The notes under the pieces: generated by a model
Databases searched by the model: none
What the model was told of the DNA's origin: nothing
The model's input: only the letters and a program-made list of their open reading frames with translations
Origin: Candidatus Gastranaerophilales bacterium
GTDB taxonomy: Bacteria > Cyanobacteriota > Vampirovibrionia > Gastranaerophilales > Gastranaerophilaceae
Length of the DNA stretch: 64,000 nt
Direction: 5' to 3'
NCBI GenBank assembly: GCA_900766355.1
Contig: CAAFVD010000064.1
Location: 100,585-164,584, forward strand
Program-made: the position numbers and the translations under genes
In this document: positions 1 through 64,000 of the stretch, one piece after another
Position numbering within the stretch: the stretch's first letter is position 1
Layout of the letters: each line of letters begins with the position of its first letter

Positions 1-1
1 C

Positions 2-124
2 ATAGGTTCAGAAAAGAAAAAATATATCCCAATGGCAATAGATAAAGTTGCGCTTGAATATATGAAAAAAATAAAAGTTGTATTTGACCCTAAAAATATT
101 TTGAATCCAGATAAGATATTTTAA
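2..124 (+). CDS. Partial CDS (C-terminal fragment) of FAD-linked oxidase / glycolate oxidase GlcD-like protein
   Basis: Frame 2 reads ...FDPKNILNPDKIF* ending at the TAA at 122-124. The ...DPKGILNPGKIF tail is typical of FAD-binding oxidase C-termini (GlcD/D-LDH family). Truncated by the window edge. Confidence 0.5.
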   Translation: MGSEKKKYIPMAIDKVALEYMKKIKVVFDPKNILNPDKIF

Positions 125-208
125 GAAAATATTACAATTTGCATTATATCGCATTATTGATATAATATACCTGATATAGTTGGAAATATAGGGGGAGATA
201 TTCATATT

Positions 209-523
209 ATGGATATTATACTTGTTTATTGTACAGTTCCTGATAGAAAATCTGCAAAAGAGATTGCTGATTTGTTAGTGAAACACCATTTGGCAGCTTG
301 TGTAAGTATGACAGATAAGGTAGAGTCTATATTCTCTTGGGACGGTGATTTCTGTAAAGAAAAAGAAATTCTGCTTACAATAAAAACAGTAAGAGATAAT
401 TTTGAAAAGATAAATTCATTAATAAACGACATTCATCCATATAGTGTTCCTGAAGTTATAGCAGTACCTGTAATAAATTGTAGTGAAGATTATATGAAAT
501 GGATTGTACACGAAACGAATTAG
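209..523 (+). CDS. cutA: Divalent-cation tolerance protein CutA
   Basis: 104 aa. MDIILVYCTVPDRKSAKEIADLLVKHHLAACVS...IHPYSVPEVIAVP matches the conserved CutA1 fold signature. Confidence 0.8.
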   Translation: MDIILVYCTVPDRKSAKEIADLLVKHHLAACVSMTDKVESIFSWDGDFCKEKEILLTIKTVRDNFEKINSLINDIHPYSVPEVIAVPVINCSEDYMKWIVHETN

Positions 524-1308
524 TAAAAAAACAAGAAATTATAAATTATTTTAAATCATTAGGTATAGAGGTTCATACAACAACCAAAGCTTTAGGGCAT
601 CAAGGTTTTTTTAGACGAAATCGTATTGATGTCTCAAGAGTGTTGAAGGAAGATAGAATTATACCAACACTTATTCATGAATTTTCTCACTATATTGTTT
701 TTAACAAAAAAAATATATGTAAGGATTTTTTGCCTATATTTAATCAAGATGACGAATTTATCTATAATGAATTATATGCAGTTACAAACTGGGTTGATGA
801 AAATTCTAAATTAGAAAAATTATATATTCAAAAAGAAAATATTAAAAATACGATAAAACAACAAGAACGAATTATAAAAAACAAGTATCCTGAATTTAAA
901 AGAAACGAAAAATTTAAACCGTTTCAGAAATATGCAAGATTTTCAGATGTAAAACATTTACTTAAATACGATGCAATAAAAGTGTTGAATTGGTTTTCGT
1001 ATAAAACGTATTCTATAATGAATTTAGAACAGGAGTTTCCTGATATTCCTCAGGAATTTGCAGCGTATTTGCGTTTGAAATCTTGTCAGCGAAAACAAAA
1101 TTCAATCTCTCGAAAAATAAACAAAATGAATAAATATTATAATGAGCCTACAGAATTATTTGCAAGGTTTGTTGAGGGATTATATTTAGATAAAGAAAAA
1201 GTTATAGAATTTGCACCACAAACATTTAGTATATTCAAAGCTTTATATGAAAAAGGGTATTATCCAAAATTAAATGAACTTTTTTCAATTGTAAATATTT
1301 GTGTCTAA
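499..1308 (+). CDS. Hypothetical HExxH-motif protein (putative zinc metallopeptidase-like), paralogue of 22728..23651
   Basis: 269 aa, no TM segment. GFFRRN...LIHEFSHY (HExxH) and C-terminal YNEPTELFARF mirror GFF...LIAHELKH / YNNPLEKEAYDF in the ORF at 22728..23651. Confidence 0.45.
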   Translation: MDCTRNELVKKQEIINYFKSLGIEVHTTTKALGHQGFFRRNRIDVSRVLKEDRIIPTLIHEFSHYIVFNKKNICKDFLPIFNQDDEFIYNELYAVTNWVDENSKLEKLYIQKENIKNTIKQQERIIKNKYPEFKRNEKFKPFQKYARFSDVKHLLKYDAIKVLNWFSYKTYSIMNLEQEFPDIPQEFAAYLRLKSCQRKQNSISRKINKMNKYYNEPTELFARFVEGLYLDKEKVIEFAPQTFSIFKALYEKGYYPKLNELFSIVNICV

Positions 1309-1352
1309 ATTAGCAAAAAGTACCCAAAAAATGTTTTAATATATATGGTGAT

Positions 1353-2696
1353 ATGTGTATGAATATGTTGTGTGTAAACTTACCATTTTTTAATAATGGT
1401 AAAATAGCTAATAAATATGTTAATCGTGCTACAAATAGTGTAGTAACAACTCCAAAGTTTAATACTGGGGTTCAGAACGATGTTTTTATTCGAACATCTC
1501 CATCTTTTGGGTCTTCAACTTCTAATGGTAAATTTTTGATGAAGTTAAGCCGTATTAGAGATCCTTATAGCGGTGTAATTATATTAAGACCTAATGAAGT
1601 TGACGGAATTAGCAGTGCTTTACGTAAAAAGCAATCCACTGCTGGTAAATTACATATTCTTGGAGAACATACTGAAAGTATGTTACCCGTAGAAAGAGGA
1701 ATGTATAGTTTCTTTTGTGAAGTTAATAAAAAAAATAAAAATTTGACAGTTTCGGAAATTTTAAGAGCTCAATATCCTTATTCAATAAGAGGATTGGTTT
1801 CTCATCAAAACAAGGTTTTTAATTCTATAGAAAAAGCTTCAGAAAAAATTTCAGAGAAAAATAGAACAAAAGTATTTGATGAATTAGCAGAAGCAAGAGA
1901 GAGAATATTATTACCAGAAGAAGATTTTAAACATAAATTTAAAAGAAAAACCTTTATAGATAGGCTTGTAAGAATTCAATGTAATGATATATTGGATAAT
2001 GTGAAAGAAAATATTAAAGCATTACCTGAAGATAAGATGTTAAACGCAAAAAAATCTTATTCTCAAGCTCGCTATTCAATTAATAATATGCCACATGACA
2101 AGTATATCAATAATGAACATAGACCAATAGATTTGGTTAGAAGATTGCAAAAGAAGTACGCACCTGACTATAAAGATGAAATGGGAGATATTATAGATAT
2201 CGCAGAAAATCTTCCAACATCAAGTGATAGTATGAATGCGTTTGTTGTTAAATACGCAGATAGAACAGAGCAAGAGATATGTGATCGTTTAATTATACCT
2301 TCTAGAGCTTCTGTGGAACATATCCATGCAGATTCTTTGGGTGGTGAAAATGAAGCTCCTAATTTTATGTTAGCAACTACTGCAAGAAATAGCGAACGAG
2401 GAAATATGCCGATTCAGGAATTTATAAAAAAATATCCTGATATACCTAAATATAGTCAACAATATATAGATGATGTTATTAGAGAAGGTAACAAAGGCAA
2501 TTTAGCGGGTTATGAGTGGTATCCATACCTATTTAAAGATAATTATAAGAAAGAGTCAGGGATTAATCTTGATATTTCAAAATATAAAATAAAACCTGAA
2601 AATGCGTTTTATAGTTTACCTCCAAGATTAAGAGATGACTATCCTAAATATAAACAATATATTCCAGACCCAACAGAGCCATTAAATATAAAATAA
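1353..2696 (+). CDS. Hypothetical protein with C-terminal HNH-like nuclease motif
   Basis: 447 aa. ...SVEHIHADSLGGENEAPNFMLATTARNSERGN resembles the HNH core (H-x-H...N...N), compare Cas9 HNH DHIVPQS...DNKVL..NRGK. The rest is unrecognised and the start codon is uncertain. Confidence 0.4.
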   Translation: MCMNMLCVNLPFFNNGKIANKYVNRATNSVVTTPKFNTGVQNDVFIRTSPSFGSSTSNGKFLMKLSRIRDPYSGVIILRPNEVDGISSALRKKQSTAGKLHILGEHTESMLPVERGMYSFFCEVNKKNKNLTVSEILRAQYPYSIRGLVSHQNKVFNSIEKASEKISEKNRTKVFDELAEARERILLPEEDFKHKFKRKTFIDRLVRIQCNDILDNVKENIKALPEDKMLNAKKSYSQARYSINNMPHDKYINNEHRPIDLVRRLQKKYAPDYKDEMGDIIDIAENLPTSSDSMNAFVVKYADRTEQEICDRLIIPSRASVEHIHADSLGGENEAPNFMLATTARNSERGNMPIQEFIKKYPDIPKYSQQYIDDVIREGNKGNLAGYEWYPYLFKDNYKKESGINLDISKYKIKPENAFYSLPPRLRDDYPKYKQYIPDPTEPLNIK

Positions 2697-2712
2697 AAAA
2701 AGAAGTTATGGA

Positions 2713-2982
2713 TTACTCCATAACTTCTTCTTTTTGTTTGTTAATTAAATCCTGAATTTTGGAAATAATTTCATCACCTTTTTGTTGCATATCTGAAACT
2801 ATATTGTCCGCTTTATCTTGAATATCTTTAACTGTTTCGTCTGTCTTTTGAGCAACATCTTTAGCCATAGTACCCAAAGCTTCTCTAGTTTCTTCTCCTG
2901 ATTGCGGTGCTAAAAGTATTCCTGCAAGAGCTCCTAAACCTGCACCTACTGCAAAACCTGCTAAAAATTTTGAAACTGACAT
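2713..2982 (-). CDS. YtxH-like small membrane-associated protein (DUF948/YtxH family)
   Basis: 89 aa. N-terminal GxxxG-rich hydrophobic helix LAGFAVGAGLGALAGILLAPQSGEETRE followed by a charged coiled region, as in the typical YtxH pattern. Confidence 0.55.
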   Translation of the reverse strand: MSVSKFLAGFAVGAGLGALAGILLAPQSGEETREALGTMAKDVAQKTDETVKDIQDKADNIVSDMQQKGDEIISKIQDLINKQKEEVME

Positions 2983-3058
2983 ATTTATATCTCCTTTACG
3001 AATATCATTATAATCAATAATAGTTTATCGTCATCACTAGAGTAACTAGCCTAATATG

Positions 3059-3421
3059 TTACTTTTTTAGTAATGATTTTACTAAACTAAATACACCTTT
3101 AAAAACCATTCCTGATAAAGTTGAAGTTTTAGAAAGTGTTGCAAGAACAAGTTTAGATAGTTTGCTAGAAATGTTTTTAAATCTATTAACATTGTTCTCT
3201 GTACGTTTTACTAATTTGTTAATAATTCCTACAGACTCAGTAATATCTGAAAGTATTGGCTCTGCTGATGTTTTTACTAAATCTGCAGTTTTGTTTATTG
3301 TTGTAATCAATTTTGATAAGTCAAATAGAACTTTAACCACAAATATTCCGACAGCAACTACAAATACCACACTGGTCCATGCTAGGAATGTAAGTCCATG
3401 GTATAGGCTTGCAGTATCCAT
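3059..3421 (-). CDS. DUF948-like membrane protein
   Basis: 120 aa with one N-terminal TM and a coiled C-terminus. This is a common partner of YtxH genes. Confidence 0.45.
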   Translation of the reverse strand: MDTASLYHGLTFLAWTSVVFVVAVGIFVVKVLFDLSKLITTINKTADLVKTSAEPILSDITESVGIINKLVKRTENNVNRFKNISSKLSKLVLATLSKTSTLSGMVFKGVFSLVKSLLKK

Positions 3422-3435
3422 ACAAAAATCTCCCC

Positions 3436-3747
3436 TTAATTAAAATCGTAATCTGTATCTTCTAATTCTTTCGCTTTTCTCATTTTTTCAGAACGAAGCA
3501 TATTATTAAATTTTTTGAATTGTCTTTCTAGTTTGTAGCAGAACAAATCAAGCGATTCAAAAGCTTTTTTCTTAGCATCACTTACTTCTGGAGAATGCTT
3601 TTCTGCAAAATCACAAACTGTATCTTTAAGCTTATGTCTAGCTTTATCTCCTGATTCAGGAGCATATAAAACTCCAGCAATAATTCCTCCGACAACACCT
3701 GCCAAAAGACCTAAACCAAAACCTATTGAAGACTTATTTTCACTCAT
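3436..3747 (-). CDS. YtxH-like small membrane-associated protein
   Basis: 103 aa. GFGLGLLAGVVGGIIAGVLYAPESGDKARHKL is a second copy of the YtxH N-terminal motif. Confidence 0.55.
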   Translation of the reverse strand: MSENKSSIGFGLGLLAGVVGGIIAGVLYAPESGDKARHKLKDTVCDFAEKHSPEVSDAKKKAFESLDLFCYKLERQFKKFNNMLRSEKMRKAKELEDTDYDFN

Positions 3748-3765
3748 GTTTCACCTCTCAATAAA

Positions 3766-4131
3766 TTATACCATATTTTTTATTGTTGACAACTCTCCTG
3801 ATAGGGCTTTTATTAATTTGTATCCCAATAGAAGTTTTTTGCCTTTTTTCTTTAGGAATATAAAAAATACCCACTCTAAGATACCAAGTATTTGTTTCAG
3901 AATCAACATTTGTTGATGACGTTTTATTTTATTGCAGTATTTGTCAATGATTAGTTTTATGTCACTAAAGATTTTTTCAACTTTATTAGAACGAGTTTCT
4001 AACCATTCATTTGTATCGTTTACGGCTGAATTGAACCATAAAATCTTCATATCAATATTGATTAAATATGAAACGATTATAAATGTTACTAATATTTGTA
4101 AAATAAAGATTATCGCTATTAAAAAAAACAT
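3766..4131 (-). CDS. Hypothetical membrane protein
   Basis: 121 aa ORF with an N-terminal hydrophobic segment. No recognisable motif. Confidence 0.3.
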   Translation of the reverse strand: MFFLIAIIFILQILVTFIIVSYLINIDMKILWFNSAVNDTNEWLETRSNKVEKIFSDIKLIIDKYCNKIKRHQQMLILKQILGILEWVFFIFLKKKGKKLLLGYKLIKALSGELSTIKNMV

Positions 4132-4213
4132 GTTACTTAATTACTTTTTTGTACTATTATAAGATTATATATGTAGTTGATAAATAATGCAAATCCACTT
4201 GGAGTAGTATTTT

Positions 4214-5542
4214 ATGAAAAGAATTAAATTTTATTTGTTATTGATATTAGCCCGTTTTTTATCAAAAATAATAAAACTTCATGGCAAGTCGTCAGGGACT
4301 TCTTTTATTGGATTGGTAACACTTAAAATTGAACCTAAATTCTTGAAAAAAGTTTCTAAGTATATGAATACTTGTATTTCAGTTACAGGAACTAATGGTA
4401 AAACAACAACTTCTGGAATATTGTCGCATATTTTAGAGGCTACTAATCATTCTGTTATTCATAATTCAAAAGGTGCTAATATGTTGTCAGGTATTGCAAA
4501 TACCTTTGCTTTAGGAATAACCCCTTTTAAAAAGTATGATTTTGCAGTTTTAGAGTCTGATGAGGCATATTTAACCAAATTATATGATGATATCAATTCA
4601 GATTATCTTGTGGTGACAAATCTTTTTAGGGATCAGTTAGATAGATATGGTGAATTGAGTACGACTGCAAAAAAGATTCAAAACGCAATTGATAAAAATA
4701 GAAATATTCAGTTAATTTTAAACGCTGATGACCCTCTTGTTGTGAATTTTAAAACATTAGGAGAAAAACAACCTATATTATATGGGTTTAACAAGGTGGA
4801 ATATGCAAATAAAAATGTTGATTCAAAAGCACCAGCAGAAGCTATTACTTGTCCTTGGTGTGGTAGAGATTTAGAGTATGATAAAAGATTCTATGCTCAA
4901 CAAGGTCATTATTATTGCAAATGTGGATACAAACGTCCTGAATGTAAGTATAATGCAGATGTAATAATATATGATACATATTCTGAAATATCTTTGTCAG
5001 TAAATGATATACAATACTCGTTTAGAATTCCATTATTAGGGTTGTACAATGCCTATAATGCTCTTGCGGCGATTGCAGTTGCTTTCGAAAATGGAATAAC
5101 AGATATTCAAGATGCTCTAAATTCTTATCATTCTGAGTTTGGTAGAAGTGAAGTAAGAGAGATAAATGGACATAAAGCTATTATCCAATTAATAAAAAAC
5201 CCTACAGGGGCGAGTGAAGTTATTAAAACTGTTGACAAAGACTCAAATATTTTAATCATAATTAATGATAATTATGCTGATGGGCGTGATGTATCTTGGC
5301 TTTGGGATACCGATTTCGAACTCTTAGAGGGTTGTTCTAATACGATTGTTACATCGGGTTCTAGGGCTTATGATATGGCAGTTCGTTTGAAATATGCAGG
5401 AATAAAAGATATAAAAGTTATTAATAATATTGATGAAGCTATAAAATATGTGACAAAATCGACTCCTGAAGGGGCTACTATTTCAATTTTACCAACATAT
5501 ACAGCATTGCTTCATATAAATAACAAGAAAAAAGGAGTATAG
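4214..5542 (+). CDS. murT: Mur ligase family protein, MurT-like (lipid II isoglutaminyl synthase subunit-like) with Cys4 zinc ribbon
   Basis: 442 aa. Mur ligase P-loop VTGTNGKTTTSGIL, a Cys4 insert CPWCG...CKCG, and a C-terminal DUF1727-like region. The size and layout match MurT. Confidence 0.6.
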   Translation: MKRIKFYLLLILARFLSKIIKLHGKSSGTSFIGLVTLKIEPKFLKKVSKYMNTCISVTGTNGKTTTSGILSHILEATNHSVIHNSKGANMLSGIANTFALGITPFKKYDFAVLESDEAYLTKLYDDINSDYLVVTNLFRDQLDRYGELSTTAKKIQNAIDKNRNIQLILNADDPLVVNFKTLGEKQPILYGFNKVEYANKNVDSKAPAEAITCPWCGRDLEYDKRFYAQQGHYYCKCGYKRPECKYNADVIIYDTYSEISLSVNDIQYSFRIPLLGLYNAYNALAAIAVAFENGITDIQDALNSYHSEFGRSEVREINGHKAIIQLIKNPTGASEVIKTVDKDSNILIIINDNYADGRDVSWLWDTDFELLEGCSNTIVTSGSRAYDMAVRLKYAGIKDIKVINNIDEAIKYVTKSTPEGATISILPTYTALLHINNKKKGV

Positions 5543-5544
5543 TT

Positions 5545-6270
5545 ATGCTATTAGGTGTAAATATAGATCATGTTGCAACTTTAAGAAATGCTAGAGGCGG
5601 AGTAGAACCTGATGTTCTTATGGCTGCTCGTATTTGTAAAGATGAGGGTGCAGAATCTATTACAACTCATTTGAGAGAAGATAGACGTCATATAAAAGAT
5701 GCTGATGTGGAAGCTATTAGATTATTACCTAAAACACGTTTAAATCTTGAAATGGCAATGACTGATGAAATGCAAGAAATAGCTTTAAGAATTAGACCTC
5801 ATGCGGTTTGTATTGTTCCTGAAAAAAGACAAGAACTTACAACGGAAGGTGGTTTAGATGTTGCAGGTCAATTAGAACGAGCTACAAATTTTGTAAAACC
5901 TTTAATAAAAGCTGGAATAGAAGTAAGTATGTTTATAGATCCTGATATTACTCAAGTTTCAGCCGCTTATAAATGTGGCGCTCAATTTATAGAACTTCAT
6001 ACAGGTAGATATTCAGAAGATTTTGGTACAGATAAAGAAGAAGAAACTTTTCAAGCCTTGAAAGGTGCAGCTGCATTTGCATTAACTTTAGGTTTAAAAG
6101 TTAATGCAGGACATGGTCTAAACTATGAAAATGTTAAAAGAATGCATGAAATTCCAGACCTTGTTGAATTGAATATTGGACACAGTATTATCGCAAGAGC
6201 CGTATTTGTAGGGTTGCCTCAAGCTATAAGAGAAATGAAAGAACTTGTCGAAGGGAAATATAATGGATAG
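5545..6270 (+). CDS. pdxJ: Pyridoxine 5'-phosphate synthase PdxJ
   Basis: 241 aa. MLLGVNIDHVATLRNARGG...HLREDRRHI...NLEMA... are the canonical PdxJ motifs. Confidence 0.9.
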   Translation: MLLGVNIDHVATLRNARGGVEPDVLMAARICKDEGAESITTHLREDRRHIKDADVEAIRLLPKTRLNLEMAMTDEMQEIALRIRPHAVCIVPEKRQELTTEGGLDVAGQLERATNFVKPLIKAGIEVSMFIDPDITQVSAAYKCGAQFIELHTGRYSEDFGTDKEEETFQALKGAAAFALTLGLKVNAGHGLNYENVKRMHEIPDLVELNIGHSIIARAVFVGLPQAIREMKELVEGKYNG

Positions 6271-6580
6271 AAAAAAAGAAGATGTTGTAAAAGAAATGCA
6301 ACTTGTCGTAGAACAAATGAAAAAAGATGACATTGATGATAATCCTGATTCAGAAAAAGAGTTCTTTCAATGTGATGCATGTGGCGAAGAAGCTTGTTTG
6401 GCAGGTTCTATCCAATATGGAAACTATAGACTGTGTAACGATTGTGTTTTGTTGGCAGAAGTAGGTTTTGAATTAGGGCAAATTAAAGATATTCAAGAAT
6501 TAATTGATGCTATGGAAGACAAACGATTAGAAAGTGATTGTAATTATATAAAACGAGAAGAAAGCAGATACAATAATTAG
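6263..6580 (+). CDS. Hypothetical Cys4 zinc-finger protein
   Basis: ORF-track ORF 6245..6580. The likely start is the ATG at 6263 (MDRKK), preceded by gaaggga as RBS. CDACG...CNDC cysteine pairs are present. Confidence 0.4.
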   Translation: MDRKKEDVVKEMQLVVEQMKKDDIDDNPDSEKEFFQCDACGEEACLAGSIQYGNYRLCNDCVLLAEVGFELGQIKDIQELIDAMEDKRLESDCNYIKREESRYNN

Positions 6581-6610
6581 TATCTGCTCTTTCTTTATTA
6601 TAGTTGTCAT

Positions 6611-6637
6611 AACACCTTATTTTAAGGTGTTTTTTTG
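6611..6637. terminator. Rho-independent terminator hairpin (bidirectional, between the zinc-finger ORF and serS)
   Basis: aacacctta-tttt-aaggtgtt followed by a T-run. An A-rich tract sits upstream, giving function on the minus strand as well. Confidence 0.5.
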
Positions 6638-6638
6638 T

Positions 6639-7904
6639 TTATAATTTGTCAAAACCAGTATATTTTCTTAATACTTCAGGTATTATAACTGTACCGTCAG
6701 CTTGTTGGAAGTTTTCAATAATAGCTGCAAATGTTCTACCAACTGCTAGACCTGAACCATTAATAGTATGAACAAATTGAGTTTTACCAGTAGCTTTATC
6801 TCTGTATCTAATATTAGCACGTCTAGCTTGATAATCTCCATAGTTAGAGCAACTAGAAATTTCTTTGTAGTTATTGTAAGATGGCATCCAAACTTCTAAG
6901 TCATAACATTTGTTTGCAGAGAAACCGATATCAGATGTACATAGTGCAACTCGTCTATAAGGAAGTCCTAGTAGTTCTAGCATTCTTTCTCCATCTTTTG
7001 TTAGTTTTTCGTGTTCTTCTGTACTTGTTTGTGGAGTACAAAGTTTAACCATTTCGACTTTATTGAATTGGTGAACTCTGATAAGGCCTCTTGTGTCTTT
7101 ACCAGCAGAACCAGCTTCACGTCTAAAACAAGGAGTGTATGCAGTCATATATTTTGGTAAATCATCTTCTGAAAGAATTTCACCAGCATAAATGTTTGTT
7201 ACAGGAACTTCTGCTGTAGGAATAAGATATAAATCCTCATCTACACATTTATACATATCTTCTTTAAACTTAGGAAGTTGTCCTGTACCTGTCATTGTAG
7301 CTGCATTAGCCATAAATGGTGGAAGTATTTCTTCATAACCTTCGTTTTCTGTGTGTTGGTCAAGGAAGAAGTTAATAATAGCACGTTCTAATCTTGCACC
7401 TTTACCTCTGTATAAAGTAAATCTAGATTGTGATAATTTTACACCACGTTCAAAATCAACTAGTCCTTTTTCTTCACATATATCCCAGTGTGCTTTGTAT
7501 TCAAAATCAAATTTAGTAGGTTCGCCCCAGCGTGAAACTTCAACATTATAATCCTCTGTTGGACCTATAGGTGTTGTTTCATCAGGAATGTTTGGTATAT
7601 GAAGTAACAAATCTCTTTGAGCAGAATCTAGTTCAACTTGTTTAGCTTCAAGTTCTTTTATTTTATCGCCTAAAGTTCTAACTTCTTCTTGAATAGAATC
7701 AGTATTTTCACCGTTCTTTTTCATCATACCAATTTTTTGAGAATCAGCTTTTCTTTTTGCTCTCAATTCATCAGCTTCTGTTTGAACTTTTCTACGTTCT
7801 TCATCAATTTCTATAACTTTGTCAATAGATAAGTCAGGGGATCGTCTTTTCAAGAGCTCATTAATTTTTTCTGGATTTTCTCTTATAAGTTTAATGTCTA
7901 ACAT
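6639..7904 (-). CDS. serS: Seryl-tRNA synthetase
   Basis: 421 aa. [21 protein letters not shown] is the N-terminal coiled coil. Class II motifs are present (FRREAGS..., GSGLAVGR). Confidence 0.95.
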
Positions 7905-7972
7905 AATTCTACCCTTTCTTATCTAATGTTTTACAAGATAATATTATATTAAACATATATTACAATCAATCA

Positions 7973-9586
7973 CTAATCATCAGGATAAGAGAAGAAATTA
8001 TGTAAACTTCTTATAATTTTGTTTTTGTAATGACGAGTTTTGTAAGCAGGTTTTGTTGATTTTGATTTGCATACTTTATTTTTTTGAACTTTTTCTTTTC
8101 TTACTTTTTTAGATTGTTGAGTTTTTGCTATAGATGTTTGTTCTGATTTTATTTGTTCAACTTTAACATCTTTTGATACAGCTTTGTCGTCTTTCTTCAA
8201 CTCAACAGAGCCGTCAACGATATTTTTACCGATAGCTTTTTCTAAATTTGCACGAGCTGTATTAAATTCATACAAAGTATTATAATATTGTACTCTTGCG
8301 TTTGCGTATTGGACTTGAGCTTCTTTTAACTCGACAGGATTGCCGACACCAACTTTGTATCTGCCAAAAGATAGGTCATAGTTTTCTTTTGCTTGTTTTA
8401 CTTGTAGTGTGGATACTGGTATTTGGTTTTTCTTTTCTATAAGAGAATAAAACGCATTTTGGATTTCTAAATATATGTCATTTTGAGTCGAATGTGAATT
8501 CGCAATCTCTTTAGTGTGCATAGATTGAGCTTCTTTTATTTGGTTACGAATAAGCATACCGTTAATTTGTGGGAAATTTAAGTAAGCACCTACGTTGTAA
8601 CCATAGTTAGATGTAAAAGAGCGACCACCGATTGAATAGTTGCCGTCAAATTCTAAAGTCGGATACCAAGCTTTTTTGGTTAATTTTACGTTTTGATTTG
8701 CAGATTGAACTTTAACTTCTGATAATTTGTAATCTGGACGTGCTTCTTTTGCGATATCAACGGCTTGAGTTAATGTTAAATTACAAGGATTGTATTTTAG
8801 TTTATCTAAAATATTATACTTGTTCATATATGGTAGCCCCATAGCATTGTTCAATTTAGCCATAGCAATATCTACTGCGTTTTGTGCTTGTATCAGTGCA
8901 AGTTTTGCAGAACTTAAATTAACCTCAGCTATCGTCATATCTATTTTAGGGTTAGTTCCAGCTTGATAAAAGGCTTTTGCTTGTTCATAGAAGTTTTGAT
9001 ATTGTTCTACAGTTTCTTCTGCTACTTGTTCTTGTTCATTTGCAAGTAGAACTCCATAATATGCAGTTTTTACATCTCTGATTACGGTATTAACAGTTTC
9101 TGTAAGTATTATTTTAAATTGTTCGTTCTCTAATTTAGATATTGTAACTCTGTTTTGAGTAACACCAAAGTCGTATAGCATCTCTGAAACAGAAATTGTA
9201 CCTAATACATAATAATTGAATACGAGGTTTCTATTGAATACATCTGATAATTGAAGTTGTTTTATACGAGTATAACCTGTTTGCCATGATATTGAAGGAA
9301 ACCAACTAGACCAAGCTTGTTTTATTCTATAGTCTGACGCAAAGACATCTTGAATTGCAGCTTGAATTTTAGGGTTGTTCCCTAATGCAAATTTCAAGCA
9401 ATCTTCTAAATTAACATCAATATATTTAGCTACTCCACCTTCTATCACAAGTTCATCTTTATTAGGCAGCACCATATTAGATTCAGGATATTCGTCAGTT
9501 TTTATTGTGTTTCCCAAGTCAGATGCCATAACAGGCGAGATAATGAAGGTTATAAGTAAGAATATAGTCAGGAGTTTTTTAGTCAT
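7973..9586 (-). CDS. Outer-membrane efflux protein (TolC/OprM family)
   Basis: 537 aa with a signal peptide and two OEP repeats. It is the last gene of the RND operon. Confidence 0.8.
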   Translation of the reverse strand: MTKKLLTIFLLITFIISPVMASDLGNTIKTDEYPESNMVLPNKDELVIEGGVAKYIDVNLEDCLKFALGNNPKIQAAIQDVFASDYRIKQAWSSWFPSISWQTGYTRIKQLQLSDVFNRNLVFNYYVLGTISVSEMLYDFGVTQNRVTISKLENEQFKIILTETVNTVIRDVKTAYYGVLLANEQEQVAEETVEQYQNFYEQAKAFYQAGTNPKIDMTIAEVNLSSAKLALIQAQNAVDIAMAKLNNAMGLPYMNKYNILDKLKYNPCNLTLTQAVDIAKEARPDYKLSEVKVQSANQNVKLTKKAWYPTLEFDGNYSIGGRSFTSNYGYNVGAYLNFPQINGMLIRNQIKEAQSMHTKEIANSHSTQNDIYLEIQNAFYSLIEKKNQIPVSTLQVKQAKENYDLSFGRYKVGVGNPVELKEAQVQYANARVQYYNTLYEFNTARANLEKAIGKNIVDGSVELKKDDKAVSKDVKVEQIKSEQTSIAKTQQSKKVRKEKVQKNKVCKSKSTKPAYKTRHYKNKIIRSLHNFFSYPDD

Positions 9587-12500
9587 GTTTTTTCTCCTGT
9601 ATTTTTTGTATGCCTTTTTTAACTAGCCCTAGTCCTGATTTGCTGAGAGTTTTTAATCCACCAGCATAATACCAATCTTTCATTTTGTTAATAAGAACAA
9701 AGAATGCTGGAACTAGGATACTACCAATAAACGATACGGCAATCATACCACCAAAAACTGTCATACCTATAGAATGACGACTTCCTGCACCTGCACCATG
9801 TGCAAATACTAATGGTAGCAAACCTAAAATAAACGCAATATTTGTCATCATAACGGCTCTAAATCTTAGTTTAGCAGCTTGCATTGCTGCATCAATATAA
9901 TTCATACCGTCTTTTTCCATAGCATCTTTAGCAAACTCAACAATCAAAATTGCTTGTTTTGTACCTAAACCTACTAACATAACCAAACCGATTTGAGCAT
10001 ATATATCTAGTGAGTATCCTGAAACATATTGGAAGAATAACGCACCAACAAGAGCTACAGGAGATATTAGCATTACAGCGATAGGTAGTGTCCAACTTTC
10101 ATATAAAGCTACTAGGAATAAATATACAAAAGTTAAAGCCATTGCCAAAATTGGTCCGATTTGTCCAGAAGATTCTTTTTCTTGTAAAGATGTTCCTGAC
10201 CAGCTATATCCCATATCTTTTGGTAAAAGCTTATCAGACAATCGTTCCATTTCCTTCATAGCTTGTCCTGAACTTATATTGTTTGCAGGTGTTCCACTAA
10301 TCATGACTGATGGGTATAGGTTGTAACGTGTAATTGTATATGGTCCAACAATATTTTCTGTATGAGCAACTGAAGTTAGAGGAACCATATTACCTAAATT
10401 ATTTTTTACATACAATTTGCTCAAATCTGTAGGTTTAACACGATATGGAGCATCTGCTTGAATATATACACGATAAACTCTACCAAACTTGTTGAAATCG
10501 TTTACATAAGTAGAACCTAAGAAGCCTGCAAGCGTATTATAAATAGAAGATATATCAACACCTTGTGACATTGCTTTTTCTTCATCTATAACTATTTTAA
10601 GTTGAGGTAATGATGCACTATAAGTTGTAAATAATCTTGAAAACATAGGACTTTGAGAAGCCTCTGCCATGAATTTTTTACTAACATCAAACAACTGTTC
10701 AGGAGTTCTATCTCCTTTATCTAAAAGTCTGTATTCAAACCCACCAAACATACTCATACCTGAGATTGATGAAGGCGGGAAGGTTGCTACAGTAGCTTCT
10801 GTGAAATTAGCAAATTCTTTTTTTATTTCACGTTGAATAGCCTCCATAGATAATGATGCTTTTCGTCTGTGTGACCATTCATCTAGTTCAGATACAATAA
10901 GTACCATGTTTTCACCAGAAAAACCTGCAACTTCTAATGTACTTTTTACTCCAGGAATTTTCGCAATACGTTCAGCAACTTCAGCCCCTACAATATCACT
11001 TCGAGATACAGAAGCTCCGTCAGGAAGTTGTAATTGTGTGAATAATGCACCTTTATCTTCTGTAGGTAAGAAACCTTTTGGTATTAAGTAAAACATAAAT
11101 AAAATAAATACAAATACCAATAATAAAGTTTTAAGAGTCTTTTCTGGAGCTTCTACAAAATAACGAACTGTATTTAGATATTTGTCCCTAACTGAAAGAA
11201 ACCAATCATCAAACTTTTGTATAAATTCAAAGTCAGCTTTTTCAGAACCATCTTTTAGGATTATTGAACATAAAGCTGGTGATAATGTTAAAGCTACTAC
11301 TGTTGATAAACCTATAGACGTAGCTAGGCATAGTGCAAATTGTCTAAACATTTGTCCTGTAATACCCGTCATAAAAGATACAGGAACAAATACGGCCATT
11401 AAAACTAGAGATGTGGCAACAACCGCACCGAAAACTTCTTCCATCGTGATTTCGGTTGCCTCTTTTGGTGATTTACCGTCTTGAATGTGTCTTTGTGTGT
11501 TTTCAAGTACAACAATAGCGTCATCAACAACCAGACCAACTGCGAGAACTAATCCGAATAATATTAATAGGTTTATTGAAAATCCAAATAAGCCCATAAA
11601 TATAAATACTCCGATTAAAGATACAGGAATCGCACAGAACGGAATAAATGCAGAACGAGCAGTTCCTAAGAATAAATAAGTAACGATACTTACAAGTAAT
11701 ATTGCAAGCCCAATTGCACTAATAACTTCGTTGATAGACTCTCTAACAAACATTGTATCGTCATATTGTATGTTATAAGTAATATCGTTAGGGAATTTTT
11801 TACTCAATTCTTGCATCTTAGCTTTAGCTCTATTAACCAAATCTATTGAATTTGCATTTGGTAATTGAGTAATAGATATCATTGCACTATTTTTTCCTTC
11901 AACACGAGATATTGAAGAATAGTTGTTTGCACCCATTTCGACTCTAGCTATATCTTTAACTTTGACATTCGCACCGTTTGGTTTTGCTTTTACAATAATG
12001 TTTTCAAATTCTTCTACTGTTTTTAAACGTCCTTTTGTTCTCAATGTATATTTCAACACTTGAGGGTCTGTCATTGGTTCTACCCCAAGGTTACCAGCTG
12101 GAGCTTGCACGTTTTGTGCTGATATTGCATTTTGAACATCTGTCGATGAAATATTCAAACTAGCCATTTTTTGAGGGTTTAACCAAACTCTCATTGAGTA
12201 TTCACCAGCACCAAAAACTCCAACTTCTGCAACACCTTTTAATCTTGCTAGTTCATCTTTCAAGAACATTGTTGAGTAGTTAGCTAAGTATAATGAATCA
12301 TAAGTTCCATGAGGTGAACGAATAGACATCATTAAACATCCAGGGCCACCTGTAGATTTTTTTACGGTTAAGCCGTATCTTCTTACTTCTTCAGGTAATC
12401 TAGGAGTTACTAATTGTAGCTGGTTTTGTACGTTTACTAATGCCATATCAGGGTCTGTACCAACTGCAAAATATATTGTTAGTTTATAAGAATCGTTTCT

Positions 12501-12749
12501 TGAATCTGATGACATGTAAATCATGTTTTCAACACCATTCAATTGAAGCTCTACAGGTGCTGCAATTGTTGATGCAACTACATCAGAACTCGCACCGTTA
12601 TATGTTGCAGAAACAATAACCTGTGGTGGTGTAATTGATGGATATTCTTCAACAGGTAAGGATACCATTGCGATTAAACCTGCAAGAATAATTACAAGAG
12701 AAATAATGATTGCTAATTTTGGTCGTCTTACAAATAAATTTCCAGCCAC
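9579..12749 (-). CDS. RND multidrug efflux transporter (AcrB/HAE1 family)
   Basis: 1056 aa with the 12-TM AcrB architecture and the conserved MAGNLFVRRPKLAIIISL... N-terminus. Overlaps the OMP gene by 8 nt. Confidence 0.95.
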   Translation of the reverse strand: MAGNLFVRRPKLAIIISLVIILAGLIAMVSLPVEEYPSITPPQVIVSATYNGASSDVVASTIAAPVELQLNGVENMIYMSSDSRNDSYKLTIYFAVGTDPDMALVNVQNQLQLVTPRLPEEVRRYGLTVKKSTGGPGCLMMSIRSPHGTYDSLYLANYSTMFLKDELARLKGVAEVGVFGAGEYSMRVWLNPQKMASLNISSTDVQNAISAQNVQAPAGNLGVEPMTDPQVLKYTLRTKGRLKTVEEFENIIVKAKPNGANVKVKDIARVEMGANNYSSISRVEGKNSAMISITQLPNANSIDLVNRAKAKMQELSKKFPNDITYNIQYDDTMFVRESINEVISAIGLAILLVSIVTYLFLGTARSAFIPFCAIPVSLIGVFIFMGLFGFSINLLILFGLVLAVGLVVDDAIVVLENTQRHIQDGKSPKEATEITMEEVFGAVVATSLVLMAVFVPVSFMTGITGQMFRQFALCLATSIGLSTVVALTLSPALCSIILKDGSEKADFEFIQKFDDWFLSVRDKYLNTVRYFVEAPEKTLKTLLLVFVFILFMFYLIPKGFLPTEDKGALFTQLQLPDGASVSRSDIVGAEVAERIAKIPGVKSTLEVAGFSGENMVLIVSELDEWSHRRKASLSMEAIQREIKKEFANFTEATVATFPPSSISGMSMFGGFEYRLLDKGDRTPEQLFDVSKKFMAEASQSPMFSRLFTTYSASLPQLKIVIDEEKAMSQGVDISSIYNTLAGFLGSTYVNDFNKFGRVYRVYIQADAPYRVKPTDLSKLYVKNNLGNMVPLTSVAHTENIVGPYTITRYNLYPSVMISGTPANNISSGQAMKEMERLSDKLLPKDMGYSWSGTSLQEKESSGQIGPILAMALTFVYLFLVALYESWTLPIAVMLISPVALVGALFFQYVSGYSLDIYAQIGLVMLVGLGTKQAILIVEFAKDAMEKDGMNYIDAAMQAAKLRFRAVMMTNIAFILGLLPLVFAHGAGAGSRHSIGMTVFGGMIAVSFIGSILVPAFFVLINKMKDWYYAGGLKTLSKSGLGLVKKGIQKIQEKKHD

Positions 12750-13963
12750 TATTTTCTCCCTATTCCTTTTATTTTATTGAAAATTCTTATAAAAATATTT
12801 TGTTTTTGTTCTTGTTTTTGGTCGGTAACTTCTTGTTCTACAATTTTTACAGGCATACCTGTAACAACCTTTTGTAATCCTGAAGTTATAACAGTATCAC
12901 CTATTTTTAAACCGCTATCAACTAATGTGTATTCGCCTTCTTGTCCAAGAGTTTTTATATAAACCAGTTTTGGTAAGTTGTTACTGTCTAACATATATAC
13001 AAATTTACCTTCTTGGTTTTCTTGTACAGCTTTTGAAGGGATTGTAGGGACTGCAAAATCATTGTTTGAATATATAATTATACGTCCAAAATCTCCTGAT
13101 ATAAGTCCGTCATCTTCGTTTGAGAAAGTCGCACGCATTGTAATCGTACCAGTTGATTCGTCAACTCTATTATCTCTAAAGTCTTGTACCCCAAAGTGCG
13201 AATACTTGTTACCTGAGCTATAAACATATTCTACTTTTCTGTTTACATTAGCACTTCCATCAATTGTTGTAAGTGTTGAAAATTGGTCTGTATCAAGAGG
13301 AAATGTTACGTACATAGGTCTTGTACTGTATATTGTTGTTAATGCACCAGAATTAATTGTTACATAGTTGCCTACTGTAACTGTAATAATTCCGACTCTA
13401 CCTGAAACAGGCGCTTTTACTTTAGTATAAGATAGATTTCTCATCGCATCTCTATAGTTCATCTCTGCATAATTAGTAGATGCTCTGTATAAATCTCTTT
13501 GAGAAACTGCATTATCATATTCTGAACGTGCGATATAATCTTGTTTTACTAACTGTTGAGCCCTTCTCGCTTGTTTATCGTAATAAACCTGTTGAGCTCT
13601 AGCTTTTTGTACATCAGCTCTAGCTCTATCTACTGCTATTTGATATTCTTGTGGTTCAATTTCGAATAAAACTTGTCCAGCTTTTACGTAATCACCTTCT
13701 TTAAAATAGCTTTTTGTTAAGTATCCGTTTATTCTGGCATTAACTTGTATTTGTGATTTTGATGTTACACGAGCAGGTATTTCATAAGATTTTTTTCTAC
13801 TTGTTTCAAAAACCTTTGTAACTGTAACTGGTGGAGTCATTCCTGCTTTCATCTTTACTTGCATCATATGAGTTCCAAATGCTGCAAATAAGTATCTAAA
13901 CAATATTGCAGAAAAGATAATAGCCATTAATATAAAAATTTTTTTCTTCATATCCTCTCCCAA
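12749..13963 (-). CDS. RND efflux membrane fusion protein (AcrA/HlyD family)
   Basis: 404 aa with an N-terminal TM, a coiled-coil hairpin and beta-barrel/MP domains. Its stop overlaps the RND start. Confidence 0.85.
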   Translation of the reverse strand: MGEDMKKKIFILMAIIFSAILFRYLFAAFGTHMMQVKMKAGMTPPVTVTKVFETSRKKSYEIPARVTSKSQIQVNARINGYLTKSYFKEGDYVKAGQVLFEIEPQEYQIAVDRARADVQKARAQQVYYDKQARRAQQLVKQDYIARSEYDNAVSQRDLYRASTNYAEMNYRDAMRNLSYTKVKAPVSGRVGIITVTVGNYVTINSGALTTIYSTRPMYVTFPLDTDQFSTLTTIDGSANVNRKVEYVYSSGNKYSHFGVQDFRDNRVDESTGTITMRATFSNEDDGLISGDFGRIIIYSNNDFAVPTIPSKAVQENQEGKFVYMLDSNNLPKLVYIKTLGQEGEYTLVDSGLKIGDTVITSGLQKVVTGMPVKIVEQEVTDQKQEQKQNIFIRIFNKIKGIGRK

Positions 13964-14052
13964 GAAATATTCGTCTTTAAATATTATATTACAGAATAAG
14001 TCAAATTCATTTATTTAACATTTTGTAATATAATAAGTAGAAAAATCTACGA

Positions 14053-14105
14053 GTAGAAATTTCTACTATAACATTATCAAAACGAATATCTTGTGTCAAG
14101 ATATT
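14053..14105. promoter_or_regulatory. Two perfect palindromes in the divergent promoter region of the RND efflux operon
   Basis: GTAGAAATTTCTAC (14053-14066) and AATATCTTG-tgt-CAAGATATT (14085-14105) lie 60-110 bp upstream of the MFP start. Confidence 0.3.
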
Positions 14106-14166
14106 GTTCTTGAATGTAAAATTCGGTTAAAGAGCTTAAATTTAATGTTTGTTATAGAATATAGGT

Positions 14167-14592
14167 ATGAAAAATATTATATTAGATAAATCCCCAAGAA
14201 TTCTTGAGGCTATAGAGATTATAAAAAATACGAATTTTAATGATATTCCTGACGGTCGTTTAGAATATTCTAATGGTATATGGGCAAATCTTCAAACATA
14301 CTATACCAAACAAGACGCATTATTTGAAGCTCATAGAAAGTATATTGATATTCAATTTATCCTTGCAGGAACAGAAAAGATAGGTGTTTGTGATTATAAA
14401 ACATGTTCTGAGAATATACCTTATGATGCGGAGAAAGACATCGAGTTTTTAGATACTAAAGAGTTTGAATATATAGAAATGCATACAGGTGATTTCTTGA
14501 TTTTGTATCCAAAAGATGCACATAAACCATCTATATCTGTTGGGGAAGAGCCTTCTCATGTAAGAAAATTGGTTGTTAAAGTTCCTGTTTAA
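14167..14592 (+). CDS. YhcH/YjgK/YiaL family protein (DUF386; EbgC/TabA-like)
   Basis: 141 aa with a family-typical N-terminus and a cupin-like core (...IDIQFILAGTEKIG...HKP). Confidence 0.7.
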   Translation: MKNIILDKSPRILEAIEIIKNTNFNDIPDGRLEYSNGIWANLQTYYTKQDALFEAHRKYIDIQFILAGTEKIGVCDYKTCSENIPYDAEKDIEFLDTKEFEYIEMHTGDFLILYPKDAHKPSISVGEEPSHVRKLVVKVPV

Positions 14593-14594
14593 AA

Positions 14595-15233
14595 TTATTT
14601 TAAATTAGGGAATAAAAACAATTCACCATTTTCTCCACGCCATTGTATATAGCCTGTTTTTGCAATGCCTTCAATATCAAGAGCCGTAACTAAAGCCCAA
14701 TTTCCTTGAATAGCAGTTAATCGAATTTCTCGAGGTCTATTTAGTTTGCCTATTGTTTGTGAATTTTTATCGCTTTTAGAATGTAAGTCCATTATTGAGT
14801 TAGGAGATTCTTTAAGTATTCTTAATCCGTATTTACGGCCATACATATTATAAAAAGTTATCCAAGGTAAAAATTGAAAGTTATCTTCTTTGTATACCCA
14901 ACCTGAAGCTTTGTTTTGCTTGTTATAGATAACTTGTACGAAATCTTCGTCCATATCTGTAGCATAAACAAAAGAAAGTTCTTTTTTAGGAAGTAATACA
15001 GAGAATAAATTATCAGCATAACTTGTTGTTTCGACGTTCAAATAGTTCCAAGCTTTGTTATATATCATTTTTGAGTTTTTGTCGGCTTTAGAATATATAT
15101 TCAAAGATGTTGTTGGCTGATATACACCAACAGTCCCAAGTGGAATATCAGAAACTTTAACAGGAACAATATTCGCACTTGCTGATAGTGTAAATATAAC
15201 CAAACATAATAATGATAATATTATTTTTTTCAT
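14595..15233 (-). CDS. Hypothetical secreted protein
   Basis: 212 aa with an N-terminal signal peptide MKKIILSLLCLVIFTLSASA. Confidence 0.4.
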   Translation of the reverse strand: MKKIILSLLCLVIFTLSASANIVPVKVSDIPLGTVGVYQPTTSLNIYSKADKNSKMIYNKAWNYLNVETTSYADNLFSVLLPKKELSFVYATDMDEDFVQVIYNKQNKASGWVYKEDNFQFLPWITFYNMYGRKYGLRILKESPNSIMDLHSKSDKNSQTIGKLNRPREIRLTAIQGNWALVTALDIEGIAKTGYIQWRGENGELFLFPNLK

Positions 15234-15244
15234 TAAATAAACCT

Positions 15245-17725
15245 TTATTCTCTAAAAGATAATTCTGCAAAAGTTTTCTTTAAGTTTGCTCTTACGTTAG
15301 CCATTTGAGTTTCAATAGTTTCATCTGTAAGAGTTGTGTTAGCATCTAATAACTTGATTCTGCAAGCAATACTTTTGTATCCGTCTTGAACATGCTCACC
15401 TTGATAAATGTCAAAGACTTCACAACCATTAAATAAGTTGTTATTAACACCTTTTTTGATTGCTTTTTCTAAATCTGCATAAGATACATCTTGAGGAATT
15501 ATCATAGCCAAATCTCTTTGTACTTCTGGGAATTGAGGTAATTTTTTGTATCTAGGTGTTGATTCGTTTATGTTTGCAAACACCATATCCAAGTCAACCT
15601 TGAACAAGAAGGCGTCTTGTTTCATTTTTAATCTATCTCTCAATTCAGGATTAATTTGTCCATAATAACCGATAACTTCAGGACGTTTGCCTAATAACAT
15701 CATTACACCAGTTCTATAAGGGTGTAGAGATTTGTGAGTTTCAGCAAGTGGTGAATCTGCTAGGCTCACAAGTTTTATTCTTTTTGCTAAACCTAGTTCG
15801 TCCATTAAGTTATCTACAATACCTTTTACTGTATAAAAATCAACATCACCTGTTGACTGCCATTTAGAATTTTCTTTGGCACCTGTTATAATACCTTCAA
15901 GTATTTGTGTTTCTTTAACTCCTGCAGAACGTTCATCAGCTTCTGCAACCTTGTTGTATACTTTGCCAAACTCATAACCCCAGAAAACTTTTTGACCATT
16001 ATCATAATTGTTTTTCATACAGTTTAACAAGCTTGCAGCCATAGTTTGACGAAGCATAGTAAATTCTTCACTAGCTGGATATTCAACTTTTACTGCGTTG
16101 TCACTATCGTAAACAATATCAAATTGTTTTAATAGAGGTTCTCCTATTAATGATGGTGTAACAAGTTCGTTCAAACCTGCTGACAACATTAATTCATGGA
16201 TTTTTTTCTTAGTTCTTTCTTCTAAAGTTATAACAGGAGTAGAAGATTTGTTAGGTAATGTTGGTGCAATTTTATCGTAACCATTAATTCTTGCAATTTC
16301 TTCTATTAAATCAATTTCTCTTGTTACATCAGTTGCTCTGAAAGAAGGAACTTCAAATTTTGCTGCAGCTTCGTTTCCACCAAGCATTTTAAACCCTAAT
16401 CTTTCTAAGATAGTGATACATTTTGCTGAATCAATAGTACAACCTAAGATTTTATTAACTTGAGCGAATCTTAGTGTAATATCAATAGGGTCAAGTTTAT
16501 TAACTCCAGTTTCAACAATACCTTCAACTTGAGCTGAAGCATATTCGTTTAGTAGTTGCATTGCTCTCATTAAACCAGGTTTTATAGCTTCTATATCAAC
16601 ACCATGTTCAAATCTTGCACTAGCATCTGAACGATAACCAATACTTCTTGAACTTTTTCTGTTAGTAGCTGGAGTGAAATATGCAGCTTCTAAAGCTATA
16701 TTTTTAGTGTTATCATCAATTTCTGAATTAGCACCTCCGAATACACCAGCAGCGCAAACACCTTCTTTTTCTGTAGCAATTAAAACTGTGTCAGTTGTTA
16801 GTTCTCTTTCAACACCATCAAGAGTAACTAATTTTTCGCCATTTTCTGCACGTCTAACACATAAATAGTTGTTTAGCTTATCTCTATCAAATGCGTGTAA
16901 TGGTGTCCCGTATTCTAATAATACATAGTTAGTTATATCTACAACATTGTTGATAGGACGCATGCCAGAAGCAATCAATCTTTTTTGAATCCAATCAGGA
17001 GAAGATTTTATCTCAACACCACTCAATAATCCTATTGAATAATATTTACAAACACTATCGTCTTTTATTTCTACTTTGAAAGCGTCTGTTGATACATCTC
17101 TAGTAGCTTGTAAATAAGAGAATTTCAAAGGTCTGTCAAATATTGCAGAAAGCTCTCTAGCTACACCTACTACAGATAATTGGTCGCCACGATTTGCTGT
17201 TGGAGCAACATCTAAAATGATATCTTTTTCAAAACCTAAGACATCTTCAACCTTTTGACCAATTTGAACATCAGGAAATAATCTATTTAAAATTAATATA
17301 CCATCTTCTTCTTGATAGTTTCTGTCTGTAACACCTAATTCATCATCAGAACAAAGCATACCTTGAGATTCAACACCTCTGATAACGGCAGGGGTTAGAG
17401 TGAATTGTTCACCAGTATGTCTGTCTAACACATTACTTCCTACAGATGCATAAGGTATTATTTGACCTTCTTGAATGTTTTGAGCACCACATACTACAGT
17501 CTTTAAACCAGAACCATTATTAATTGTAACCAAATGAAGTTTATCTGCGTTTGGGTGGTTATCAATTTTTTCAATACGAGCAGTGATAATGTTCGAAAAT
17601 TGTGGCTTTAATTCTTCAACTGCTTCAACTTCTAAACCACTCATAGTAAGCTCATGAGCAATTCTTTCAACTTCTATATCTGACAAATCAACTAATTCAT
17701 TTAACCAATTTAAAGAAACCTTCAT
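15245..17725 (-). CDS. pheT: Phenylalanyl-tRNA synthetase beta subunit
   Basis: 826 aa with a tRNA-binding N-domain (MKVSLNWLNELVDL), B3/4 and B5 domains, and an FDX-ACB C-terminus. Confidence 0.95.
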   Translation of the reverse strand: MKVSLNWLNELVDLSDIEVERIAHELTMSGLEVEAVEELKPQFSNIITARIEKIDNHPNADKLHLVTINNGSGLKTVVCGAQNIQEGQIIPYASVGSNVLDRHTGEQFTLTPAVIRGVESQGMLCSDDELGVTDRNYQEEDGILILNRLFPDVQIGQKVEDVLGFEKDIILDVAPTANRGDQLSVVGVARELSAIFDRPLKFSYLQATRDVSTDAFKVEIKDDSVCKYYSIGLLSGVEIKSSPDWIQKRLIASGMRPINNVVDITNYVLLEYGTPLHAFDRDKLNNYLCVRRAENGEKLVTLDGVERELTTDTVLIATEKEGVCAAGVFGGANSEIDDNTKNIALEAAYFTPATNRKSSRSIGYRSDASARFEHGVDIEAIKPGLMRAMQLLNEYASAQVEGIVETGVNKLDPIDITLRFAQVNKILGCTIDSAKCITILERLGFKMLGGNEAAAKFEVPSFRATDVTREIDLIEEIARINGYDKIAPTLPNKSSTPVITLEERTKKKIHELMLSAGLNELVTPSLIGEPLLKQFDIVYDSDNAVKVEYPASEEFTMLRQTMAASLLNCMKNNYDNGQKVFWGYEFGKVYNKVAEADERSAGVKETQILEGIITGAKENSKWQSTGDVDFYTVKGIVDNLMDELGLAKRIKLVSLADSPLAETHKSLHPYRTGVMMLLGKRPEVIGYYGQINPELRDRLKMKQDAFLFKVDLDMVFANINESTPRYKKLPQFPEVQRDLAMIIPQDVSYADLEKAIKKGVNNNLFNGCEVFDIYQGEHVQDGYKSIACRIKLLDANTTLTDETIETQMANVRANLKKTFAELSFRE

Positions 17726-17836
17726 ATAAACCCTTTCTCTTTCCCCTATAATTCACTATTATTGTATCTCAAATAAAAAAAAATTACATCATAAAAAGTA
17801 TTGTACATTCATATTTCTTTATTCTAGGATAAGTGT

Positions 17837-18604
17837 ATGTTTCATTTTAAGTTTATAAATAAAAAACGAGTTATATATTCTGATTTTATACCTGAAACAG
17901 AACATTTCTTTACGACTAGAGAAACAGTAATACGTTCTCAAGAAGAAGATATGCATGAACTTGTTGAAGCAAATAAACAAGACATAGCTAATTATTTGAA
18001 GATAGATAAAGATTTATTAATATCTCCAACTCAGACTCATACAAGTAATGTTAGAATTGCAAGTAAGCGAATAAAAAAATATCCCAATACAGATGCTCTT
18101 ATTGATGATGATTCTTCTATTGCAATATATTTAAACTTTGCAGATTGTACTCCTGTCATACTTTATGACAAAAAACATAATGTTGGAGCTATTGCTCATG
18201 CTGGTTGGCGAGGAACTGCAGGACAAATTGTTCAAAAAACAGTAGATTTAATGAAAGAAGAATATTATACAAGTACAAAAGATTTGTATGCCGTAATTGG
18301 TCCAACAATAGCGATTTGTTGTTATGGAGTTGGGGAAGATGTTTTTGATCAATTGAAAGATTCAGTTTCTGTAATTGAACCTTATAATAGACAGATATAT
18401 GAAAAAATTTATGTTGATTTAAAAGGGATAAATAAACAACAACTTTTAGATATAGGTGTTGCTCGTCAAAATATTGATGTTTGTCCATATTGTACAAGTT
18501 GTAATAATGATATGTTCTTTTCTTATCGGAAAGAACAAGGGACAACTTCTCGACATAGTGCAGTTTTAAAAATAAAAAAACATAAAATAAAAAGACCGAT
18601 TTAA
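17837..18604 (+). CDS. pgeF: Peptidoglycan editing factor PgeF / YfiH (DUF152) family protein
   Basis: 255 aa carrying the HTSNV...ADCTPV...HAGWRGTAGQIV motifs. Confidence 0.8.
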   Translation: MFHFKFINKKRVIYSDFIPETEHFFTTRETVIRSQEEDMHELVEANKQDIANYLKIDKDLLISPTQTHTSNVRIASKRIKKYPNTDALIDDDSSIAIYLNFADCTPVILYDKKHNVGAIAHAGWRGTAGQIVQKTVDLMKEEYYTSTKDLYAVIGPTIAICCYGVGEDVFDQLKDSVSVIEPYNRQIYEKIYVDLKGINKQQLLDIGVARQNIDVCPYCTSCNNDMFFSYRKEQGTTSRHSAVLKIKKHKIKRPI

Positions 18605-18642
18605 AATCGGTCTTTTTTATATCTTATCTAAAACCTTTATGC

Positions 18643-19965
18643 TTATATAATTTCATTATATGCAGAAGGGTTTGTTAATAGGTCATAATTTATTTCGTTT
18701 TCGTTATCAGCAATTGCAGCTGCAACAACAGCATCTGATGTTACGTTGATTAAGGTTCTCATCATATCTGTCAATCTTTCTATAGTGAATAAGAAAGCAA
18801 AGCCTGCAACTAGTTGTTCAGGAGATAGTCCCATTCCGTTAAGAATAAGTGCTATTGTTATTAAACCTGCACCAGGAATACCCGCACAAGTACTAGATGC
18901 AACCATTGCTAATAATGCAATTTGAATAATCAAGAATGGTGTTAGAACAACTCCATAAGCTTGAGCAAGGAATATTACTGCAACAGTTTGAAGTAATGCT
19001 GTACCGTCCATACTTAATGTCGCACCTAAAGGTAGAACAAAGCTAGAAACTTTGTGAGAAATACCTCTTTTTTCACAACAAGCGATTGTTAAAGGTAGTG
19101 TAGCTGATGAACTCGCAGTACCAAATGCAACCATCATAGCTTCAGCTATAGCAGCATATAACATTAATATAGGAACTTTTGAGAATACTTTTAAGAATAG
19201 TGGATAAACAACAAATAACTGTAATCCAAAACCTATTGCAAGTACCAGTAAATATTTTGAAATGCTAGAGAATATATCTACACCAAAAGTCGAAACAGAA
19301 ACTGCAGTTAGTGCAAAAACACCTGGTGCAGCAAAGAACATTATCCAATCTGTAACCTTCATTGTAGCGGCAAAAACTGATTCAAAGAAGGAAACGATAG
19401 AACGATTTACATCTCCAACTTTAGCTAATGCGATAGAGAATATTAACGCAAATACGATAATTGGAACCATATCGCCTTTTGCTATTGATTCTAAAGGATT
19501 TTTTGGAACGAAACTCAAGAATAGATTTACGATATGACCTTTTTGAGCATCAATTGTTGTTGAAACTTGTGATTGAATCCCAACTGCAACATCATTGTTT
19601 ATGTAGTGTGCTGCCCCTAATCCAGGTTTGAATCCAAGAGCCAAAAATGCACCTATTGTAACGGCAGCAACAGTAATTATACCGTAATATAACACCATTT
19701 TTTTACCGAATTTACCAAGTTGTTTATTATCTCCAACACTGGTAATACCAATAACAATTGCTGATATAACTAACGGGATAACAACCATTTGAATAAGTCT
19801 AATAAATAATTGACCTACAAAAGTCAAAATATTCATAACAAATGGATTTGAATGGCTATGTAAAAGTGCACCAACAATAACACCAGCAACTAGCCCAAAA
19901 AATATGTGCCAATTTCTTTTAAAACCTAAACCTAGAGCAATTAGCACTTGCATGTGTAGTTTCAT
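18643..19965 (-). CDS. Dicarboxylate/amino acid:cation symporter (DAACS/GltP family)
   Basis: 440 aa polytopic protein with conserved family hairpin motifs. Confidence 0.8.
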   Translation of the reverse strand: MKLHMQVLIALGLGFKRNWHIFFGLVAGVIVGALLHSHSNPFVMNILTFVGQLFIRLIQMVVIPLVISAIVIGITSVGDNKQLGKFGKKMVLYYGIITVAAVTIGAFLALGFKPGLGAAHYINNDVAVGIQSQVSTTIDAQKGHIVNLFLSFVPKNPLESIAKGDMVPIIVFALIFSIALAKVGDVNRSIVSFFESVFAATMKVTDWIMFFAAPGVFALTAVSVSTFGVDIFSSISKYLLVLAIGFGLQLFVVYPLFLKVFSKVPILMLYAAIAEAMMVAFGTASSSATLPLTIACCEKRGISHKVSSFVLPLGATLSMDGTALLQTVAVIFLAQAYGVVLTPFLIIQIALLAMVASSTCAGIPGAGLITIALILNGMGLSPEQLVAGFAFLFTIERLTDMMRTLINVTSDAVVAAAIADNENEINYDLLTNPSAYNEII

Positions 19966-20049
19966 TAAATAAATCCTCTCATAATTTTAACCATTATATT
20001 ACTCAAATATTGTACTAAATTATATTAAATATTTCAAGTAAAGATATAA

Positions 20050-21090
20050 CTAGACAACTATTAAATCCTTGCTTTCATTTAAGACTTTTATAAGGGCAGA
20101 TAAATGTGCCATTAAATTCTTGAACTGAGGAATTGTTAAGCTTTGAGCACCATCAGAATAAGCTTTATCTGGGTTGTTGTGAACCTCTACCATTAATCCG
20201 TCAGCACCGGCAACAATTGCAGCTTTTGACATTGGCTCAATCAAATATCTTTTACCTGTTGCGTGGCTAGGGTCAACAATCACAGGTAAGTGAGAATATT
20301 TCTTTATAACAGGAACTGCGGCTAAATCTAGTACATTTCTTGTGTAGTTTGAGTCAAACCCTTTTATTCCTCGTTCGCATAAGATTACATTTTCGTTTCC
20401 GTTATACAAAATATGTTCAGCCGCTAATAAAAATTCTCTTATTCCTGCAGCTGGCCCTCTTTTTAGCATAACAGGTTTATTAGTTTTGCCGATAGCTTTT
20501 AGCAATTTGAAGTTCTGCATATTTCTTGCACCAACTTGAATTATATCAGCATAATCACATATTAAAGGCAAATCCAATGTATCCATAACTTCTGTTATAA
20601 CCAAAAGTCCAGTTTTATCGGCAGCTTGTCTTAGATATTGCAAACCTTTTTCTTCAAGTCCTTGAAAATCATAAGGAGAAGTTCTAGGTTTAAATGCTCC
20701 GCCTCTAAGGATTTCTGCACCTGATTCTTTTACTGCTTCTGCAATACTCAAAAGTGCTTCAAAATCATCTTCAACACTGCAAGGCCCTGCCATTATTACG
20801 GGCTTATTATTTCCTCCGATTTTTACACCATTAGAAAATTCTATAACAGTATCTTCTTTTTTGCTCTCTCTACTTGCTAATTTAAAAGGTTCTTGTATAA
20901 GTTTAACTTCTCTTACGCCATCAAAAGAATTGATTGAATGAGGTTGAACTAAGCGTTTATCTCCGATAGCAGCAATTACTGTAAAGACTTCACCATAATT
21001 GATGTTTATTTTAAAATCGTTTTCTTCAAGATGTTTTACAACTTTATCAATTTGTTCTGTAGTTGCTTCTGGTTCCATAATAATAATCAT
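20050..21090 (-). CDS. aroF: 3-deoxy-7-phosphoheptulonate (DAHP) synthase, type I-beta with N-terminal ferredoxin-like regulatory domain
   Basis: 346 aa with the KDO8PS-like core (GPCSVE..., KRGxxxG, HATG). Confidence 0.8.
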   Translation of the reverse strand: MIIIMEPEATTEQIDKVVKHLEENDFKININYGEVFTVIAAIGDKRLVQPHSINSFDGVREVKLIQEPFKLASRESKKEDTVIEFSNGVKIGGNNKPVIMAGPCSVEDDFEALLSIAEAVKESGAEILRGGAFKPRTSPYDFQGLEEKGLQYLRQAADKTGLLVITEVMDTLDLPLICDYADIIQVGARNMQNFKLLKAIGKTNKPVMLKRGPAAGIREFLLAAEHILYNGNENVILCERGIKGFDSNYTRNVLDLAAVPVIKKYSHLPVIVDPSHATGKRYLIEPMSKAAIVAGADGLMVEVHNNPDKAYSDGAQSLTIPQFKNLMAHLSALIKVLNESKDLIVV

Positions 21091-21176
21091 AAATTTAATC
21101 TCCTTATAAATATTATTATATGTATTGATATAATCTTTGTAAATAATTAATATAATTTTGGTTTATAATATTATTT

Positions 21177-22025
21177 ATGAATAAGAATCTTTATTTTTTA
21201 GGGCCGAAAACATCATATACTGATTTTGCAAAAGAACAGTTTATAACTTCTTTTGCAATAAAAGGTTATGAAGAAAAACCTATGAGGACTATTACTGCAG
21301 TTTTTTCAGAATTAAATTCAAACTTAAAATCTTTGGCGGTATTGCCTATAGAAAATTCAATAGAAGGTACGGTAAAGGAAACAATAGATAATTTAATAAA
21401 AATACAAAGTGATAAGGTTAAAATTTTAGGTGAAACTGTAGTTTCAATAGAGCATTGTTTGATTACTTTTGCAAAGGATTTTTCTCAAATTCAAAAAATA
21501 AAATCACACCCTCAAGCTATATCTCAATGCTATGATTATATTTATTCAAAATTTAACGATAATATTATACTAGAATCAGAATCTTCTACTGCAAATGCAG
21601 TTAAGTCCTTAACTGTAGAGCAACCTCAAATAGCGGCAATAGGTAATAAATATTCTGCAGAATATTATAATATGCCGATATTAGATACAAATATAAATGA
21701 TGAAAAATTTAACCAAACAAGATTTATTTTATTGGGAATCCCTTTAAAAGAAGAAGTAACGAATAGAGATAAAACAAGTATAATGTTTTCAACAGAAAAT
21801 AAATCAGGAGCTTTGTGTGATATCTTAACAATATTGAAAGAAAATGATATTAATATGACATATATATCATCTCGCCCTTCTAAGAAAGGTTTGGGGGAGT
21901 ATACATTTTATATTGATTTTGATGGAAATATCGTAGATGTAAAAATTACAAAAGCGATGTCTAAAATGTTAAAACATGTAAAGAGTTTTAAGCATCTTGG
22001 TTCATACCCTAAGTTTATAGATTAA
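21177..22025 (+). CDS. pheA: Prephenate dehydratase
   Basis: 282 aa with a PDT domain and a C-terminal ACT domain. It is divergent from the DAHP synthase gene. Confidence 0.85.
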   Translation: MNKNLYFLGPKTSYTDFAKEQFITSFAIKGYEEKPMRTITAVFSELNSNLKSLAVLPIENSIEGTVKETIDNLIKIQSDKVKILGETVVSIEHCLITFAKDFSQIQKIKSHPQAISQCYDYIYSKFNDNIILESESSTANAVKSLTVEQPQIAAIGNKYSAEYYNMPILDTNINDEKFNQTRFILLGIPLKEEVTNRDKTSIMFSTENKSGALCDILTILKENDINMTYISSRPSKKGLGEYTFYIDFDGNIVDVKITKAMSKMLKHVKSFKHLGSYPKFID

Positions 22026-22030
22026 AACAG

Positions 22031-22058
22031 TTGCAATTTCCCGAAAAAAAGTTATAAT
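22031..22058 (+). promoter_or_regulatory. Sigma-70-like promoter upstream of the zinc-ribbon gene
   Basis: TTGCAA (22031-22036), a 16-nt spacer, then TATAAT (22053-22058), followed by a small palindrome tagatag-gtaat-ctatcta. Confidence 0.4.
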
Positions 22059-22113
22059 GGCTATTATAGATAGGTAATCTATCTATAAGTCACTATATTT
22101 TAGGAGAAACAGT

Positions 22114-22386
22114 ATGTACCAAGATGAAAAACTTATTTGTGAAGACTGTGGCAAGGAATTTGATTTCACTGCTGGAGAACAAGAATTTTATGCAGAAAAA
22201 GGGCTCACAAATAAGCCAAAACGATGCCCAGAATGCAGAAAAGCTAGAAGACAAAAAAACAGAAGAAAGATGTATGATGCTGTTTGTTCTAAATGTGGTG
22301 CTCAAACACAAGTTCCATTTAGACCGATTCCAGGTAGAGAAGTGCTTTGTAAAGCTTGTTTTGACGCAGAAAAACAAAAGCAATAA
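22114..22386 (+). CDS. Zinc-ribbon domain protein (two CxxC...CxxC units)
   Basis: 90 aa. CEDCGKEF...CPECRK and CSKCG...CKAC. RBS aggag lies 8 nt upstream. Confidence 0.5.
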   Translation: MYQDEKLICEDCGKEFDFTAGEQEFYAEKGLTNKPKRCPECRKARRQKNRRKMYDAVCSKCGAQTQVPFRPIPGREVLCKACFDAEKQKQ

Positions 22387-22407
22387 TTTAAGAGTTTAAA
22401 AATAAAA

Positions 22408-22440
22408 AATAACCTGTATGAATTTCATACAGGTTATTTT
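22408..22440. terminator. Bidirectional rho-independent terminator between the zinc-ribbon gene and rpsU
   Basis: aacctgtatgaa-a-tttcatacaggtt is a perfect 12-bp stem, with a T-run after it and an A-run before it. Confidence 0.6.
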
Positions 22441-22463
22441 TTTATATCTGTTTAAAGCTTTTA

Positions 22464-22637
22464 TTAGCTTTTGCGTTTACGAGCCGCTTCAGATTTGCGT
22501 TTTCTTTTAACGCTAGGCTTTTCATATCTTTCACGTTTTTTTACTTCTGAAAGAGTACCGGCTTTTTGAACTTTTTTCTTGAAACGTCTTAATGCGCTTT
22601 CAATACTTTCGTTTTCGCCTACCTTAACTTCTGGCAT
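22464..22637 (-). CDS. rpsU: 30S ribosomal protein S21
   Basis: 57 aa, below the ORF-track size cutoff. Manual translation gives [57 protein letters not shown]. Compare E. coli S21 [42 protein letters not shown]. Confidence 0.85.
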
Positions 22638-22727
22638 CTATTTTTCACCACCTTTTATTTTTTTTGTAACAAAGTGATTATATGAGAAAAAAATTTTAAA
22701 ATCAAGTAATTATCTTAATTTTACTGT

Positions 22728-23651
22728 TTATCCAAAGAAATCTCTGAAATATTTTTCCATTTTATTCCCGAAATCGTATGCTTCTTTTTCTAAAGGATTA
22801 TTATAGTAATCTTTTGAACCAAGTCCGAGTTCGTTTAAGTTTACATAATTTCTAGTAGCTTCTATATATTTTTCTGCATCTTTGTATTCTTGACTATCTT
22901 TTTTATATCTAGGTAAGTTTAACGTATTTTTATGACTCTCTTTCATTTTTGTCATTATTGTTTCTGTACTATTTTTAAGGGTATTATCTAAAAATTCCTT
23001 ACCTTTTCCTTGTCTTACGGCTTCTCTATAAGCAAGGTTAAAATTAATCTCTAAAGGATTATTTCTTACGTTTCTTATAGATTGTTCTGCCCAAGCTTTT
23101 GCATATTCAGGTAATAAACCTGCTCGAATGATTTTAGCTGTTTGATCTGCGTGTTTTAATTCATGAGCTATTAATGAAAATTGACTAGCTTTATCAATCT
23201 TTGTGAAAAATCCGTCAGTATATCCTATCGTATTTAATGTAGGGTTATAACCGCCCTGTAGAGCAAAACAACCTTTATCCGCACCTAAGTGTTCAATTTT
23301 ATCTGGTACAATTTCATCAAGCCTCATATAATTTTTAAGTTTATCATAGGCTTTATTTATAAAGTTTTCGCCTTTTTCACCTTTTAAATCGTTAAAAATA
23401 GCTCGTAATTCTTCTGGTATTTGTTTAATTCGTTTTGCTCTATTGTGCTTATTAATAATTACGCTGCCGATTAAAATGATAGTGGCAAGTCCAGCAGCAA
23501 TTAAACCACGTTTTTGATTTTTACTTAAACCTGATTTTTCAAAAGAATCTTGTTGAGTTTCACTATTTTTAGGACGTAGTTGGGGTTGAACTTTGTTCTG
23601 AGGAATTTCAACAGAATTCGTAAAACGCAAATTTTGAATATTACTTACCAT
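22728..23651 (-). CDS. Membrane-anchored HExxH-motif protein (putative metallopeptidase), last gene of the rSAM locus
   Basis: 307 aa. A cytoplasmic N-tail, one TM (LIAAGLATIILIGSVII), and an extracytoplasmic domain with IAHELKHADQ. Paralogue of 499..1308. Confidence 0.5.
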   Translation of the reverse strand: MVSNIQNLRFTNSVEIPQNKVQPQLRPKNSETQQDSFEKSGLSKNQKRGLIAAGLATIILIGSVIINKHNRAKRIKQIPEELRAIFNDLKGEKGENFINKAYDKLKNYMRLDEIVPDKIEHLGADKGCFALQGGYNPTLNTIGYTDGFFTKIDKASQFSLIAHELKHADQTAKIIRAGLLPEYAKAWAEQSIRNVRNNPLEINFNLAYREAVRQGKGKEFLDNTLKNSTETIMTKMKESHKNTLNLPRYKKDSQEYKDAEKYIEATRNYVNLNELGLGSKDYYNNPLEKEAYDFGNKMEKYFRDFFG

Positions 23652-23687
23652 ACTATATATAATAAAACATTAAGTTCAAAAAATTTG

Positions 23688-24695
23688 CTATTCATCAAAA
23701 CCTTGTTGCTCTATTTTGTAAAGGCAAAAAGCACTACCTTGTTGAGTTCTAGGGTTTGTAGGGCAGCCACCTCGACAAATATATTTGTGTTTACATTCGT
23801 TACAATATCCTTTTAGCAACTCTATTTGAGGACTTCTATTGTATTTGAATGAGTTGTGGTCAGCCCAAATTTCTTTAAAAGGTCGAGTTTTTATATTACC
23901 TTCTGAATTGTTCATGTTTGGACAGCCTTTTACATTTCCATCTGCTTCAATGCTTACACTGTATATTCCACATTCGCAACCTCGCCAATTTTGAATATGC
24001 AGTTTAGGTTGTAATTGAGAAAAATATCCAATACAATCAGATTCCATTATATTAATTTTATCTAAATAATTTTCTCGATATTCTGTTATTTTTTTAGCTA
24101 AATCATAATATTGTTTTTCTGTAAGAAGTTCGTCTTTTGGTAATCTTTCGCTGGGTTTTACTATTTGTAACTGCCAAGCATCAACACCTAAGGATATTAA
24201 CAAATTTAAGATATCATCTAATTTGTCATAGTTAGATTGCATTACTGTAGTTGGTATAGCAACATATATCCCAATTTCTTTTAGTTTTGGAACAATATTG
24301 CAAAAATGTTCAAATATTCCAGAAATTCCTCTTACGTAGTCGTGTGTTTCCTTGTCAGGCCCATCAAGGCTGATACCAATTGCAGTATTTGGATATAGCT
24401 TTAATATATCTAAAACATCATCATTGATTAGCATTGCATTTGTCATAAATATTGCTTGCATATCAAGACTATTTATTTTTTGCAAAAATAAAGGCCATTC
24501 TTTTCTTAAAAAAGGTTCTCCGCCTGTAAGTGCAATGGATTGGCAACCCAAATCGCTCATATCTTCTATGAGTGTTAATATTTCTTGTGTGGAAAGTTCC
24601 ACGGGCATTGAATGTCCAGCATTAATGATACAATGTATACATTTTGCATTACAACGGCGAGTGATTTCTATCGTTGAAGAAAGTAATTTATACAT
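23688..24695 (-). CDS. Radical SAM / SPASM-domain enzyme (compact, no RRE domain) - candidate peptide-modifying maturase
   Basis: 335 aa. CNAKCIHC (Cx3Cx2C) at residues 15-22, a GGEP motif, and a C-terminal SPASM signature CNECKHKYICRGGC (Cx2Cx5Cx3C) plus upstream C..C...C. Confidence 0.85.
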   Translation of the reverse strand: MYKLLSSTIEITRRCNAKCIHCIINAGHSMPVELSTQEILTLIEDMSDLGCQSIALTGGEPFLRKEWPLFLQKINSLDMQAIFMTNAMLINDDVLDILKLYPNTAIGISLDGPDKETHDYVRGISGIFEHFCNIVPKLKEIGIYVAIPTTVMQSNYDKLDDILNLLISLGVDAWQLQIVKPSERLPKDELLTEKQYYDLAKKITEYRENYLDKINIMESDCIGYFSQLQPKLHIQNWRGCECGIYSVSIEADGNVKGCPNMNNSEGNIKTRPFKEIWADHNSFKYNRSPQIELLKGYCNECKHKYICRGGCPTNPRTQQGSAFCLYKIEQQGFDE

Positions 24696-24717
24696 ATTTT
24701 ATATATTACAAATTCGT

Positions 24718-25041
24718 TTATTTTTTGTCAATGTTTTCAGGCTTTACTTCAACTTCTGTTGGGACTTCTTTTTGTGGTGGAGCAATAATTCCAGCAAGTG
24801 GTTGTGGTTTTTTAGTTGGAGTTTTTGAAGGTACACTTGGTGGTGCAATAATTCCAGCTAATGGTGGAGTAGGATAAGCTGGTGCTTTAGGAGGAACAGT
24901 AGGTGGTGTAATCAATCCAGCTAATGGCGTAGGTGTTGGTAACACTTCTGGTTGTTTCGTAGGTGGTGTTACAATCTTTCCTGCTAATGGTTGATTAGTA
25001 TTTTGTTTGAAATTAACCGGTCTAAAACCTACATTGAACAT
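24718..25041 (-). CDS. Repeat-containing small protein: candidate RiPP precursor with 5 tandem PLAG[IKL]I[ATV]PP-type repeats
   Basis: 107 aa. MFNVGFRPVNFKQNTNQ-PLAGKIVTPP...PLAGLITPP...PLAGIIAPP...PLAGIIAPP.... RBS ggaggtg lies 7 nt upstream. It ends 22 nt before the rSAM gene. Confidence 0.55.
   Translation of the reverse strand: MFNVGFRPVNFKQNTNQPLAGKIVTPPTKQPEVLPTPTPLAGLITPPTVPPKAPAYPTPPLAGIIAPPSVPSKTPTKKPQPLAGIIAPPQKEVPTEVEVKPENIDKK
24775..24993. repeat. DNA-level tandem repeat (~45-nt units) encoding the PLAGxIxPP peptide repeats
   Basis: Reiterated ggtggtgcaataattccagc[at]a[ag]tgg blocks are visible on the plus strand. Confidence 0.6.
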
Positions 25042-25149
25042 ATTTCACACCTCCATAATGTATCTACATTTATACGAAAACATTTTATTGAAATTTTTTG
25101 ATAAAATGTGAAAATTTTGTTACAAAATAAAGGTTGTAGAGAGTTAATT

Positions 25150-25770
25150 CTACGAGTTTTTAAGATGTTTTATGTGTTTATAGATATATATTCCGCCTAG
25201 AATTAAACATGCAACTATTATAATTGCATCAAATTTATGCCAAATCGATTTTAGAGCTTCCATATTTTCGCCCATTTTTACACCAACAAATACAAGAACA
25301 TAACACCACAACAAAGAACCTAAAAATGTTAATGTGAAGAATATTCTTTTTCTCGCTCTTAAGATTCCTGCAGGGAAAGATATAAATGTTCTTATTACTG
25401 GTAACATTCTACATATAAAAAATGCCCAATCTCCGTATTTATCAACCCATTTGTCCGCATCTTCCAAATCTTTTTGAGAAACTAAGAAATATTTTCCATA
25501 TTTTTCAACAAAAGGTCTGCCTCCGAAGTATCCTAAGTAATATGACGGTATAGAACCTAGAACGCAACCTATAGCTCCAAAAATTGCAGCTATATGAAAG
25601 TTCATAACTCCTTTGTTTACCAAAATACCAGCAAAAGGTAAAACTGCTTCGCTCGGTAGTGGAATGTTACATGATTCAATAGCCATTAGTAAGCTAACAC
25701 CCCAAGGTCCTAGAACAGTTATTATATGCTCCATTGTTTCACTTAGCCATAATAATAAACTATCAATCAT
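25150..25770 (-). CDS. DedA/TVP38 family membrane protein
   Basis: 206 aa polytopic protein with the DedA-typical motif and size. Confidence 0.75.
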   Translation of the reverse strand: MIDSLLLWLSETMEHIITVLGPWGVSLLMAIESCNIPLPSEAVLPFAGILVNKGVMNFHIAAIFGAIGCVLGSIPSYYLGYFGGRPFVEKYGKYFLVSQKDLEDADKWVDKYGDWAFFICRMLPVIRTFISFPAGILRARKRIFFTLTFLGSLLWCYVLVFVGVKMGENMEALKSIWHKFDAIIIVACLILGGIYIYKHIKHLKNS

Positions 25771-25797
25771 ATTTCACTCCCCCTGATTTTTTTTATT

Positions 25798-27603
25798 TTA
25801 ACCTTCGTCATTAAGGCTCAAAACTGCCATGAATGCTTCTTGTGGAACTTCTACTTTACCGACAGCTTTCATACGTTTTTTACCACGTTTTTGTTTTTCT
25901 AAAAGTTTGCGTTTTCTTGAAATATCACCACCATAACATTTATCAAGTACACTTTTTCTTAAAGCTTTGATGTTTGTACGGGCAATAACTCTACCACCTA
26001 CGGCAGCTTGAATAGGAACTTCAAACAACTGTCGAGGAATAATCTCTTTTAATTTTGCAGTTAGTTTTTGTCCGATATAAAACGCACTATCTTCGTGGCA
26101 GATTACTGACAATGCATCAACAACTTCATTTGCTAAAAGAACATCAAGTTTTACTAGTTTTGAGCGTTTGTAATCAACAAATTCGTAATCAAGGCTCGCA
26201 TAACCTTTTGAACGAGATTTTAATTGGTCATAAAAATCTGTAATAACCTCACTTAACGGTATATGATAGACAAGTTCTTGTCTGACCTTGTCTATATAGT
26301 GCATATTGATAAATATACCTCGCTTAGACTGAGATAAATCCATTAATGTTCCGACAAACTCGTTTGGTGTTATTATTGAAACTTTAACATAAGGTTCTTC
26401 TATATAATCTCTCACTTGTGCTGGAGGAAGGTTTGCAGGGTTATCAATTTCTACAACCTCTCCGTCAGTTTTGTGAACCTTATATATTACAGATGGAGCT
26501 GTTGTAACGATAGAAAGGTTGTACTCTCTTTCTAATCTTTCTTGCGCAATTTCCATGTGTAACATACCTAAGAATCCGCAACGGAAACCAAATCCCAATG
26601 CTGATGATGTCTCAGGTTCAAATGTGATACTACTATCTGAAAGTTTTAGTTTTTCTAGAGCTTCTTTAAGTTCGTGGTAATCCTCGTTATCAACAGGGTA
26701 AAGCCCTGAAAATACCATAGGTAAAGCTTCTTTATATCCAGGAAGTGGTTCTTTTGCTGGACGTTCAACGTGAGTAATCGTATCACCAACAAAACGTGTA
26801 ATTTCTTTTATTGAACCTGCAAAATATCCAACATCACCGCAAACAAGTTTTTTTACAGGAACTCTTGCAGGTGTTGAATATCCAAGTTCAACAATTTCAT
26901 ATTCTTTGCCTGATGCCAAAAACTTAACCTTATCCCCGAGAGCCATTTCTCCGTCAACGATTTTGAAATAGCAAAGTGTACCGAGATATGGGTCATAAGC
27001 ACTGTCAAAAACTAATGCCCTTAGAGGTTTTTCAATAGTATCCTCTGGAGGTGGCATGTAGTTTACAATAGATTCTAAGACTTCGTGAATATTCTCACCC
27101 GTTTTAGCACTAACAGGAATAGCCATAGATGCATCGATACCAAGAGTTTCTTCTATTTCTTCTTTAACTCTTTCTACATCTGCTGACGGTAAATCTATTT
27201 TGTTTATAACTGGAATAATTTCCAAATTTTGTTCTGCCGCTAAATAAACATTAGCCAAGGTTTGCGCTTCGACACCTTGAGTCGCATCAACAATTAACAA
27301 TGCACCTTCGCAAGCGGCTAATGAACGTGATACTTCATAGGAAAAGTCAACGTGTCCAGGGGTATCAATTAGATTAAGGATATAATCTTTGCCGTCATTA
27401 GCTTTGTAGTGCATTCTTGCAGAATTTAATTTGATAGTGATACCACGTTCTCTTTCGATATCCATAGTATCCATTAATTGATTTTGCATATCTCTTTGTG
27501 CAATAGTTTCAGTTGCTTCTAATAATCTATCAGCAAGTGTAGATTTACCATGGTCGATATGCGCTATTATACAAAAGTTTCTAACATTATCTCTATATTT
27601 CAT
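25798..27603 (-). CDS. lepA: Elongation factor 4 (LepA)
   Basis: 601 aa. [20 protein letters not shown] is the G domain, and the LepA-specific C-terminal domain is present. Confidence 0.95.
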
Positions 27604-27784
27604 AAAACTATTATAGCTTAAACATATTTAGAGTTTGTAGAAATTTTAAATTCATCAAAATTATGTATATTTATCTAAGTAATTTATTCAATAAGAGCTT
27701 TTGAAAGCACCTTTTGATATTTCAAGTTCATATGTATTTTAAAATCCAAAAGTCAATTTAGATAGTCTGTGTTATTATAAATGT

Positions 27785-30142
27785 ATGGATATCAAAGAAC
27801 AGTCGTTAAAAGCACTTGAGTATGACAAGGTTATATCAATTCTTTCAAGTTTTGCAAAAACAAAACAGTCAAAAAGGTTGTGTTTAAAGCTCACACCTGA
27901 AATAAATAGACAGATTATTGAGCAAAATCTTCAATATACCGACGAAGCTCGTAGAATTCTTGATTTAGCCTTTGATATTCCAATTGAATATGTAATATCG
28001 CTAGATGAGGTGAAGTTAAATTCTGAATATTTTGCAGAAGATGAACTTATTGATTTTGCCAAGACCTTGCGAACTTCAAGGCTTGTGAAAAGCTTTTTGA
28101 GAGAGAACGCTGAACCTGATGCTCTTTTGAATAAATTGGCATCAAATCTTTTTGTAAATAAAGATTTGGAAGATAGAATTTCTGATACATTTGATGAAAA
28201 CTATGAAATTAGACAGAATGCAACTCAAACTTTGAGCGGGTTGTATTCTTCTCTCAAAGATACTGAATCTCAGTTGAGAGAAACTGTTACAAAACTTTTA
28301 AATAGTCCAGATTTCAATAAACACCTGCAAGAACAAATTTATACAATGCGTGATGATAGGATTGTTTTTCAAGTTAAAGCGCCTTCCAAGAATAAAGTTG
28401 AGGGTATTGTACATGATGTATCTGCAACGAGTAAGACTTTTTATATTGAGCCTAAACAAATTGTACCTTTAAATAACAAAATTAGAGAAGTAAAAGCAAA
28501 GATTAGAGCTGAAATTATTCATATATTGATTGAATTAACAAGAATGGTTAAAAACGATATTAATGAAATAAAAAATACCGTTGAAATTCTTGCAGAAATT
28601 GATTTTCATTTCGCAAAAGCTAGATATTCTGTTAAGGTGTCAGCGATAAAGCCTGAGCTTGTAGAGGAAAAGATAATAAGAATAGAAGAAATGCGACATC
28701 CTCTGCTTATTGGTAATGTTGAAAACATAGTTGAGAATGATTTTTTAATAGGTGATAATTATAAATCCATAATTATAACAGGTTCAAATACTGGTGGTAA
28801 AACCGTTGCCCTAAAGACTGTTGGATTATTTTTATTAATGGTGAAATCTGGCATGTTTTTGCCTTGTGGGGTTTGCAAGATTTATCCTTTTAGAAATGTG
28901 TTTGCAGATATAGGTGATGAACAAAATATTCTACAAAATCTTTCTACTTTTTCATCACATATAAAAATTGTTATAGATATAATTAATCATTCAGATTATG
29001 AAACTGTTGTTTTGATAGATGAACTTTGTGCAGGTACAGACCCTCAAGAAGGTGCAATTTTAGCCGAAGTTATATTAAAGAAATTAAAAGATTTAGGTTC
29101 TGTATGTGTTACAACAACTCACTATGGAGAATTAAAATCTCTTGAATATACAGATAAATATTTTAAGAATGCGAGTGTTGAATTTGATACCAAAACTTTA
29201 TCACCAACGTACAAATTAGTAATAGGTATTCCTGGACTTAGTAACGCAATAGCAGTTTCTTCAATGTTAGGACTAGATAATGATTTGATAGAACAAGCAA
29301 AAGACTTGTTGAATAATCATAGAGATATTTCTAGTACTGTTGTTGAAAAACTTCAAGATACTCATCATAAATTAACAACTAATCTTCAAGAGTCAGAAGA
29401 TACAAAAAACGAAGTTGAAAACTTGAAGAAGGAGTATGAAAAGAAGCTAACAGAATTGAAAAAGGATAAGAATAAGACCATAAAACAAATCAAAAATAGA
29501 TTTGAAGGTGAAATGGAACGTGTAAAATCTGAAATAAAAGATATTTTATACGAAATTAGAAAAGAAAAAACTGAGAAAATTGCAAGACGTTCTTATTCAA
29601 GGTTAGCTAGAGTTGAAAGCAAATTTCATAAAGGTATAAATGAACTTATTGAGAGTGAAAAGTACGAAGAAATAGATTGGAGTATAGCAAAACCTCATGA
29701 CGTATTTATGTTAAAAGATTTAAACCAAGAGGTTGAACTTTTAGACATGCCAGATAAGAGTGGTAATGTTTTTGTTTTGATGGGTAATATCAAAACGAAG
29801 ATGAAGAAAAATAAATTAGCTGTTATGAATAGGGCTTTGGTTAAGACACCAAATACTCCTAAAAAACTTATTGAGCCAATTGAATTGAAACGATATTCAA
29901 TGTCTAATACCTTAGATTTGAGAGGATATAGAGTTGAAGAAGCTCTTGATGAATTAGAGGCTTATTTAGACAAAGCTAGTCTGGTTAATTTAACACCTGT
30001 ATTTATAATCCATGGACATGGTACAGGTGCATTGAAGCAATGCGTTAGAGATTTTCTATCAACATCACCTTATGTATGCAAATATAGAGCTGGTGAAAGT
30101 ACAGAAGGTGGTGACGGTGTTAGTGTAGTTGATATAAATTAA
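27785..30142 (+). CDS. mutS2: Endonuclease MutS2 (MutS domain + C-terminal Smr domain)
   Basis: 785 aa with Walker A GSNTGGKT and the Smr domain LDLRGYRVEEAL...IIHGHGTGAL. Confidence 0.9.
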   Translation: MDIKEQSLKALEYDKVISILSSFAKTKQSKRLCLKLTPEINRQIIEQNLQYTDEARRILDLAFDIPIEYVISLDEVKLNSEYFAEDELIDFAKTLRTSRLVKSFLRENAEPDALLNKLASNLFVNKDLEDRISDTFDENYEIRQNATQTLSGLYSSLKDTESQLRETVTKLLNSPDFNKHLQEQIYTMRDDRIVFQVKAPSKNKVEGIVHDVSATSKTFYIEPKQIVPLNNKIREVKAKIRAEIIHILIELTRMVKNDINEIKNTVEILAEIDFHFAKARYSVKVSAIKPELVEEKIIRIEEMRHPLLIGNVENIVENDFLIGDNYKSIIITGSNTGGKTVALKTVGLFLLMVKSGMFLPCGVCKIYPFRNVFADIGDEQNILQNLSTFSSHIKIVIDIINHSDYETVVLIDELCAGTDPQEGAILAEVILKKLKDLGSVCVTTTHYGELKSLEYTDKYFKNASVEFDTKTLSPTYKLVIGIPGLSNAIAVSSMLGLDNDLIEQAKDLLNNHRDISSTVVEKLQDTHHKLTTNLQESEDTKNEVENLKKEYEKKLTELKKDKNKTIKQIKNRFEGEMERVKSEIKDILYEIRKEKTEKIARRSYSRLARVESKFHKGINELIESEKYEEIDWSIAKPHDVFMLKDLNQEVELLDMPDKSGNVFVLMGNIKTKMKKNKLAVMNRALVKTPNTPKKLIEPIELKRYSMSNTLDLRGYRVEEALDELEAYLDKASLVNLTPVFIIHGHGTGALKQCVRDFLSTSPYVCKYRAGESTEGGDGVSVVDIN

Positions 30143-30158
30143 GAATAATTTATATCAA

Positions 30159-31436
30159 TTATCCCATAGTTCCTCTAAATAATTTTTTAATAAAATCAAG
30201 AGGACTTGTTTCGCTGTTCATTTTTTCGATAATACGATTATAATTTTGTTTAATATATGGATTGTTTGGGTCGAGTTCTTTTAGTTTATCCATATATCGA
30301 AGCATTTCATTATAATCTCCAATTCTTTCTCTGAATTCAGCGAGTTTTTGTAATGCTCTTTTGCTTTTTGGATTAAGTTCAAGTAATCTTTCATAAAATT
30401 CTACGGAGTGATTTTTATCAGTAGTGTCTAATAAATCGGCAATAGTTGTAACAAGTTCTATATTTGTATTATCAAGTTGGTATGCAATCATATATTCATT
30501 CATACCAACATCTTTATCGCCTTTGATATAGTTAAATTTTGCCCAATTTATATGTGAGTTGAACTCATCACCTTGTTTTTCGTATATTAAAGCTTTCATT
30601 TGATAAGTAACAGGTGAGTTTGGTTCATATTTGTTGTATTCATTAACTTCATCTAATGCTCTTACATAATCATCTGTTTGATAATAATATTGAGCCAATA
30701 AAGAATGATATTTCGCAACTTTTTCATATTGATGTCTTACATTCATCATAATAGAATATGCTTCATCATTTTTACCCATATCCATAAGGCATCTAATTTT
30801 TAGGAGTTCATCTTTCGTCAATTCCATTGCTTTTTGTGGATCATCAGCTTTTATATATAATTTTGCAAGTTCTTCGTTTACCGAAGTATAACCTTGTTCT
30901 CTTGCTTTTTCTAAAGTGTCTATTGCACTTTCTAAAAAGTCTGTTTTTGCGTATATATTAGCGAGATTTGTATAAATTTTTACATTATCAAATTTTGAGT
31001 CAATTAGTTTTAAATATTCATCTATAGCTTGGTTTTCTTTATTTGCACCATCATAAAGAGTCGCCAAAATATATCTCGCAGCATTTGCATCACGCTCGTT
31101 TTCAGCTTTTTCAATTGCTTTTTTATAATCATTTATGGCATGTTCTATTTGTTCTTGTAATACGTGCATTTCACCTTTACAAACATAATATTTGTATCGG
31201 TTGGTGTCGTGGCAAATATCCATTAGTTGTTCATATGCCATCAGATTTTTTGCATCAAGTCTAATTAGTTCAGTATAGAAAAATTCTGCATCATCTTTTT
31301 TGTTCAAAATGCTGGCAATATGTCCCAATCTTTCTAGTAAATGAGTGTTCTTAGGATTGTTTTTGTATAGTTTAGTATATTCTTCGTATGCTAAATCGTA
31401 TTGACCATTTTCTTCTAATTGTTCAGGTGATGCCAT
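30159..31436 (-). CDS. Tetratricopeptide (TPR) repeat protein
   Basis: 425 aa with multiple 34-residue TPR-like repeats. Confidence 0.65.
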   Translation of the reverse strand: MASPEQLEENGQYDLAYEEYTKLYKNNPKNTHLLERLGHIASILNKKDDAEFFYTELIRLDAKNLMAYEQLMDICHDTNRYKYYVCKGEMHVLQEQIEHAINDYKKAIEKAENERDANAARYILATLYDGANKENQAIDEYLKLIDSKFDNVKIYTNLANIYAKTDFLESAIDTLEKAREQGYTSVNEELAKLYIKADDPQKAMELTKDELLKIRCLMDMGKNDEAYSIMMNVRHQYEKVAKYHSLLAQYYYQTDDYVRALDEVNEYNKYEPNSPVTYQMKALIYEKQGDEFNSHINWAKFNYIKGDKDVGMNEYMIAYQLDNTNIELVTTIADLLDTTDKNHSVEFYERLLELNPKSKRALQKLAEFRERIGDYNEMLRYMDKLKELDPNNPYIKQNYNRIIEKMNSETSPLDFIKKLFRGTMG

Positions 31437-31451
31437 TTGTATATCCTCATT

Positions 31452-32009
31452 TTAGTTATAACTGTTTTGTGTTTTTTGTATGCCATTAGCAAAATAATAT
31501 TCGATAGCTTCATCGGATTTGTTTATGACTGTTTTAAGAGTTTCAAGTTCCCTATTAGAGAAGTTTTGCAAAACAAAAGCTTCTGAAGGGATTGGTGGTT
31601 GAGGTCCTATTCCTATTTTTAGACGTGCAAATTTGTTTGTGCCTAAATGTTGGATAATAGATTTAATTCCGTTGTGACCACCATCAGAACCAGATGCTCT
31701 AAATCTAATTTTACCTAAATCAAGAGATAAATCATCATAGACAACTAGAGTATTTTCAATAGGTATTTTGTAATAATCAATAACTGCTCTAAGAGCTTCT
31801 CCTGATAGGTTCATATATGTTGTGGGTTTTATAAGTAATGTGTCTTCGTTATTAATTCGAATTTTCGTTATAAGCGATTTGAGTTTTGAATTTTCTCTAA
31901 ATGCTTCAGAATTTTTCATAGCAAGGGAATCTGCTATCATAAACCCTGCATTATGTCTTGTGAATGTGTATTTTGACCCTACGTTACCTAAACCTATTAC
32001 CAAATACAT
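31452..32009 (-). CDS. pth: Peptidyl-tRNA hydrolase
   Basis: 185 aa carrying MYLVIGLGNVGSKYTFTRHNAGFM...GHNG. Confidence 0.9.
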   Translation of the reverse strand: MYLVIGLGNVGSKYTFTRHNAGFMIADSLAMKNSEAFRENSKLKSLITKIRINNEDTLLIKPTTYMNLSGEALRAVIDYYKIPIENTLVVYDDLSLDLGKIRFRASGSDGGHNGIKSIIQHLGTNKFARLKIGIGPQPPIPSEAFVLQNFSNRELETLKTVINKSDEAIEYYFANGIQKTQNSYN

Positions 32010-32154
32010 TAGTTAATCCCTTGATTAATAAAATAATAAACTCTATACATATAATTTTAAACCAAATAAAGATTACCATGTTGTTTATCCTAGTTGTGCT
32101 TAACAAAAAGATAAAAATAACAAAAACTAGTTTTAGAAAAGAAAGGATAAAACA

Positions 32155-32712
32155 ATGAAAGAAAAAGTGAAAGAAAATATTAAAAGTTCAGAGAAATTAG
32201 CCAAATTTTTAGAAAAGAATGAGTTGCACAAAAAAGATTTTGCAGAGATGATAGGTGTTACATTGTCTTATGTGTATAATTTGATAGATAATACAATCCC
32301 GTTTTCAACAAGAGGAACTACGTTAGAGAGAATATCTACTGTCATGGAAATAGAACCAGAGGAGTTTGAAGAATATAGAATTCCACAAGAGCCTATTTTG
32401 ATAGATGAATCTGTTGATGCTTTGAAATCTGCTCTTAAGCATAAGAAAATGAATGTTGTGAATTTCTTAAAAGCTTTTCCACGCAAAAAACGTATTGATA
32501 TTGTTGATATATTAAGAGGTGCGTTGCCTATGCCATTAGATTATAAGGAATTGAGTGCGATAGGTAAAGTTGCAGGTTTGGATAATAATAAAATATATTC
32601 AATATGGGAAAATCGATTGAAACAGGTTTTGGAATACAATGGCATGAATATTTATTCAAATTCTGAACTTGTAAATTCGATGCTAAAGTGTGCTAAAGAA
32701 CATATTAGTTAA
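32155..32712 (+). CDS. Helix-turn-helix (XRE-like) DNA-binding protein
   Basis: 185 aa with the HTH KKDFAEMIGVTLSYVYNLIDN near the N-terminus. Confidence 0.45.
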   Translation: MKEKVKENIKSSEKLAKFLEKNELHKKDFAEMIGVTLSYVYNLIDNTIPFSTRGTTLERISTVMEIEPEEFEEYRIPQEPILIDESVDALKSALKHKKMNVVNFLKAFPRKKRIDIVDILRGALPMPLDYKELSAIGKVAGLDNNKIYSIWENRLKQVLEYNGMNIYSNSELVNSMLKCAKEHIS

Positions 32713-32747
32713 TAAAAAAAGATTCCTTATCTGGAATCTTTTTTTTA

Positions 32748-33419
32748 TTATAGATAATTAGCAAGAATTGATCTTACATAGTTTTGAGTTTCTTTGTAAG
32801 GAGGAACTCCATCATATCTTTTTACTGCATTTGGACCAGCATTGTATGCCGCAAGAGCTAGGATAACATTACCATTAAATCTATCTAGCATAGATTTAAC
32901 ATATTTAACTCCGCCTTCAATGTTTTGTCTTACGTCCATAGGGTCAGTTACACCTAAGCCTTTAGCTGTTGATGGCATTAATTGCATCAATCCTAAAGCT
33001 CCAGCTTTTGATTTTGCGTTAGGGTTAAAACCTGATTCTTGTTTTACTAAAGCTTCAATTAATTTAGGGTCAACATCATATTTGTTAGAAACTTCATTGA
33101 TGATGCCTATGATTTCTGATTTAGAAGCTCGTTTAGTAATATTGATATTGCTTGGAATTTTAGATGTGAATAAAGAAGCATTTACTTTTTCTGCAGCTTT
33201 ATTTTTGATAAGCATACCAAATTGAGATTGAGCAGTAGATTTTAAAACATTATCAAAAGATTGAATTGAATCTTTTGATGGAAGATTATTTATATTGTTT
33301 TTTTGCTGAGCAACTTGACCGTTAAGTCCATTTACATAGTTATTCATTTGTGTGTATCGTTGCATAGCTTTAGCTTGTCCGCTTGAATTTAATAATCCTT
33401 GTAACATTTCTGAAAACAT
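32748..33419 (-). CDS. Lytic transglycosylase (SLT domain) with an extra N-terminal region
   Basis: 223 aa carrying the SLT motifs ESGFNPNA...GLMQLMPSTA...AYNAGPNAV. The N-terminal ~60 aa is Gln/Asn-rich (FlgJ-N-like?). Confidence 0.75.
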   Translation of the reverse strand: MFSEMLQGLLNSSGQAKAMQRYTQMNNYVNGLNGQVAQQKNNINNLPSKDSIQSFDNVLKSTAQSQFGMLIKNKAAEKVNASLFTSKIPSNINITKRASKSEIIGIINEVSNKYDVDPKLIEALVKQESGFNPNAKSKAGALGLMQLMPSTAKGLGVTDPMDVRQNIEGGVKYVKSMLDRFNGNVILALAAYNAGPNAVKRYDGVPPYKETQNYVRSILANYL

Positions 33420-33509
33420 TTACCTTGCCCTCACCTCATAATAGATAACGGGTATCCATTTTGTATCTTTAATACACACGTTAAAATATCCACTAAATGT
33501 ATTAATGAT

Positions 33510-33725
33510 TTATTTTTTGAAGTCAAACTTAGGTATAAAAAAATAGTTTTCTTTTAAAAAAGGTGTTATAAATAATTCGTTTCGATTAAGAAAGATATTC
33601 TGCCCAACATCAATTTCTCCGCTACACATTGTAGTAGTGTCAATTGAACAGGCAGAATATACAGGGGATATTGTGTAGAACAGCATAATGACGATAATAA
33701 TATTTTTCATACTTACCTTGAACAT
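33510..33725 (-). CDS. Small secreted hypothetical protein
   Basis: 71-aa ORF with a signal-peptide-like MKNIIIVIMLFYTISPVYSA. Confidence 0.3.
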   Translation of the reverse strand: MFKVSMKNIIIVIMLFYTISPVYSACSIDTTTMCSGEIDVGQNIFLNRNELFITPFLKENYFFIPKFDFKK

Positions 33726-33792
33726 ATTTTAATGATACAGGTAGTTGCTTATATTATAATCTCTAATAGAACTAGTATATAAGTATAATCTT

Positions 33793-35460
33793 TTAATTAA
33801 TAAGAGTTTTAGCAAACTCTAAAGATTCGTCTGTGATTTCACCACTTGCAAGTTCTGCAATTGCTTTTAATTTGTCGGATTCGTTTAATTCGTAAATACC
33901 AACTTGAGTGCTATCTCCTTGAACTTTTTTTAAATAAATATGTTTATCAGCTTTTGATGCAATAATAGCTTGGTGAGTAATCATAATGATTTGACGATAA
34001 TTAGCTAGTTCCGAGATTTCTTCAGATACTTTTTGTGAAGTTTTACCAGAAATACCAGTATCGATTTCATCAAAAATAACGGTATCAATATCGTCATGTT
34101 GTGCAAATATCGTTTTTAAAGCTAACATTACTCTTGAAATTTCACCACCTGACGCAACTTTTGCAAGAGGTCGTAGAGGTTCAGATACATTTGTACTTAT
34201 TAAAAATTCAACATTATCAATACCAAACTTGTTTAATTCAGTATTTTGAATATCTATTTTGAATTGCACTTTAGGAAGTTCTAATTTTTCAAGTTTTTCA
34301 ACAATTAAGCTAGATAAAACTTCTGAATACATTTTTCGTTTGCTAGAAATTTCTTCTGCTAATTTGAGTAGTTTAGAATGAAGATTATCAACTTTTATTT
34401 CAAGTTCTTCAATATTACTTTCAAAATTTATTATTGCAGAATATTCGTTTTGTAATTCTTCAAAAGTGTTCAAAACATTTTCTAAAGGCTTTTCCGCTGA
34501 GCCTGAACCGTATTTGCGTTTTAATTTATCAAGGTTGAATAATCTTTCTTGTATTTCGTTTAATCGTGCAGTATCGTTATCTAGTGATTGAGAATAATCT
34601 CTAAGTGAAGAAGATAAATCTTTTATGCTTTCTATAATGTTAATTAGTTCAGATTCGGAATCTTCTAATCCTGAGTCCATTCTGCTAGCTTTTGAAAGAT
34701 TCATCTTTAGTTGAGATAGAGTATTCAAAATAGATTCATCATCATTGTTAAGAGTCCAAGCTACAGACCCCGTTAACTCTTTTAATTTTTCAGCGTTTTC
34801 AAGTACAACAAGCTCGTTTTCAAGTCGTTCATCTTCATCAATCTCTTTGATATTAGCTGTTTCTATTTCATCAATTTGAAATTTTAGAAATTCTATTTGG
34901 TTTTCTGTTAAATTATTTGTATTTTTAGCTTCTTCAAGTTTTTGTTTTGCAGTTGTATATTCTTCATAAAGTGTTGAATATTTTTTGAATAATTCAGAAC
35001 AAGTAGCTTTTGCATAAGAATCAAGAAGTTGTATATGATATTTGGGTTGCATAAATGAATATGTTTGATGTTGAGAATGAATGTCTAAAAATCTATCTCT
35101 TAAAACTTTTATAAAATCTAAGTTTACAAGAGTTCCGTTTACTCTAGAGCGAGAACCTGATTGGGTAATTTCTCGTGATATTATCAGTTCATTACCAAAG
35201 TTTTCGATACCATATTCAGATAAAAGTTCATTTATTGGTTGGTTTAAAAATAGTGATAATTCAATATAAGCTTTGTCACAACCTGTACGAATACAATCTT
35301 TTGAGGTTTTAGCACCAAAAACGGTATCAATTGCACCAATTAATATACTTTTTCCAGAACCAGTTTCTCCAGTTATAATGTTTAACTTGTTGCTAAATTC
35401 AAGTTCTAAATTTTCGATAAGTATGTAATTCTGAACTAATATCTTTTTTAACATACCCAA
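33793..35460 (-). CDS. recN: DNA repair protein RecN
   Basis: 555 aa. Walker A GETGSGKS, long coiled coil, and the C-terminal SMC signature. Confidence 0.9.
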   Translation of the reverse strand: MGMLKKILVQNYILIENLELEFSNKLNIITGETGSGKSILIGAIDTVFGAKTSKDCIRTGCDKAYIELSLFLNQPINELLSEYGIENFGNELIISREITQSGSRSRVNGTLVNLDFIKVLRDRFLDIHSQHQTYSFMQPKYHIQLLDSYAKATCSELFKKYSTLYEEYTTAKQKLEEAKNTNNLTENQIEFLKFQIDEIETANIKEIDEDERLENELVVLENAEKLKELTGSVAWTLNNDDESILNTLSQLKMNLSKASRMDSGLEDSESELINIIESIKDLSSSLRDYSQSLDNDTARLNEIQERLFNLDKLKRKYGSGSAEKPLENVLNTFEELQNEYSAIINFESNIEELEIKVDNLHSKLLKLAEEISSKRKMYSEVLSSLIVEKLEKLELPKVQFKIDIQNTELNKFGIDNVEFLISTNVSEPLRPLAKVASGGEISRVMLALKTIFAQHDDIDTVIFDEIDTGISGKTSQKVSEEISELANYRQIIMITHQAIIASKADKHIYLKKVQGDSTQVGIYELNESDKLKAIAELASGEITDESLEFAKTLIN

Positions 35461-35531
35461 ATTATATATTAATGGCTTGAAATTCGCAATTGAGAAAATC
35501 TTAAGATTTTATAGCTTTAAAAATATAAAAT

Positions 35532-35570
35532 GAGCATAGCTATTGATAATAATATATCTTTGCTATGCTC
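35532..35570 (-). terminator. Hairpin terminator downstream of the gloA operon
   Basis: gagcatagc...gctatgctc inverted repeat with an A-rich tract on the plus strand (U-run for the minus-strand transcript). Confidence 0.35.
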
Positions 35571-35603
35571 AAAAATCTGAATCTTAAGTTGAATAATCTA
35601 AAT

Positions 35604-35987
35604 TTACCAAACGACCTTTTCTATTAATTCAACTTCGTATCCGTCAGGGTCTTTAACAAAGGCAATTTTTGACCCTTTGCCATTCAAATCAAATGGTTCA
35701 TATAGGTATTCATATCCTAATGAATTAAGTTTTTCTGTAAATTCATCTAAAGATTTTACTGCGAAACCAAAATGCCCAAAACCTTTGCCTAATTCATAAC
35801 CGTTTTTAGGTGTCTCGTCATTGTATGTAAGTTCAATTTGTGCAGTACCTTCTTCATCTGATAAAAAGTATAATGTGCAATCATCTAATCTCTTTTGTTT
35901 TTCTACTTTCATATTCAAAAGTTCGGTGTAGAATTTTAAAGACGCATCAATATCTTTAACTCTTATCATTGTATGTAAAAATTTCAT
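35604..35987 (-). CDS. gloA: Glyoxalase I / VOC family protein (lactoylglutathione lyase-like)
   Basis: 127 aa. MKFLHTMIRVKDIDASLKFY...GHFGF...YEVELIE. Confidence 0.8.
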   Translation of the reverse strand: MKFLHTMIRVKDIDASLKFYTELLNMKVEKQKRLDDCTLYFLSDEEGTAQIELTYNDETPKNGYELGKGFGHFGFAVKSLDEFTEKLNSLGYEYLYEPFDLNGKGSKIAFVKDPDGYEVELIEKVVW

Positions 35988-35997
35988 GTTATTTCTC

Positions 35998-36471
35998 CTA
36001 TTTTTCTAATAAAACAACAGCATTTGTTTCTATAGCAAGTTTTTCACCGACAGAATCCAATTTTTCTTTTGTTTTAGCTTTTATAGAAATACTTTCAATA
36101 TCTATGTCCATAGCTTTTGCCAAAGTTGTTTTCATTTCAGGGATATGTGGCATCATCTTTGGTGCTTGTGCAATAATATTGCTATCAATATTATTAATTT
36201 TATACCCTTTTTCTTTTACAAGTTCTATAACATTTTTTAGTAACATAATGCTATTTGCATCTTTGTATTTAGGGTCTGTATCAGGGAAAAGAGTTCCTAT
36301 ATCTGCAAGATTTGCAGCACCTAACAACGCATCGATTATTGCGTGTATCAATACATCAGCATCAGAATGTCCTAATAATCCTTTTTCGTAAGGTATTTTT
36401 ACTCCACCAATAATCAAATCTCTATCTTCTACTAATCTATGGATATCATATCCTAATCCAATTTTAAACAT
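35998..36471 (-). CDS. ispF: 2-C-methyl-D-erythritol 2,4-cyclodiphosphate synthase
   Basis: 157 aa. [10 protein letters not shown]...[12 protein letters not shown]. Confidence 0.9.
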
Positions 36472-36472
36472 T

Positions 36473-37273
36473 TTAACTCCCTAGTACAAATTTGTTCATC
36501 GCTTTGACAAACCCGTCATTATCTACAGTGTCGGTAATATAATCAGCAACAGCTTTTGCACCTTCTGTCCCGTTACCCATAGCAACACTGATACCACCTG
36601 CTTTTAATAACTCGATATCGTTGTCTTGGTCGCCTATTGTTAAGACCTCATCATCTTTAAGATTCCAATATTTTTTTAAGAAGTTTACGGCACAAGATTT
36701 TGTGGCTTCAATAGTTGAAAACTCGCAAAAATACGGTGTAGATTTTACGATATATAGATGTGGCATAGCTTTTTGCCTATCTTTTATCCAACCTGTTACC
36801 AAATCTGCATTGTTATAGTCTATAGCAAGTAATTTGTTAATATTTTCAAGTTTTATATCATCAAAAGAAGCAACCTTGTATGGTATGTTTTGATGCTTTG
36901 CGTATTGCTTAATTGTGTCGTTATCGTTTTCTACATATAAAACATCATTTGAATACAGGTTCAAATGTATATTGTTTTTTCTTGCCCAGTCTATTATTTG
37001 GTGTACATCATCTAACGGGATACACGCTTGGTACAAAATATTGTCGGAGTCAGCGCTTTCCTTTATCATTCCACCTTGGTATGCAACAACAGGTGTTGTG
37101 AGGTTAACTCGTTTAGCAATTTGTCTAGCTGCCGCAAACATACGTCCTGTGATAATAACAACCTTGATACCTTTATCTTGTAGAGTTTTTATACAGTTTT
37201 TGACACCTAAAGTAAACTCTCCAGATTTCCCTAAAATAGTGCCATCAATATCTGTTGCAACAAGTTTTATCAT
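36473..37273 (-). CDS. Cof-type HAD-IIB family hydrolase
   Basis: [14 protein letters not shown] (DxDGT motif). Start placed at the ATG at 37273, which overlaps the upstream stop as ATGA. The ORF-track ORF extends to 37309. Confidence 0.75.
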
Positions 37274-37806
37274 AATTCTAAATACTTTCTTGCTCTTAAT
37301 ATTGCACATATAGTTTTAGCATCGTTGATAGTTCCGTTATCAATCATTTCAAGAGCTTGTTCTATTGAATATTCTTCACATTCAATAATCTCGTCCTCAT
37401 CTGGATTTTCTTTTTTGAATCTTAAATCTCTAGCAAGATAAAGATGTAATTTTTCATCACAGAATCCGACAGAGGTATAGATATATCCAAGGTTAACCCA
37501 ATTATCTGATATGTATCCTGTTTCTTCTTCAAGTTCTCTTTTTGCTGCAAAATCTGGGTCTTCGTTAGGCTCAAGTTTGCCTGCAGGAAGTTCTAATGAT
37601 ACTGATTTGATAGGGTATCTGAACTGTCTGACAAATAAAATGTTTTTATTGTCTTTTATTGCAAGCATTGTAACTCCGCCAGAGTGTTCAACAACTTCTC
37701 TTATTGATTTATGACCGTTTGATACCTCAATATCATCACGTCTAACATTGATAACCTTGCCTTTGAAAACATATTCTGATGTTAAAGTTTTTTCTGTAAA
37801 ATTCAT
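37270..37806 (-). CDS. NUDIX hydrolase (ADP-ribose pyrophosphatase-like)
   Basis: Nudix box GKLEPNEDPDFAAKRELEEETG. The likely start is MNFTEK at 37806. Confidence 0.8.
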   Translation of the reverse strand: MNFTEKTLTSEYVFKGKVINVRRDDIEVSNGHKSIREVVEHSGGVTMLAIKDNKNILFVRQFRYPIKSVSLELPAGKLEPNEDPDFAAKRELEEETGYISDNWVNLGYIYTSVGFCDEKLHLYLARDLRFKKENPDEDEIIECEEYSIEQALEMIDNGTINDAKTICAILRARKYLEL

Positions 37807-37830
37807 ACATTTATGATACCATAGATTTAT

Positions 37831-38622
37831 ATGAATACACAAACAGAAGATTCAATTTACGCAAAAATTCAAGAATGGTTAATAGCATATAGAGAGACTT
37901 CAAAGAGAGTTCAGAAAAAAAGATTAGAGAACTTGATAGTTGTTGCTATGATGCCAATTATAAAAAAAATTGCACATTCTATTGCAAGACGTGCAGAAGA
38001 CCCTGTTGAAGATTTGGTTCAAGCGGGTTCAATTGGTCTTGTAAAGGCTATTGAAAAATATTCACCAGAAAAGAATCCTAAATTCAGAATATATGCAGGT
38101 TATAAAATTGTTGGTGAAATGCAACATTATATGAGAGATAAAGTTGCAATGATAAAAGTGCCTAGAGAGGTTTTGGAATTGGCTTTGCGTATCAAGAATT
38201 TTTCAAAAACCTTATCAGACAAAGAACTTGAAAAACTGACTGATGAAAAAGTTGCACAGGCTCTTGATATCCCTGTTCAAAAGGTTAAAACAGCAGTAGA
38301 TGTTGATAGAAGACGCAAAATTGTATCTCTTGATGAGGTTGTGTGCAATTCCGAAAATAACGCTTCAATAGGTGATTTGACACCATCTTGTGATTATGAT
38401 GAGTTCTTAGAGCGATATGATATGAAGATTGAGCTTGATGATGTCATTGAAAAATTACCTGATGATTTAAAACAAATAATCAGATTATTTTACTACGAGG
38501 ATATGAAACAAAAAACTATCGCAGAAAAACTTAATATGAACGAAATGATGGTGTCAAGAAAGTTAAAAAAAGCATATTCTCTTATGTATAACTTGATAAA
38601 AGATAGCGAAACTTTGGATTAG
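37831..38622 (+). CDS. Sigma-70 family RNA polymerase sigma factor (group 3; FliA/SigF-like)
   Basis: 263 aa. Region 2 is VQAGSIGLVKAIEKY..., and the region 4 HTH is TIAEKLNMNEMMVSRKLKKA. No region 1.1. Confidence 0.75.
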   Translation: MNTQTEDSIYAKIQEWLIAYRETSKRVQKKRLENLIVVAMMPIIKKIAHSIARRAEDPVEDLVQAGSIGLVKAIEKYSPEKNPKFRIYAGYKIVGEMQHYMRDKVAMIKVPREVLELALRIKNFSKTLSDKELEKLTDEKVAQALDIPVQKVKTAVDVDRRRKIVSLDEVVCNSENNASIGDLTPSCDYDEFLERYDMKIELDDVIEKLPDDLKQIIRLFYYEDMKQKTIAEKLNMNEMMVSRKLKKAYSLMYNLIKDSETLD

Positions 38623-38623
38623 T

Positions 38624-39511
38624 ATGGTTTTGATATTTATTTTGGGGCTAATATTGGGTAGTTTTTATAATGTTCTAATTATAAGAACTCTTAACGGTGA
38701 AAGTATAATCTTTCCACCTTCTCATTGTATGGAGTGTGATACTCCGATTGAATGGAAATATAAAATCCCAATACTATCATATTTGTTTTTGAAAGGAAAA
38801 TGCAAATATTGTGGTAAGCCGATAGATATTATGTATCCTATTGTTGAACTTGTTACAGGTTTGATATTTTTGTTTTTGTATCTAAAATACGGTATTTCGT
38901 TTCAATTTTTTGTAGCAACGATTTGTACATCATTATTTCTTATACTTGCCGGCATGGATATCAAATCCAATATGATATGCTCAAAATATGCAGCTTATCT
39001 GATACCATGTTCTATTTTGTTTAATTATACGGATATCTTGAATTCAATATACGGTGGCGCAGTTTGTTTTGGTATAACCAAAATCCTGTTATGGATTTCA
39101 AATAAATGCAAAAAAGAATTTCTTGGAGATGGAGATTTACATTTGTTCACTGCGTTTGGGTGTCTTGTCGGTCTGTCGCATTTGTTGATATTATCGGCTT
39201 TGGCGCTTTTGTTTATCGGTATAACTGCATTTGTTAAATACATAAATCGTTGTATAAATCAGAAGAATTATAGAACAATTCTCTATTTGTTGTGGTTTGG
39301 AGTGGCTTATTTGTTGGTATTTTTTAGCCATATAGGGTTTATAAATCCATGCTTATATATAAGAGTATTAATATTTGTAAACCTGATTTGTGCATTATTT
39401 GTTGAGGTTAAAAATTTGATTTCTAATTTTAAAAAATCTCAAAACCCTTTATTTATCCCTGTTTCGCCATATATATTATTGGCTGTGTTATTTTATTTTT
39501 TGTTGTTCTAG
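38624..39511 (+). CDS. pilD: Type IV prepilin peptidase (A24 family, PilD-like)
   Basis: 295 aa. N-terminal Cys4 (CMECD...CKYCG) and the catalytic Asp regions including GDGDLHLF (GGGDxKL-like). Confidence 0.8.
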   Translation: MVLIFILGLILGSFYNVLIIRTLNGESIIFPPSHCMECDTPIEWKYKIPILSYLFLKGKCKYCGKPIDIMYPIVELVTGLIFLFLYLKYGISFQFFVATICTSLFLILAGMDIKSNMICSKYAAYLIPCSILFNYTDILNSIYGGAVCFGITKILLWISNKCKKEFLGDGDLHLFTAFGCLVGLSHLLILSALALLFIGITAFVKYINRCINQKNYRTILYLLWFGVAYLLVFFSHIGFINPCLYIRVLIFVNLICALFVEVKNLISNFKKSQNPLFIPVSPYILLAVLFYFLLF

Positions 39512-39530
39512 TTCAAATAATGTAAACCTC

Positions 39531-39559
39531 TTGTCAATTCTTAAAAAAATGACTATAAT
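39531..39559 (+). promoter_or_regulatory. Strong sigma-70-like promoter upstream of csoR-like gene
   Basis: TTGTCA (39531-36), an exact 17-nt spacer, then TATAAT (39554-59). Confidence 0.5.
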
Positions 39560-39598
39560 AAACATGCTATTTATATTTCGGCTAGTGTAAAATCTTAA

Positions 39599-39628
39599 CA
39601 GGAAGGTTATCCTACCTGTTTTTTTTAC
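39599..39628 (+). promoter_or_regulatory. 20-bp near-palindrome + T9 in csoR leader (candidate operator and/or intrinsic terminator/attenuator)
   Basis: caggaaggttatcctacctg is 16/20 self-complementary and followed by ttttttttt. It lies between the promoter and the csoR RBS. Confidence 0.4.
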
Positions 39629-39659
39629 GGAAATTTAGGCTAACAATACGGAGAGTAGA

Positions 39660-39929
39660 ATGCACGATCATAAAAATGTTTCAAGATTACTAAAAACGGC
39701 TCGTGGGCAGATAGATGGTATTATAAAGATGATAGAAGAAGATAGAGATTGTGTAGATGTTAGTTATCAAATTTCTGCCGCACAGTCAATATTGAAGAAG
39801 GTTAATATAGAGATTCTTTCATCTCATCTTTCTCATTGTGTAAAAGAGTCTTTTGAACATGACAACCCTAAAGATAAAGAAGAAAAAATTAATGAATTTA
39901 TTACTTTGTTGAACAAAGTGCTTAAGTAA
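39660..39929 (+). CDS. CsoR/RcnR/FrmR-family metal-sensing transcriptional repressor
   Basis: 89 aa. TARGQIDGIIKMIEEDRDCVDVSYQISAAQSAL...HLSHC carries the family W-X-Y-Z Cys/His positions. Confidence 0.8.
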   Translation: MHDHKNVSRLLKTARGQIDGIIKMIEEDRDCVDVSYQISAAQSILKKVNIEILSSHLSHCVKESFEHDNPKDKEEKINEFITLLNKVLK

Positions 39930-40770
39930 TTTTTGCTAAAATCAATTTGTCGAAGTTAGTTATTGTTTTAATTTTTGTTTCAATTTCTGATTCTTTTATT
40001 TCTGTAATAGTTTTATATTTTCCAACTATTGAGACTTTATCTTCAGATGTGTTCCAAACAAGAAGTTCGTTGAATTCAATATCGTTTTTTAAACTTTCAA
40101 TGATTTTGTTTTTAATAGATTTGTTTTCTGTATCAATAAGTATTGCAGTTGTTGATTTGATTAGGTTGTATGCCCAAATACAAATAACAGTACCACCCAA
40201 GAAGCCGACAACAGGGTCTAGTGCTATCCAACCAAGATATTTGCCTGCAAATAGTGCAGATATTGCAAAGACGGAAGTCATCGCATCTGCCAATATGTGC
40301 ATATATGCTGATTTAAAATTGTAATCTTCGTGTTCTTGGTTGTGTTTGTGTCCAATATGATGTTGATGACCTCCCATAATAAGAATACATACACTGTTTA
40401 CAATTAAGCCTATAATCGCAATAATAATAGCTTCGTTAAAACAAATGTTTAGGGGGTTAAATATTCTATCAATTGATTCAAATATGATTAAAATACCTGT
40501 TAAACCAAGTAGGATTGAACTTGCAAATCCTGATAATGTACTGAATTTACCTGTACCAAAAGCAAATTTATCAGAAAATTTTAATTTTCTTATCAAAACA
40601 TAAGTTATAAATGTTATAGAGAGAGCAAAAGCGTGTGTTCCCATGTGCCAACCATCAGCGAATAAAGCCATTGAGTGCGTAATATAACCTATTACAATCT
40701 CAATAAACATTGTAATTATGGTTAGAATAATAACTAATAATGTTCTTTTTTCTCGAGATTGGTCTGTCAT
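39922..40770 (-). CDS. Cation diffusion facilitator (CDF) family metal efflux transporter
   Basis: 282 aa. 6 TM, HxxxD-type metal-site motifs (GHQHHIGHKH loop), and a C-terminal cytoplasmic domain. Confidence 0.85.
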   Translation of the reverse strand: MTDQSREKRTLLVIILTIITMFIEIVIGYITHSMALFADGWHMGTHAFALSITFITYVLIRKLKFSDKFAFGTGKFSTLSGFASSILLGLTGILIIFESIDRIFNPLNICFNEAIIIAIIGLIVNSVCILIMGGHQHHIGHKHNQEHEDYNFKSAYMHILADAMTSVFAISALFAGKYLGWIALDPVVGFLGGTVICIWAYNLIKSTTAILIDTENKSIKNKIIESLKNDIEFNELLVWNTSEDKVSIVGKYKTITEIKESEIETKIKTITNFDKLILAKIT

Positions 40771-40801
40771 TTTGATACTCCTCCGAATTTTTTACCAATA
40801 A

Positions 40802-40824
40802 ATATGGGGCAAAATGCCCCATAT
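40802..40824 (-). terminator. Hairpin terminator after Cys-rich protein gene
   Basis: atatggggc-aaaat-gccccatat is a perfect 9-bp GC-containing stem. Confidence 0.45.
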
Positions 40825-40831
40825 TCCTTAG

Positions 40832-41110
40832 CTATTTTTCGCAATCACATTTAATGAATTTTTTTACAAAACTTTCGTGTGATTTTTGACATGCAGGACA
40901 TGTACATTTACAGTCTTTACAGGTACATTTAGGGTTGTGACATTTACAATCTGCACCACATTTACAATCGCCTTTTCTACAACAATGACAATCACATTTT
41001 TTTTGACAACCGCATGTACATTGGTCAGCAGTTGTTGTTGCTGCGTTTGCAAACCCTACAGTTGCAAACATAAGAGAAAGAGCAAATAATCCAATCGCTA
41101 ATTTTTTCAT
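40832..41110 (-). CDS. Secreted cysteine-rich metallothionein-like protein (24 Cys in ~68-aa mature part)
   Basis: 92 aa. Signal peptide MKKLAIGLFALSLMFATVGFANA, then CTCGCQKKCDCHCCRKGDCKCGADCKCHNPKCTCKDCKCTCPAC... RBS ggagaa. Monocistronic. Confidence 0.6.
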   Translation of the reverse strand: MKKLAIGLFALSLMFATVGFANAATTTADQCTCGCQKKCDCHCCRKGDCKCGADCKCHNPKCTCKDCKCTCPACQKSHESFVKKFIKCDCEK

Positions 41111-41130
41111 AATGTTCTCCTTTTTTTTAT

Positions 41131-41155
41131 TACTACACCCTACGGGGGTCTAGTA
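41131..41155. promoter_or_regulatory. GC-rich pseudo-palindrome (candidate CsoR-type operator) upstream of Cys-rich gene
   Basis: TACTAcACCCtacGGGgGTcTAGTA sits just downstream of a minus-strand TTGACA...TATATT promoter. GC-rich in an AT-rich intergenic region. Confidence 0.35.
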
Positions 41156-41220
41156 ATATAATAACCCCTTTTGTTTTTTTGTCAAGAGGTTAAAATAAAA
41201 GTTTTTGGTATAATGTTGTA

Positions 41221-41991
41221 ATGATACAAGATATTGCACCACATGTTTTTTATAATCATTATAAAAATACTAAACCTTCAAAAGGTGATTGTATTCTATC
41301 ATTTGTTGGCAAAACCGTTGCTATAACGGATTTTAGCAATACCCCAGTGAGGTATCTGTTCTCTATTGATGATACAAAATATTTCTTATCAATGGAAGAA
41401 ATTAATGCTGAATATGTACCTATAGGCGATTATAAGGAGAAAACTACAAAATTTATCCTTGAAACGGCACATCAAATATACCGTTGGTATTCGCATAACA
41501 AATTTTGTGGTCAATGTGGTACTCCACTTGAACATTCGGATAAAGAGAGAATGTTGCATTGTTCAAAATGTCATCTTCAAATATATCCGAAAATTTGTCC
41601 GGCCGTAATAGTTGGAGTTATTAATAAAGATAAATTGTTGCTTACAAGATACAATGGTCGTGAGTATAAACATTATTCCTTGATTGCAGGATACAATGAA
41701 ATCGGTGAAACTATAGAAGAAACAGTCCATCGTGAGGTCATGGAAGAAGTCGGATTAAAAGTTAAAAATCTCAAATTCTACAAAAGTCAGCCTTGGGCTT
41801 TTTCTGAAACTTTATTAATGGGCTTTTGGGCAGAATTGGATTCAGATAGTGAGATTACACTTGATAGAACAGAGCTCGAAGAAGCTAATTGGTTTAAGGC
41901 AGAAGAAATTGAACTGAAAAATGACGGCATAAGCCTTACTCATGAGATGATAACCTTGTTTAAGAAAAAGTCTATCGCTTCATTAATTTAA
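41221..41991 (+). CDS. nudC: NAD+ diphosphatase (NADH pyrophosphatase) NudC
   Basis: 256 aa. Zinc ribbon CGQCGTPL...CSKCH plus a Nudix box. TGgTATAAT extended -10 lies upstream. Confidence 0.85.
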   Translation: MIQDIAPHVFYNHYKNTKPSKGDCILSFVGKTVAITDFSNTPVRYLFSIDDTKYFLSMEEINAEYVPIGDYKEKTTKFILETAHQIYRWYSHNKFCGQCGTPLEHSDKERMLHCSKCHLQIYPKICPAVIVGVINKDKLLLTRYNGREYKHYSLIAGYNEIGETIEETVHREVMEEVGLKVKNLKFYKSQPWAFSETLLMGFWAELDSDSEITLDRTELEEANWFKAEEIELKNDGISLTHEMITLFKKKSIASLI

Positions 41992-42685
41992 GCTTTTGTT
42001 TTGTTGATTTATCGACTTTTAATGACTCAATTATTTTTTGAATGGATTTGTTATAAGTCCAATCATCAAGTTTTGTAGTTTTCAAAAACTCTGTTGTTTC
42101 TGTAGGATATTCTACAAAACACATTGAAACCAACCACGCAGCAGCCATTTGTGCATAATATTTTTTAGAATTAAAAGTGTTTAATATTTCAAAAATCTTA
42201 GCAAGGTAATCTTCTTCAATAAAATATTCAAGCATAATAACAAGGGCAAATCTGTTGTTGTATTCTTTTTTTGATTTTAGGTATGGTTGAATAAATTTCC
42301 AAACTTGTTGTTTGTTATCTTTTACGCATTTTAAAGAGTTGCAAAACTTGTCACAAACAGACCAATTATTTATCTTTGGAACAAATTGTTTCACAAGTTC
42401 AAAATCACCTGTTTTTGCAATTAACATACCTTGGAGCATTGTTTCTTCCATATAAATGCAAGGTTGGTTTAAAAAAGGTTTCCAGTCTGTCTTGTACAGT
42501 TCTTTTACCAATTTATTTAATTTTGGGATTCTTACTCCCAATACATTATCTATGTTAGGTATCAAAGCTGATGAAAAAACTCTGTATTTTTCTTCTGCTT
42601 CCTGTTCTAATCTTTTTCTTATCTCCATTATATCAATCCTTGAAATATAGTTAATATTATTATATTTCAAGATATTATCTGCCAC
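41972..42685 (-). CDS. DNA alkylation repair protein (AlkC/AlkD HEAT-like repeat family)
   Basis: 237 aa with an N-terminus typical of PF08713. Confidence 0.65.
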   Translation of the reverse strand: MADNILKYNNINYISRIDIMEIRKRLEQEAEEKYRVFSSALIPNIDNVLGVRIPKLNKLVKELYKTDWKPFLNQPCIYMEETMLQGMLIAKTGDFELVKQFVPKINNWSVCDKFCNSLKCVKDNKQQVWKFIQPYLKSKKEYNNRFALVIMLEYFIEEDYLAKIFEILNTFNSKKYYAQMAAAWLVSMCFVEYPTETTEFLKTTKLDDWTYNKSIQKIIESLKVDKSTKQKLKLMKR

Positions 42686-43559
42686 AAGGTTTGCATTCAG
42701 CTTCCTTTATACTGCGCCCAAAGATTAACCTTAGCCCACCCAAATGCTTTCTAAGAGTTTGTCGAACTCCACAAGATATAGCGTTTGTATTGGCTATCAA
42801 GTTTTGGGTTTCGTTTATGGTTGAGGATATATTCGGGATACTTTTATTTATACCGACAGAGGTGTCATAAACACTTTCGGTTATTCGTTCAACATTGTTA
42901 GAAGAACGATTTATTGTATTGACTATTGATTCCAATTCTTCTTGTTTAATTGAGTTATTCACTTTTATACTGGCATTATCTATGTTAGAAGATATTTTGC
43001 GAATGTTGTTTGTTGTACCCTTTAAATTGCTTCGGTTTTCGTTTACAACATCTTGAAGTAATACGAATAATCCTCCTAACTCTTCGATTGTGGAGTTAAG
43101 ATTTTCTGAGGAATTTCTCAAGTTTTGTTTTATGGCCTCTAAATCCTCAATTCTTTGATTATGAGTAAAGGTCTCCAGTCCTACGGTTGCATATCCTTTT
43201 AAGTATGTACCGTTTGATATCAAGGTAGTGGACGGATTTTCAGGATATAATAGCTCAAGATAATCTTTTGTCTTACGGTTTTTGACAATTTGCCTTAATT
43301 CAACTTCGGTATTTATAGGCAGATGAAGATTACGAGGATAAAGAACAACTTTCATCAAGGTGTGTTGATAATCGTTTGAGTGTTTTTTCTTTTTAGCTTT
43401 ACCTATAATTATGCCTTTGTAATAAACAGGTAAATTCTTTTCGTGTGGACGTAATTCATTGAACTGAACAACGATATGCGTATAGCTAAGTTGTTTGTAG
43501 ATAAATATTCCCATAAGGACAAAAAATAAAATAAGTAATAATATAACAATTCTTTTCAT
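42675..43559 (-). CDS. MCE-family (MlaD/PqiB-like) membrane protein
   Basis: Start at MKRIV (43559) with one TM, an MCE-like beta domain (VVQFNELRPHEKNLPVYYKGIIIGKA), and a coiled tail. The ORF-track ORF extends to 43658. Confidence 0.5.
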   Translation of the reverse strand: MKRIVILLLILFFVLMGIFIYKQLSYTHIVVQFNELRPHEKNLPVYYKGIIIGKAKKKKHSNDYQHTLMKVVLYPRNLHLPINTEVELRQIVKNRKTKDYLELLYPENPSTTLISNGTYLKGYATVGLETFTHNQRIEDLEAIKQNLRNSSENLNSTIEELGGLFVLLQDVVNENRSNLKGTTNNIRKISSNIDNASIKVNNSIKQEELESIVNTINRSSNNVERITESVYDTSVGINKSIPNISSTINETQNLIANTNAISCGVRQTLRKHLGGLRLIFGRSIKEAECKPCGR

Positions 43560-43639
43560 AATTGTAATATTAAATAAAATAACAATTTTGTAATTAACCA
43601 AATAGGTATAACTGTTTAGGTAAATGAATTTGCTAAAAA

Positions 43640-44593
43640 TTGTTAAATAAAATGGCAAAAAATTCTATTAGAAGTTTTATATTAATTGTTATGCTGGCAA
43701 ATACAAATTATTATAATAACACTCATAATCCGTCTTTTGGAGCTAAAAATGTCTCAATACGCAAGGCTGATAAAATTTGCCGCCTTGTAAATAAAGAGTT
43801 TCCAATGGCTTCAAGTACTAAAATGATTAATTATAAATCTGTCTATACAACAAGACAATCAAAGAGGTTTTTTGAGTACATAGGCGATATGATTATGAAT
43901 TTGAGGGAGTATTATTTCTCTAATAATGAGGGAGAAACTCAAATAAGAATGTTAATGGGGCTAAAGAAAACAAAAACCGGAAATTGTTTTGAAAAAGCCC
44001 ATGCAACAAATGTTGCACTAAAAATAAATGGGTATAAAGATGTTAATACTGTTTCTTTGTATGCAATAAATAATAAAACCGGTGAAATAAGAGATTTGGA
44101 TCATATTGTATCTGCTGTCAATTTAGGCTTACCAAAAGACTATCATTATTGGGACGGTAGAGAAAAGGTTACAAAAGAACATTTTGTAACACCAAACAAG
44201 AAAACAATATTGCTTGATTCTTGGGCTGGGGTTGCTGATAATATAACCTCTATGCAAGCCAATTATAAAGGGAATATCAGACTCTCACAAAAATTAGAAC
44301 CTAATGAAAGACTTATGTTTTTACCTGGTAAGTCGTTTGAATTAAGCAAAGAGGATATCGATTATTTCAAACTAAAATATCCAAACCTGTTGTTGAGGCA
44401 AGATAAAGAATTTAAAATAAATAGAGATTTATTAAATGATTCCAGATATAATTTGTCAGAAATGTCAGATAATATAATCAGAAATGTAAAACAAGAGCAT
44501 CATATCGGGGCCAAAAACAAACCAAAGAATAATCATGACGAATTTTGGTCAACTGTAATGTCAATATTCAGTGACTCTACAACTATATTTTAG
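43640..44593 (+). CDS. Hypothetical exported protein, possible transglutaminase-like Cys protease fold
   Basis: 317 aa with an N-terminal hydrophobic segment. TGNCFEKAHATNVALKINGY...DLDHIVSAV matches the Cys/His/Asp order of transglutaminase-like enzymes, weakly. Confidence 0.3.
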   Translation: MLNKMAKNSIRSFILIVMLANTNYYNNTHNPSFGAKNVSIRKADKICRLVNKEFPMASSTKMINYKSVYTTRQSKRFFEYIGDMIMNLREYYFSNNEGETQIRMLMGLKKTKTGNCFEKAHATNVALKINGYKDVNTVSLYAINNKTGEIRDLDHIVSAVNLGLPKDYHYWDGREKVTKEHFVTPNKKTILLDSWAGVADNITSMQANYKGNIRLSQKLEPNERLMFLPGKSFELSKEDIDYFKLKYPNLLLRQDKEFKINRDLLNDSRYNLSEMSDNIIRNVKQEHHIGAKNKPKNNHDEFWSTVMSIFSDSTTIF

Positions 44594-45650
44594 AAAATAG
44601 TTTTTTGTTTAAATATTTTAAACATTCTCCAATATAGGTTGTGATAATTATTCCAATAACAAAATAGAAATATGTCGTTTTTAGTGGGAAATAAAACCAA
44701 TAAATATCAGCATTGTTTTTTATGTCAAATGGTATTCCTTTAATTGTAAGGAATGAGTATGTTATTAAATTAAAGATTAATAGGTGATTAGCCATTATAT
44801 GATAGGTGTTATGTCCTACTTTTTGTAAGAATTTCCAATCTTTTATTATATCAAATGTCTTTTCTACAAGGAATAAACAAATCCAAATTCCTGTTATACT
44901 TGTCAAAATCGGAACAATCCAGTTGTTGTAATTGCCCCATACTAATAAAAAATGTAGACCTATTCCATCTTGTGCGGTGAAATCTTTATTTGTAAGCCAC
45001 AAGATAGATTGTAGAATTAACATACAACTCAATATTTTATATGAAAAAATGTCATATTTGCCTTCAATGTTATTTTTATACATATATCCTAAGTGAACAA
45101 AAAATAGAGCAAACATAGTTCTTAATATCCACAATAGATAAATGTTTTCGGAATATGATTGCAGTTGTATTGCACATAAAGAAAGCAAGAAAAATAATCC
45201 GAGTTTTAGGATATTATTGATTTTTAGGTATGAAAATAGTTTGTATATGATAAGAGTGATAAATAAACAAGGAACAAACCATAGTGGGGATATCAAATCT
45301 AGTTGATGCCCCGTTAGAAAAGGTATTAATAATTCATTTTTCAGAGTAATTGGAAGTCCCCAAAATTTACCGAACATAGGTGTTAGAGCCTTAGTTATTC
45401 CTATATATGCAAAAGAATACAAAAAATAGGGTAGTAAAAGAGATTTACATCTTCGCTTTGTAAATTCTATAAAAGAATAATTTTCCTTATACAGTATTCC
45501 TGCAATAAAGAAAAATAAAATTACCTGAAAGGAATAAGGCGGAAACATCGGAATCAGAGAAAATTCCAAATGCCCAGCTACTACAATCAGAATAGCTAAT
45601 GCTTTTAGAATATTAATCTTGTTGTTAAAAACCTCAGGCATACTAAACAT
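44583..45650 (-). CDS. Acyltransferase family 3 (OafA/YrhL-like) membrane protein
   Basis: 355 aa, ~10 TM, N-terminus typical of acyltransferase_3. Confidence 0.7.
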   Translation of the reverse strand: MFSMPEVFNNKINILKALAILIVVAGHLEFSLIPMFPPYSFQVILFFFIAGILYKENYSFIEFTKRRCKSLLLPYFLYSFAYIGITKALTPMFGKFWGLPITLKNELLIPFLTGHQLDLISPLWFVPCLFITLIIYKLFSYLKINNILKLGLFFLLSLCAIQLQSYSENIYLLWILRTMFALFFVHLGYMYKNNIEGKYDIFSYKILSCMLILQSILWLTNKDFTAQDGIGLHFLLVWGNYNNWIVPILTSITGIWICLFLVEKTFDIIKDWKFLQKVGHNTYHIMANHLLIFNLITYSFLTIKGIPFDIKNNADIYWFYFPLKTTYFYFVIGIIITTYIGECLKYLNKKLFSKI

Positions 45651-45795
45651 CTACTTTTGTTGGTTATATTTTATAATAAACAATTTTGTTGGGGTAGAAC
45701 TATAATGAATAAGTTGTGAAATCTAAGAATGTTTCTACATTAAACATTTGATGTAATAATATAATCGGAGGATGGTTATGCCTATAAATTCTATA

Positions 45796-46119
45796 TTATT
45801 TAACAACCTTAGGTGCTTTTTGAAGGCTATCTTTTATCATTTTAGCTCCTTCAAAGTATGCCTTTTTTGCGATGCTATCAAGCTTTAGAGAATCATTCAT
45901 TCTTTTTGCTTGAGCTTCCAAGAAATCAATATCTTTTGTTTTACCAGCTTTAACAAGATTGCTATATCTTGCAGAATCTTTCATTTGAATTTCTTTATTT
46001 AGGTTATTTATATTATTAGCTTTATTAGTTTCATGTTTATAATGTACTGCTCCCAAAGAACCAATACCTGCCAAAAGTATTACGGTGTTTATACATCTGT
46101 CTAATGTTCTAGCTTCCAT
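45796..46119 (-). CDS. Hypothetical membrane-anchored protein
   Basis: 107 aa with one N-terminal TM. Confidence 0.3.
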   Translation of the reverse strand: MEARTLDRCINTVILLAGIGSLGAVHYKHETNKANNINNLNKEIQMKDSARYSNLVKAGKTKDIDFLEAQAKRMNDSLKLDSIAKKAYFEGAKMIKDSLQKAPKVVK

Positions 46120-46229
46120 TTATACTTACCTCCTTTTACACAATACCCTATAATTATACAATTAAAATTTTTGCAGAACATTATGCTTTCTCAAAGCTTT
46201 ACATTAATTCATTATTGTTTGAATATCCA

Positions 46230-47339
46230 TTATTTACCATAATTTAAACAATGTTCTATATTTTCTTTTGGTAAAAACATGAAGCCAGTCGTTTGTGGTG
46301 CGTTTGCTCTTGTTCCACCATTATTAAGCCAAGTTGCGAATTCTTCATTAATCGAAGGATTGCTAAATCTAAATCCTAATTTGTAGTAGAATCCAGCAGG
46401 AGAACCAACTTTGTCTATATCTTGAGCATCAAGTGTTACTCGTCCTTGGGTTAAAGGGTTTTTAAGACTTTCTTCAACAACGCTTTGGACTGCATTTGTT
46501 CCAGTTTTAGCTCCATTACTACGCAACAAATCTATGTGGTAATGTGGTAAGAGTTCTTTTATTTCATTGTTTTGAACTGTATTTGTTTTAGCTTTACCTT
46601 TTCCTTTAATTTTGTTTATTTTGAATATAGTAGGTTGTGGCTCAAATTTTTCTATCCTTGTTTGAACATAATCTTTTGGAAAATCTCCGAATACTATAGT
46701 TCCACCTTCATCAAAATGCGTAAATTTTGTTGCAGGTCTTGAAGGTGTTTTTTCAAGAACTTTATAATGTCTATCTTTTATTTTTACTAAGTTATATTTA
46801 TCAGAAGAAAAAGCCTTTGTATCAAATATAACTTCATAATCATTTGGCTTGAAACCTTTTGTTGGAGTTTTTAAATCAAATTCAATCAATACCCCGTTTT
46901 GTGGCTGGTAGAAACTTTCTGCATATCTTTTGTTTATTTCAGGGGCGGTTGATGTGAAACCTTTGTTATTAAATACAAGTTTTTCTACTATATTTTGGTC
47001 ATCTTTGCAGTCTTGAATTCCTCTAACGAATTTCCCTGATATAGGTTCCGATTGATTGATTCCTTGTTTTAGGCAACTAACAATTTGATTAGATTTTATA
47101 GACAACGGTTCTGATTTTCGCAAATAGTAGTTTATATAAGGACTGTTTTGGTATTCTTTATAAGCTTTTTCTATTTCAGTATTAGAATGTTTAATTCTTT
47201 CAAATCTATCATTATCTAGTTTTAGATTCTTAAGCTTAATTCCAGTCGTATTGATTGGTTTAGTTTCTACTAAACTTCCTTTGGAAGTTGCTCGCAAATA
47301 CTCATACAGTTTTGGTTGTATTTTACTAACACTAATCAT
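46230..47339 (-). CDS. Hypothetical protein
   Basis: 369-aa ORF with no motif recognised. Confidence 0.35.
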   Translation of the reverse strand: MISVSKIQPKLYEYLRATSKGSLVETKPINTTGIKLKNLKLDNDRFERIKHSNTEIEKAYKEYQNSPYINYYLRKSEPLSIKSNQIVSCLKQGINQSEPISGKFVRGIQDCKDDQNIVEKLVFNNKGFTSTAPEINKRYAESFYQPQNGVLIEFDLKTPTKGFKPNDYEVIFDTKAFSSDKYNLVKIKDRHYKVLEKTPSRPATKFTHFDEGGTIVFGDFPKDYVQTRIEKFEPQPTIFKINKIKGKGKAKTNTVQNNEIKELLPHYHIDLLRSNGAKTGTNAVQSVVEESLKNPLTQGRVTLDAQDIDKVGSPAGFYYKLGFRFSNPSINEEFATWLNNGGTRANAPQTTGFMFLPKENIEHCLNYGK

Positions 47340-47656
47340 TCATATACCTACAATAATATTTCTCAAAAAGGGCTTTTATATATAAAGTATTTTAATTATA
47401 AAAAATTGATATAATGTGACATAATGTAAAAATAGTGAGCATATAACCGAAGTATGAATGAATTATTTTATATTAAAAAAGGTTAATGTTGTTTGGTATA
47501 TTTAATTGATTAAATTAAATCTTAATTTAATATTGTTAATATTGTTTTTTTGTATGTCGGGGGTGTAACAAAAAGTAAATAATTTCTATATGTATGAAAT
47601 AGAGTATGTCCTGATTACTTTATATATATAGATATTTGTATTTCGAGGGCTAAACT

Positions 47657-48733
47657 TTGCAAATCCATATTCAAAAAGGTGAAGGTATCACTCATGGTAT
47701 CAAAAGAGCTTTAGAAGCAAGTGGTACTGATACTTCAAAAATTAATGATAGTATTTGGTCTCAAGTTATGCAAGAAGTTTCTACTGAAAATAGCTCAAGA
47801 GAGGATAATAATAAAATTTATGAGGGTGGTAGTAATCTACAAGGTAATTATAAAGATAACTTTGTAGTGCGATTAGCAAAAGGAACCAGTGAAAAAATAA
47901 TAGAACTCGCTCAAGCTACTTGGAATAAAATAGTATCATTACTAACAGGTAATACAGAGTCAGTCGCAAAGCCTGTCACAGAACCAGTCACAGCTCCAGC
48001 CCCAGCTCCAGCCCCAGCTCCAGCCCCAGCTCCAGCTCCAGCTCCAGCTCCAGCTCCAGCTCCAGCTCCAGCTCCAGCTCCAGCCCCAGCTCCAGCTCCA
48101 GCTCCAGCCCCAGCTCCAGCTCCAGCCCCAGCTCCAGAACCCGAATCAGCTTCAAAACCGATAGTACCAAATGATAATAGTCGAAAAAAATTAACTAAAG
48201 AACAACTAAAACAAAAGGTTGATAATCTTAAACCTGGAGAAACATTTACATATCAACGAACAATATCTGGTCAAGGTTATAGTGAAAAAAGTCCAGTAAA
48301 ATATATAAGAAATGAAGATGGAACGCTTTCATTAGTTACCTACATGTTCAATGGTAAAAATGTTATACCTTTGACAACTACATATTCACAAGATGGCAAA
48401 GTCGAATCTCGCCAAGCAATATCAACAAAATATCAAGGTGCTATTGTAACTAGTGAATATGGTGATGATGGTAATGTCTCATCAAAAACTACAGATTTAA
48501 GTAATTTCCAAACAACAGGTAGCTCATTACAGTACAGGTTAGTGAGTGGTTTGCCTAATAGTAAAGCTACCGAACAAACGGTTAAAAGTAAAGATGGGCA
48601 AATTCTTGTAACATATAAAAATGGTCAGTTTTATAATGCAAAAGGCAAGGTGATAAATGAGGATAAAGTCTATAAAATATTAGAAAAAGCAAACAACAAA
48701 AAAGAGATAACTCAGCTGGTAGAACAATATTAG
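47657..48733 (+). CDS. Hypothetical protein with central (Ala-Pro)24 linker and C-terminal repeat domain
   Basis: 358 aa. The only in-frame start after the upstream stop is TTG at 47657, and the first ATG is at residue 36. The C-terminal domain shares Y-x-x-DG/K-rich motifs with 48946..49470. Confidence 0.45.
   Translation: MQIHIQKGEGITHGIKRALEASGTDTSKINDSIWSQVMQEVSTENSSREDNNKIYEGGSNLQGNYKDNFVVRLAKGTSEKIIELAQATWNKIVSLLTGNTESVAKPVTEPVTAPAPAPAPAPAPAPAPAPAPAPAPAPAPAPAPAPAPAPAPAPAPAPAPEPESASKPIVPNDNSRKKLTKEQLKQKVDNLKPGETFTYQRTISGQGYSEKSPVKYIRNEDGTLSLVTYMFNGKNVIPLTTTYSQDGKVESRQAISTKYQGAIVTSEYGDDGNVSSKTTDLSNFQTTGSSLQYRLVSGLPNSKATEQTVKSKDGQILVTYKNGQFYNAKGKVINEDKVYKILEKANNKKEITQLVEQY
47993..48136 (+). 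repeat. Perfect hexanucleotide tandem repeat (gctcca/gcccca x24) encoding (AP)24
   Basis: 144 nt of reiterated gctcca with occasional gcccca. The mirror ORF 47988..48170 (LELG...) is an artefact. Confidence 0.9.
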
Positions 48734-48798
48734 AATTTGATTATTGTTATAAAAATAATTAAAAAAGGTTTTAGCATATTGCTAAAACCTTTAAAATT

Positions 48799-48888
48799 CG
48801 GAAAAGGTGGGATTCGAACCCACGGTGCAGATTGCTCCACACAACACCTTAGCAGGGTGCCGCCTTAAGCCTACTCGGCCACTTTTCC
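48799..48888 (-). tRNA. tRNA-Ser (anticodon GCU)
   Basis: Reverse complement is GGAAAAGTGGCCGAGTAGG...CACCCTGCTAAGGTG...GGGTTCGAATCCCACCTTTTCCG. 7-bp acceptor stem, long variable arm, GCT anticodon loop. No encoded CCA. Confidence 0.85.
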
Positions 48889-48945
48889 ACAAGCTCCTGT
48901 CAAAGTATTTATATGGTAGCATAAACTTTTATTTTTGAAAAGGAC

Positions 48946-49470
48946 TTATTTAAATTGATAATAAGGATTCTTTTGGTTATAGTCTGCCAAAGATGTCCAT
49001 TCGCATTTTGGTTCGTTTACAGAAGCCAAATCTTCACTTCTTGAATCCCATCTGCCTTGTTTTGGATTGCCATATGTGATACCAGCATTATATGCAGATG
49101 TTTGTTTCATGTAGTTGTCAACATACTTGCCGTCTTTTGACAAAACCAAATCTTGTGACATATACCCACCATGAGGGAAGGTTTGATATTTTGTTATTGC
49201 TCTCGGATAATATCTGGTTTCAGAATAAGTACCGTTGTTTACTCCTAAATTTTGCCATGTGCTATGAGGTACTGTTCCTTTTTTATGTATATCACTTTTA
49301 GAAACAACATTTCGTTCTAAAACTTTTTCAACTTTACCTTCTTTGTTTACATAAGTAAGATAAGTTTTTGTATTATCATAAACCTTATTACCATCTTCTC
49401 GTATAACATTTTTAAAAATTTTATAACCGTTTTTGTTTACACCTAACAATTTACCTGGAATATTTACCAT
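48946..49470 (-). CDS. Hypothetical protein (repeat motifs related to C-terminal domain of 47657..48733)
   Basis: 174 aa with Lys/Tyr/Gly-rich short repeats (MORN/YwqK-like?). Confidence 0.35.
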   Translation of the reverse strand: MVNIPGKLLGVNKNGYKIFKNVIREDGNKVYDNTKTYLTYVNKEGKVEKVLERNVVSKSDIHKKGTVPHSTWQNLGVNNGTYSETRYYPRAITKYQTFPHGGYMSQDLVLSKDGKYVDNYMKQTSAYNAGITYGNPKQGRWDSRSEDLASVNEPKCEWTSLADYNQKNPYYQFK

Positions 49471-49564
49471 AACTATACACCACCTTTTTTACTAATTATA
49501 TATTGATAAAAACTTCAAATATTAAAAAATTGCTTATTCAATTAAGATATATTAAGCAAAATAA

Positions 49565-49584
49565 AAGCGAACCGAAGTTCGCTT
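49565..49584. terminator. Hairpin terminator (aagcgaac-cgaa-gttcgctt) downstream of small minus-strand ORF
   Basis: Perfect 8-bp stem flanked by an A-run (5') and a T-rich tract (3'). Confidence 0.45.
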
Positions 49585-49625
49585 AAAATTACTCTCAACT
49601 ATCTTACTAAATCGTTAGACCAAGA

Positions 49626-49781
49626 TTACTTAACTGCAACCAGTTTTGTTTGAACTCCGACCTCGGCATTCATACGTCTGGCATTTGCAATTGCAGAGGC
49701 ACGTCTTTTTTTAGCTCCTCTGAGTATATATTCTACGCCACTGAAGGTATTACAAGTAGGTGTTTCAACTTTCTTTAACAT
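49626..49781 (-). CDS. Small basic protein (51 aa), unknown function
   Basis: MLKKVETPTCNTFSGVEYILRGAKKRRASAIANARRMNAEVGVQTKLVAVK. Good RBS (aaagga, 9 nt), followed by a terminator. Below the ORF-track cutoff. Confidence 0.35.
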   Translation of the reverse strand: MLKKVETPTCNTFSGVEYILRGAKKRRASAIANARRMNAEVGVQTKLVAVK

Positions 49782-50204
49782 ATACTATCCTTTCTTTTTG
49801 TCTGTGGTTTATATATCGACATTTTTTTGAAAATCTTTAGAGTTTTAAGGTAATATTTTACAAATTTTTACAATATTAAAAATTTTTAAGAAAATTATAT
49901 ATGTCTAAAATACAGTAATATTAAGGAATTTTGAAATTCGTTATATACTTTTGTTACAAATTTTATTTCAAAAGGGTTTACTTTTTATGAACATGTGTAA
50001 TAATACAAGTATAAGGATATACAGACTCGGGGACACGAAAGGATACATTACCCACAATCAATAGTCGTCAATTATTTTTATGATGCATAAAAGGAATGTT
50101 TGCATTCATAAAAAAGTATCACAATGAACCATTAAATTTATAGTTGCAGTTGATATGGATTATAACTGCAAGGCAAAACTGCTAAGTGACTCATTTGAGA
50201 TGTT

Positions 50205-50220
50205 TGGCACATTAGTTGTG
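50205..50220 (+). promoter_or_regulatory. Sigma-54-like -24/-12 element upstream of flagellin
   Basis: TGGCAC-attag-TTGTG versus the consensus TGGCAC-N5-TTGCW, ~52 nt before the ATG. Confidence 0.25.
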
Positions 50221-50271
50221 GTGCATGTATTGGATATGTTAGCCGACAGAATTTGAAAGGAGTATCAAATT

Positions 50272-51120
50272 ATGGCATTAACAATTAACACAAACATGGG
50301 CTCATTATTAGTTCAAAGAAACATGGCTTCAGCAACAAATAGTTTGAACAAATCTATTGAACGTATGACAACAGGTTACAAAATTAACTCAGCAAAAGAT
50401 GATGCTGCAGGTTATTTTGTATCAAAGAATATGCAAGTTCAATTAAGTTCAACATCAGTAGCTCAAGATAACTGTGATATTGGTACAAATTTATTGAGTA
50501 CAGTTGAAAATAACTATGATTTATTAACTACCCACTTACAACGTATCAGAGATTTGACCGAACAAGCTGCAAACGGAACTTATGGTCAAGAATCTATTGA
50601 TGCTATTAAATCAGAAATTCAAGCTCGATTAGCAGAAATGGATAGGGTTGCAAATAGTTGTGAATTCAACGGTATCAAGTTGATGGACGGTTCTGCTGGT
50701 GAAATAAATATTCAATGTGGTATTGATTCTACTGCAAATAGCCAAATTAAACTTTCTGCAGATTTATTTGCTGATTCTGTTGCAAGTACATTAATGGGTG
50801 TTAGTGCAAAAGACTTCTTAACTCAATTCACTGCTGGTGGTAACAAATATAATACTGCTCTTGATCAAGTAGATAAAGCGATTAAGACAATTTCAACAAG
50901 ACAAACTCAAATCGGTGCATATCAAAACAGAATTGAATCTGCAAGTGATGCTTTAAATGTAAGATTTGAACAAACTACATCTGCATTATCAACGATTAGA
51001 GATGCCGACGTTGCAGAAGAATCTTCAGCTTATATTAAAGCTCAAATCCTTCAACAAGCATCAGCCTCACTTTTAGCAACTGCAAACCAAACACCTTCAA
51101 TTGCTTTGAATTTGATATAG
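50272..51120 (+). CDS. Flagellin
   Basis: 282 aa. N-terminal D0/D1 MALTINTNMGSLLVQRNMASATNSLNKSIERMTTGYKINSAKDDAAG, and C-terminal ...QILQQASASLLATANQTPSIALNLI. RBS aaaggag. Confidence 0.9.
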   Translation: MALTINTNMGSLLVQRNMASATNSLNKSIERMTTGYKINSAKDDAAGYFVSKNMQVQLSSTSVAQDNCDIGTNLLSTVENNYDLLTTHLQRIRDLTEQAANGTYGQESIDAIKSEIQARLAEMDRVANSCEFNGIKLMDGSAGEINIQCGIDSTANSQIKLSADLFADSVASTLMGVSAKDFLTQFTAGGNKYNTALDQVDKAIKTISTRQTQIGAYQNRIESASDALNVRFEQTTSALSTIRDADVAEESSAYIKAQILQQASASLLATANQTPSIALNLI

Positions 51121-51202
51121 GTTCGACAAGTGACGTTTGAAACTCCACTTTAATTTTTTAATACGATACAAATAAGATACTTTCATATAGGAAATTATAT
51201 AG

Positions 51203-51233
51203 CCGAAAACTTTTTAGTTTTCGGTTTTTTTTT
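51203..51233. terminator. Bidirectional terminator between flagellin and calpain-like gene
   Basis: ccgaaaac-ttttta-gttttcgg followed by T9. Confidence 0.5.
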
Positions 51234-52233
51234 ATTTAAGTTTTGCATATGTTAAAGTGAATGGATATTCCATAAGTTCATCAATATTCATGAAAAATGG
51301 TTTGTTTGGTTTATAAGGGTCTTGTAGCCCTACTTGTTTGTTTTCTTTGTTATACGAATTTATAGAATAAGAATGTCTTGGGTATAATTTATTAATATCT
51401 TTTTCTTTTGAACTCATTTCGTAACTCTCTGTAGATATACCAATAAAGACATTATTTTTATTTGATGAATTTTTTAAAATTTGTTTTTGTTGTTTTTTAT
51501 TTCTATAAATAATTTTAGGTTTTATGTCTGGGAAAAATTGATGTAATGCTTCTGCTTGTGCACCTTTGTTCAAAGTTCGCATTAATGTGTCAATCCCTAG
51601 AACTCTTGATGAGTGTAAAGCGTCAATAGTAGGTCCTTTTGTTCTTTTCATAGCGACAGCTTCTTCTATAATTTGTAATCCATCAGCACCTTTTAGGTTT
51701 GCACCAGTTTTTGATTTTATAGGTTTACCATTTTTAAAGAATACACTCATTGATGGTAGTTTTACATACAAATCGTTATCAGCTTGTCCTAAAGTTCGTA
51801 ATATTCCAATTTTTCCTTTAGGCTTTCTAAGAAGTCCATTGATTGTTGATATTAACCAACAATCTCCTATTTGTTTGCTTTGTGAACATTGTTTAGGCTT
51901 TTGTGGAAAAATTACAGAGTAACATTTAGGAGTCATATTCAATCGCTCAAGTTTACCATCATTATTTATAAATAAGGTGTTTCCAACTCCAAAAGTGTCA
52001 CCATGTTTAATATGTAAATCAAGTTTTAAGTCTTTTTTTAAGAATTCATTTTGTTCGTCAGATACTAATTTTACAGTTTTATCTTTTTTTAATAAGGATA
52101 AAATTTTATGTTTTATGTTCTTTTTTGGTTTATTAACAAAATCAACCGTAAAATTGTCTGTTTGCGAAAACGAATACCGTACAAAATTTTTCCTGCTCTC
52201 GAATGGACGGTATACTCCTCCTTCGATTTTCAT
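51232..52233 (-). CDS. Calpain-like (peptidase C2-like) cysteine protease domain protein
   Basis: 333 aa. QIGDCWLISTINGL matches the calpain catalytic Cys motif QGxLGDCWLL, and a downstream RHSYSI matches calpain GHAYS. Confidence 0.45.
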   Translation of the reverse strand: MKIEGGVYRPFESRKNFVRYSFSQTDNFTVDFVNKPKKNIKHKILSLLKKDKTVKLVSDEQNEFLKKDLKLDLHIKHGDTFGVGNTLFINNDGKLERLNMTPKCYSVIFPQKPKQCSQSKQIGDCWLISTINGLLRKPKGKIGILRTLGQADNDLYVKLPSMSVFFKNGKPIKSKTGANLKGADGLQIIEEAVAMKRTKGPTIDALHSSRVLGIDTLMRTLNKGAQAEALHQFFPDIKPKIIYRNKKQQKQILKNSSNKNNVFIGISTESYEMSSKEKDINKLYPRHSYSINSYNKENKQVGLQDPYKPNKPFFMNIDELMEYPFTLTYAKLK

Positions 52234-52286
52234 AATAAAGCTACTCCTTGTAGTTTTATAATAGCAATAAAATTACAAAATTCAAT

Positions 52287-53282
52287 CTATTTGTTAAGGT
52301 TTCTAAACCCCTTCCCTGTTGAGATTGAGCGTCCAATAGCTTCTATTTTTGAACGAATACATATTGAACATTTATTAGGTGATTCCTCTGTGCATATTTT
52401 GTTAGGATAAATTATATACTGCTTTCTATATTCACCTTGAGTAATATTTGGCATGACAACATTTGCTCCAGATTGTAACGCTATAATTCTACCATTAGGG
52501 TTTATTGTCTCCATAGCAGTTGTTGCAGGGATATTGATATTTTTTAGTAATATTCTAGTTAGAGCCATTACTCTTAAAGATAATTCAAAATTTTTGTTCA
52601 AATCAACTTTACAATTCCCTAAAGGTGTGTCAGGGTGTGGAATAAAAGGACCAATGCCAATCATATCTGCATCTAGTTCTTTGAAGAACAATATATCATT
52701 AGCTAAAGATTCAATAGTTTGTTCTGGTAATCCGACAAGACAACCCGTACCTGTTTCAAATCCTAATTCCTTTATGTCATATAAACATTTTTTTCTGTTA
52801 GAAAAAGACATATTTGGGTGTAGTTTTTTGTATAAATTTTCATCAGTAGTTTCTATTCGTAACAGATATCTATCAGCTCCAGCGTTTTTCAAATCTTTGA
52901 GGTCAGAGTAGCTTTTTTCTCCAACACTTAATGTTACTGCAACGTCTAGTTTTTTTATTTCTTCCACGATTTTACATAATTTGTTTGTCGAAAAATAGCT
53001 ATCTTCTCCTGATTGTAAAACAATTGTTTTTAACCCTAATTTTGCACCATTTTTAGCAAAGTCAAGGATTTCTTTTTCTGATAAGCGATATCTTGTGACA
53101 TTGTGATTATCTTTTCTTAACCCACAATAGTAGCAAGTTTGTTTGCATATATTAGAAAATTCAATCAAACCTCTAAGATGGACTTCATCTCCAACATATT
53201 CTTTTCTTACAGAATCTGCATTTGTGAATAAATCCTTGTTGTTAGAATATAAAAGGTTAATAATTTCTTGTTTTGTTAGCAT
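52287..53282 (-). CDS. Radical SAM enzyme, biotin synthase/HydE/PylB-like subfamily
   Basis: 331 aa. ...LRGLIEFSNICKQTCYYCGLRKDN... (Cx3Cx2C). Confidence 0.65.
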   Translation of the reverse strand: MLTKQEIINLLYSNNKDLFTNADSVRKEYVGDEVHLRGLIEFSNICKQTCYYCGLRKDNHNVTRYRLSEKEILDFAKNGAKLGLKTIVLQSGEDSYFSTNKLCKIVEEIKKLDVAVTLSVGEKSYSDLKDLKNAGADRYLLRIETTDENLYKKLHPNMSFSNRKKCLYDIKELGFETGTGCLVGLPEQTIESLANDILFFKELDADMIGIGPFIPHPDTPLGNCKVDLNKNFELSLRVMALTRILLKNINIPATTAMETINPNGRIIALQSGANVVMPNITQGEYRKQYIIYPNKICTEESPNKCSICIRSKIEAIGRSISTGKGFRNLNK

Positions 53283-53331
53283 AAATAAATTCTACGATAA
53301 AAAAGGGGGATATCATATCCCCCATACAAAT

Positions 53332-53637
53332 CTATATTCTGATTAATAAGAATTTACTATCTTTTATAGCTAAAACTTTATGTTCTTTATCTTTTTTGAA
53401 CATAAGAATTTCACCTTTGTCAATTTTAAATTTTTCTGCATCAAAATGAATCTCAATTTCTCCGTCTAAAACATATACTGCAGCATCTGAAATAGAAGTA
53501 TGTGTATCAATTATTTCATTCTTTTTTATACCAATAATAGTCAGGCTACTATCACCATTTTGCATTAGTATTTCTCTGTCTAGATTTTCTTCTTTAAGGC
53601 TTACTAAATCTTTTAATTTTAAAACATTGTAGAACAT
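53332..53637 (-). CDS. Cupin domain protein
   Basis: 101 aa small beta-barrel with the HTSISDAAVYVLDGEIEIHF motif pattern. Confidence 0.55.
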   Translation of the reverse strand: MFYNVLKLKDLVSLKEENLDREILMQNGDSSLTIIGIKKNEIIDTHTSISDAAVYVLDGEIEIHFDAEKFKIDKGEILMFKKDKEHKVLAIKDSKFLLIRI

Positions 53638-53733
53638 AATATACTCCTTTCTTATAGAGAGAGTTTATCTTTGTTTAATAAATAGAACATCACCCGATAA
53701 GAGAATTATAGTTGTTTGTAATATAATAGTCTT

Positions 53734-54627
53734 ATGAGTAGATTGGGACGAGATATTGCGGGAGTTATAAACGGAATCGTTGCGAGTGTAAGTTATGGTA
53801 CAAATCCTTTATTTGCATTGCCTTTATATTCAATGGGCGTAAAGACTGATTCTGTACTCTTTTATAGGTATGCGTTCGCTGTAATTATTTATGGGGCTTG
53901 GTTGAAGTGTTTTAAGAAAATTTCACTCAATATTTCTATTAAAGAATTGTTTCCTATAATTGTTTTAGGGATATTATTTTCTTTATCATCACTTACTTTG
54001 TTTGAATCTTTTAGATATATAGATGTTGGAGTAGCTTGTACGATATTGTTTATTTATCCGATAATTGTTGCAATATTAATGGCGATATTTTTTAAAGAAA
54101 AACTTACAAAAACAGTTTTAAGTGCAATAGGGTTAACCTCAATAGGTATACTGCTCTTATATAATGGAAAACCCGATTCTAGTTTGAATCTTTATGGGGT
54201 GATGATTGTTCTTGTTTCTGCTTTGATGTATGCACTTTATATTGTTGGTGTTAATAATATAAAGGTTATAAAACGTGTAAATCGTGCTAAGATGAGTTTT
54301 TATGTAATACTTTCAGGCATGTTGGTTTATGTTTATAACTTAAAATTCTGTACAGAATTGCAAATTCTTGATAGACCGTTTGCTTGGTTATTGGTGGTAT
54401 GTTTGGCATTATTCCCAACAATAATATCAATTGAAACAATAAATATTGCAATAAAATTTATAGGTTCAACTAAGACTGCAATACTTGGTGCGTTAGAACC
54501 TTTAACTGCGATATTTTTTGGGGTTTTATTATTCCATGAACAATTGACTTTTAAAATAATATGTGGAGTGTTGTTAATATTGTTCGGAGTGCTTTTAATT
54601 ATTACACGTAAAACTCAAAGAGGATAA
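53734..54627 (+). CDS. EamA/DMT-family transporter
   Basis: 297 aa, 10 TM, with two EamA repeats. Confidence 0.75.
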   Translation: MSRLGRDIAGVINGIVASVSYGTNPLFALPLYSMGVKTDSVLFYRYAFAVIIYGAWLKCFKKISLNISIKELFPIIVLGILFSLSSLTLFESFRYIDVGVACTILFIYPIIVAILMAIFFKEKLTKTVLSAIGLTSIGILLLYNGKPDSSLNLYGVMIVLVSALMYALYIVGVNNIKVIKRVNRAKMSFYVILSGMLVYVYNLKFCTELQILDRPFAWLLVVCLALFPTIISIETINIAIKFIGSTKTAILGALEPLTAIFFGVLLFHEQLTFKIICGVLLILFGVLLIITRKTQRG

Positions 54628-54638
54628 ATAGTTTAATT

Positions 54639-55274
54639 ATGAAACAGATTATATGTTATGGAGATTCTAATACATTTGGTTATATTCCTGGTAGTGGAAA
54701 AAGGTATTCAAAAGATATTCGCTGGACAGGTGTTTTGTCTAATCTGTTAGGTGATGAATACAAAGTAATAGAAGAAGGGTGTAATAATAGAACTGGTTTT
54801 GTTAGAAACCCGTCAGGAAAACTTTTTAGCGGCAGTGAATATATTAATGAATGTTTTATTAGACACCCTGAGTTTGATATTTTTATTCTTTCTTTAGGTA
54901 CAAATGATACTCAAAAGTTCTATACTATTACTCCTCAGAGTATAAAAGAAGGTTTGAAAAACCTTGTCGGAAAAATAAAAAATCAAAATGAACAAGGAAA
55001 ATTAATAATAGTAGCACCACTTATTCTGAATACAGATGTGTTAAAAGGTGGCTTTTCTATTCTATTTGATGAAGAATCTATAGAGCGTACTCATTGGATT
55101 CAAAAAGTTTATAGCGATTTTTGTAGAGAGAATGGTATAATCTTTTTTGACATAAATAGTTATGTTGAACAATCTGCTATTGATGGGTTGCATTATTCGC
55201 CTGAAGCTCATCGAAAAATAGCTGATAATCTTAAGGATATAATTTTAAGTTGCTCTTTTGCAAACTCTGATTGA
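54639..55274 (+). CDS. SGNH/GDSL-family hydrolase
   Basis: 211 aa. The GDSNTFG block I has the Ser nucleophile, and DGLHYS is the catalytic D/H block V. Confidence 0.75.
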   Translation: MKQIICYGDSNTFGYIPGSGKRYSKDIRWTGVLSNLLGDEYKVIEEGCNNRTGFVRNPSGKLFSGSEYINECFIRHPEFDIFILSLGTNDTQKFYTITPQSIKEGLKNLVGKIKNQNEQGKLIIVAPLILNTDVLKGGFSILFDEESIERTHWIQKVYSDFCRENGIIFFDINSYVEQSAIDGLHYSPEAHRKIADNLKDIILSCSFANSD

Positions 55275-55285
55275 AATTTTTAGAA

Positions 55286-56338
55286 TTAATTATGTGGTTG
55301 TAATTCTTTATTTATGTAAGCTACTCTTGTTTTTAAGTCTTTTCCCGAATCTCTCATATTATTTAATGTTTTAATCATTAGTTTTGCATTCATTTCTAAA
55401 TTTTCATTCAAAACATTTTCTAATCTTGAATTCTTATCATCTAAAGGTAAATTATGTTTTTCTGAAGCGATAAGGCTTTTTCTAAAGATTTCTCTGCGCA
55501 TTGGTGTTAATGTTGAATCTCTATCTGTATAATGATAAGGATTAAACCTAAGCATTAAAGGTTCAAGCATCGTATATAAAGTATTTGGCTCTTTTTCGTA
55601 TGTTGTTTCTAATTTGTCAACAAGTTTAAATTTATTATCTGAAATAAGAATATTGTTAGGGTTTCGAACATCAGGAGTATAAAACTTAGTTTTCCCTTTT
55701 TCTAAAGAATTCATTCGTTGAAGGCTTTCTGCAAACTCATCAAAACTGCTTTGTGAAATTGACGAACATTTTGGTAAATAAACTTTTTTATATTTATCCT
55801 TTTCTAAAGTGGATACGGGTAAATCTCTAGCAAAAGAAGTACCGCAAACAACAAAATCCTTTGATGGGGTTGCATTTTTTAAAATCTCTATTTTTCCAGT
55901 TTTAACAATAGGTTCGCCATAATATATCGGAATGTTTTTTAAATTTTTATTTTTTACCGAAATTACATCAAAAAAACTTAAGGCTTTATTTGTTTTAACA
56001 TTATTTTTGATTTTTACAACATACTTATCGCTTATTTTATAAACTGCAGATTCTCGACCTTTATTTATAAAATTTTCTGAATTTATAATTTTGGGTAATG
56101 CAAGTTGTAATATTTTATGAAATTTTATTCTAGAAATTAGATTTTTAGTTCCCATTGTCATAAAACTATCAATTGTAGAATCCATATAATCAGAAAATAT
56201 TTTTTGAGCATTTTGAACTGTATCACGTTTTACTGTTGAAGGTGATATATGAACAATTTTTAAATTATTTGGTCTAGTTAATATTTCTTTATTAATTATT
56301 GGTTGAATACTCATTAGTTTACCCGAATATTCAAACAA
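55286..56338 (-). CDS. Hypothetical protein
   Basis: 350-aa ORF with no motif recognised. Confidence 0.3.
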   Translation of the reverse strand: MFEYSGKLMSIQPIINKEILTRPNNLKIVHISPSTVKRDTVQNAQKIFSDYMDSTIDSFMTMGTKNLISRIKFHKILQLALPKIINSENFINKGRESAVYKISDKYVVKIKNNVKTNKALSFFDVISVKNKNLKNIPIYYGEPIVKTGKIEILKNATPSKDFVVCGTSFARDLPVSTLEKDKYKKVYLPKCSSISQSSFDEFAESLQRMNSLEKGKTKFYTPDVRNPNNILISDNKFKLVDKLETTYEKEPNTLYTMLEPLMLRFNPYHYTDRDSTLTPMRREIFRKSLIASEKHNLPLDDKNSRLENVLNENLEMNAKLMIKTLNNMRDSGKDLKTRVAYINKELQPHN

Positions 56339-56481
56339 CGATGAAAATTATTTTTTGCTACTTAAAACTGTAAAGTTTACAATTTTACATAGTTACAATT
56401 ATTTCGCTAATTTTATAGTAATTTTTAGGTTTGTAATTGCACATTCTTGATAAATAATGTATGATTGTCTAGAGGTGATTT

Positions 56482-57618
56482 ATGAATAACAAGGTTGTCG
56501 TATTAGAAAACGATAAAGATTCTATAGAAGTTATAAAGTCTTATTTGTCAGAATTAGAAGATATTGATATTGATAAATGTTTTGATGAATATAGTGCTGG
56601 TTTAGAATATGTTTTAGAATCAAAACCCCAAGTTGTTTTGTTGGCTTTAGCTAACGATGTTGAAAGTTCAAAATCTATATTAGAAAGTCTAGCAAAAAAT
56701 AATATAAATGTAGTTGTAATATCTGCAAATTATACAACAAGTTTGGTTATTCAAATGTTAAGGTGTGGTGCTAAAGATTTTTTATCAAAACCTTTAATTA
56801 AGAAGGATTTTTTTGCAACTATTCAGAAATGTTGTAATAAAAATTCTAAAACTATAAATAGCTCCAATATTATATCAATTTTTTCAAATAAAGGTGGAAT
56901 TGGTAAAACTGCAATCGCTACGAACTTGGCTGTAGAATTTGCAAGACAAACTCGAGAAAAGGTCGTTTTGGTAGATTTAAATTTACCGCTAGGTGATGTT
57001 ACGACTTTTATTAATATTAAACCTTCAATAAACATAGCTTCTGCTATAGAAAATGCTGCTCATACTGGAGTTGATGCAATATTAAACGCGTGTAAACAAT
57101 ATAAAGATACAAGTTTGTACGTCTTGGCAGAACCTGTTTATATGGAAGAAAGCTATAGCATGACTCCAACTCATATTTTTAAACTGTTTGAATATTTACG
57201 AGAATCTTTCTCGTACATTATTGTTGATATTGGTACGAATATTGATAAAATGAATTTAAAGGTGTTGGAACTGTCTGATTTGATTCTTTTAGTATCTATT
57301 GTGAATCTTCCTTTGATTAGAAATTGTCAACGATGCTTGGATTTGTTTAGTAATTTGGGCTATGCTGAAAATAAAACAAAAATAATAATAAATAGATATC
57401 TAGAAAATGATGAAATAAAGATAGAAGACGTAGAAAAGGTCTTAAATCAAAAAATATATTGGAAGATTCCAAACAATTATTTTGCGATAATGTCATCAAT
57501 AAATAAAGCTTTGCCTGTGTGTGAATTGAATGAAAATTCAAATGTAACACTTAGTTTTAATGGTCTTGCTACTAAATTGATAGAAAATGTTATAGCAAGA
57601 GATATAGAGAAAAAGTAG
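56482..57618 (+). CDS. CpaE/TadZ-like protein: degenerate receiver-like N-domain + MinD/ParA-type ATPase
   Basis: 378 aa. The REC-like fold lacks the acceptor Asp. Deviant Walker A SNKGGIGKTAIATNLA is present. Confidence 0.55.
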   Translation: MNNKVVVLENDKDSIEVIKSYLSELEDIDIDKCFDEYSAGLEYVLESKPQVVLLALANDVESSKSILESLAKNNINVVVISANYTTSLVIQMLRCGAKDFLSKPLIKKDFFATIQKCCNKNSKTINSSNIISIFSNKGGIGKTAIATNLAVEFARQTREKVVLVDLNLPLGDVTTFINIKPSINIASAIENAAHTGVDAILNACKQYKDTSLYVLAEPVYMEESYSMTPTHIFKLFEYLRESFSYIIVDIGTNIDKMNLKVLELSDLILLVSIVNLPLIRNCQRCLDLFSNLGYAENKTKIIINRYLENDEIKIEDVEKVLNQKIYWKIPNNYFAIMSSINKALPVCELNENSNVTLSFNGLATKLIENVIARDIEKK

Positions 57619-57784
57619 AGTTATAACATAAATCAACAATAAAAAGCATGCTTTTATCTTTGTATAATTGTAAAATCTACAATTAATACAAAAATAAGGC
57701 GGGATATTATGGGAAAATAATAAATGTAGTATTTACACTTTATGGTAAAATCAAGTCATTGCTGAATTTTAACAAATGTTAAAT

Positions 57785-57863
57785 AAGTGTAAAAAAAACA
57801 CTTGACAAAAAATTATATATGTATAATAATATAAGTGTTAAATGAAGTGTAAATCAAACACTT
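57785..57863 (+). promoter_or_regulatory. Promoter (TTGACA/TATAAT-like) flanked by two perfect AAGTGT-N7-ACACTT palindromes
   Basis: AAGTGTaaaaaaaACACTT (57785-57803) overlaps the -35 TTGACA (57802-07). AAGTGTaaatcaaACACTT (57845-57863) lies downstream of the -10, and an extra AAGTGT half-site sits at 57832-37. Confidence 0.45.
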
Positions 57864-57891
57864 ATTTAATCCCAATACGGAGGGAACAAAA

Positions 57892-58164
57892 ATGAAAGTT
57901 ATGAAAATAAATAATATAAATCCAAATATAAAATTTAGAGAAAATTCTGCAAGTGCAGCTATGAGTAATAGAGAAGCTGGTCTAATGATTCAATCTCAAA
58001 ACGCAGCTGTTAACTTTGCAAGAGATAGATATATCGCTCAACAAGCTGGTTCAGTTGAGGCAGGTCCTTTAAAATCTTTAGGTTATAAGTTATATAGGAC
58101 TTTCGGATATTTAACCAACCATGAAACTCCAAAAAGCAACAATCAATTGAATGTTGTTGCATAA
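57892..58164 (+). CDS. Hypothetical small protein (90 aa)
   Basis: Has its own promoter, an RBS acggaggg, and the terminator at 58210-58240. Confidence 0.4.
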   Translation: MKVMKINNINPNIKFRENSASAAMSNREAGLMIQSQNAAVNFARDRYIAQQAGSVEAGPLKSLGYKLYRTFGYLTNHETPKSNNQLNVVA

Positions 58165-58209
58165 CACATAATAGATAAATATATTAATTAACAGAACACA
58201 TAAAACACC

Positions 58210-58240
58210 AAGTTACTTTTTATAAAGTAACTTTTTTTTA
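58210..58240 (+). terminator. Rho-independent terminator
   Basis: aagttactt-tttata-aagtaactt followed by T7. Confidence 0.55.
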
Positions 58241-58329
58241 TGTAAACAAATGTAAAGAATATTCGTAAAAGTCTAAAGTTAGAAAATAAAATGCCGTAAT
58301 ACCTAGTATAAGAAAAAGGAACTAGGGAA

Positions 58330-58668
58330 ATGGGATTAGAATTCGTGTATCAAACTAAATATGAATCAACTATTGATACTTTAGCATTGCGTGATAATGT
58401 TAAAAAGATTCTACAGAATGCTGCTATCAAAACAAATGCTGCATTTGATACTTATCAACCAAGTTCTGTAGCGACAGCATTAAATAACACAGATATTAAT
58501 ATTGAATTAAATAAAGAGTTGACTAGTACTTTCAACTTCTTGAAATCAGAAGCTGCATTAAAACTTCTCAATTTGACCAAAAGAAATGGTTTGGATTCTG
58601 AAGAAAACTATGCTGATATTTTAGATTTTCATATTGATGAATCTAAAAAGAATATCTTTGCAGCTTAA
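58330..58668 (+). CDS. Hypothetical protein
   Basis: 112-aa ORF with RBS aaggaa. No motif recognised. Confidence 0.35.
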   Translation: MGLEFVYQTKYESTIDTLALRDNVKKILQNAAIKTNAAFDTYQPSSVATALNNTDINIELNKELTSTFNFLKSEAALKLLNLTKRNGLDSEENYADILDFHIDESKKNIFAA

Positions 58669-58682
58669 AAACAAGTGACATT

Positions 58683-59036
58683 TTATTTTTTCTCATAATC
58701 CTCAATAAAAAGCTTTGCGAATGCAATAGCTTTTTCTTTTTCATGGGACAAACTAATATGAACTTTAACCTTTATATCGGGGGTTAAAAGTCTGATTCTA
58801 GGACAACCTTTTTCATCATTATAGACTTCTATTTGAGAGATGAATATATTATCATATCCTGCAGAGGATAAAGCTTTGAATACAGCTTCTTTTGCACAAA
58901 ATCTTGCTGCAAAATGTGGAGCAGGATTTCTTTTAGACATACAATATTCTATTTCCAAAGGTGAAAATACACGCTCATAAAAAGCCTGTTCTTTATCCTT
59001 AAATCTTGAAATATCTTCTATATCTACACCTATCAT
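58683..59036 (-). CDS. acpS: Holo-[acyl-carrier-protein] synthase
   Basis: 117 aa. MIGVDIEDISRF...EAVFKAL. Confidence 0.85.
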   Translation of the reverse strand: MIGVDIEDISRFKDKEQAFYERVFSPLEIEYCMSKRNPAPHFAARFCAKEAVFKALSSAGYDNIFISQIEVYNDEKGCPRIRLLTPDIKVKVHISLSHEKEKAIAFAKLFIEDYEKK

Positions 59037-59105
59037 AAAAGTATTATATAAAAAAAGAAGGACTTATAAAAGCCCTTCTTTCTTTATGTTAATTTGTTAT
59101 TCTAT

Positions 59106-60434
59106 TTAATGAATAAAACGTAAATAAACATATACTGAACATAGTGCCAAAGATACGAATGTTACTAGGATACCGTATCCAAGGTATTTCATAAATTCAA
59201 TTTTATGTCCTCTTGCCGCAGCTGCTTCTGTAACAATAACATTTGCTGCAGCACCGATGATTGTCATGTTTCCACCTAAACAAGCACCTAATGATAAACA
59301 CCACCATAGAGGGAATGCATAATCAGCACCCATTTGAGATTGTATAGTCGCAATCATTGGAGCCATTGTAGCAGTGTAAGGAATATTATCTATAATACCT
59401 GACAATATACCTGAACCCCATAGAATAACCATTGCAGTTGCAGATTCAGAACCATGAGTTACATTTAATAACCATTTAGCCATAACTGCAATACCACCTG
59501 AAGCTTCTAAACCACCGATAATGATAAATAAACCGATGAAGAAGAAAATTGTAGTCCATTCTACAGATTCAAGAATTTTGGTAGGTTTTTCAAATAATAA
59601 CAATACACTCGCACCTAACATAGCGCATACGCAAGTTTGGATATGAGTAATATCGTGAGTAACAAAACCTAAAATAACTAAGAATAAAACAATTAAAGAA
59701 CGAATCATTAAGTTTTTATCAGTAATTGTTTTAGAGTTGTCTAATTGTGCAACTTCAGCCATTCTTTCAGGAGTTGCAACCATTTGTTTTCTATAAATGA
59801 ATAACATTATAGATACAACAACTAAGAAGATTACAGTAACGATACCTGTTAATTCATTTAAGAAATCCATGAATGAGAAACCAGCAGCGCTACCAATAAT
59901 GATGTTTGGTGGATCACCGATTAATGTAGCAGTACCACCTATGTTTGATGCTACAAATTCTGTAATCAAGAATGGTACAGGGTTGATGTCTAATTTTTCA
60001 GCAATAACAAATGTTACAGGCATAATAAGAATAACTGTAGTAACATTATCTAAGAATGCTGAAACAATAGCTGTAAATGCTGCTAAAGCAAATAAAATCA
60101 TTTTTGGATGACCTTTAGTCGCTTTTAACATTTCGTTAGCAACCCAGTTGAACATACCACTTTTTGTTGCAATGTTTACAATAATCATCATTGATACAAG
60201 TAAGAATATTACGTTGAAATCAACAAAATTAATGAAGTAGTGAGGGTCTAATCCCCCAGTAGCTAAAGTTTTGTTTTGGCTTAATAAACCAAGGATTAAA
60301 GTTAACGAACCTCCTAAAAGAGCAACGGTAACTTTAGGAATTTTTTCTGTCGCAATAAACACATAAGCGAGTAATAAAATTGTAGCTGAAATAGCCATCG
60401 CATTAGTGTGAATAAACGCTAATAAACTTTCCAT
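59106..60434 (-). CDS. ArsB/NhaD-superfamily permease (anion/cation transporter)
   Basis: 442 aa, ~12 TM, with the family topology of two inverted repeats. Confidence 0.7.
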   Translation of the reverse strand: MESLLAFIHTNAMAISATILLLAYVFIATEKIPKVTVALLGGSLTLILGLLSQNKTLATGGLDPHYFINFVDFNVIFLLVSMMIIVNIATKSGMFNWVANEMLKATKGHPKMILFALAAFTAIVSAFLDNVTTVILIMPVTFVIAEKLDINPVPFLITEFVASNIGGTATLIGDPPNIIIGSAAGFSFMDFLNELTGIVTVIFLVVVSIMLFIYRKQMVATPERMAEVAQLDNSKTITDKNLMIRSLIVLFLVILGFVTHDITHIQTCVCAMLGASVLLLFEKPTKILESVEWTTIFFFIGLFIIIGGLEASGGIAVMAKWLLNVTHGSESATAMVILWGSGILSGIIDNIPYTATMAPMIATIQSQMGADYAFPLWWCLSLGACLGGNMTIIGAAANVIVTEAAAARGHKIEFMKYLGYGILVTFVSLALCSVYVYLRFIH

Positions 60435-60739
60435 CTATTCTCTCCCTTTTTCTTTGTATACGGATAAATTATAAAACAAAAAAACTTTTACTTAAACAAT
60501 ACGAAATAATACATTGTAAAGAAATGTAACAGATATAGAAATTATATATACAAAATAGGCAATTATTATTTCTGAAAATACTTTATATAAATATAGAGTA
60601 TAAAAAGAAGAAACATGACACGAGGAAAGCCCGAAATAAAACGGGACGAGGACTAGAGAAAAAGACACAGTTTCTTTCTACACACACTACACTTCACAGA
60701 AAATTTTCAGAGCCCAAAAGGCTCTTTTTTTTATGCAAA

Positions 60740-61165
60740 TTATTTTTTGAACCAATTTAGTAATTTAGAACTGATTTTAGCAAATATTGACCTTGGTTTT
60801 ATCGTTTGTTGTTCTGAAGAAATTGAAGTGCTTTTAGCAATATTACCATACATTTTGCCTATTGATTGCTGAGCGGATTCATAAACTCTTTTAGAAATAG
60901 TTTTGTTATCTGCGTTTTTGTCTAATAAAATACAATCAAAACCATGAAAGATTCTGTTGTTTACTTTTTTGCTTGTCATCGTAACAAAAGAATTATTTCT
61001 TGGTAAATATTTGGAATCATCTTTTATGTAGGTTCTTATTTTATCAACATTAGCAATCTCTGCAAGCTTATTCAAGTCTTTTATATTATTAAGCTTGTTT
61101 GCTAGATTTTTATTCGTTTCAAAATTACCTGTAAAATGTTGGTTATTGATTTGTGTTCTCAACAT
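60740..61165 (-). CDS. Hypothetical protein
   Basis: 141-aa ORF. Confidence 0.3.
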   Translation of the reverse strand: MLRTQINNQHFTGNFETNKNLANKLNNIKDLNKLAEIANVDKIRTYIKDDSKYLPRNNSFVTMTSKKVNNRIFHGFDCILLDKNADNKTISKRVYESAQQSIGKMYGNIAKSTSISSEQQTIKPRSIFAKISSKLLNWFKK

Positions 61166-61317
61166 ATATATCCCTAATTTTATTAAAGTTTTCGTTTTTA
61201 GAAACTTCTTTCAAAGAAAAGACCTTCGCCCTCAACTCACTCGCGTTTGAACCTTGTCCGAACTTTGTTCGGAGGGGTTCTTCGTCCCTAGTCAAACTGA
61301 TTTATTGTTTAACAGAT

Positions 61318-61398
61318 TGTCGACGGGGGGACTTGAACCCCCACAGCTCTCGCCACATGCACCTCAAGCATGCGTGTCTACCATTCCACCACATCGAC
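61318..61398 (-). tRNA. tRNA-Leu (anticodon GAG)
   Basis: Reverse complement is GTCGATGTGGTGGAATGGTAGACACGCATGCTTGAGGTGCATG-long arm-GGGGGTTCAAGTCCCCCCGTCGACA. The acceptor stem pairs 7/7, and the anticodon loop is TTGAGGT. Confidence 0.8.
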
Positions 61399-61575
61399 TT
61401 GGCTTGTTTATTTAGTTTTCAATCTTTATTTTATTTATAGTCTCCGTGGTGGAAGTTGTCTCAAGGACAACCCTCTCGAAAAATGATACTTAATCATTTT
61501 TCATCGGCAGAGTACCACATCGACTTGGCTCGTTTAATAAAATAATTCTAACATAAATGCTAAAGTTCAAGCAAC

Positions 61576-62127
61576 TTATCTTTTTGTCAAATCTCTTAAA
61601 TAATTTCTGACACCATGTGTTAGTATCAAATCAGGTTCTCTCATGCAAAAATCATCTAATGTCATTATTCCCATTCTCGTTTGCCCTGATTCAGCATATA
61701 ATAACCCCAACATAACTTTATCTAATGGGTTTTTAGATATTTTATATCTTGAAATCATTTTTTGTTCCATCTTCATTTGTTTATAGCATTTTGCCAAGTT
61801 TTGATAGTACAAAAAATTTAATCCATATAATTTTAAAGCTCTTTCAAAACAATCTTGAGCTTCTACAGGAAATCCTAATTTCATATATACTTCGCCCAAA
61901 TTGTTGTAATATACAGAACTCGCCTGACTATTAGGGTTTAAGCTAATTGCAATCTTAAATTCTTGAATAGCCGCATAATAGCATCTTTCTCGTACATATT
62001 CCGTTCCTAAAACATTATGTCTAGATGCATTTGTAATTGCATCTATATGGAATTTATCCGGACGTTTATATCCACTCAAAAAAATGGTAGAAATTAAGAT
62101 TAATAAAACTACAAAATATTTTTTCAT
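61576..62127 (-). CDS. TPR-like repeat lipoprotein/secreted protein
   Basis: 183 aa with a signal peptide (Cys absent, so probably SPI type) and TPR-like helices. Confidence 0.5.
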   Translation of the reverse strand: MKKYFVVLLILISTIFLSGYKRPDKFHIDAITNASRHNVLGTEYVRERCYYAAIQEFKIAISLNPNSQASSVYYNNLGEVYMKLGFPVEAQDCFERALKLYGLNFLYYQNLAKCYKQMKMEQKMISRYKISKNPLDKVMLGLLYAESGQTRMGIMTLDDFCMREPDLILTHGVRNYLRDLTKR

Positions 62128-63050
62128 TATATATTAATTTCTAATCCTTCTTTTGCAAAAATCAAGTTTTCTTCCTTATATTCTTCTGCAATCAAATCAA
62201 GTTTTTCATCAGTATATGATGGTTCATAATGGAAGAATACTAAAGTTTTTGCGTTTGTTTGAACTTTCATTTCTTTTGCCATTTCAAAAGTAGAATGTCC
62301 AAATCCTTGTTTTGGTGAATATAAGTTTTGGTAATCTTCTGTTGTGTATTGAGAATCATGTATCAAGCAATCACAGTTTTTAGCAAACTTTGCAAGTTTA
62401 ACATCTCCTCCAATATAACTTTCTTTATCTGTTGCATAAACTAAAGATTTTCCTTTATATTCTATCTTATAAACAATTACCCCGTTCTGTGGGTGAGCAA
62501 ATGATTTATAGCAAGATATTATAATATCATCGTCTGAAATTTTCATTTTTTGGAAATCGCAAACATTTGTCACTATAGTTGTTAAATCTTTTTTGATTAT
62601 TATATAACTTGTTTCGTTTACATCTGAACAAACCATATCAGCAGCGATATCTGCTGCATCAAGAGGGAATGTTTTGTTAAACAAAACTTGAGCCAATTCT
62701 TCGTCTAAAGTTTCTCCTCTAGAAGGGTTGCCAAATACATTTAATCTCGTAGATGCAATATGTAGTGGAGAGAAAAACGGAATACCCATAATATGATCTT
62801 GATGAATATGGCTTAACAAAATAGCTGCTACAACAGGTTTTCTATTTGAAAGTGTAGTTCCAGAATTGATGTATTCTTTCATCAATTCTTCTCCTAGAGA
62901 TATAAGTCCTGTACCTGCATCAAGTATTATTAATCTGCCATCAATATTGACTTCGACACAAGATGTGTTTCCTCCATATTCTAAAAAACGTTCATTTGCT
63001 ACAGGATAGCTTCCTCTAACACCACGAAATCTGATTGTAAAATTTTTCAT
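62127..63050 (-). CDS. Metallo-beta-lactamase-fold hydrolase
   Basis: 307 aa. HIHQDH (HxHxDH) plus downstream His/Asp ligands. Confidence 0.7.
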   Translation of the reverse strand: MKNFTIRFRGVRGSYPVANERFLEYGGNTSCVEVNIDGRLIILDAGTGLISLGEELMKEYINSGTTLSNRKPVVAAILLSHIHQDHIMGIPFFSPLHIASTRLNVFGNPSRGETLDEELAQVLFNKTFPLDAADIAADMVCSDVNETSYIIIKKDLTTIVTNVCDFQKMKISDDDIIISCYKSFAHPQNGVIVYKIEYKGKSLVYATDKESYIGGDVKLAKFAKNCDCLIHDSQYTTEDYQNLYSPKQGFGHSTFEMAKEMKVQTNAKTLVFFHYEPSYTDEKLDLIAEEYKEENLIFAKEGLEINI

Positions 63051-63159
63051 GCCAGCCCTCTTTTATTTGTTTACTGAGTTTATTATACATTATTTCTTTT
63101 TATAACAAAAGAGGCTGACAAAAAGTCACCCTCTTTTGTTCTTATTCTTAATATAATTG

Positions 63160-63558
63160 CTAACATGTGAATGATGCACAGCTAACGCCACCGCTTCCGC
63201 AACCTCCACCAGAGAATGATGCGACTGCACCACCTCCTCCTGATGGTGTTGTAGAAACTCCTGAGAAGTCACAACCTCCGATGCTTGCAATAGAGCCAGC
63301 CGTTTCAGAAGAAGAACCCTCTGCAATATTTGCGTATTGACTGTAATCAATAACAACAGGTGATGAAAAATCACAACTGTCATAGTTTATATTTTTATCA
63401 AAAATAGTTGCATTGTGTCCAACAATAATACTAGGATATGATGATGCAACAGTTCCTGCAGCTTCTACATCTGGGTTATATGCTGATTGGGTCAATGTTC
63501 CAAAAGTTTGTTCGCCAGATTTGTAGTGCTGAGTAAATCCAAGTGCCATATTTAACAT
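63160..63558 (-). CDS. Hypothetical protein with Gly/Ser/Cys-rich C-terminal tail
   Basis: 132 aa ending ...SGGGGAVASFSGGGCGSGGVSCASFTC. The region is locally GC-rich, which explains the overlapping shadow ORF 63126..63383. Confidence 0.4.
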   Translation of the reverse strand: MLNMALGFTQHYKSGEQTFGTLTQSAYNPDVEAAGTVASSYPSIIVGHNATIFDKNINYDSCDFSSPVVIDYSQYANIAEGSSSETAGSIASIGGCDFSGVSTTPSGGGGAVASFSGGGCGSGGVSCASFTC

Positions 63559-63632
63559 CCTCTCATCGTTACAATTAAATAAAGTTTTTTTAGAAACTGT
63601 AATTTCAAAGATTAAAATATGTGTTACAACTC

Positions 63633-63908
63633 TTAATATTTATGCTTATCGTTTTTGTGAATCCATTCATAGATTCTAGTATTCTCATACCAATAACAAT
63701 ATTTGTCAGCAATAGGTTCTATAATAACAAACAAGGCTGCAAGGATTTTTAAAGAAATTCCTCCTAGATGGATAACTCCCATAGCTACAACATATACCAT
63801 TAACGCATAAGCAAGTCTTGAATCCATGTGAGAAGCTATAATAGACCAATATTTACATATATAAACTGATATTAAACACCCAAGAATTAAAGCTATAACT
63901 TTTCTCAT
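63633..63908 (-). CDS. Small membrane protein
   Basis: 91 aa with 2-3 predicted TM helices. Confidence 0.3.
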   Translation of the reverse strand: MRKVIALILGCLISVYICKYWSIIASHMDSRLAYALMVYVVAMGVIHLGGISLKILAALFVIIEPIADKYCYWYENTRIYEWIHKNDKHKY

Positions 63909-64000
63909 TTAAAAACCCCGATTTGTAATAAAAAACCGTGCCACTACCTATCGGCAGGTAACAATACGTCCTTAGAACTTATCATCTCCTCCTCAATGAT

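Follow-up and report, generated by a model that had tools for sequence, protein, structure and literature searches.

A two-gene cassette of a multi-site repeat protein and a radical SAM/SPASM enzyme in Gastranaerophilaceae, with epimerization as a tentative chemistry

In a 64,000-nucleotide stretch of DNA (the window) from a member of the Gastranaerophilaceae, non-photosynthetic gut relatives of the cyanobacteria, a gene for a proline-rich repeat protein (A protein) lies directly upstream of a gene for a radical SAM (rSAM)/SPASM enzyme. Both genes form a real two-gene cassette that is gained, lost, and relocated together. Positions 23688-25041 of the minus strand very probably represent a self-contained unit, in which the multi-site protein is followed by its dedicated maturase without an RRE domain, the motif is recognized without a leader, and the adjoining HExxH gene stands outside. 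Most likely, the enzyme modifies the PLAGxI sites of the neighboring protein, and the system resembles a leader-independent modification of proteins more than a classic RiPP that is secreted. For the whole explanation, comprising this architecture and an epimerization chemistry, a probability of about 0.35 is estimated. The pair is a compact leader-independent combination of a 335-aa enzyme and an 11-residue motif. No rSAM-modified peptides from Gastranaerophilaceae are reported in the accessible literature.

Layout of the locus and the repeat protein

The locus from this gut Melainabacterium contains three ORFs for the repeat protein, the rSAM enzyme, and an HExxH protein, all of which are encoded on the minus strand:

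25050 to 25054, minus strand: GGAGG, ribosome-binding site of the A gene, 8 nt before the ATG, read from the sequence
24718 to 25041, minus strand: A gene, 107-aa proline-rich repeat protein and presumed substrate (ORF, homologues, and upstream motif proteins at nine further distinct loci)
24964 to 24996, minus strand: repeat 1, NQPLAGKIVTP, residues 16-26
24901 to 24933, minus strand: repeat 2, PTPLAGLITPP, residues 37-47
24838 to 24870, minus strand: repeat 3, TPPLAGIIAPP, residues 58-68
24775 to 24807, minus strand: repeat 4, PQPLAGIIAPP, residues 79-89
24696 to 24717, minus strand: operon-like 22-nt spacer from the A-gene stop to the rSAM start (gaps of 3-119 nt at other loci)
23688 to 24695, minus strand: rSAM/SPASM gene, 335 aa, no RRE domain (PF04055 and PF13186 matches, AF2 model)
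24630 to 24653, minus strand: CX3CX2C motif of the radical SAM cluster, C15/C19/C22, invariant in homologue alignments A1 and A3
23967 to 23981, minus strand: GCECG, G239-G243, including the clade-specific C242 (homologue motif comparison and tree)
23763 to 23804, minus strand: SPASM CX2CX5CX3C motif, C298/C301/C307/C311, invariant columns in alignments A1 and A3
22728 to 23651, minus strand: HExxH membrane-protein ORF, next after the rSAM gene (ORF list)

The placement of a 107-aa ORF ending 22 nt before a 335-aa rSAM gene, which an earlier note on this DNA had given, holds. A promoter and terminator scan was uninformative in this DNA of 31% GC, yielding 17 sites with 16.2 expected. The earlier note had counted five repeats; the protein contains four, spaced exactly 21 aa (63 nt), with the units QPLAGKIVTPP, TPLAGLITPP, PPLAGIIAPP, and QPLAGIIAPP, just three of which match PLAG[IKL]I[ATV]PP without deviation. 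Their claimed tandem repetition at the DNA level is weak: a repeat search recovered a 38-nt core four times at the exact 63-nt spacing, but the copies are only 71-79% identical and Tandem Repeats Finder reported no array in the A gene.

The motif P[LIMVT][ASG]G.[IVM] matches four times within these 107 aa versus once in all other ORFs of the window with 150 aa or more (17,267 aa in total), and four matches were never attained in 100,000 shuffles that preserved the composition (maximum two). Motif codons differ synonymously between species, with four Gly, four Leu, three Pro, and four Ala codons in use, indicating selection on the protein level. Homologues of the A protein (85-106 aa) differ by the copy number of the 21-aa repeat, also within the species, and the spacing between sites ranges from 18 to 25 aa across loci. 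The general form of the motif is P-Φ-(A/S/G)-G-x-(I/V)-x-P-P with sites about 21 residues apart. Among 39 instances from the clade of the window enzyme, Gly is the sole invariant residue. The position before it (-1) is A, S, or G, the preceding Φ is L, M, T, V, or I, the Pro before Φ is highly conserved, and I or V occupies position +2 in 38 of the 39. None of these instances contains Tyr. The 107-aa protein itself has no YG, its single Tyr being part of AYPTPP, and it lacks Cys, Trp, His, and a GDL motif.

Sactipeptide, ranthipeptide, and cyclophane chemistry were rejected for a substrate without Cys, Trp, and His, in agreement with the earlier judgment that thioether or cyclophane formation is unlikely. 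A formylglycine-type reaction was rejected because of the A/S/G at position -1, and glycyl-radical activation because of the wrong enzyme family and an unfitting motif context. As the substrate has neither Cys nor Trp nor a reactive Tyr, the chemistry must take place at the backbone or at residues that are aliphatic or small, the part of rSAM peptide chemistry that has been explored least.

Conservation of the gene pair and the HExxH neighbor

At nine further distinct loci, from which the near-duplicates L087 and L089 were left out, a motif protein with two to four P-[LMIVT]-[ASG]-G-x-[IV] sites at intervals of about 21 aa is encoded directly upstream of an rSAM gene, whose product is 56-78% identical to the window enzyme or untyped. 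The adjacency of peptide and rSAM gene, which the earlier note had named as a refuting test of its proposal, is kept at these loci. Motif proteins directly upstream on the same strand are encoded at L087 (same species), L095, L094 (78% rSAM identity), and L090 (74%); others are found at L081/L082 (66%), L093 (63%), L083 (61%), L088 (59%), and L001/L089 (56%). Flanking genes vary among the loci bearing the pair. Locus L096, which is syntenic with the window, retains the order DedA-HExxH-rpsU and lacks exactly the peptide and rSAM genes.

A contig profile search with alignment A1 caught the generic GGEPFLRK stretch and returned 79 unrelated SPASM proteins and one orthologue (L001). A metagenome DNA-pattern scan for GCECG...DGxVKGCP found only four loci.

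A common leader was not found among the partner proteins of the compared loci, so the enzyme must read the repeated core motif itself, once per repeat. Membrane anchors or signal-peptide-like N-termini occur on the partner proteins at L001, L083, L093, L084, and L092, and no conserved protease, transporter, or exporter travels with the pair across loci. The product is probably not a small secreted RiPP but remains a modified protein or long peptide that is in many cases tethered to the membrane.

The HExxH protein has a hydrophobic helix at about residues 49-67 and HELKH at 163-167, and all 16 members of an alignment share its HExxH and a distal Glu. A PDB fold search with its model gave no significant match, only a weak local likeness to minigluzincins (selecase, probability 0.89, E = 1.8). 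Another 307-aa ORF in the window (62127-63050) was rejected as a paralogue of this protein. The earlier note had joined the membrane protein to the peptide and the enzyme in a three-gene epipeptide system resembling YydF/G/H, in which the HExxH protease would cut between the repeats. The order peptide-rSAM-HExxH in the window, L087, and L095 agrees with this model, as do the invariant HExxH and distal Glu and the weak minigluzincin likeness. However, L096 carries the HExxH gene in the same slot without the pair, at seven other species-level loci the pair occurs elsewhere without this gene, and the HExxH gene is preceded by a conserved region of its own. Furthermore, the similarity to YydG is merely generic (see below) and the HExxH fold matches are non-significant. 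The three-gene system is largely refuted by this synteny and only a slight chance is left to it: the ORF with its helix and HELKH is present as claimed, and the HExxH protein is a conserved syntenic neighbor outside the cassette.

The enzyme, its clade, and known systems

The Pfam domains Radical_SAM and SPASM cover residues 9-166 and 240-302 of the 335-aa enzyme. The canonical CX3CX2C and the exact SPASM CX2CX5CX3C described in the earlier note are confirmed, as is the lack of an N-terminal RRE: the rSAM core begins as early as residue 9, and no winged-helix domain is present in the AF2 model (pLDDT 95). C240, C258, C298, C301, C307, C311, and C324 are invariant, as is C221, and the seven-Cys SPASM motif is present. 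The SPASM region holds nine Cys, the ninth of which, C242, is spare, specific to the clade, and adjoins the ligands of auxiliary cluster I.

In an NCBIfam scan, the window enzyme reached no curated family cut-off. The GDL-motif peptide maturase model TIGR03913 gave 163 bits (cut-off 592), NirJ2 161 (cut-off 500), TIGR04103 152 (cut-off 725), AhbD 150 (cut-off 500), and the anSME model TIGR03942 76.5 (cut-off 349). TIGR04103 is thus no better a match than NirJ2 or AhbD. The best PDB folds for the AF2 model are the peptide and protein maturases SkfB, SuiB, PqqE, and anSME (TM about 0.72 for the latter). EpeE (YydG) matches in sequence only over residues 8-81, the SAM-cluster loop (E = 0.0016), and is found in Foldseek at about rank 45 (TM 0.59), behind SkfB, SuiB, PqqE, anSME, viperin, and MoaA. 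TigE is not among the PDB sequence matches up to E = 10. The enzyme has GYF at 223-225, and 120 homologues have GY[FNYH], never GYW. The window enzyme is neither YydG-like nor an anSME nor a cyclopropyl synthase of the TvgB/TigE type.

According to one alternative, there is no enzyme-substrate relation at all; the A protein would serve, without modification, as a proline-rich linker or envelope protein, and the rSAM enzyme would have a housekeeping function, e.g., a cofactor role like that of NirJ or AhbD. The scores of the NirJ2 and AhbD models are indeed close to those of the peptide-maturase models, and modification of the A protein is an indirect conclusion. Nevertheless, these scores are far below the cut-offs, no haem-pathway genes adjoin the pair, the pair is gained, lost, and moved as a unit, and motif changes in the enzyme go along with those in its partner (see below), all of which makes this explanation quite improbable.

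Homologues with at least 47% identity all contain GCxCG, whereas those with at most 46% all contain GC[QHN..]AG. This switch co-varies with the partner: enzymes with GCxCG and KGCPNM are encoded beside aliphatic motifs and those with GC[QH]AG and KGCLS beside Tyr motifs. The neighboring peptides of the sister clades, known from four loci in all, carry YA[GA]P or splicease-like XYG motifs. Relatives with 36-40% identity adjoin XYG peptides (PLYGVP at L085, xYGT at L086). The QPLYG of L085 resembles the QPLAG of the window. The abrupt change of motif next to auxiliary cluster I, which sets the window clade apart from the Tyr-motif clades, is a natural experiment in how a SPASM enzyme changes its substrate and possibly its reaction. 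When the 82 nearest representatives at 50% identity were scanned with NCBIfam, no curated family fitted the clade; TIGR04103, which we take to be the PlpX model, was the best curated match (200-320 bits) for these representatives and for more distant clades. PlpX is given as IPR026482 (PMC11002830). The basal GCxCG-clade member P0078 (L097/L098, soil, 60% GC) has no recognizable partner gene at its locus; YxYAG-like strings in an RHS protein upstream of it were read as an ordinary RHS C-terminal motif.

Among known systems, anSMEs share with the window enzyme a similar fold, the lack of an RRE, and the reading of a short motif inside a protein instead of a leader peptide. Their substrate motif is the C/S-x-P/A-x-R of sulfatases. 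In contrast, no sulfatase adjoins the window enzyme, this motif is lacking, and the small position is A/S/G rather than a conserved Ser or Cys. The epipeptide enzyme EpeE (YydG), which acts on EpeX (YydF), is likewise a compact RRE-less rSAM enzyme. It acts on aliphatic residues, as the window enzyme presumably does, and has a catalytic H-donor Cys opposite SAM, for which the clade-specific C242 would be a candidate counterpart. In Bacillus subtilis, the yydFGHIJ operon includes a dedicated membrane protease (YydH) and an ABC transporter (YydIJ). Neither is conserved with the window pair, the substrate of which is multi-site, and none of the loci contains a transporter. EpeE has one auxiliary cluster in a truncated T-SPASM (PMC13012085), whereas the window enzyme has a full nine-Cys SPASM. 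The kinship with yydF/G/H suggested in the earlier note is not borne out by these comparisons.

Candidate chemistries at the repeats

In the poly-(methyl)cyclopropylglycine RiPP systems TvgB/TvgA and TigE/TigB, a short aliphatic motif (TVGG, TIGSVS) occurs up to five times and a single SPASM rSAM enzyme works at every repeat (PMC9062424, PMC10878394). Contrary to the earlier view, multi-copy aliphatic rSAM substrates are hence a described class. By the same logic of short repeated motifs with Val or Ile conserved next to small residues, as also seen in the A proteins, -2 Da C-C or desaturation chemistry could act on the I/V at +2 or on Φ, e.g., with formation of (methyl)cyclopropylglycine. The full SPASM suits oxidative chemistry. 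However, TvgB and TigE have an N-terminal RRE and the strictly conserved, family-defining GYW, whose Tyr ligates auxiliary cluster I (PMC10878394), whereas the window enzyme has GYF and no RRE and does not detect TigE by sequence. Moreover, the sister clades do not conserve I/V at +2, and a -2 Da chemistry is considered improbable.

A second oxidative proposal starts from Gly as the only invariant motif residue. Oxidation of its Cα to an imine or α-hydroxyglycine and subsequent scission of the backbone would release C-terminally amidated peptides of about 21 aa without a protease, which would account for both the 21-aa spacing and the missing conserved protease. The fold is anSME-like, and anSME and similar SPASM enzymes are capable of two-electron oxidation after H abstraction. 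Yet, we know of no rSAM precedent for Gly-Cα oxidation with scission, sister-clade motifs such as KYAAP lack the Gly, and the end anchors on several A proteins favor an intact product. This route is accordingly very improbable.

The best, though tentative, guess is an epimerization within the Φ-small-Gly segment. Reductive cleavage of SAM would yield a 5'-deoxyadenosyl radical, which would take the Cα hydrogen within this segment. On its opposite face, the resulting substrate radical would then receive a hydrogen atom from the spare cysteine C242, leading to a mass-neutral L-to-D epimerization at each repeat. This reaction is preferred because no other known rSAM peptide chemistry suits all natural variants of the motif and because A/S/G at -1 would be expected if the mature residue needs a D-like conformation (positive phi), which is native to Gly. 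Thus, epimerization is still a reasonable guess, on grounds other than those of the earlier note. C242 could instead be an alternative cluster ligand. A full SPASM with two clusters usually goes with redox-active (oxidative) and not with redox-neutral chemistry. For EpeE, it is established that epimerization relies on a thiol H-donor beside the auxiliary cluster, and PoyD-type enzymes have no SPASM (PMC13012085). The window enzyme has no kinship with either of the two known families of rSAM epimerases, which speaks against epimerization; likewise, a Tyr-directed or splicease-like ancestry is suggested by the curated models that come closest and by the motifs of sister-clade partners.

Such an ancestry leads to a less probable alternative, a tyrosine-independent splicing. 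Spliceases excise a tyramine equivalent (-135.06 Da), leaving an α-ketoamide. A splicease-derived enzyme would here excise Φ or the small residue and join the two flanking carbonyls, so that each repeat would contain an α-keto-β-amino acid derived from Pro or from Leu/Met; excision of Φ would account for its L/M/T/V/I variability beside the highly conserved Pro. The spliceotide systems (PlpX/PlpY/PlpA and the binary RhaX/RhaA, RcsX, and RasX) resemble the window pair in that an rSAM/SPASM enzyme is encoded beside its substrate, in binary versions of enzyme and substrate, in possible leader-independent recognition, and in multi-site substrates, and they natively have Leu or Met before the reactive residue (PMC11414181, PMC11626197, PMC9811515). 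Accordingly, native spliceases take X = Met or Leu (PMC9811515, PMC11626197) and X+A systems without a Y protein are known (PMC11414181); the window system also has no Y protein and, unlike spliceotides, no leader helix. The best curated HMM neighborhood of the wider family, TIGR04103, and the XYG peptides beside the 36-40% relatives point in the same direction. On the other hand, the motif lacks Tyr and YG, every confirmed splicease substrate has YG (PMC10849128), and the window enzyme lies outside TIGR04103. The Tyr-associated clades lack the GCxCG and KGCPNM of the window clade, whose changes beside auxiliary cluster I suggest an altered chemistry, and the Gly allowed at -1 excludes side-chain chemistry at that position. 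Window-type substrates also differ from spliceotides as proline-rich, evenly spaced repeat proteins, some of them membrane-anchored. In a doubtful extension of this alternative, a splicease lineage freed from Tyr, or another backbone editor, would excise an aliphatic residue to give Pro-derived α-keto-β-amino acids, and the product would act in the gut against (post-proline) serine or cysteine peptidases, as a ketoamide inhibitor that is multivalent and often tethered to the membrane. If Tyr-free splicing were true, it would amount to a novel rSAM reaction at aliphatic residues that are not activated, set by an 11-residue leaderless tag.

Whether the modification yields D-residues, ketoamides, or cyclopropanes, the short tag could, if the modification proves useful, be ported into proteins like splice tags before. 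Published splicease mining demanded YG-rich precursors (PMC10849128), so this clade would escape it. In addition, public gene calls often cut the N-terminus of the enzyme, by which CX3CX2C is lost, and motif-based genome mining therefore tends to overlook the enzyme.

Organisation of the repeat protein and its radical SAM partner

All three genes considered here are carried on the minus strand of the window, which has a GC content of 31%.

25041 to 24718, minus strand: A gene, a 107-aa open reading frame read in the window, encoding a proline-rich repeat protein (the presumed substrate), with GGAGG 8 nt before the ATG
24695 to 23688, minus strand: gene of the 335-aa radical SAM/SPASM enzyme (rSAM), starting 22 nt downstream of the A gene
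22728 to 23651, minus strand: gene of a membrane-anchored HExxH protein, next after the rSAM gene

The earlier note had counted five repeats, but the A protein contains four PLAG-centred copies (QPLAGKIVTPP, TPLAGLITPP, PPLAGIIAPP, QPLAGIIAPP), which start at residues 16, 37, 58, and 79 with a spacing of exactly 21 residues (63 nt). Of the DNA-level tandem repeat that had also been proposed, the periodicity was recovered by a gap-free repeat search of the A gene, which found four copies of a 38-nt core with 71-79% identity and 63-nt spacing. The array itself was not; the repeats are degenerate and weak as DNA, and Tandem Repeats Finder reported no DNA array in the A gene. At the protein level, the motif P[LIMVT][ASG]G.[IVM] occurs four times in 107 residues versus once in the 17,267 residues of the other long open reading frames of the window, and four matches were never reached in 100,000 composition-preserving shuffles of the A protein. 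Within the window's species, alleles of 85/86 aa and of 105-109 aa differ in frame by exactly one 21-aa unit (P0002 and P0309 versus P0001 and the window protein). The exact 107-aa protein is absent from a collection of 15 billion proteins, and sequence searches returned only three relatives, which is in keeping with a short, repetitive, and fast-evolving protein.

The motifs reported for rSAM were read at C15/C19/C22 (CX3CX2C) and at C298-C311 (exact CX2CX5CX3C), and Pfam places Radical_SAM at residues 9-166 and SPASM at residues 240-302. The reported lack of an RRE is borne out, since the Radical_SAM domain begins at residue 9 and leaves no room for one, and the AF2 model (pLDDT 95) consists of a partial TIM barrel and a SPASM domain only.

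Many public calls of rSAM in the window's species are 306 aa long and begin at Met30, so that they omit CX3CX2C; one of these (P0383, 48 contigs) is identical to residues 30-335 of the window enzyme. The 29 codons before Met30 are intact in the window, and the orthologues of other species all begin with MYKL.

Conservation of the pair and its genomic setting

Identity to rSAM declines gradually among its homologues, reaching from 99% to about 35%, and in a species-representative genome set the only orthologue is found in 'Cyanobacteria bacterium UBA1221'. Among the housekeeping neighbours in the window, rpsU, DedA, and DAHP synthase belong to clusters at 90% identity labelled 'Candidatus Gastranaerophilaceae bacterium' or 'Cyanobacteria bacterium SIG32'; the window accordingly derives from a gut Melainabacteria/Vampirovibrionia genome. 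In the DNA read around the homologues, a gene for a proline-rich A-type protein with the same kind of site lies directly upstream on the same strand, with a gap of 3-119 nt. The adjacency of peptide and enzyme proposed by the earlier note is retained in relatives.

Sites in the proteins encoded upstream of rSAM homologues, by locus (percentages are identities)
L095 (HExxH protein 49%): four PLAG copies
L094 (rSAM 78%): QPLAGLI, LPTAGLI, PPLAGLV, VTTAGLV
L090 (rSAM 74%): QPLAGLV, PPIGGLI, APVGGLI, TVTAGLI
L081/L082 (rSAM 66%): KPMSGDI, RPLAGKI, RPLAGLV, PVLSGLI
L093 (rSAM 63%): KPMSGNV, LPMAGKI
L083 (rSAM 61%): NPISGNV, TPLAGLV, PPLSGAV, PPLAGNV
L088 (rSAM 59%): three copies of PMSG[ML]VSPP
L001/L089 (rSAM 56%): PPIMAGKV, EPLSGDV, PPLAGVV, PSVAGDI

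In 39 pooled sites, position -3 is Pro in 87%, position -2 is L/M/T/V/I, position -1 is A (69%), S (23%), or G (8%), and position +2 is I or V in 97%; Pro-Pro follows at +4/+5 in about 73%. The search pattern for these sites preset Gly at position 0, where its frequency is not a measurement; by eye, Gly was read there in every repeat at these loci. Sites are spaced 18-25 residues apart in every species. The motif codons differ synonymously between loci (all four Gly codons; Leu TTA/TTG/CTT/CTA, and so on), and therefore selection acts on the protein. The A gene and the rSAM gene very probably form a dedicated enzyme-substrate pair in which each substrate offers several equivalent sites, and recognition of the core motif is strongly indicated.

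The flanks of the pair vary by locus, with LepA/DedA in the window, UDG and rplU/rpmA at L081, a giant acetyltransferase-domain protein at L083, PNPase and a CHAP protein at L094, and an FMN reductase at L090. At the loci read, no further gene accompanies the pair consistently, whether for a protease, a transporter, an RRE protein, or anything else. Locus L096 shares synteny with the window over MutS2-LepA-DedA-[ ]-HExxH-rpsU-zf-PDT-DAHPS (HExxH protein 81% identical) and lacks the pair, the HExxH gene directly following DedA after 51 nt. Among close relatives within the Gastranaerophilaceae, the two-gene cassette of about 1.45 kb is cleanly present or absent in the slot that separates DedA from the HExxH gene (L096 3329-4924 versus window 22728-25770).

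The HExxH protease had been proposed as a component of the system. Its gene stays in L096 without the pair, is absent from seven other species-level pair loci, and holds its LepA-DedA-[ ]-rpsU slot with or without the pair; a boundary alignment shows its own upstream region to be common to the window and L096. The HExxH gene is a syntenic neighbour and not a component of the system. Its product, which has an N-terminal membrane helix, belongs to a small unannotated family of 25 matches and has no match in Pfam or NCBIfam. H163, E164, H167, Q170, and the distal E288/E290 are invariant among aligned homologues. In the PDB, the AF2 model (pLDDT 80) resembles only minigluzincins, locally and weakly, and no match is significant; the protein is quite possibly a membrane metallopeptidase. 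The window also encodes, between rpsU and the gene for prephenate dehydratase, a zinc-ribbon protein of 90 aa that is rich in Cys and has several CxxC pairs (22114-22386, plus strand); its equivalent is kept in L096 and called zf_Tbcl there.

Relationships of the enzyme

The window rSAM approaches no NCBIfam cut-off and passes no curated family test.

NCBIfam scores of the window rSAM
TIGR03913, GDL-motif maturase: 163 bits, cut-off 592
NirJ2, haem d1 biosynthesis: 161 bits, cut-off 500
TIGR04103, PlpX family: 152 bits, cut-off 725
AhbD, haem biosynthesis: 150 bits, cut-off 500
TIGR03942, anSME: 76.5 bits, cut-off 349

By sequence, the best PDB match is SkfB (E = 6e-22, core only), followed by BlsE, CteB, PqqE, and SuiB, and TigE is absent among these matches; by fold, SkfB, SuiB, PqqE, and anSME are at the top. 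The analogy with YydG drawn in the earlier note is not supported by these comparisons, as YydG/EpeE ranks about 45th by fold and, by sequence, matches residues 8-81 alone, at E = 0.0016. When 1.84 billion representatives were searched exhaustively with HMMER, a small family emerged that fades fast into general SPASM space. For its nearest representatives and distant members, TIGR03913 and TIGR04103, the latter of which we take to correspond to IPR026482, are the best curated matches (200-320 bits, under the cut-offs). The founding tyramine splicease PlpX is given as IPR026482 (PMC11002830).

Partners of more distant rSAM homologues, by locus
L091 (rSAM 48%): divergently transcribed EF-hand protein, four copies of GGxPMIA[GED]PW
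L084, L092 (rSAM 43-44%): membrane-anchored proteins, [RK]YAGP or [KM]YAAP repeats
L085 (rSAM 40%): proline-rich proteins, QPLYGVP, PVYGVP, SLYAAP
L086, archaeal (rSAM 36%): six small peptides ending in xYGT[IV]SI[KN]DF

The motifs at L085 and L086 look like classical X-Tyr-Gly splice sites, in which the native X is Leu or Met (PMC9811515, PMC11626197), and spliceases that work as binary systems, with no RRE partner, are known (PMC11414181). The ancestry of rSAM and the likeness of QPLYG to QPLAG suggest a splicing-type backbone excision without tyrosine; this excision, to which we give a low probability, is the main rival to epimerisation (see below).

All homologues with at least 47% identity carry W-x-G-C-x-C-G and KGCPNM, and all those with at most 46% carry G-C-[QHN..]-A-G and mostly KGCLS[LI]. 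A neighbour-joining tree recovers the CxC clade as monophyletic, with the YA[GA]P clade as its sister. The enzyme motif appears to track the substrate motif, with four loci only on the Tyr-clade side. The SPASM region of the window rSAM contains nine Cys (C221, 240, 242, 258, 298, 301, 307, 311, 324), of which the extra C242 is one beyond the need for full ligation of two clusters. For the CxC member P0078 (L097), no repeat-motif partner gene was identifiable at the locus.

Several of these loci hold further candidates. At L097 (188-3646, plus strand; soil metagenome), an RHS/YD-repeat protein with C-terminal repeated KFSDDANQTKAQ segments is encoded upstream of the basal P0078. The archaeal locus L086 (3554-8751) contains two paralogous rSAM/SPASM genes, six open reading frames of 57-70 aa, and a methyltransferase/TPR-like protein, and has the appearance of an undescribed XYG (spliceotide-like) cluster. 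The 312-aa EF-hand protein of L091 (1912-2850, minus strand), whose divergently transcribed rSAM is of the GCSCG type, may be a substrate of an intermediate clade. The 379-aa rSAM of L085 is preceded by genes for two paralogues of 241 and 123 aa (3350-4856) that are exceptionally rich in proline; each carries AQP[LV]YGVPYP at the N-terminus, with LLYGVP and SLYAAP as the C-terminal sites.

Substrate recognition and possible chemistry

Comparison of N-termini across loci revealed no leader common to the partner proteins (MFNVGFRPVNFKQ in the window, MINKLNVNFAG at L081), and the L083 partner opens directly with a repeat. As the enzyme has no RRE either, it must recognise the repeated core itself. 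The N-terminus of the L001 partner resembles a signal peptide and may include a lipobox (LCMGC), the partners of L083 and L093 have a hydrophobic transmembrane segment at the C-terminal end, and in the more distant ones of L084 and L092 a membrane helix is found at the N-terminus; other partners end in a charged, helix-prone tail. Such anchors, together with the lack of a conserved protease or exporter, suggest that the mature product would stay a modified protein.

Multi-core aliphatic substrates of this kind had been called undescribed, but SPASM enzymes acting at every copy of a short repeated motif are already known for TvgA and TigB, and action on motifs inside leaderless proteins is known for splice tags and anSME. 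The present lineage is set apart by its motif, by the lack of RRE, leader, protease, and exporter, by membrane-anchored substrates, and by its Melainabacteria host. It is absent from the literature searched, which did not extend to the primary splicease survey. As far as it is summarised in PMC10849128, that survey chose YG-rich precursors and would therefore have skipped this lineage. The probability that the chemistry itself is new is low but real.

The A protein contains no Cys, Trp, or His, and its motif no Tyr, which excludes thioether, cyclophane, ether-to-aromatic, and tyramine-excision chemistry; the first two had already been judged unlikely. Since Gly is allowed at -1, side-chain chemistry is excluded there, and with L/M/I/V/T allowed at -2, Cα-H or Cβ-H are the only features common to all. 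Abstraction of a Cα-H would fit every natural motif variant. In the favoured reading, to which we give a tentative probability of about 0.3, rSAM would abstract a Cα-H within the motif at each repeat, and the spare Cys beside auxiliary cluster I would act as H donor, resulting in epimerisation. This reading is favoured because the spare Cys was acquired by the clade, analogous in logic to the H donor Cys223 of EpeE (PMC13012085). Moreover, alternation of A/S/G followed by Gly is expected where a D-like backbone is needed, which Gly adopts unmodified, epimerases typically act on Ile and Val, and D-residues would protect an exposed proline-rich protein in the gut. Against epimerisation, rSAM is related to neither of the known epimerase families, and a full two-cluster SPASM domain usually accompanies oxidative chemistry. 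A cyclopropane-type -2 Da reaction would share the repeat logic of TvgB/TigE, but the defining GYW motif (criterion in PMC10878394) and the RRE are absent from rSAM, and we regard it as a lesser candidate, as we do oxidative scission at the motif Gly.

Two further genes adjoin the pair at single loci. At L001 (2036-3424, plus strand; incomplete in L089), the gene next upstream of that for the repeat protein encodes 462 aa with CNKGCLHC and a Radical_SAM match below threshold (24 bits); its product, seen in that species only, is a possible second radical SAM partner. At L090 (9935-10477, plus strand), a gene for an NADPH-dependent FMN reductase/flavodoxin-like protein (PF03358, E = 5e-25) begins 24 nt after the rSAM stop codon; its product, encoded beside the pair at this locus only, could serve as reductant for rSAM.

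What the first reader, a model, noticed from the sequence alone, without database searches (positions are those of the whole stretch)
40832..41110. Signal-peptide-bearing metallothionein-like protein (24 Cys) in a CsoR-CDF metal locus
Bacterial metallothioneins (SmtA/BmtA) are cytoplasmic. This 92-aa ORF has a clear Sec signal peptide followed by a ~68-aa mature region packed with CxC/CC/CxxC motifs. It is monocistronic with its own terminator and sits next to a CDF exporter and a CsoR/RcnR repressor. A periplasmic Cys-rich metal (probably Cu(I)) sponge would be an unusual resistance component.
Basis: partly seen in the sequence, partly recalled or inferred. Interest (0 to 1): 0.6.

Follow-up and report, generated by a model that had tools for sequence, protein, structure and literature searches.

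The report
Exported metallothionein-like protein, CsoR-controlled
A gut relative of cyanobacteria encodes a small, exported protein that is more than a quarter cysteine and sits behind a metal-sensor operator; it is probably a periplasmic metal sponge, a place where natural metallothionein-like proteins are not known, but no metal binding has been shown.

Summary
The ORF is real: 40832..41110 on the minus strand, 92 aa. It has 19 Cys, not 24. It has a Sec-type signal peptide (MKK, a 17-residue hydrophobic core, ANA|A) and a 69-aa mature part that is 28% Cys with ten CxC motifs. It is under strong purifying selection (dN/dS 0.04).

It matches no Pfam, NCBIfam or PDB family. Searches of 1.8 and 5.8 billion proteins found only 7 representatives and 14 clusters. 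All are unnamed and come from gut metagenomes or MAGs; the four GTDB genome hits are Melainabacteria/Gastranaerophilales.

The strongest new evidence is comparative. In 10 of 11 loci (9 of 10 lineages) a TTGACA/-10 promoter is followed directly by a CsoR-type operator (ACCCC-N3-4-GGGGT), and a CsoR-family gene lies within 2 kb. The nearest outside homologues of that regulator sit in copA-copZ-csoR operons with the same operator type.

Best reading: a metal-derepressed, Sec-exported, metallothionein-like periplasmic metal sink.

The metal is unresolved. Ancestry and operator point to Cu(I). In this window's clade the regulator has lost the Cu-shell Tyr and gained an N-terminal His, and a DmeF-type Co/Ni CDF lies 61 nt downstream. 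Those features point to Ni, Co or Zn.

Metal binding, export and induction are all untested.

The parts
40832..41110 (-). CDS of the 92-aa Cys-rich exported protein, stop codon included. Signal peptide is codons 1-23 (41042..41110). Predicted mature 69 aa is 40835..41041, with 19 Cys, 3 His and 13 Lys.
   Evidence: purifying selection; no Pfam, NCBIfam or PDB family
41117..41122 (-). Shine-Dalgarno AAGGAG, 6 nt before the ATG
   Evidence: sequence read directly
41129..41157 (.). CsoR-type operator: the 29-bp pseudo-palindrome ATTACTA-GACCCCCGTAGGGTG-TAGTAAT, starting right after the -10 hexamer. It is the only ACCC..GGGGT site in the window.
   Evidence: conserved in L001-L005, L009, L011, L013, L015, L022; same type as operators of copA-csoR operons and the cst operator in PMC8643695
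41158..41185 (-). Sigma-70-type promoter, TTGACA-16-TATTAT (11 of 12 matches)
   Evidence: the -35 TTGA.A is invariant in the 8-locus alignment
40794..40832 (-). Stem-loop starting at the stop codon (core 40800..40826). Terminator or attenuator-like, with a weak U-tract.
   Evidence: -24.1 kcal/mol, z -5.1; not called as a terminator
39922..40770 (-). CDF transporter of the DmeF (Co/Ni efflux) type with a His-rich loop, 61 nt downstream on the same strand. Probably read through from the operator-controlled promoter.
   Evidence: PF01545; NF033827, 275.4 bits against a cut-off of 250; no promoter-like site in the gap
39660..39929 (+). CsoR/RcnR-family repressor, 89 aa: His2, Asp30, Cys31, His56, His59, Cys60. 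It is convergent with the CDF and overlaps its 3' end by 8 bp.
39531..39559 (+). Promoter-like site for the regulator gene (TTGTCA-17-TATAAT), with no operator nearby

Best explanation
The gene encodes a new, lineage-restricted family of Sec-exported, metallothionein-like proteins. It is the direct target of the neighbouring CsoR-family repressor.

Proposed mechanism, marking what is shown and what is inferred:
1. Without metal, the repressor tetramer sits on the 29-bp operator that starts immediately after the -10 hexamer and blocks transcription. The operator and promoter are shown in sequence and conserved; binding is inferred.
2. When the cytosolic effector metal rises, it binds the Cys31-His56-Cys60 site and the repressor leaves the DNA. 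This is inferred from the family.
3. The 92-aa precursor is exported unfolded through Sec and cleaved after ANA. The signal architecture is shown; export is inferred.
4. The organism is a diderm; the anoxic gut setting and a reducing periplasm are assumed, not measured. There the 69-aa Lys-rich mature chain, with 19 thiols mostly in CxC motifs, wraps several thiophilic metal ions in metal-thiolate clusters. This buffers the periplasm and limits re-entry of metal. This step is inferred.
5. In this window's clade a DmeF-type CDF lies 61 nt downstream. It would pump divalent metal from the cytosol into the same compartment, so pump and sink may act together. This step is inferred.

Which metal is unresolved. 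The family's ancestry points to Cu(I). The window clade's sensor changes and its CDF point to Ni, Co or Zn.
For: Composition and pattern: the mature part is 28% Cys with 10 CxC motifs and only 2 aromatic residues. Net side-chain charge is positive in all 10 family members compared (+6 here, +1 to +8 overall); that this surplus balances thiolate clusters is my inference, not a test.

Cys number differs between homologues: 15, 19, 21, 22 or 23, and odd in 7 of 11. CxC modules are gained and lost. That fits thiolate clusters better than a fixed disulfide scaffold.

AlphaFold2 gives no confident fold (pLDDT 53, pTM 0.29), as expected for an apo-thionein, although the alignment is shallow.

Regulation: promoter plus ACCCC-N3-4-GGGGT operator is conserved in 10 of 11 loci (9 of 10 lineages), including proteins only 35-50% identical. 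A CsoR-family gene lies directly downstream in L004, L009, L013, L015 and L022, 1.5 kb away in L011, and beyond the CDF in the window clade. L005-L008 carry the operator too, but those contigs end before a regulator could be seen. The one locus without an operator (L010) also lacks the regulator.

The regulator keeps the C-H-C triad aligned to Cu(I)-CsoR structures 4M1P, 2HH7 and 4ADZ. Its closest outside homologues (56-59% identity) lie in copA-copZ-csoR operons with the same operator type.

Diderm envelope: OEP/AcrB/MFP and an MlaD-like gene in the window, and LpxK in L009.

The signal peptide -3/-1 rule holds in all homologues, and there is no twin-arginine motif.

Precedent, partly from my own recollection: M. 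tuberculosis RicR, a CsoR paralogue named as a second Cu(I) sensor in PMC11672702, controls the metallothionein MymT (the RicR-mymT link is recalled, not read here). RicR is also the best NCBIfam match of this regulator.
Against: There is no experimental or direct computational evidence of metal binding.

There is no homology to any metallothionein family. PDB metallothionein matches have E of about 6 and Pfam gives none.

SignalP was not run.

The redox state of the periplasm is unknown; if the organism has a Dsb system the thiols would be oxidised.

The family is tiny, so the comparative sample is about 10 lineages.

The regulator in this window lacks the near-invariant second-shell Tyr of Cu sensors, so its effector could even be non-metal.

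CDF co-transcription is not shown. In L003 a 193-bp spacer with an extended -10-like TGATATAAT separates the two genes.
Confidence: 0.6

Rival explanations
1. It is a disulfide-rich secreted peptide with no metal role, for example a cationic antimicrobial or bacteriocin-like peptide or a cross-linked envelope protein like the chlamydial small Cys-rich proteins.
For: The product has a signal peptide, is small, cationic (net +6) and Cys-rich. The family is lineage-restricted, as bacteriocins often are.
Against: It is controlled by a conserved CsoR-type operator with a linked metal-sensor-family gene in 10 of 11 loci. The Cys number is odd and variable, and dense CxC motifs are poorly suited to a fixed disulfide framework. 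No immunity, transport or maturation genes are adjacent. The NCBIfam bacteriocin hit has E = 0.055 and covers only the signal peptide. No knottin, defensin or chlamydial Pfam family matches. AlphaFold2 finds no confident compact fold.
Confidence: 0.1
2. It is a sacrificial thiol buffer against reactive sulfur species, oxidants or electrophiles in the periplasm, and the regulator senses a non-metal inducer, as CstR and FrmR do in the same family.
For: The window regulator has DRDC, as CstR does in structure 7MQ1, and lacks the Cu second-shell Tyr. The CsoR family includes persulfide and formaldehyde sensors (PMC8643695). The gut is sulfide-rich. Rubrerythrin and hybrid-cluster-protein genes lie near some loci.
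Against: The Y-position His56 is invariant, whereas persulfide sensors are x-C-x-C (PMC8643695). Regulators in L011 and L022 keep the Cu-type Tyr. No sulfurtransferase, rhodanese or persulfide reductase genes are nearby. A DmeF-type metal pump lies in the same transcription direction.
Confidence: 0.1
3. The chemistry is the same (periplasmic metal-thiolate protein) but the role is supply rather than defence: a storage or chaperone protein that holds metal for periplasmic or membrane metalloenzymes, like Csp1 in methanotrophs.
For: Csp1 is an exported Cys-lined copper store (PMC7558416). The gene is the main or only visible target of the regulator.
Against: CsoR-family de-repression at high metal is the logic of detoxification. 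No cuproenzyme or nickel-enzyme genes are adjacent in any locus. In one clade it is paired with an efflux CDF.
Confidence: 0.1
4. The hydrophobic N-terminus is an uncleaved membrane anchor, so the Cys-rich domain is tethered to the outer face of the inner membrane rather than free in the periplasm.
For: No signal-peptide predictor could be run, and the hydrophobic core is fairly long at 17 residues.
Against: Small residues at -3 and -1 (A-x-A, V-x-A, S-x-A, T-x-A) are conserved in every homologue although the core sequence drifts. Other predicted secreted proteins of these genomes have the same MKKL...A-x-A style.
Confidence: 0.05

Closest known systems
MymT under RicR (Mycobacterium tuberculosis copper metallothionein controlled by a CsoR paralogue)
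   Same: A small Cys-rich thionein-type gene whose promoter carries a CsoR-family operator. RicR is the best NCBIfam match of the regulator here (64 bits, below its cut-off).
   Different: MymT is cytosolic, has no signal peptide, is about 53 aa, and has no sequence similarity to this protein. RicR has a multi-gene regulon. The RicR-MymT relationship is from my own knowledge plus PMC7558416 and PMC11672702.
SmtA/BmtA bacterial metallothioneins (PF02069), including PmtA
   Same: Bacterial Cys/His-rich metal-cluster proteins paired with a metal-sensing repressor. SmtA comes from the sister lineage, Cyanobacteria.
   Different: No Pfam match. SmtA has a zinc-finger-like fold with 9 Cys and is cytosolic. 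PmtA lacks a signal peptide (PMC11237414). Their regulator is SmtB of the ArsR family, not CsoR.
Csp1 copper storage protein
   Same: An exported, Cys-rich, multi-Cu(I)-binding bacterial protein (PMC7558416).
   Different: Csp1 is a pre-folded four-helix bundle exported by Tat. This protein has a Sec-type signal with no RR motif, no predicted helical bundle and no Pfam hit.
Bufferins (MNIO-modified RiPP metallophores, DUF2282)
   Same: Sec-signal-bearing small Cys-containing periplasmic peptides that chelate copper under stress (PMC11626156).
   Different: Bufferins need an adjacent MNIO (DUF692) enzyme and partner, which use O2, and have only a few Cys converted to thiooxazoles. No such genes occur in any of the loci here, and there is no DUF2282 match.
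Periplasmic metal sponges and chaperones (SilE/PcoE, CusF, CopG)
   Same: The proposed role: binding excess metal in the periplasm as part of a resistance module. This comparison is from my own knowledge.
   Different: Those proteins use Met/His ligands (SilE, PcoE, CusF) or a single CxCC cluster in a folded domain (CopG). None is a 28%-Cys thionein, and there is no sequence match.
Canonical copA-copZ-csoR operons of Firmicutes
   Same: The regulator is 56-59% identical, and the operator type is the same, sited just after the -10.
   Different: The regulated gene is a P-type ATPase and HMA chaperone there. Here it is an exported Cys-rich protein, with a CDF added in one clade.

Membership tests
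Metallothionein (operational class) | Low molecular mass, Cys about 20-30% arranged in CxC/CC/CxxC motifs, few aromatic residues | tested here: met
   69-aa mature chain with 19 Cys (28%), 10 CxC, 1 CC, 3 CxxC and 2 Phe
Metallothionein (operational class) | Binds several metal ions in metal-thiolate clusters | not testable with these tools
   Needs metal titration, ICP-MS or ESI-MS, or spectroscopy of the purified mature peptide
Metallothionein (operational class) | Expression induced by metal | tested here: inconclusive
   A conserved CsoR-type operator overlaps the promoter, but neither the inducer nor induction has been measured
SmtA/BmtA bacterial metallothionein (PF02069) | Match to the family profile | tested here: not met
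   No Pfam hit at E <= 0.1 apart from a spurious PARP match. PDB profile search gives metallothioneins at E of about 6.
Csp1/Csp3 copper storage proteins | Four-helix bundle lined with Cys; Tat signal for Csp1 | tested here: not met
   No Pfam hit. The AlphaFold2 model has only two 4-residue helices at pLDDT 53. The N-terminus is MKK with no RR.
Bufferin / MNIO RiPP | DUF2282-type precursor next to MNIO (DUF692) and partner genes | tested here: not met
   No such domains in the precursor or in neighbours in the window or 10 related loci
Sec (SPase I) signal peptide | Positively charged n-region, hydrophobic h-region, small residues at -3 and -1, no lipobox, no twin-arginine | tested here: met
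   MKK / LAIGLFALSLMFATVGF / ANA|A. The same architecture occurs in all homologues. This was judged by inspection; SignalP was not available.
CsoR/RcnR family (regulator 39660..39929) | PF02583 fold | tested here: met
   93.4 bits against a cut-off of 22.8
Cu(I)-sensing CsoR (x-C-H-C) | Cys-His-Cys first shell | tested here: met
   C31, H56 and C60 align to the ligands of 4M1P, 2HH7 and 4ADZ and are invariant in the linked regulators aligned or tabulated
Cu(I)-sensing CsoR (x-C-H-C) | Near-invariant second-shell Tyr before the first Cys, and no conserved N-terminal ligand (PMC11672702, PMC8643695) | tested here: not met
   The window has Asp30 and an invariant His2. Tyr is kept only in the L011 and L022 regulators.
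Cu(I)-sensing CsoR (x-C-H-C) | Neighbouring copA/copZ | tested here: not met
   No HMA or P-type ATPase in the loci examined (and the locus tables). It is present next to the closest Firmicutes homologues.
H-C-H-C Ni/Co sensors (InrS, NcrB/NreA type) | His at W plus C-H-C, no Tyr at A, linked to Ni/Co efflux | tested here: inconclusive
   His2-C31-H56-C60 with no Tyr, and a DmeF neighbour. Overall similarity to InrS is lower (31 bits) than to Cu CsoRs (53 bits), and whether His2 occupies the W position is unproven.
DmeF-type CDF (gene 39922..40770) | NCBIfam equivalog NF033827 above its cut-off | tested here: met
   275.4 bits against 250, and PF01545 at 107 bits. Substrate was not tested.

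The most novel reading that the evidence does not exclude
This is the first natural family of exported (periplasmic) metallothioneins. In gut Gastranaerophilales a two-gene sensor-and-sink module, made of a CsoR-family repressor and a Sec-exported 15-23-Cys thionein, takes the place that copA/copZ occupies next to the closest related CsoRs. Some lineages, including this window's, have retuned the sensor (Tyr to Asp/Glu, plus an N-terminal His) and recruited a DmeF-type CDF. That would switch or broaden the module from Cu(I) to Ni, Co or Zn.
Probability: 0.45. Interest if true: 0.72.

Novelty: new variant of a known kind. Interest (0 to 1): 0.6.

Why it matters
Bacterial metallothioneins are rare, and the known ones (SmtA/BmtA, PmtA, MymT) lack export signals. 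Periplasmic metal buffering is known only from Met/His-rich sponges, folded chaperones, Tat-exported Csp1 and RiPP bufferins.

A Sec-exported thionein would add a new solution to envelope metal stress. It would work only where the periplasm stays reducing, so it could say something about the envelope redox chemistry of anaerobic diderms.

It also gives a compact, testable sensor/operator/effector module from an uncultured human- and animal-gut lineage. The family shows apparent retuning of a CsoR sensory site between close relatives.

The mature peptide is short enough to synthesise, so the central claim is cheap to test.

A practical point: gene callers mis-frame or miss these genes (L015, L011), so the family is under-counted in protein databases.

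Tried and rejected
- Pfam, NCBIfam and PDB sequence searches of the Cys-rich protein gave nothing significant. The PARP and JUQZ hits cover only the signal peptide.
- AlphaFold2 with a 10-sequence alignment gave pLDDT 53. I therefore ran no fold search, because matches to such a model would be meaningless.
- Rfam on 39300..41500 found no riboswitch, in particular no NiCo/czcD element, before the CDF.
- The terminator scan called nothing in 39400..41400. The hairpin after the stop codon was found only by folding.
- The metagenome-contig scan returned only a duplicate of L002. A wider alignment (A5) was too diverse for pattern design.
- A radical-SAM gene near the L004 and L010 members was considered as a RiPP maturase. 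I rejected it because its motif resembles a DNA-repair-type radical-SAM enzyme and it is absent from the other loci.
- A lipoprotein reading was rejected: there is no conserved lipobox Cys.
- A second operator before the regulator gene or the CDF was sought and not found.
- Literature searches for a periplasmic or signal-peptide-bearing bacterial metallothionein, or any Melainabacteria metallothionein, found no description of a natural exported one; the few papers returned concern other topics.

Full report
**1. The observation**

The ORF at 40832..41110 on the minus strand is real and encodes 92 aa:
MKKLAIGLFALSLMFATVGFANA|ATTTADQCTCGCQKKCDCHCCRKGDCKCGADCKCHNPKCTCKDCKCTCPACQKSHESFVKKFIKCDCEK

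All 19 lie in the 69-aa part after the predicted cleavage site. That part is 28% Cys, with 10 CxC, 1 CC, 3 CxxC, 3 His, 13 Lys and only 2 aromatic residues. An AAGGAG Shine-Dalgarno lies 6 nt before the ATG.

The gene is under strong purifying selection:
- Against L001 and L002 there are 9 synonymous and 2 non-synonymous differences, giving dN/dS 0.04.
- Against L003, synonymous sites are saturated while dN is 0.15.

No other ORF in the 64 kb has this composition apart from out-of-frame noise.

**2. Export signal**

The N-terminus has a charged n-region (MKK), a 17-residue hydrophobic core and ANA|A. It has no twin-arginine motif and no lipobox. In all 10 homologues inspected the core drifts by conservative changes, while a small residue is kept at -3 and -1 (ANA, VNA, ASA, AFA, AYA, AIA, SYA, TFA).

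The organism is a diderm:
- The window carries an AcrB-type RND pump, a membrane-fusion protein and an OEP (TolC-like) gene at 7973..13963, plus an MlaD-like gene.
- A related locus carries lpxK.

The expected destination is therefore the periplasm. SignalP could not be run, so export is an inference.

**3. Family and taxonomy**

The protein matches no Pfam, NCBIfam or PDB family.

| Search | Database size | Result |
|---|---|---|
| Exhaustive profile search | 1.84 billion representatives | 7 hits |
| Profile search with a diverse alignment | 5.8 billion proteins | 14 clusters, none named |

Among 185,579 GTDB species genomes, four matched. All are Melainabacteria/Gastranaerophilales MAGs. Other members come from gut metagenomes.

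Two further members turned up only through genomic context. One was called in the wrong frame (L015, true gene 3623..3916). One was not called at all (L011, 5826..6131 minus). Protein databases therefore under-count the family.

Sixteen Cys columns are invariant across proteins 35-74% identical. The total number of mature Cys varies: 15, 19, 21, 22 or 23, and it is odd in 7 of 11. The variation comes from gain and loss of CxC modules.

AlphaFold2 gives no confident fold (pLDDT 53, pTM 0.29).

**4. Regulation: the main new evidence**

On the minus strand, upstream of the gene, lies TTGACA-16-TATTAT (41185..41158). It is followed directly by a 29-bp pseudo-palindrome, ATTACTAGACCCCCGTAGGGTGTAGTAAT (41157..41129). 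This is the only ACCC..GGGGT site in the window.

The same layout, a promoter followed by ACCCC-N3-4-GGGGT, occurs upstream of the homologue in L001-L005, L009, L011, L013, L015 and L022.

Position of the CsoR-family gene relative to the Cys-rich gene:

| Loci | Regulator position |
|---|---|
| L004, L009, L013, L015, L022 | Directly downstream |
| L011 | 1.5 kb away |
| Window, L001, L003 | Beyond a CDF gene |
| L005-L008 (operator present) | Contig ends before a regulator could be seen |
| L010 (no operator) | None |

This co-variation across roughly ten lineages is good comparative evidence that the Cys-rich gene is the direct target of the regulator. It is the only candidate target found in the 64-kb window.

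**5. What the regulator is**

It belongs to PF02583 (93 bits). Cys31, His56 and Cys60 align with the Cu(I) ligands of the CsoR structures 4M1P, 2HH7 and 4ADZ.

Its closest homologues outside this lineage are 56-59% identical. They lie in copA-copZ-csoR or copA-csoR operons of Firmicutes. The operators there (ACACCCCCCGGGGGGTGT and ATACCCCACGGGGGTGTAGT) are of the same type and in the same position after the -10. The S. mitis cst operator quoted in PMC8643695 is also of this type. By descent, the module looks like a copper CsoR system whose target has become an exported Cys-rich protein.

Cu(I)-CsoRs are defined as x-C-H-C with near-invariant second-shell Tyr and Glu and no N-terminal ligand (PMC11672702, PMC8643695). 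H-C-H-C marks the Ni/Co sensors InrS and NcrB/NreA, and InrS lacks the Tyr (PMC4235346). The regulators linked to this family compare as follows:

| Regulator | Residue before the first Cys | His2 present |
|---|---|---|
| L011, L022 | Tyr | No |
| L013 | His | No |
| L015 | Asp | No |
| Window clade, L009 | Asp | Yes |
| L004 | Glu | Yes |

His2 occurs only in regulators that have Asp or Glu at this position.

The window clade alone has a CDF inserted between the two genes. That CDF scores above the NCBIfam cut-off for DmeF, a Co/Ni efflux CDF (275.4 against 250). It starts 61 nt after the Cys-rich ORF.

Between the two genes lies a strong hairpin (-24.1 kcal/mol, z -5.1) with a poor U-tract. 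There is no promoter-like site in the gap and no riboswitch. Partial read-through is therefore plausible but unproven. CDFs are not known to move Cu(I) (my own knowledge).

My judgement:
- For the family as a whole, Cu(I) is the most likely inducer.
- For this window I rate Cu(I) and Ni/Co/Zn about equal, at roughly 40% each. The remainder goes to a non-metal inducer.

**6. Mechanism proposed**

1. The apo-repressor occupies the operator that overlaps the transcription start.
2. Cytosolic metal binds the C-H-C site, possibly with His2, and releases the repressor.
3. The precursor is exported unfolded by Sec and cleaved after Ala23.
4. The periplasm of this gut organism is assumed to be reducing; that has not been measured. 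There the Lys-rich, 19-thiol chain would fold around several thiophilic ions as metal-thiolate clusters.
5. The net side-chain charge of +6 roughly balances 19 thiolates plus 6-7 M(II). This charge argument is an inference.
6. The result is buffering of the periplasm. In this clade the protein would also accept metal pumped out of the cytosol by the DmeF-type CDF.

Shown: the sequence features, their conservation, and the regulator and operator linkage. Inferred: DNA binding, the inducer, export, the thiol redox state and metal binding.

**7. Rivals**

- **Disulfide-rich antimicrobial or structural peptide.** The variable and mostly odd Cys count argues against it. So do the dense CxC motifs, the metal-sensor-type regulation, and the absence of immunity or maturation genes.
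- **Thiol buffer against reactive sulfur species or oxidants, with a CstR-like sensor.** The DRDC motif fits. The invariant Y-position His and the Tyr-type regulators in sister lineages argue against it.
- **Storage or chaperone role, as for Csp1.** This cannot be separated from detoxification by sequence. De-repression logic and the efflux partner favour defence.
- **Uncleaved membrane anchor.** This is unlikely given the conserved -3/-1 residues.

**8. Comparison with known systems**

Functionally, the closest precedent is a thionein under a CsoR-family repressor, as with RicR and MymT in M. tuberculosis. The closest exported Cys-based copper binders are Csp1 (Tat-exported, four-helix bundle) and the bufferins (MNIO-modified RiPPs) (PMC7558416, PMC11626156). 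The defining features of the SmtA/BmtA, Csp and bufferin families were each tested and not met.

Known bacterial metallothioneins lack signal peptides; PmtA, for example, has none (PMC11237414). Full-text searches found no description of a natural periplasmic or signal-peptide-bearing bacterial metallothionein.

**9. Verdict**

The ORF is real, conserved, unannotated and restricted to one lineage. The Cys count, the copper assignment and the role of the CDF need correction.

I classify it as a new variant of a known kind: a thionein-type metal binder moved to the periplasm and wired to a CsoR-family sensor. Confidence in the exported metal-sink reading is about 0.6. Interest is 0.6.

Noticed in passing
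L003:5699-5912 and L003:6269-6445: In the Gastranaerophilales MAG locus L003, the Cys-rich gene and its promoter are bracketed by long imperfect inverted repeats (68-nt arms 85% complementary, 34-nt arms 94% complementary, and further arms outside). They look like MITE-like insertions or a mobile cassette. The downstream copy adds an extended -10-like TGATATAAT in front of the CDF gene.
   Followed up: partly
L015:3623-3916 (+) and L011:5826-6131 (-): Gene callers read the L015 family member in the wrong frame (a Val/Asn/Thr-rich 81-aa product) and did not call the L011 member at all. These Cys-codon-rich genes are therefore under-represented in protein databases.
   Followed up: yes
window 7973-13963 (-): A tripartite RND efflux operon: a HlyD-type membrane-fusion protein (12749..13963), an AcrB-family pump (9579..12749) and an OEP/TolC-like outer-membrane factor (7973..9586). 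I used it only as evidence for a diderm envelope; the substrate is unknown.
   Followed up: partly
window 41195-41223 (+): The divergently transcribed NudC-like NAD(+) diphosphatase gene (41221..41991) has a TGGTATAAT extended -10-like element ending about 8 nt before its ATG. This suggests a leaderless or near-leaderless mRNA, or a mis-assigned start.
   Followed up: no
window 39922-39929: The CDF gene and the convergent CsoR-family gene overlap by 8 bp at their 3' ends, so transcription of one runs into the other. Antisense interference is possible.
   Followed up: no
L022:4184-4489, L013:4301-4609, L022:375-1922: In the L013/L022 lineage the thionein-regulator pair sits next to rubrerythrin, a Crp-family regulator, a hybrid-cluster (prismane) protein and a PAS histidine kinase. 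This is an oxidative or nitrosative-stress neighbourhood.
   Followed up: no
L010:2050-2415: One family member (P0013) has neither the operator nor an adjacent regulator, and it carries a long acidic C-terminal tail. It may be expressed constitutively or regulated in some other way.
   Followed up: partly
window 48798-48889 and 61318-61398 (-): Two tRNA genes: tRNA-Ser(GCU) and tRNA-Leu(GAG).
   Followed up: yes
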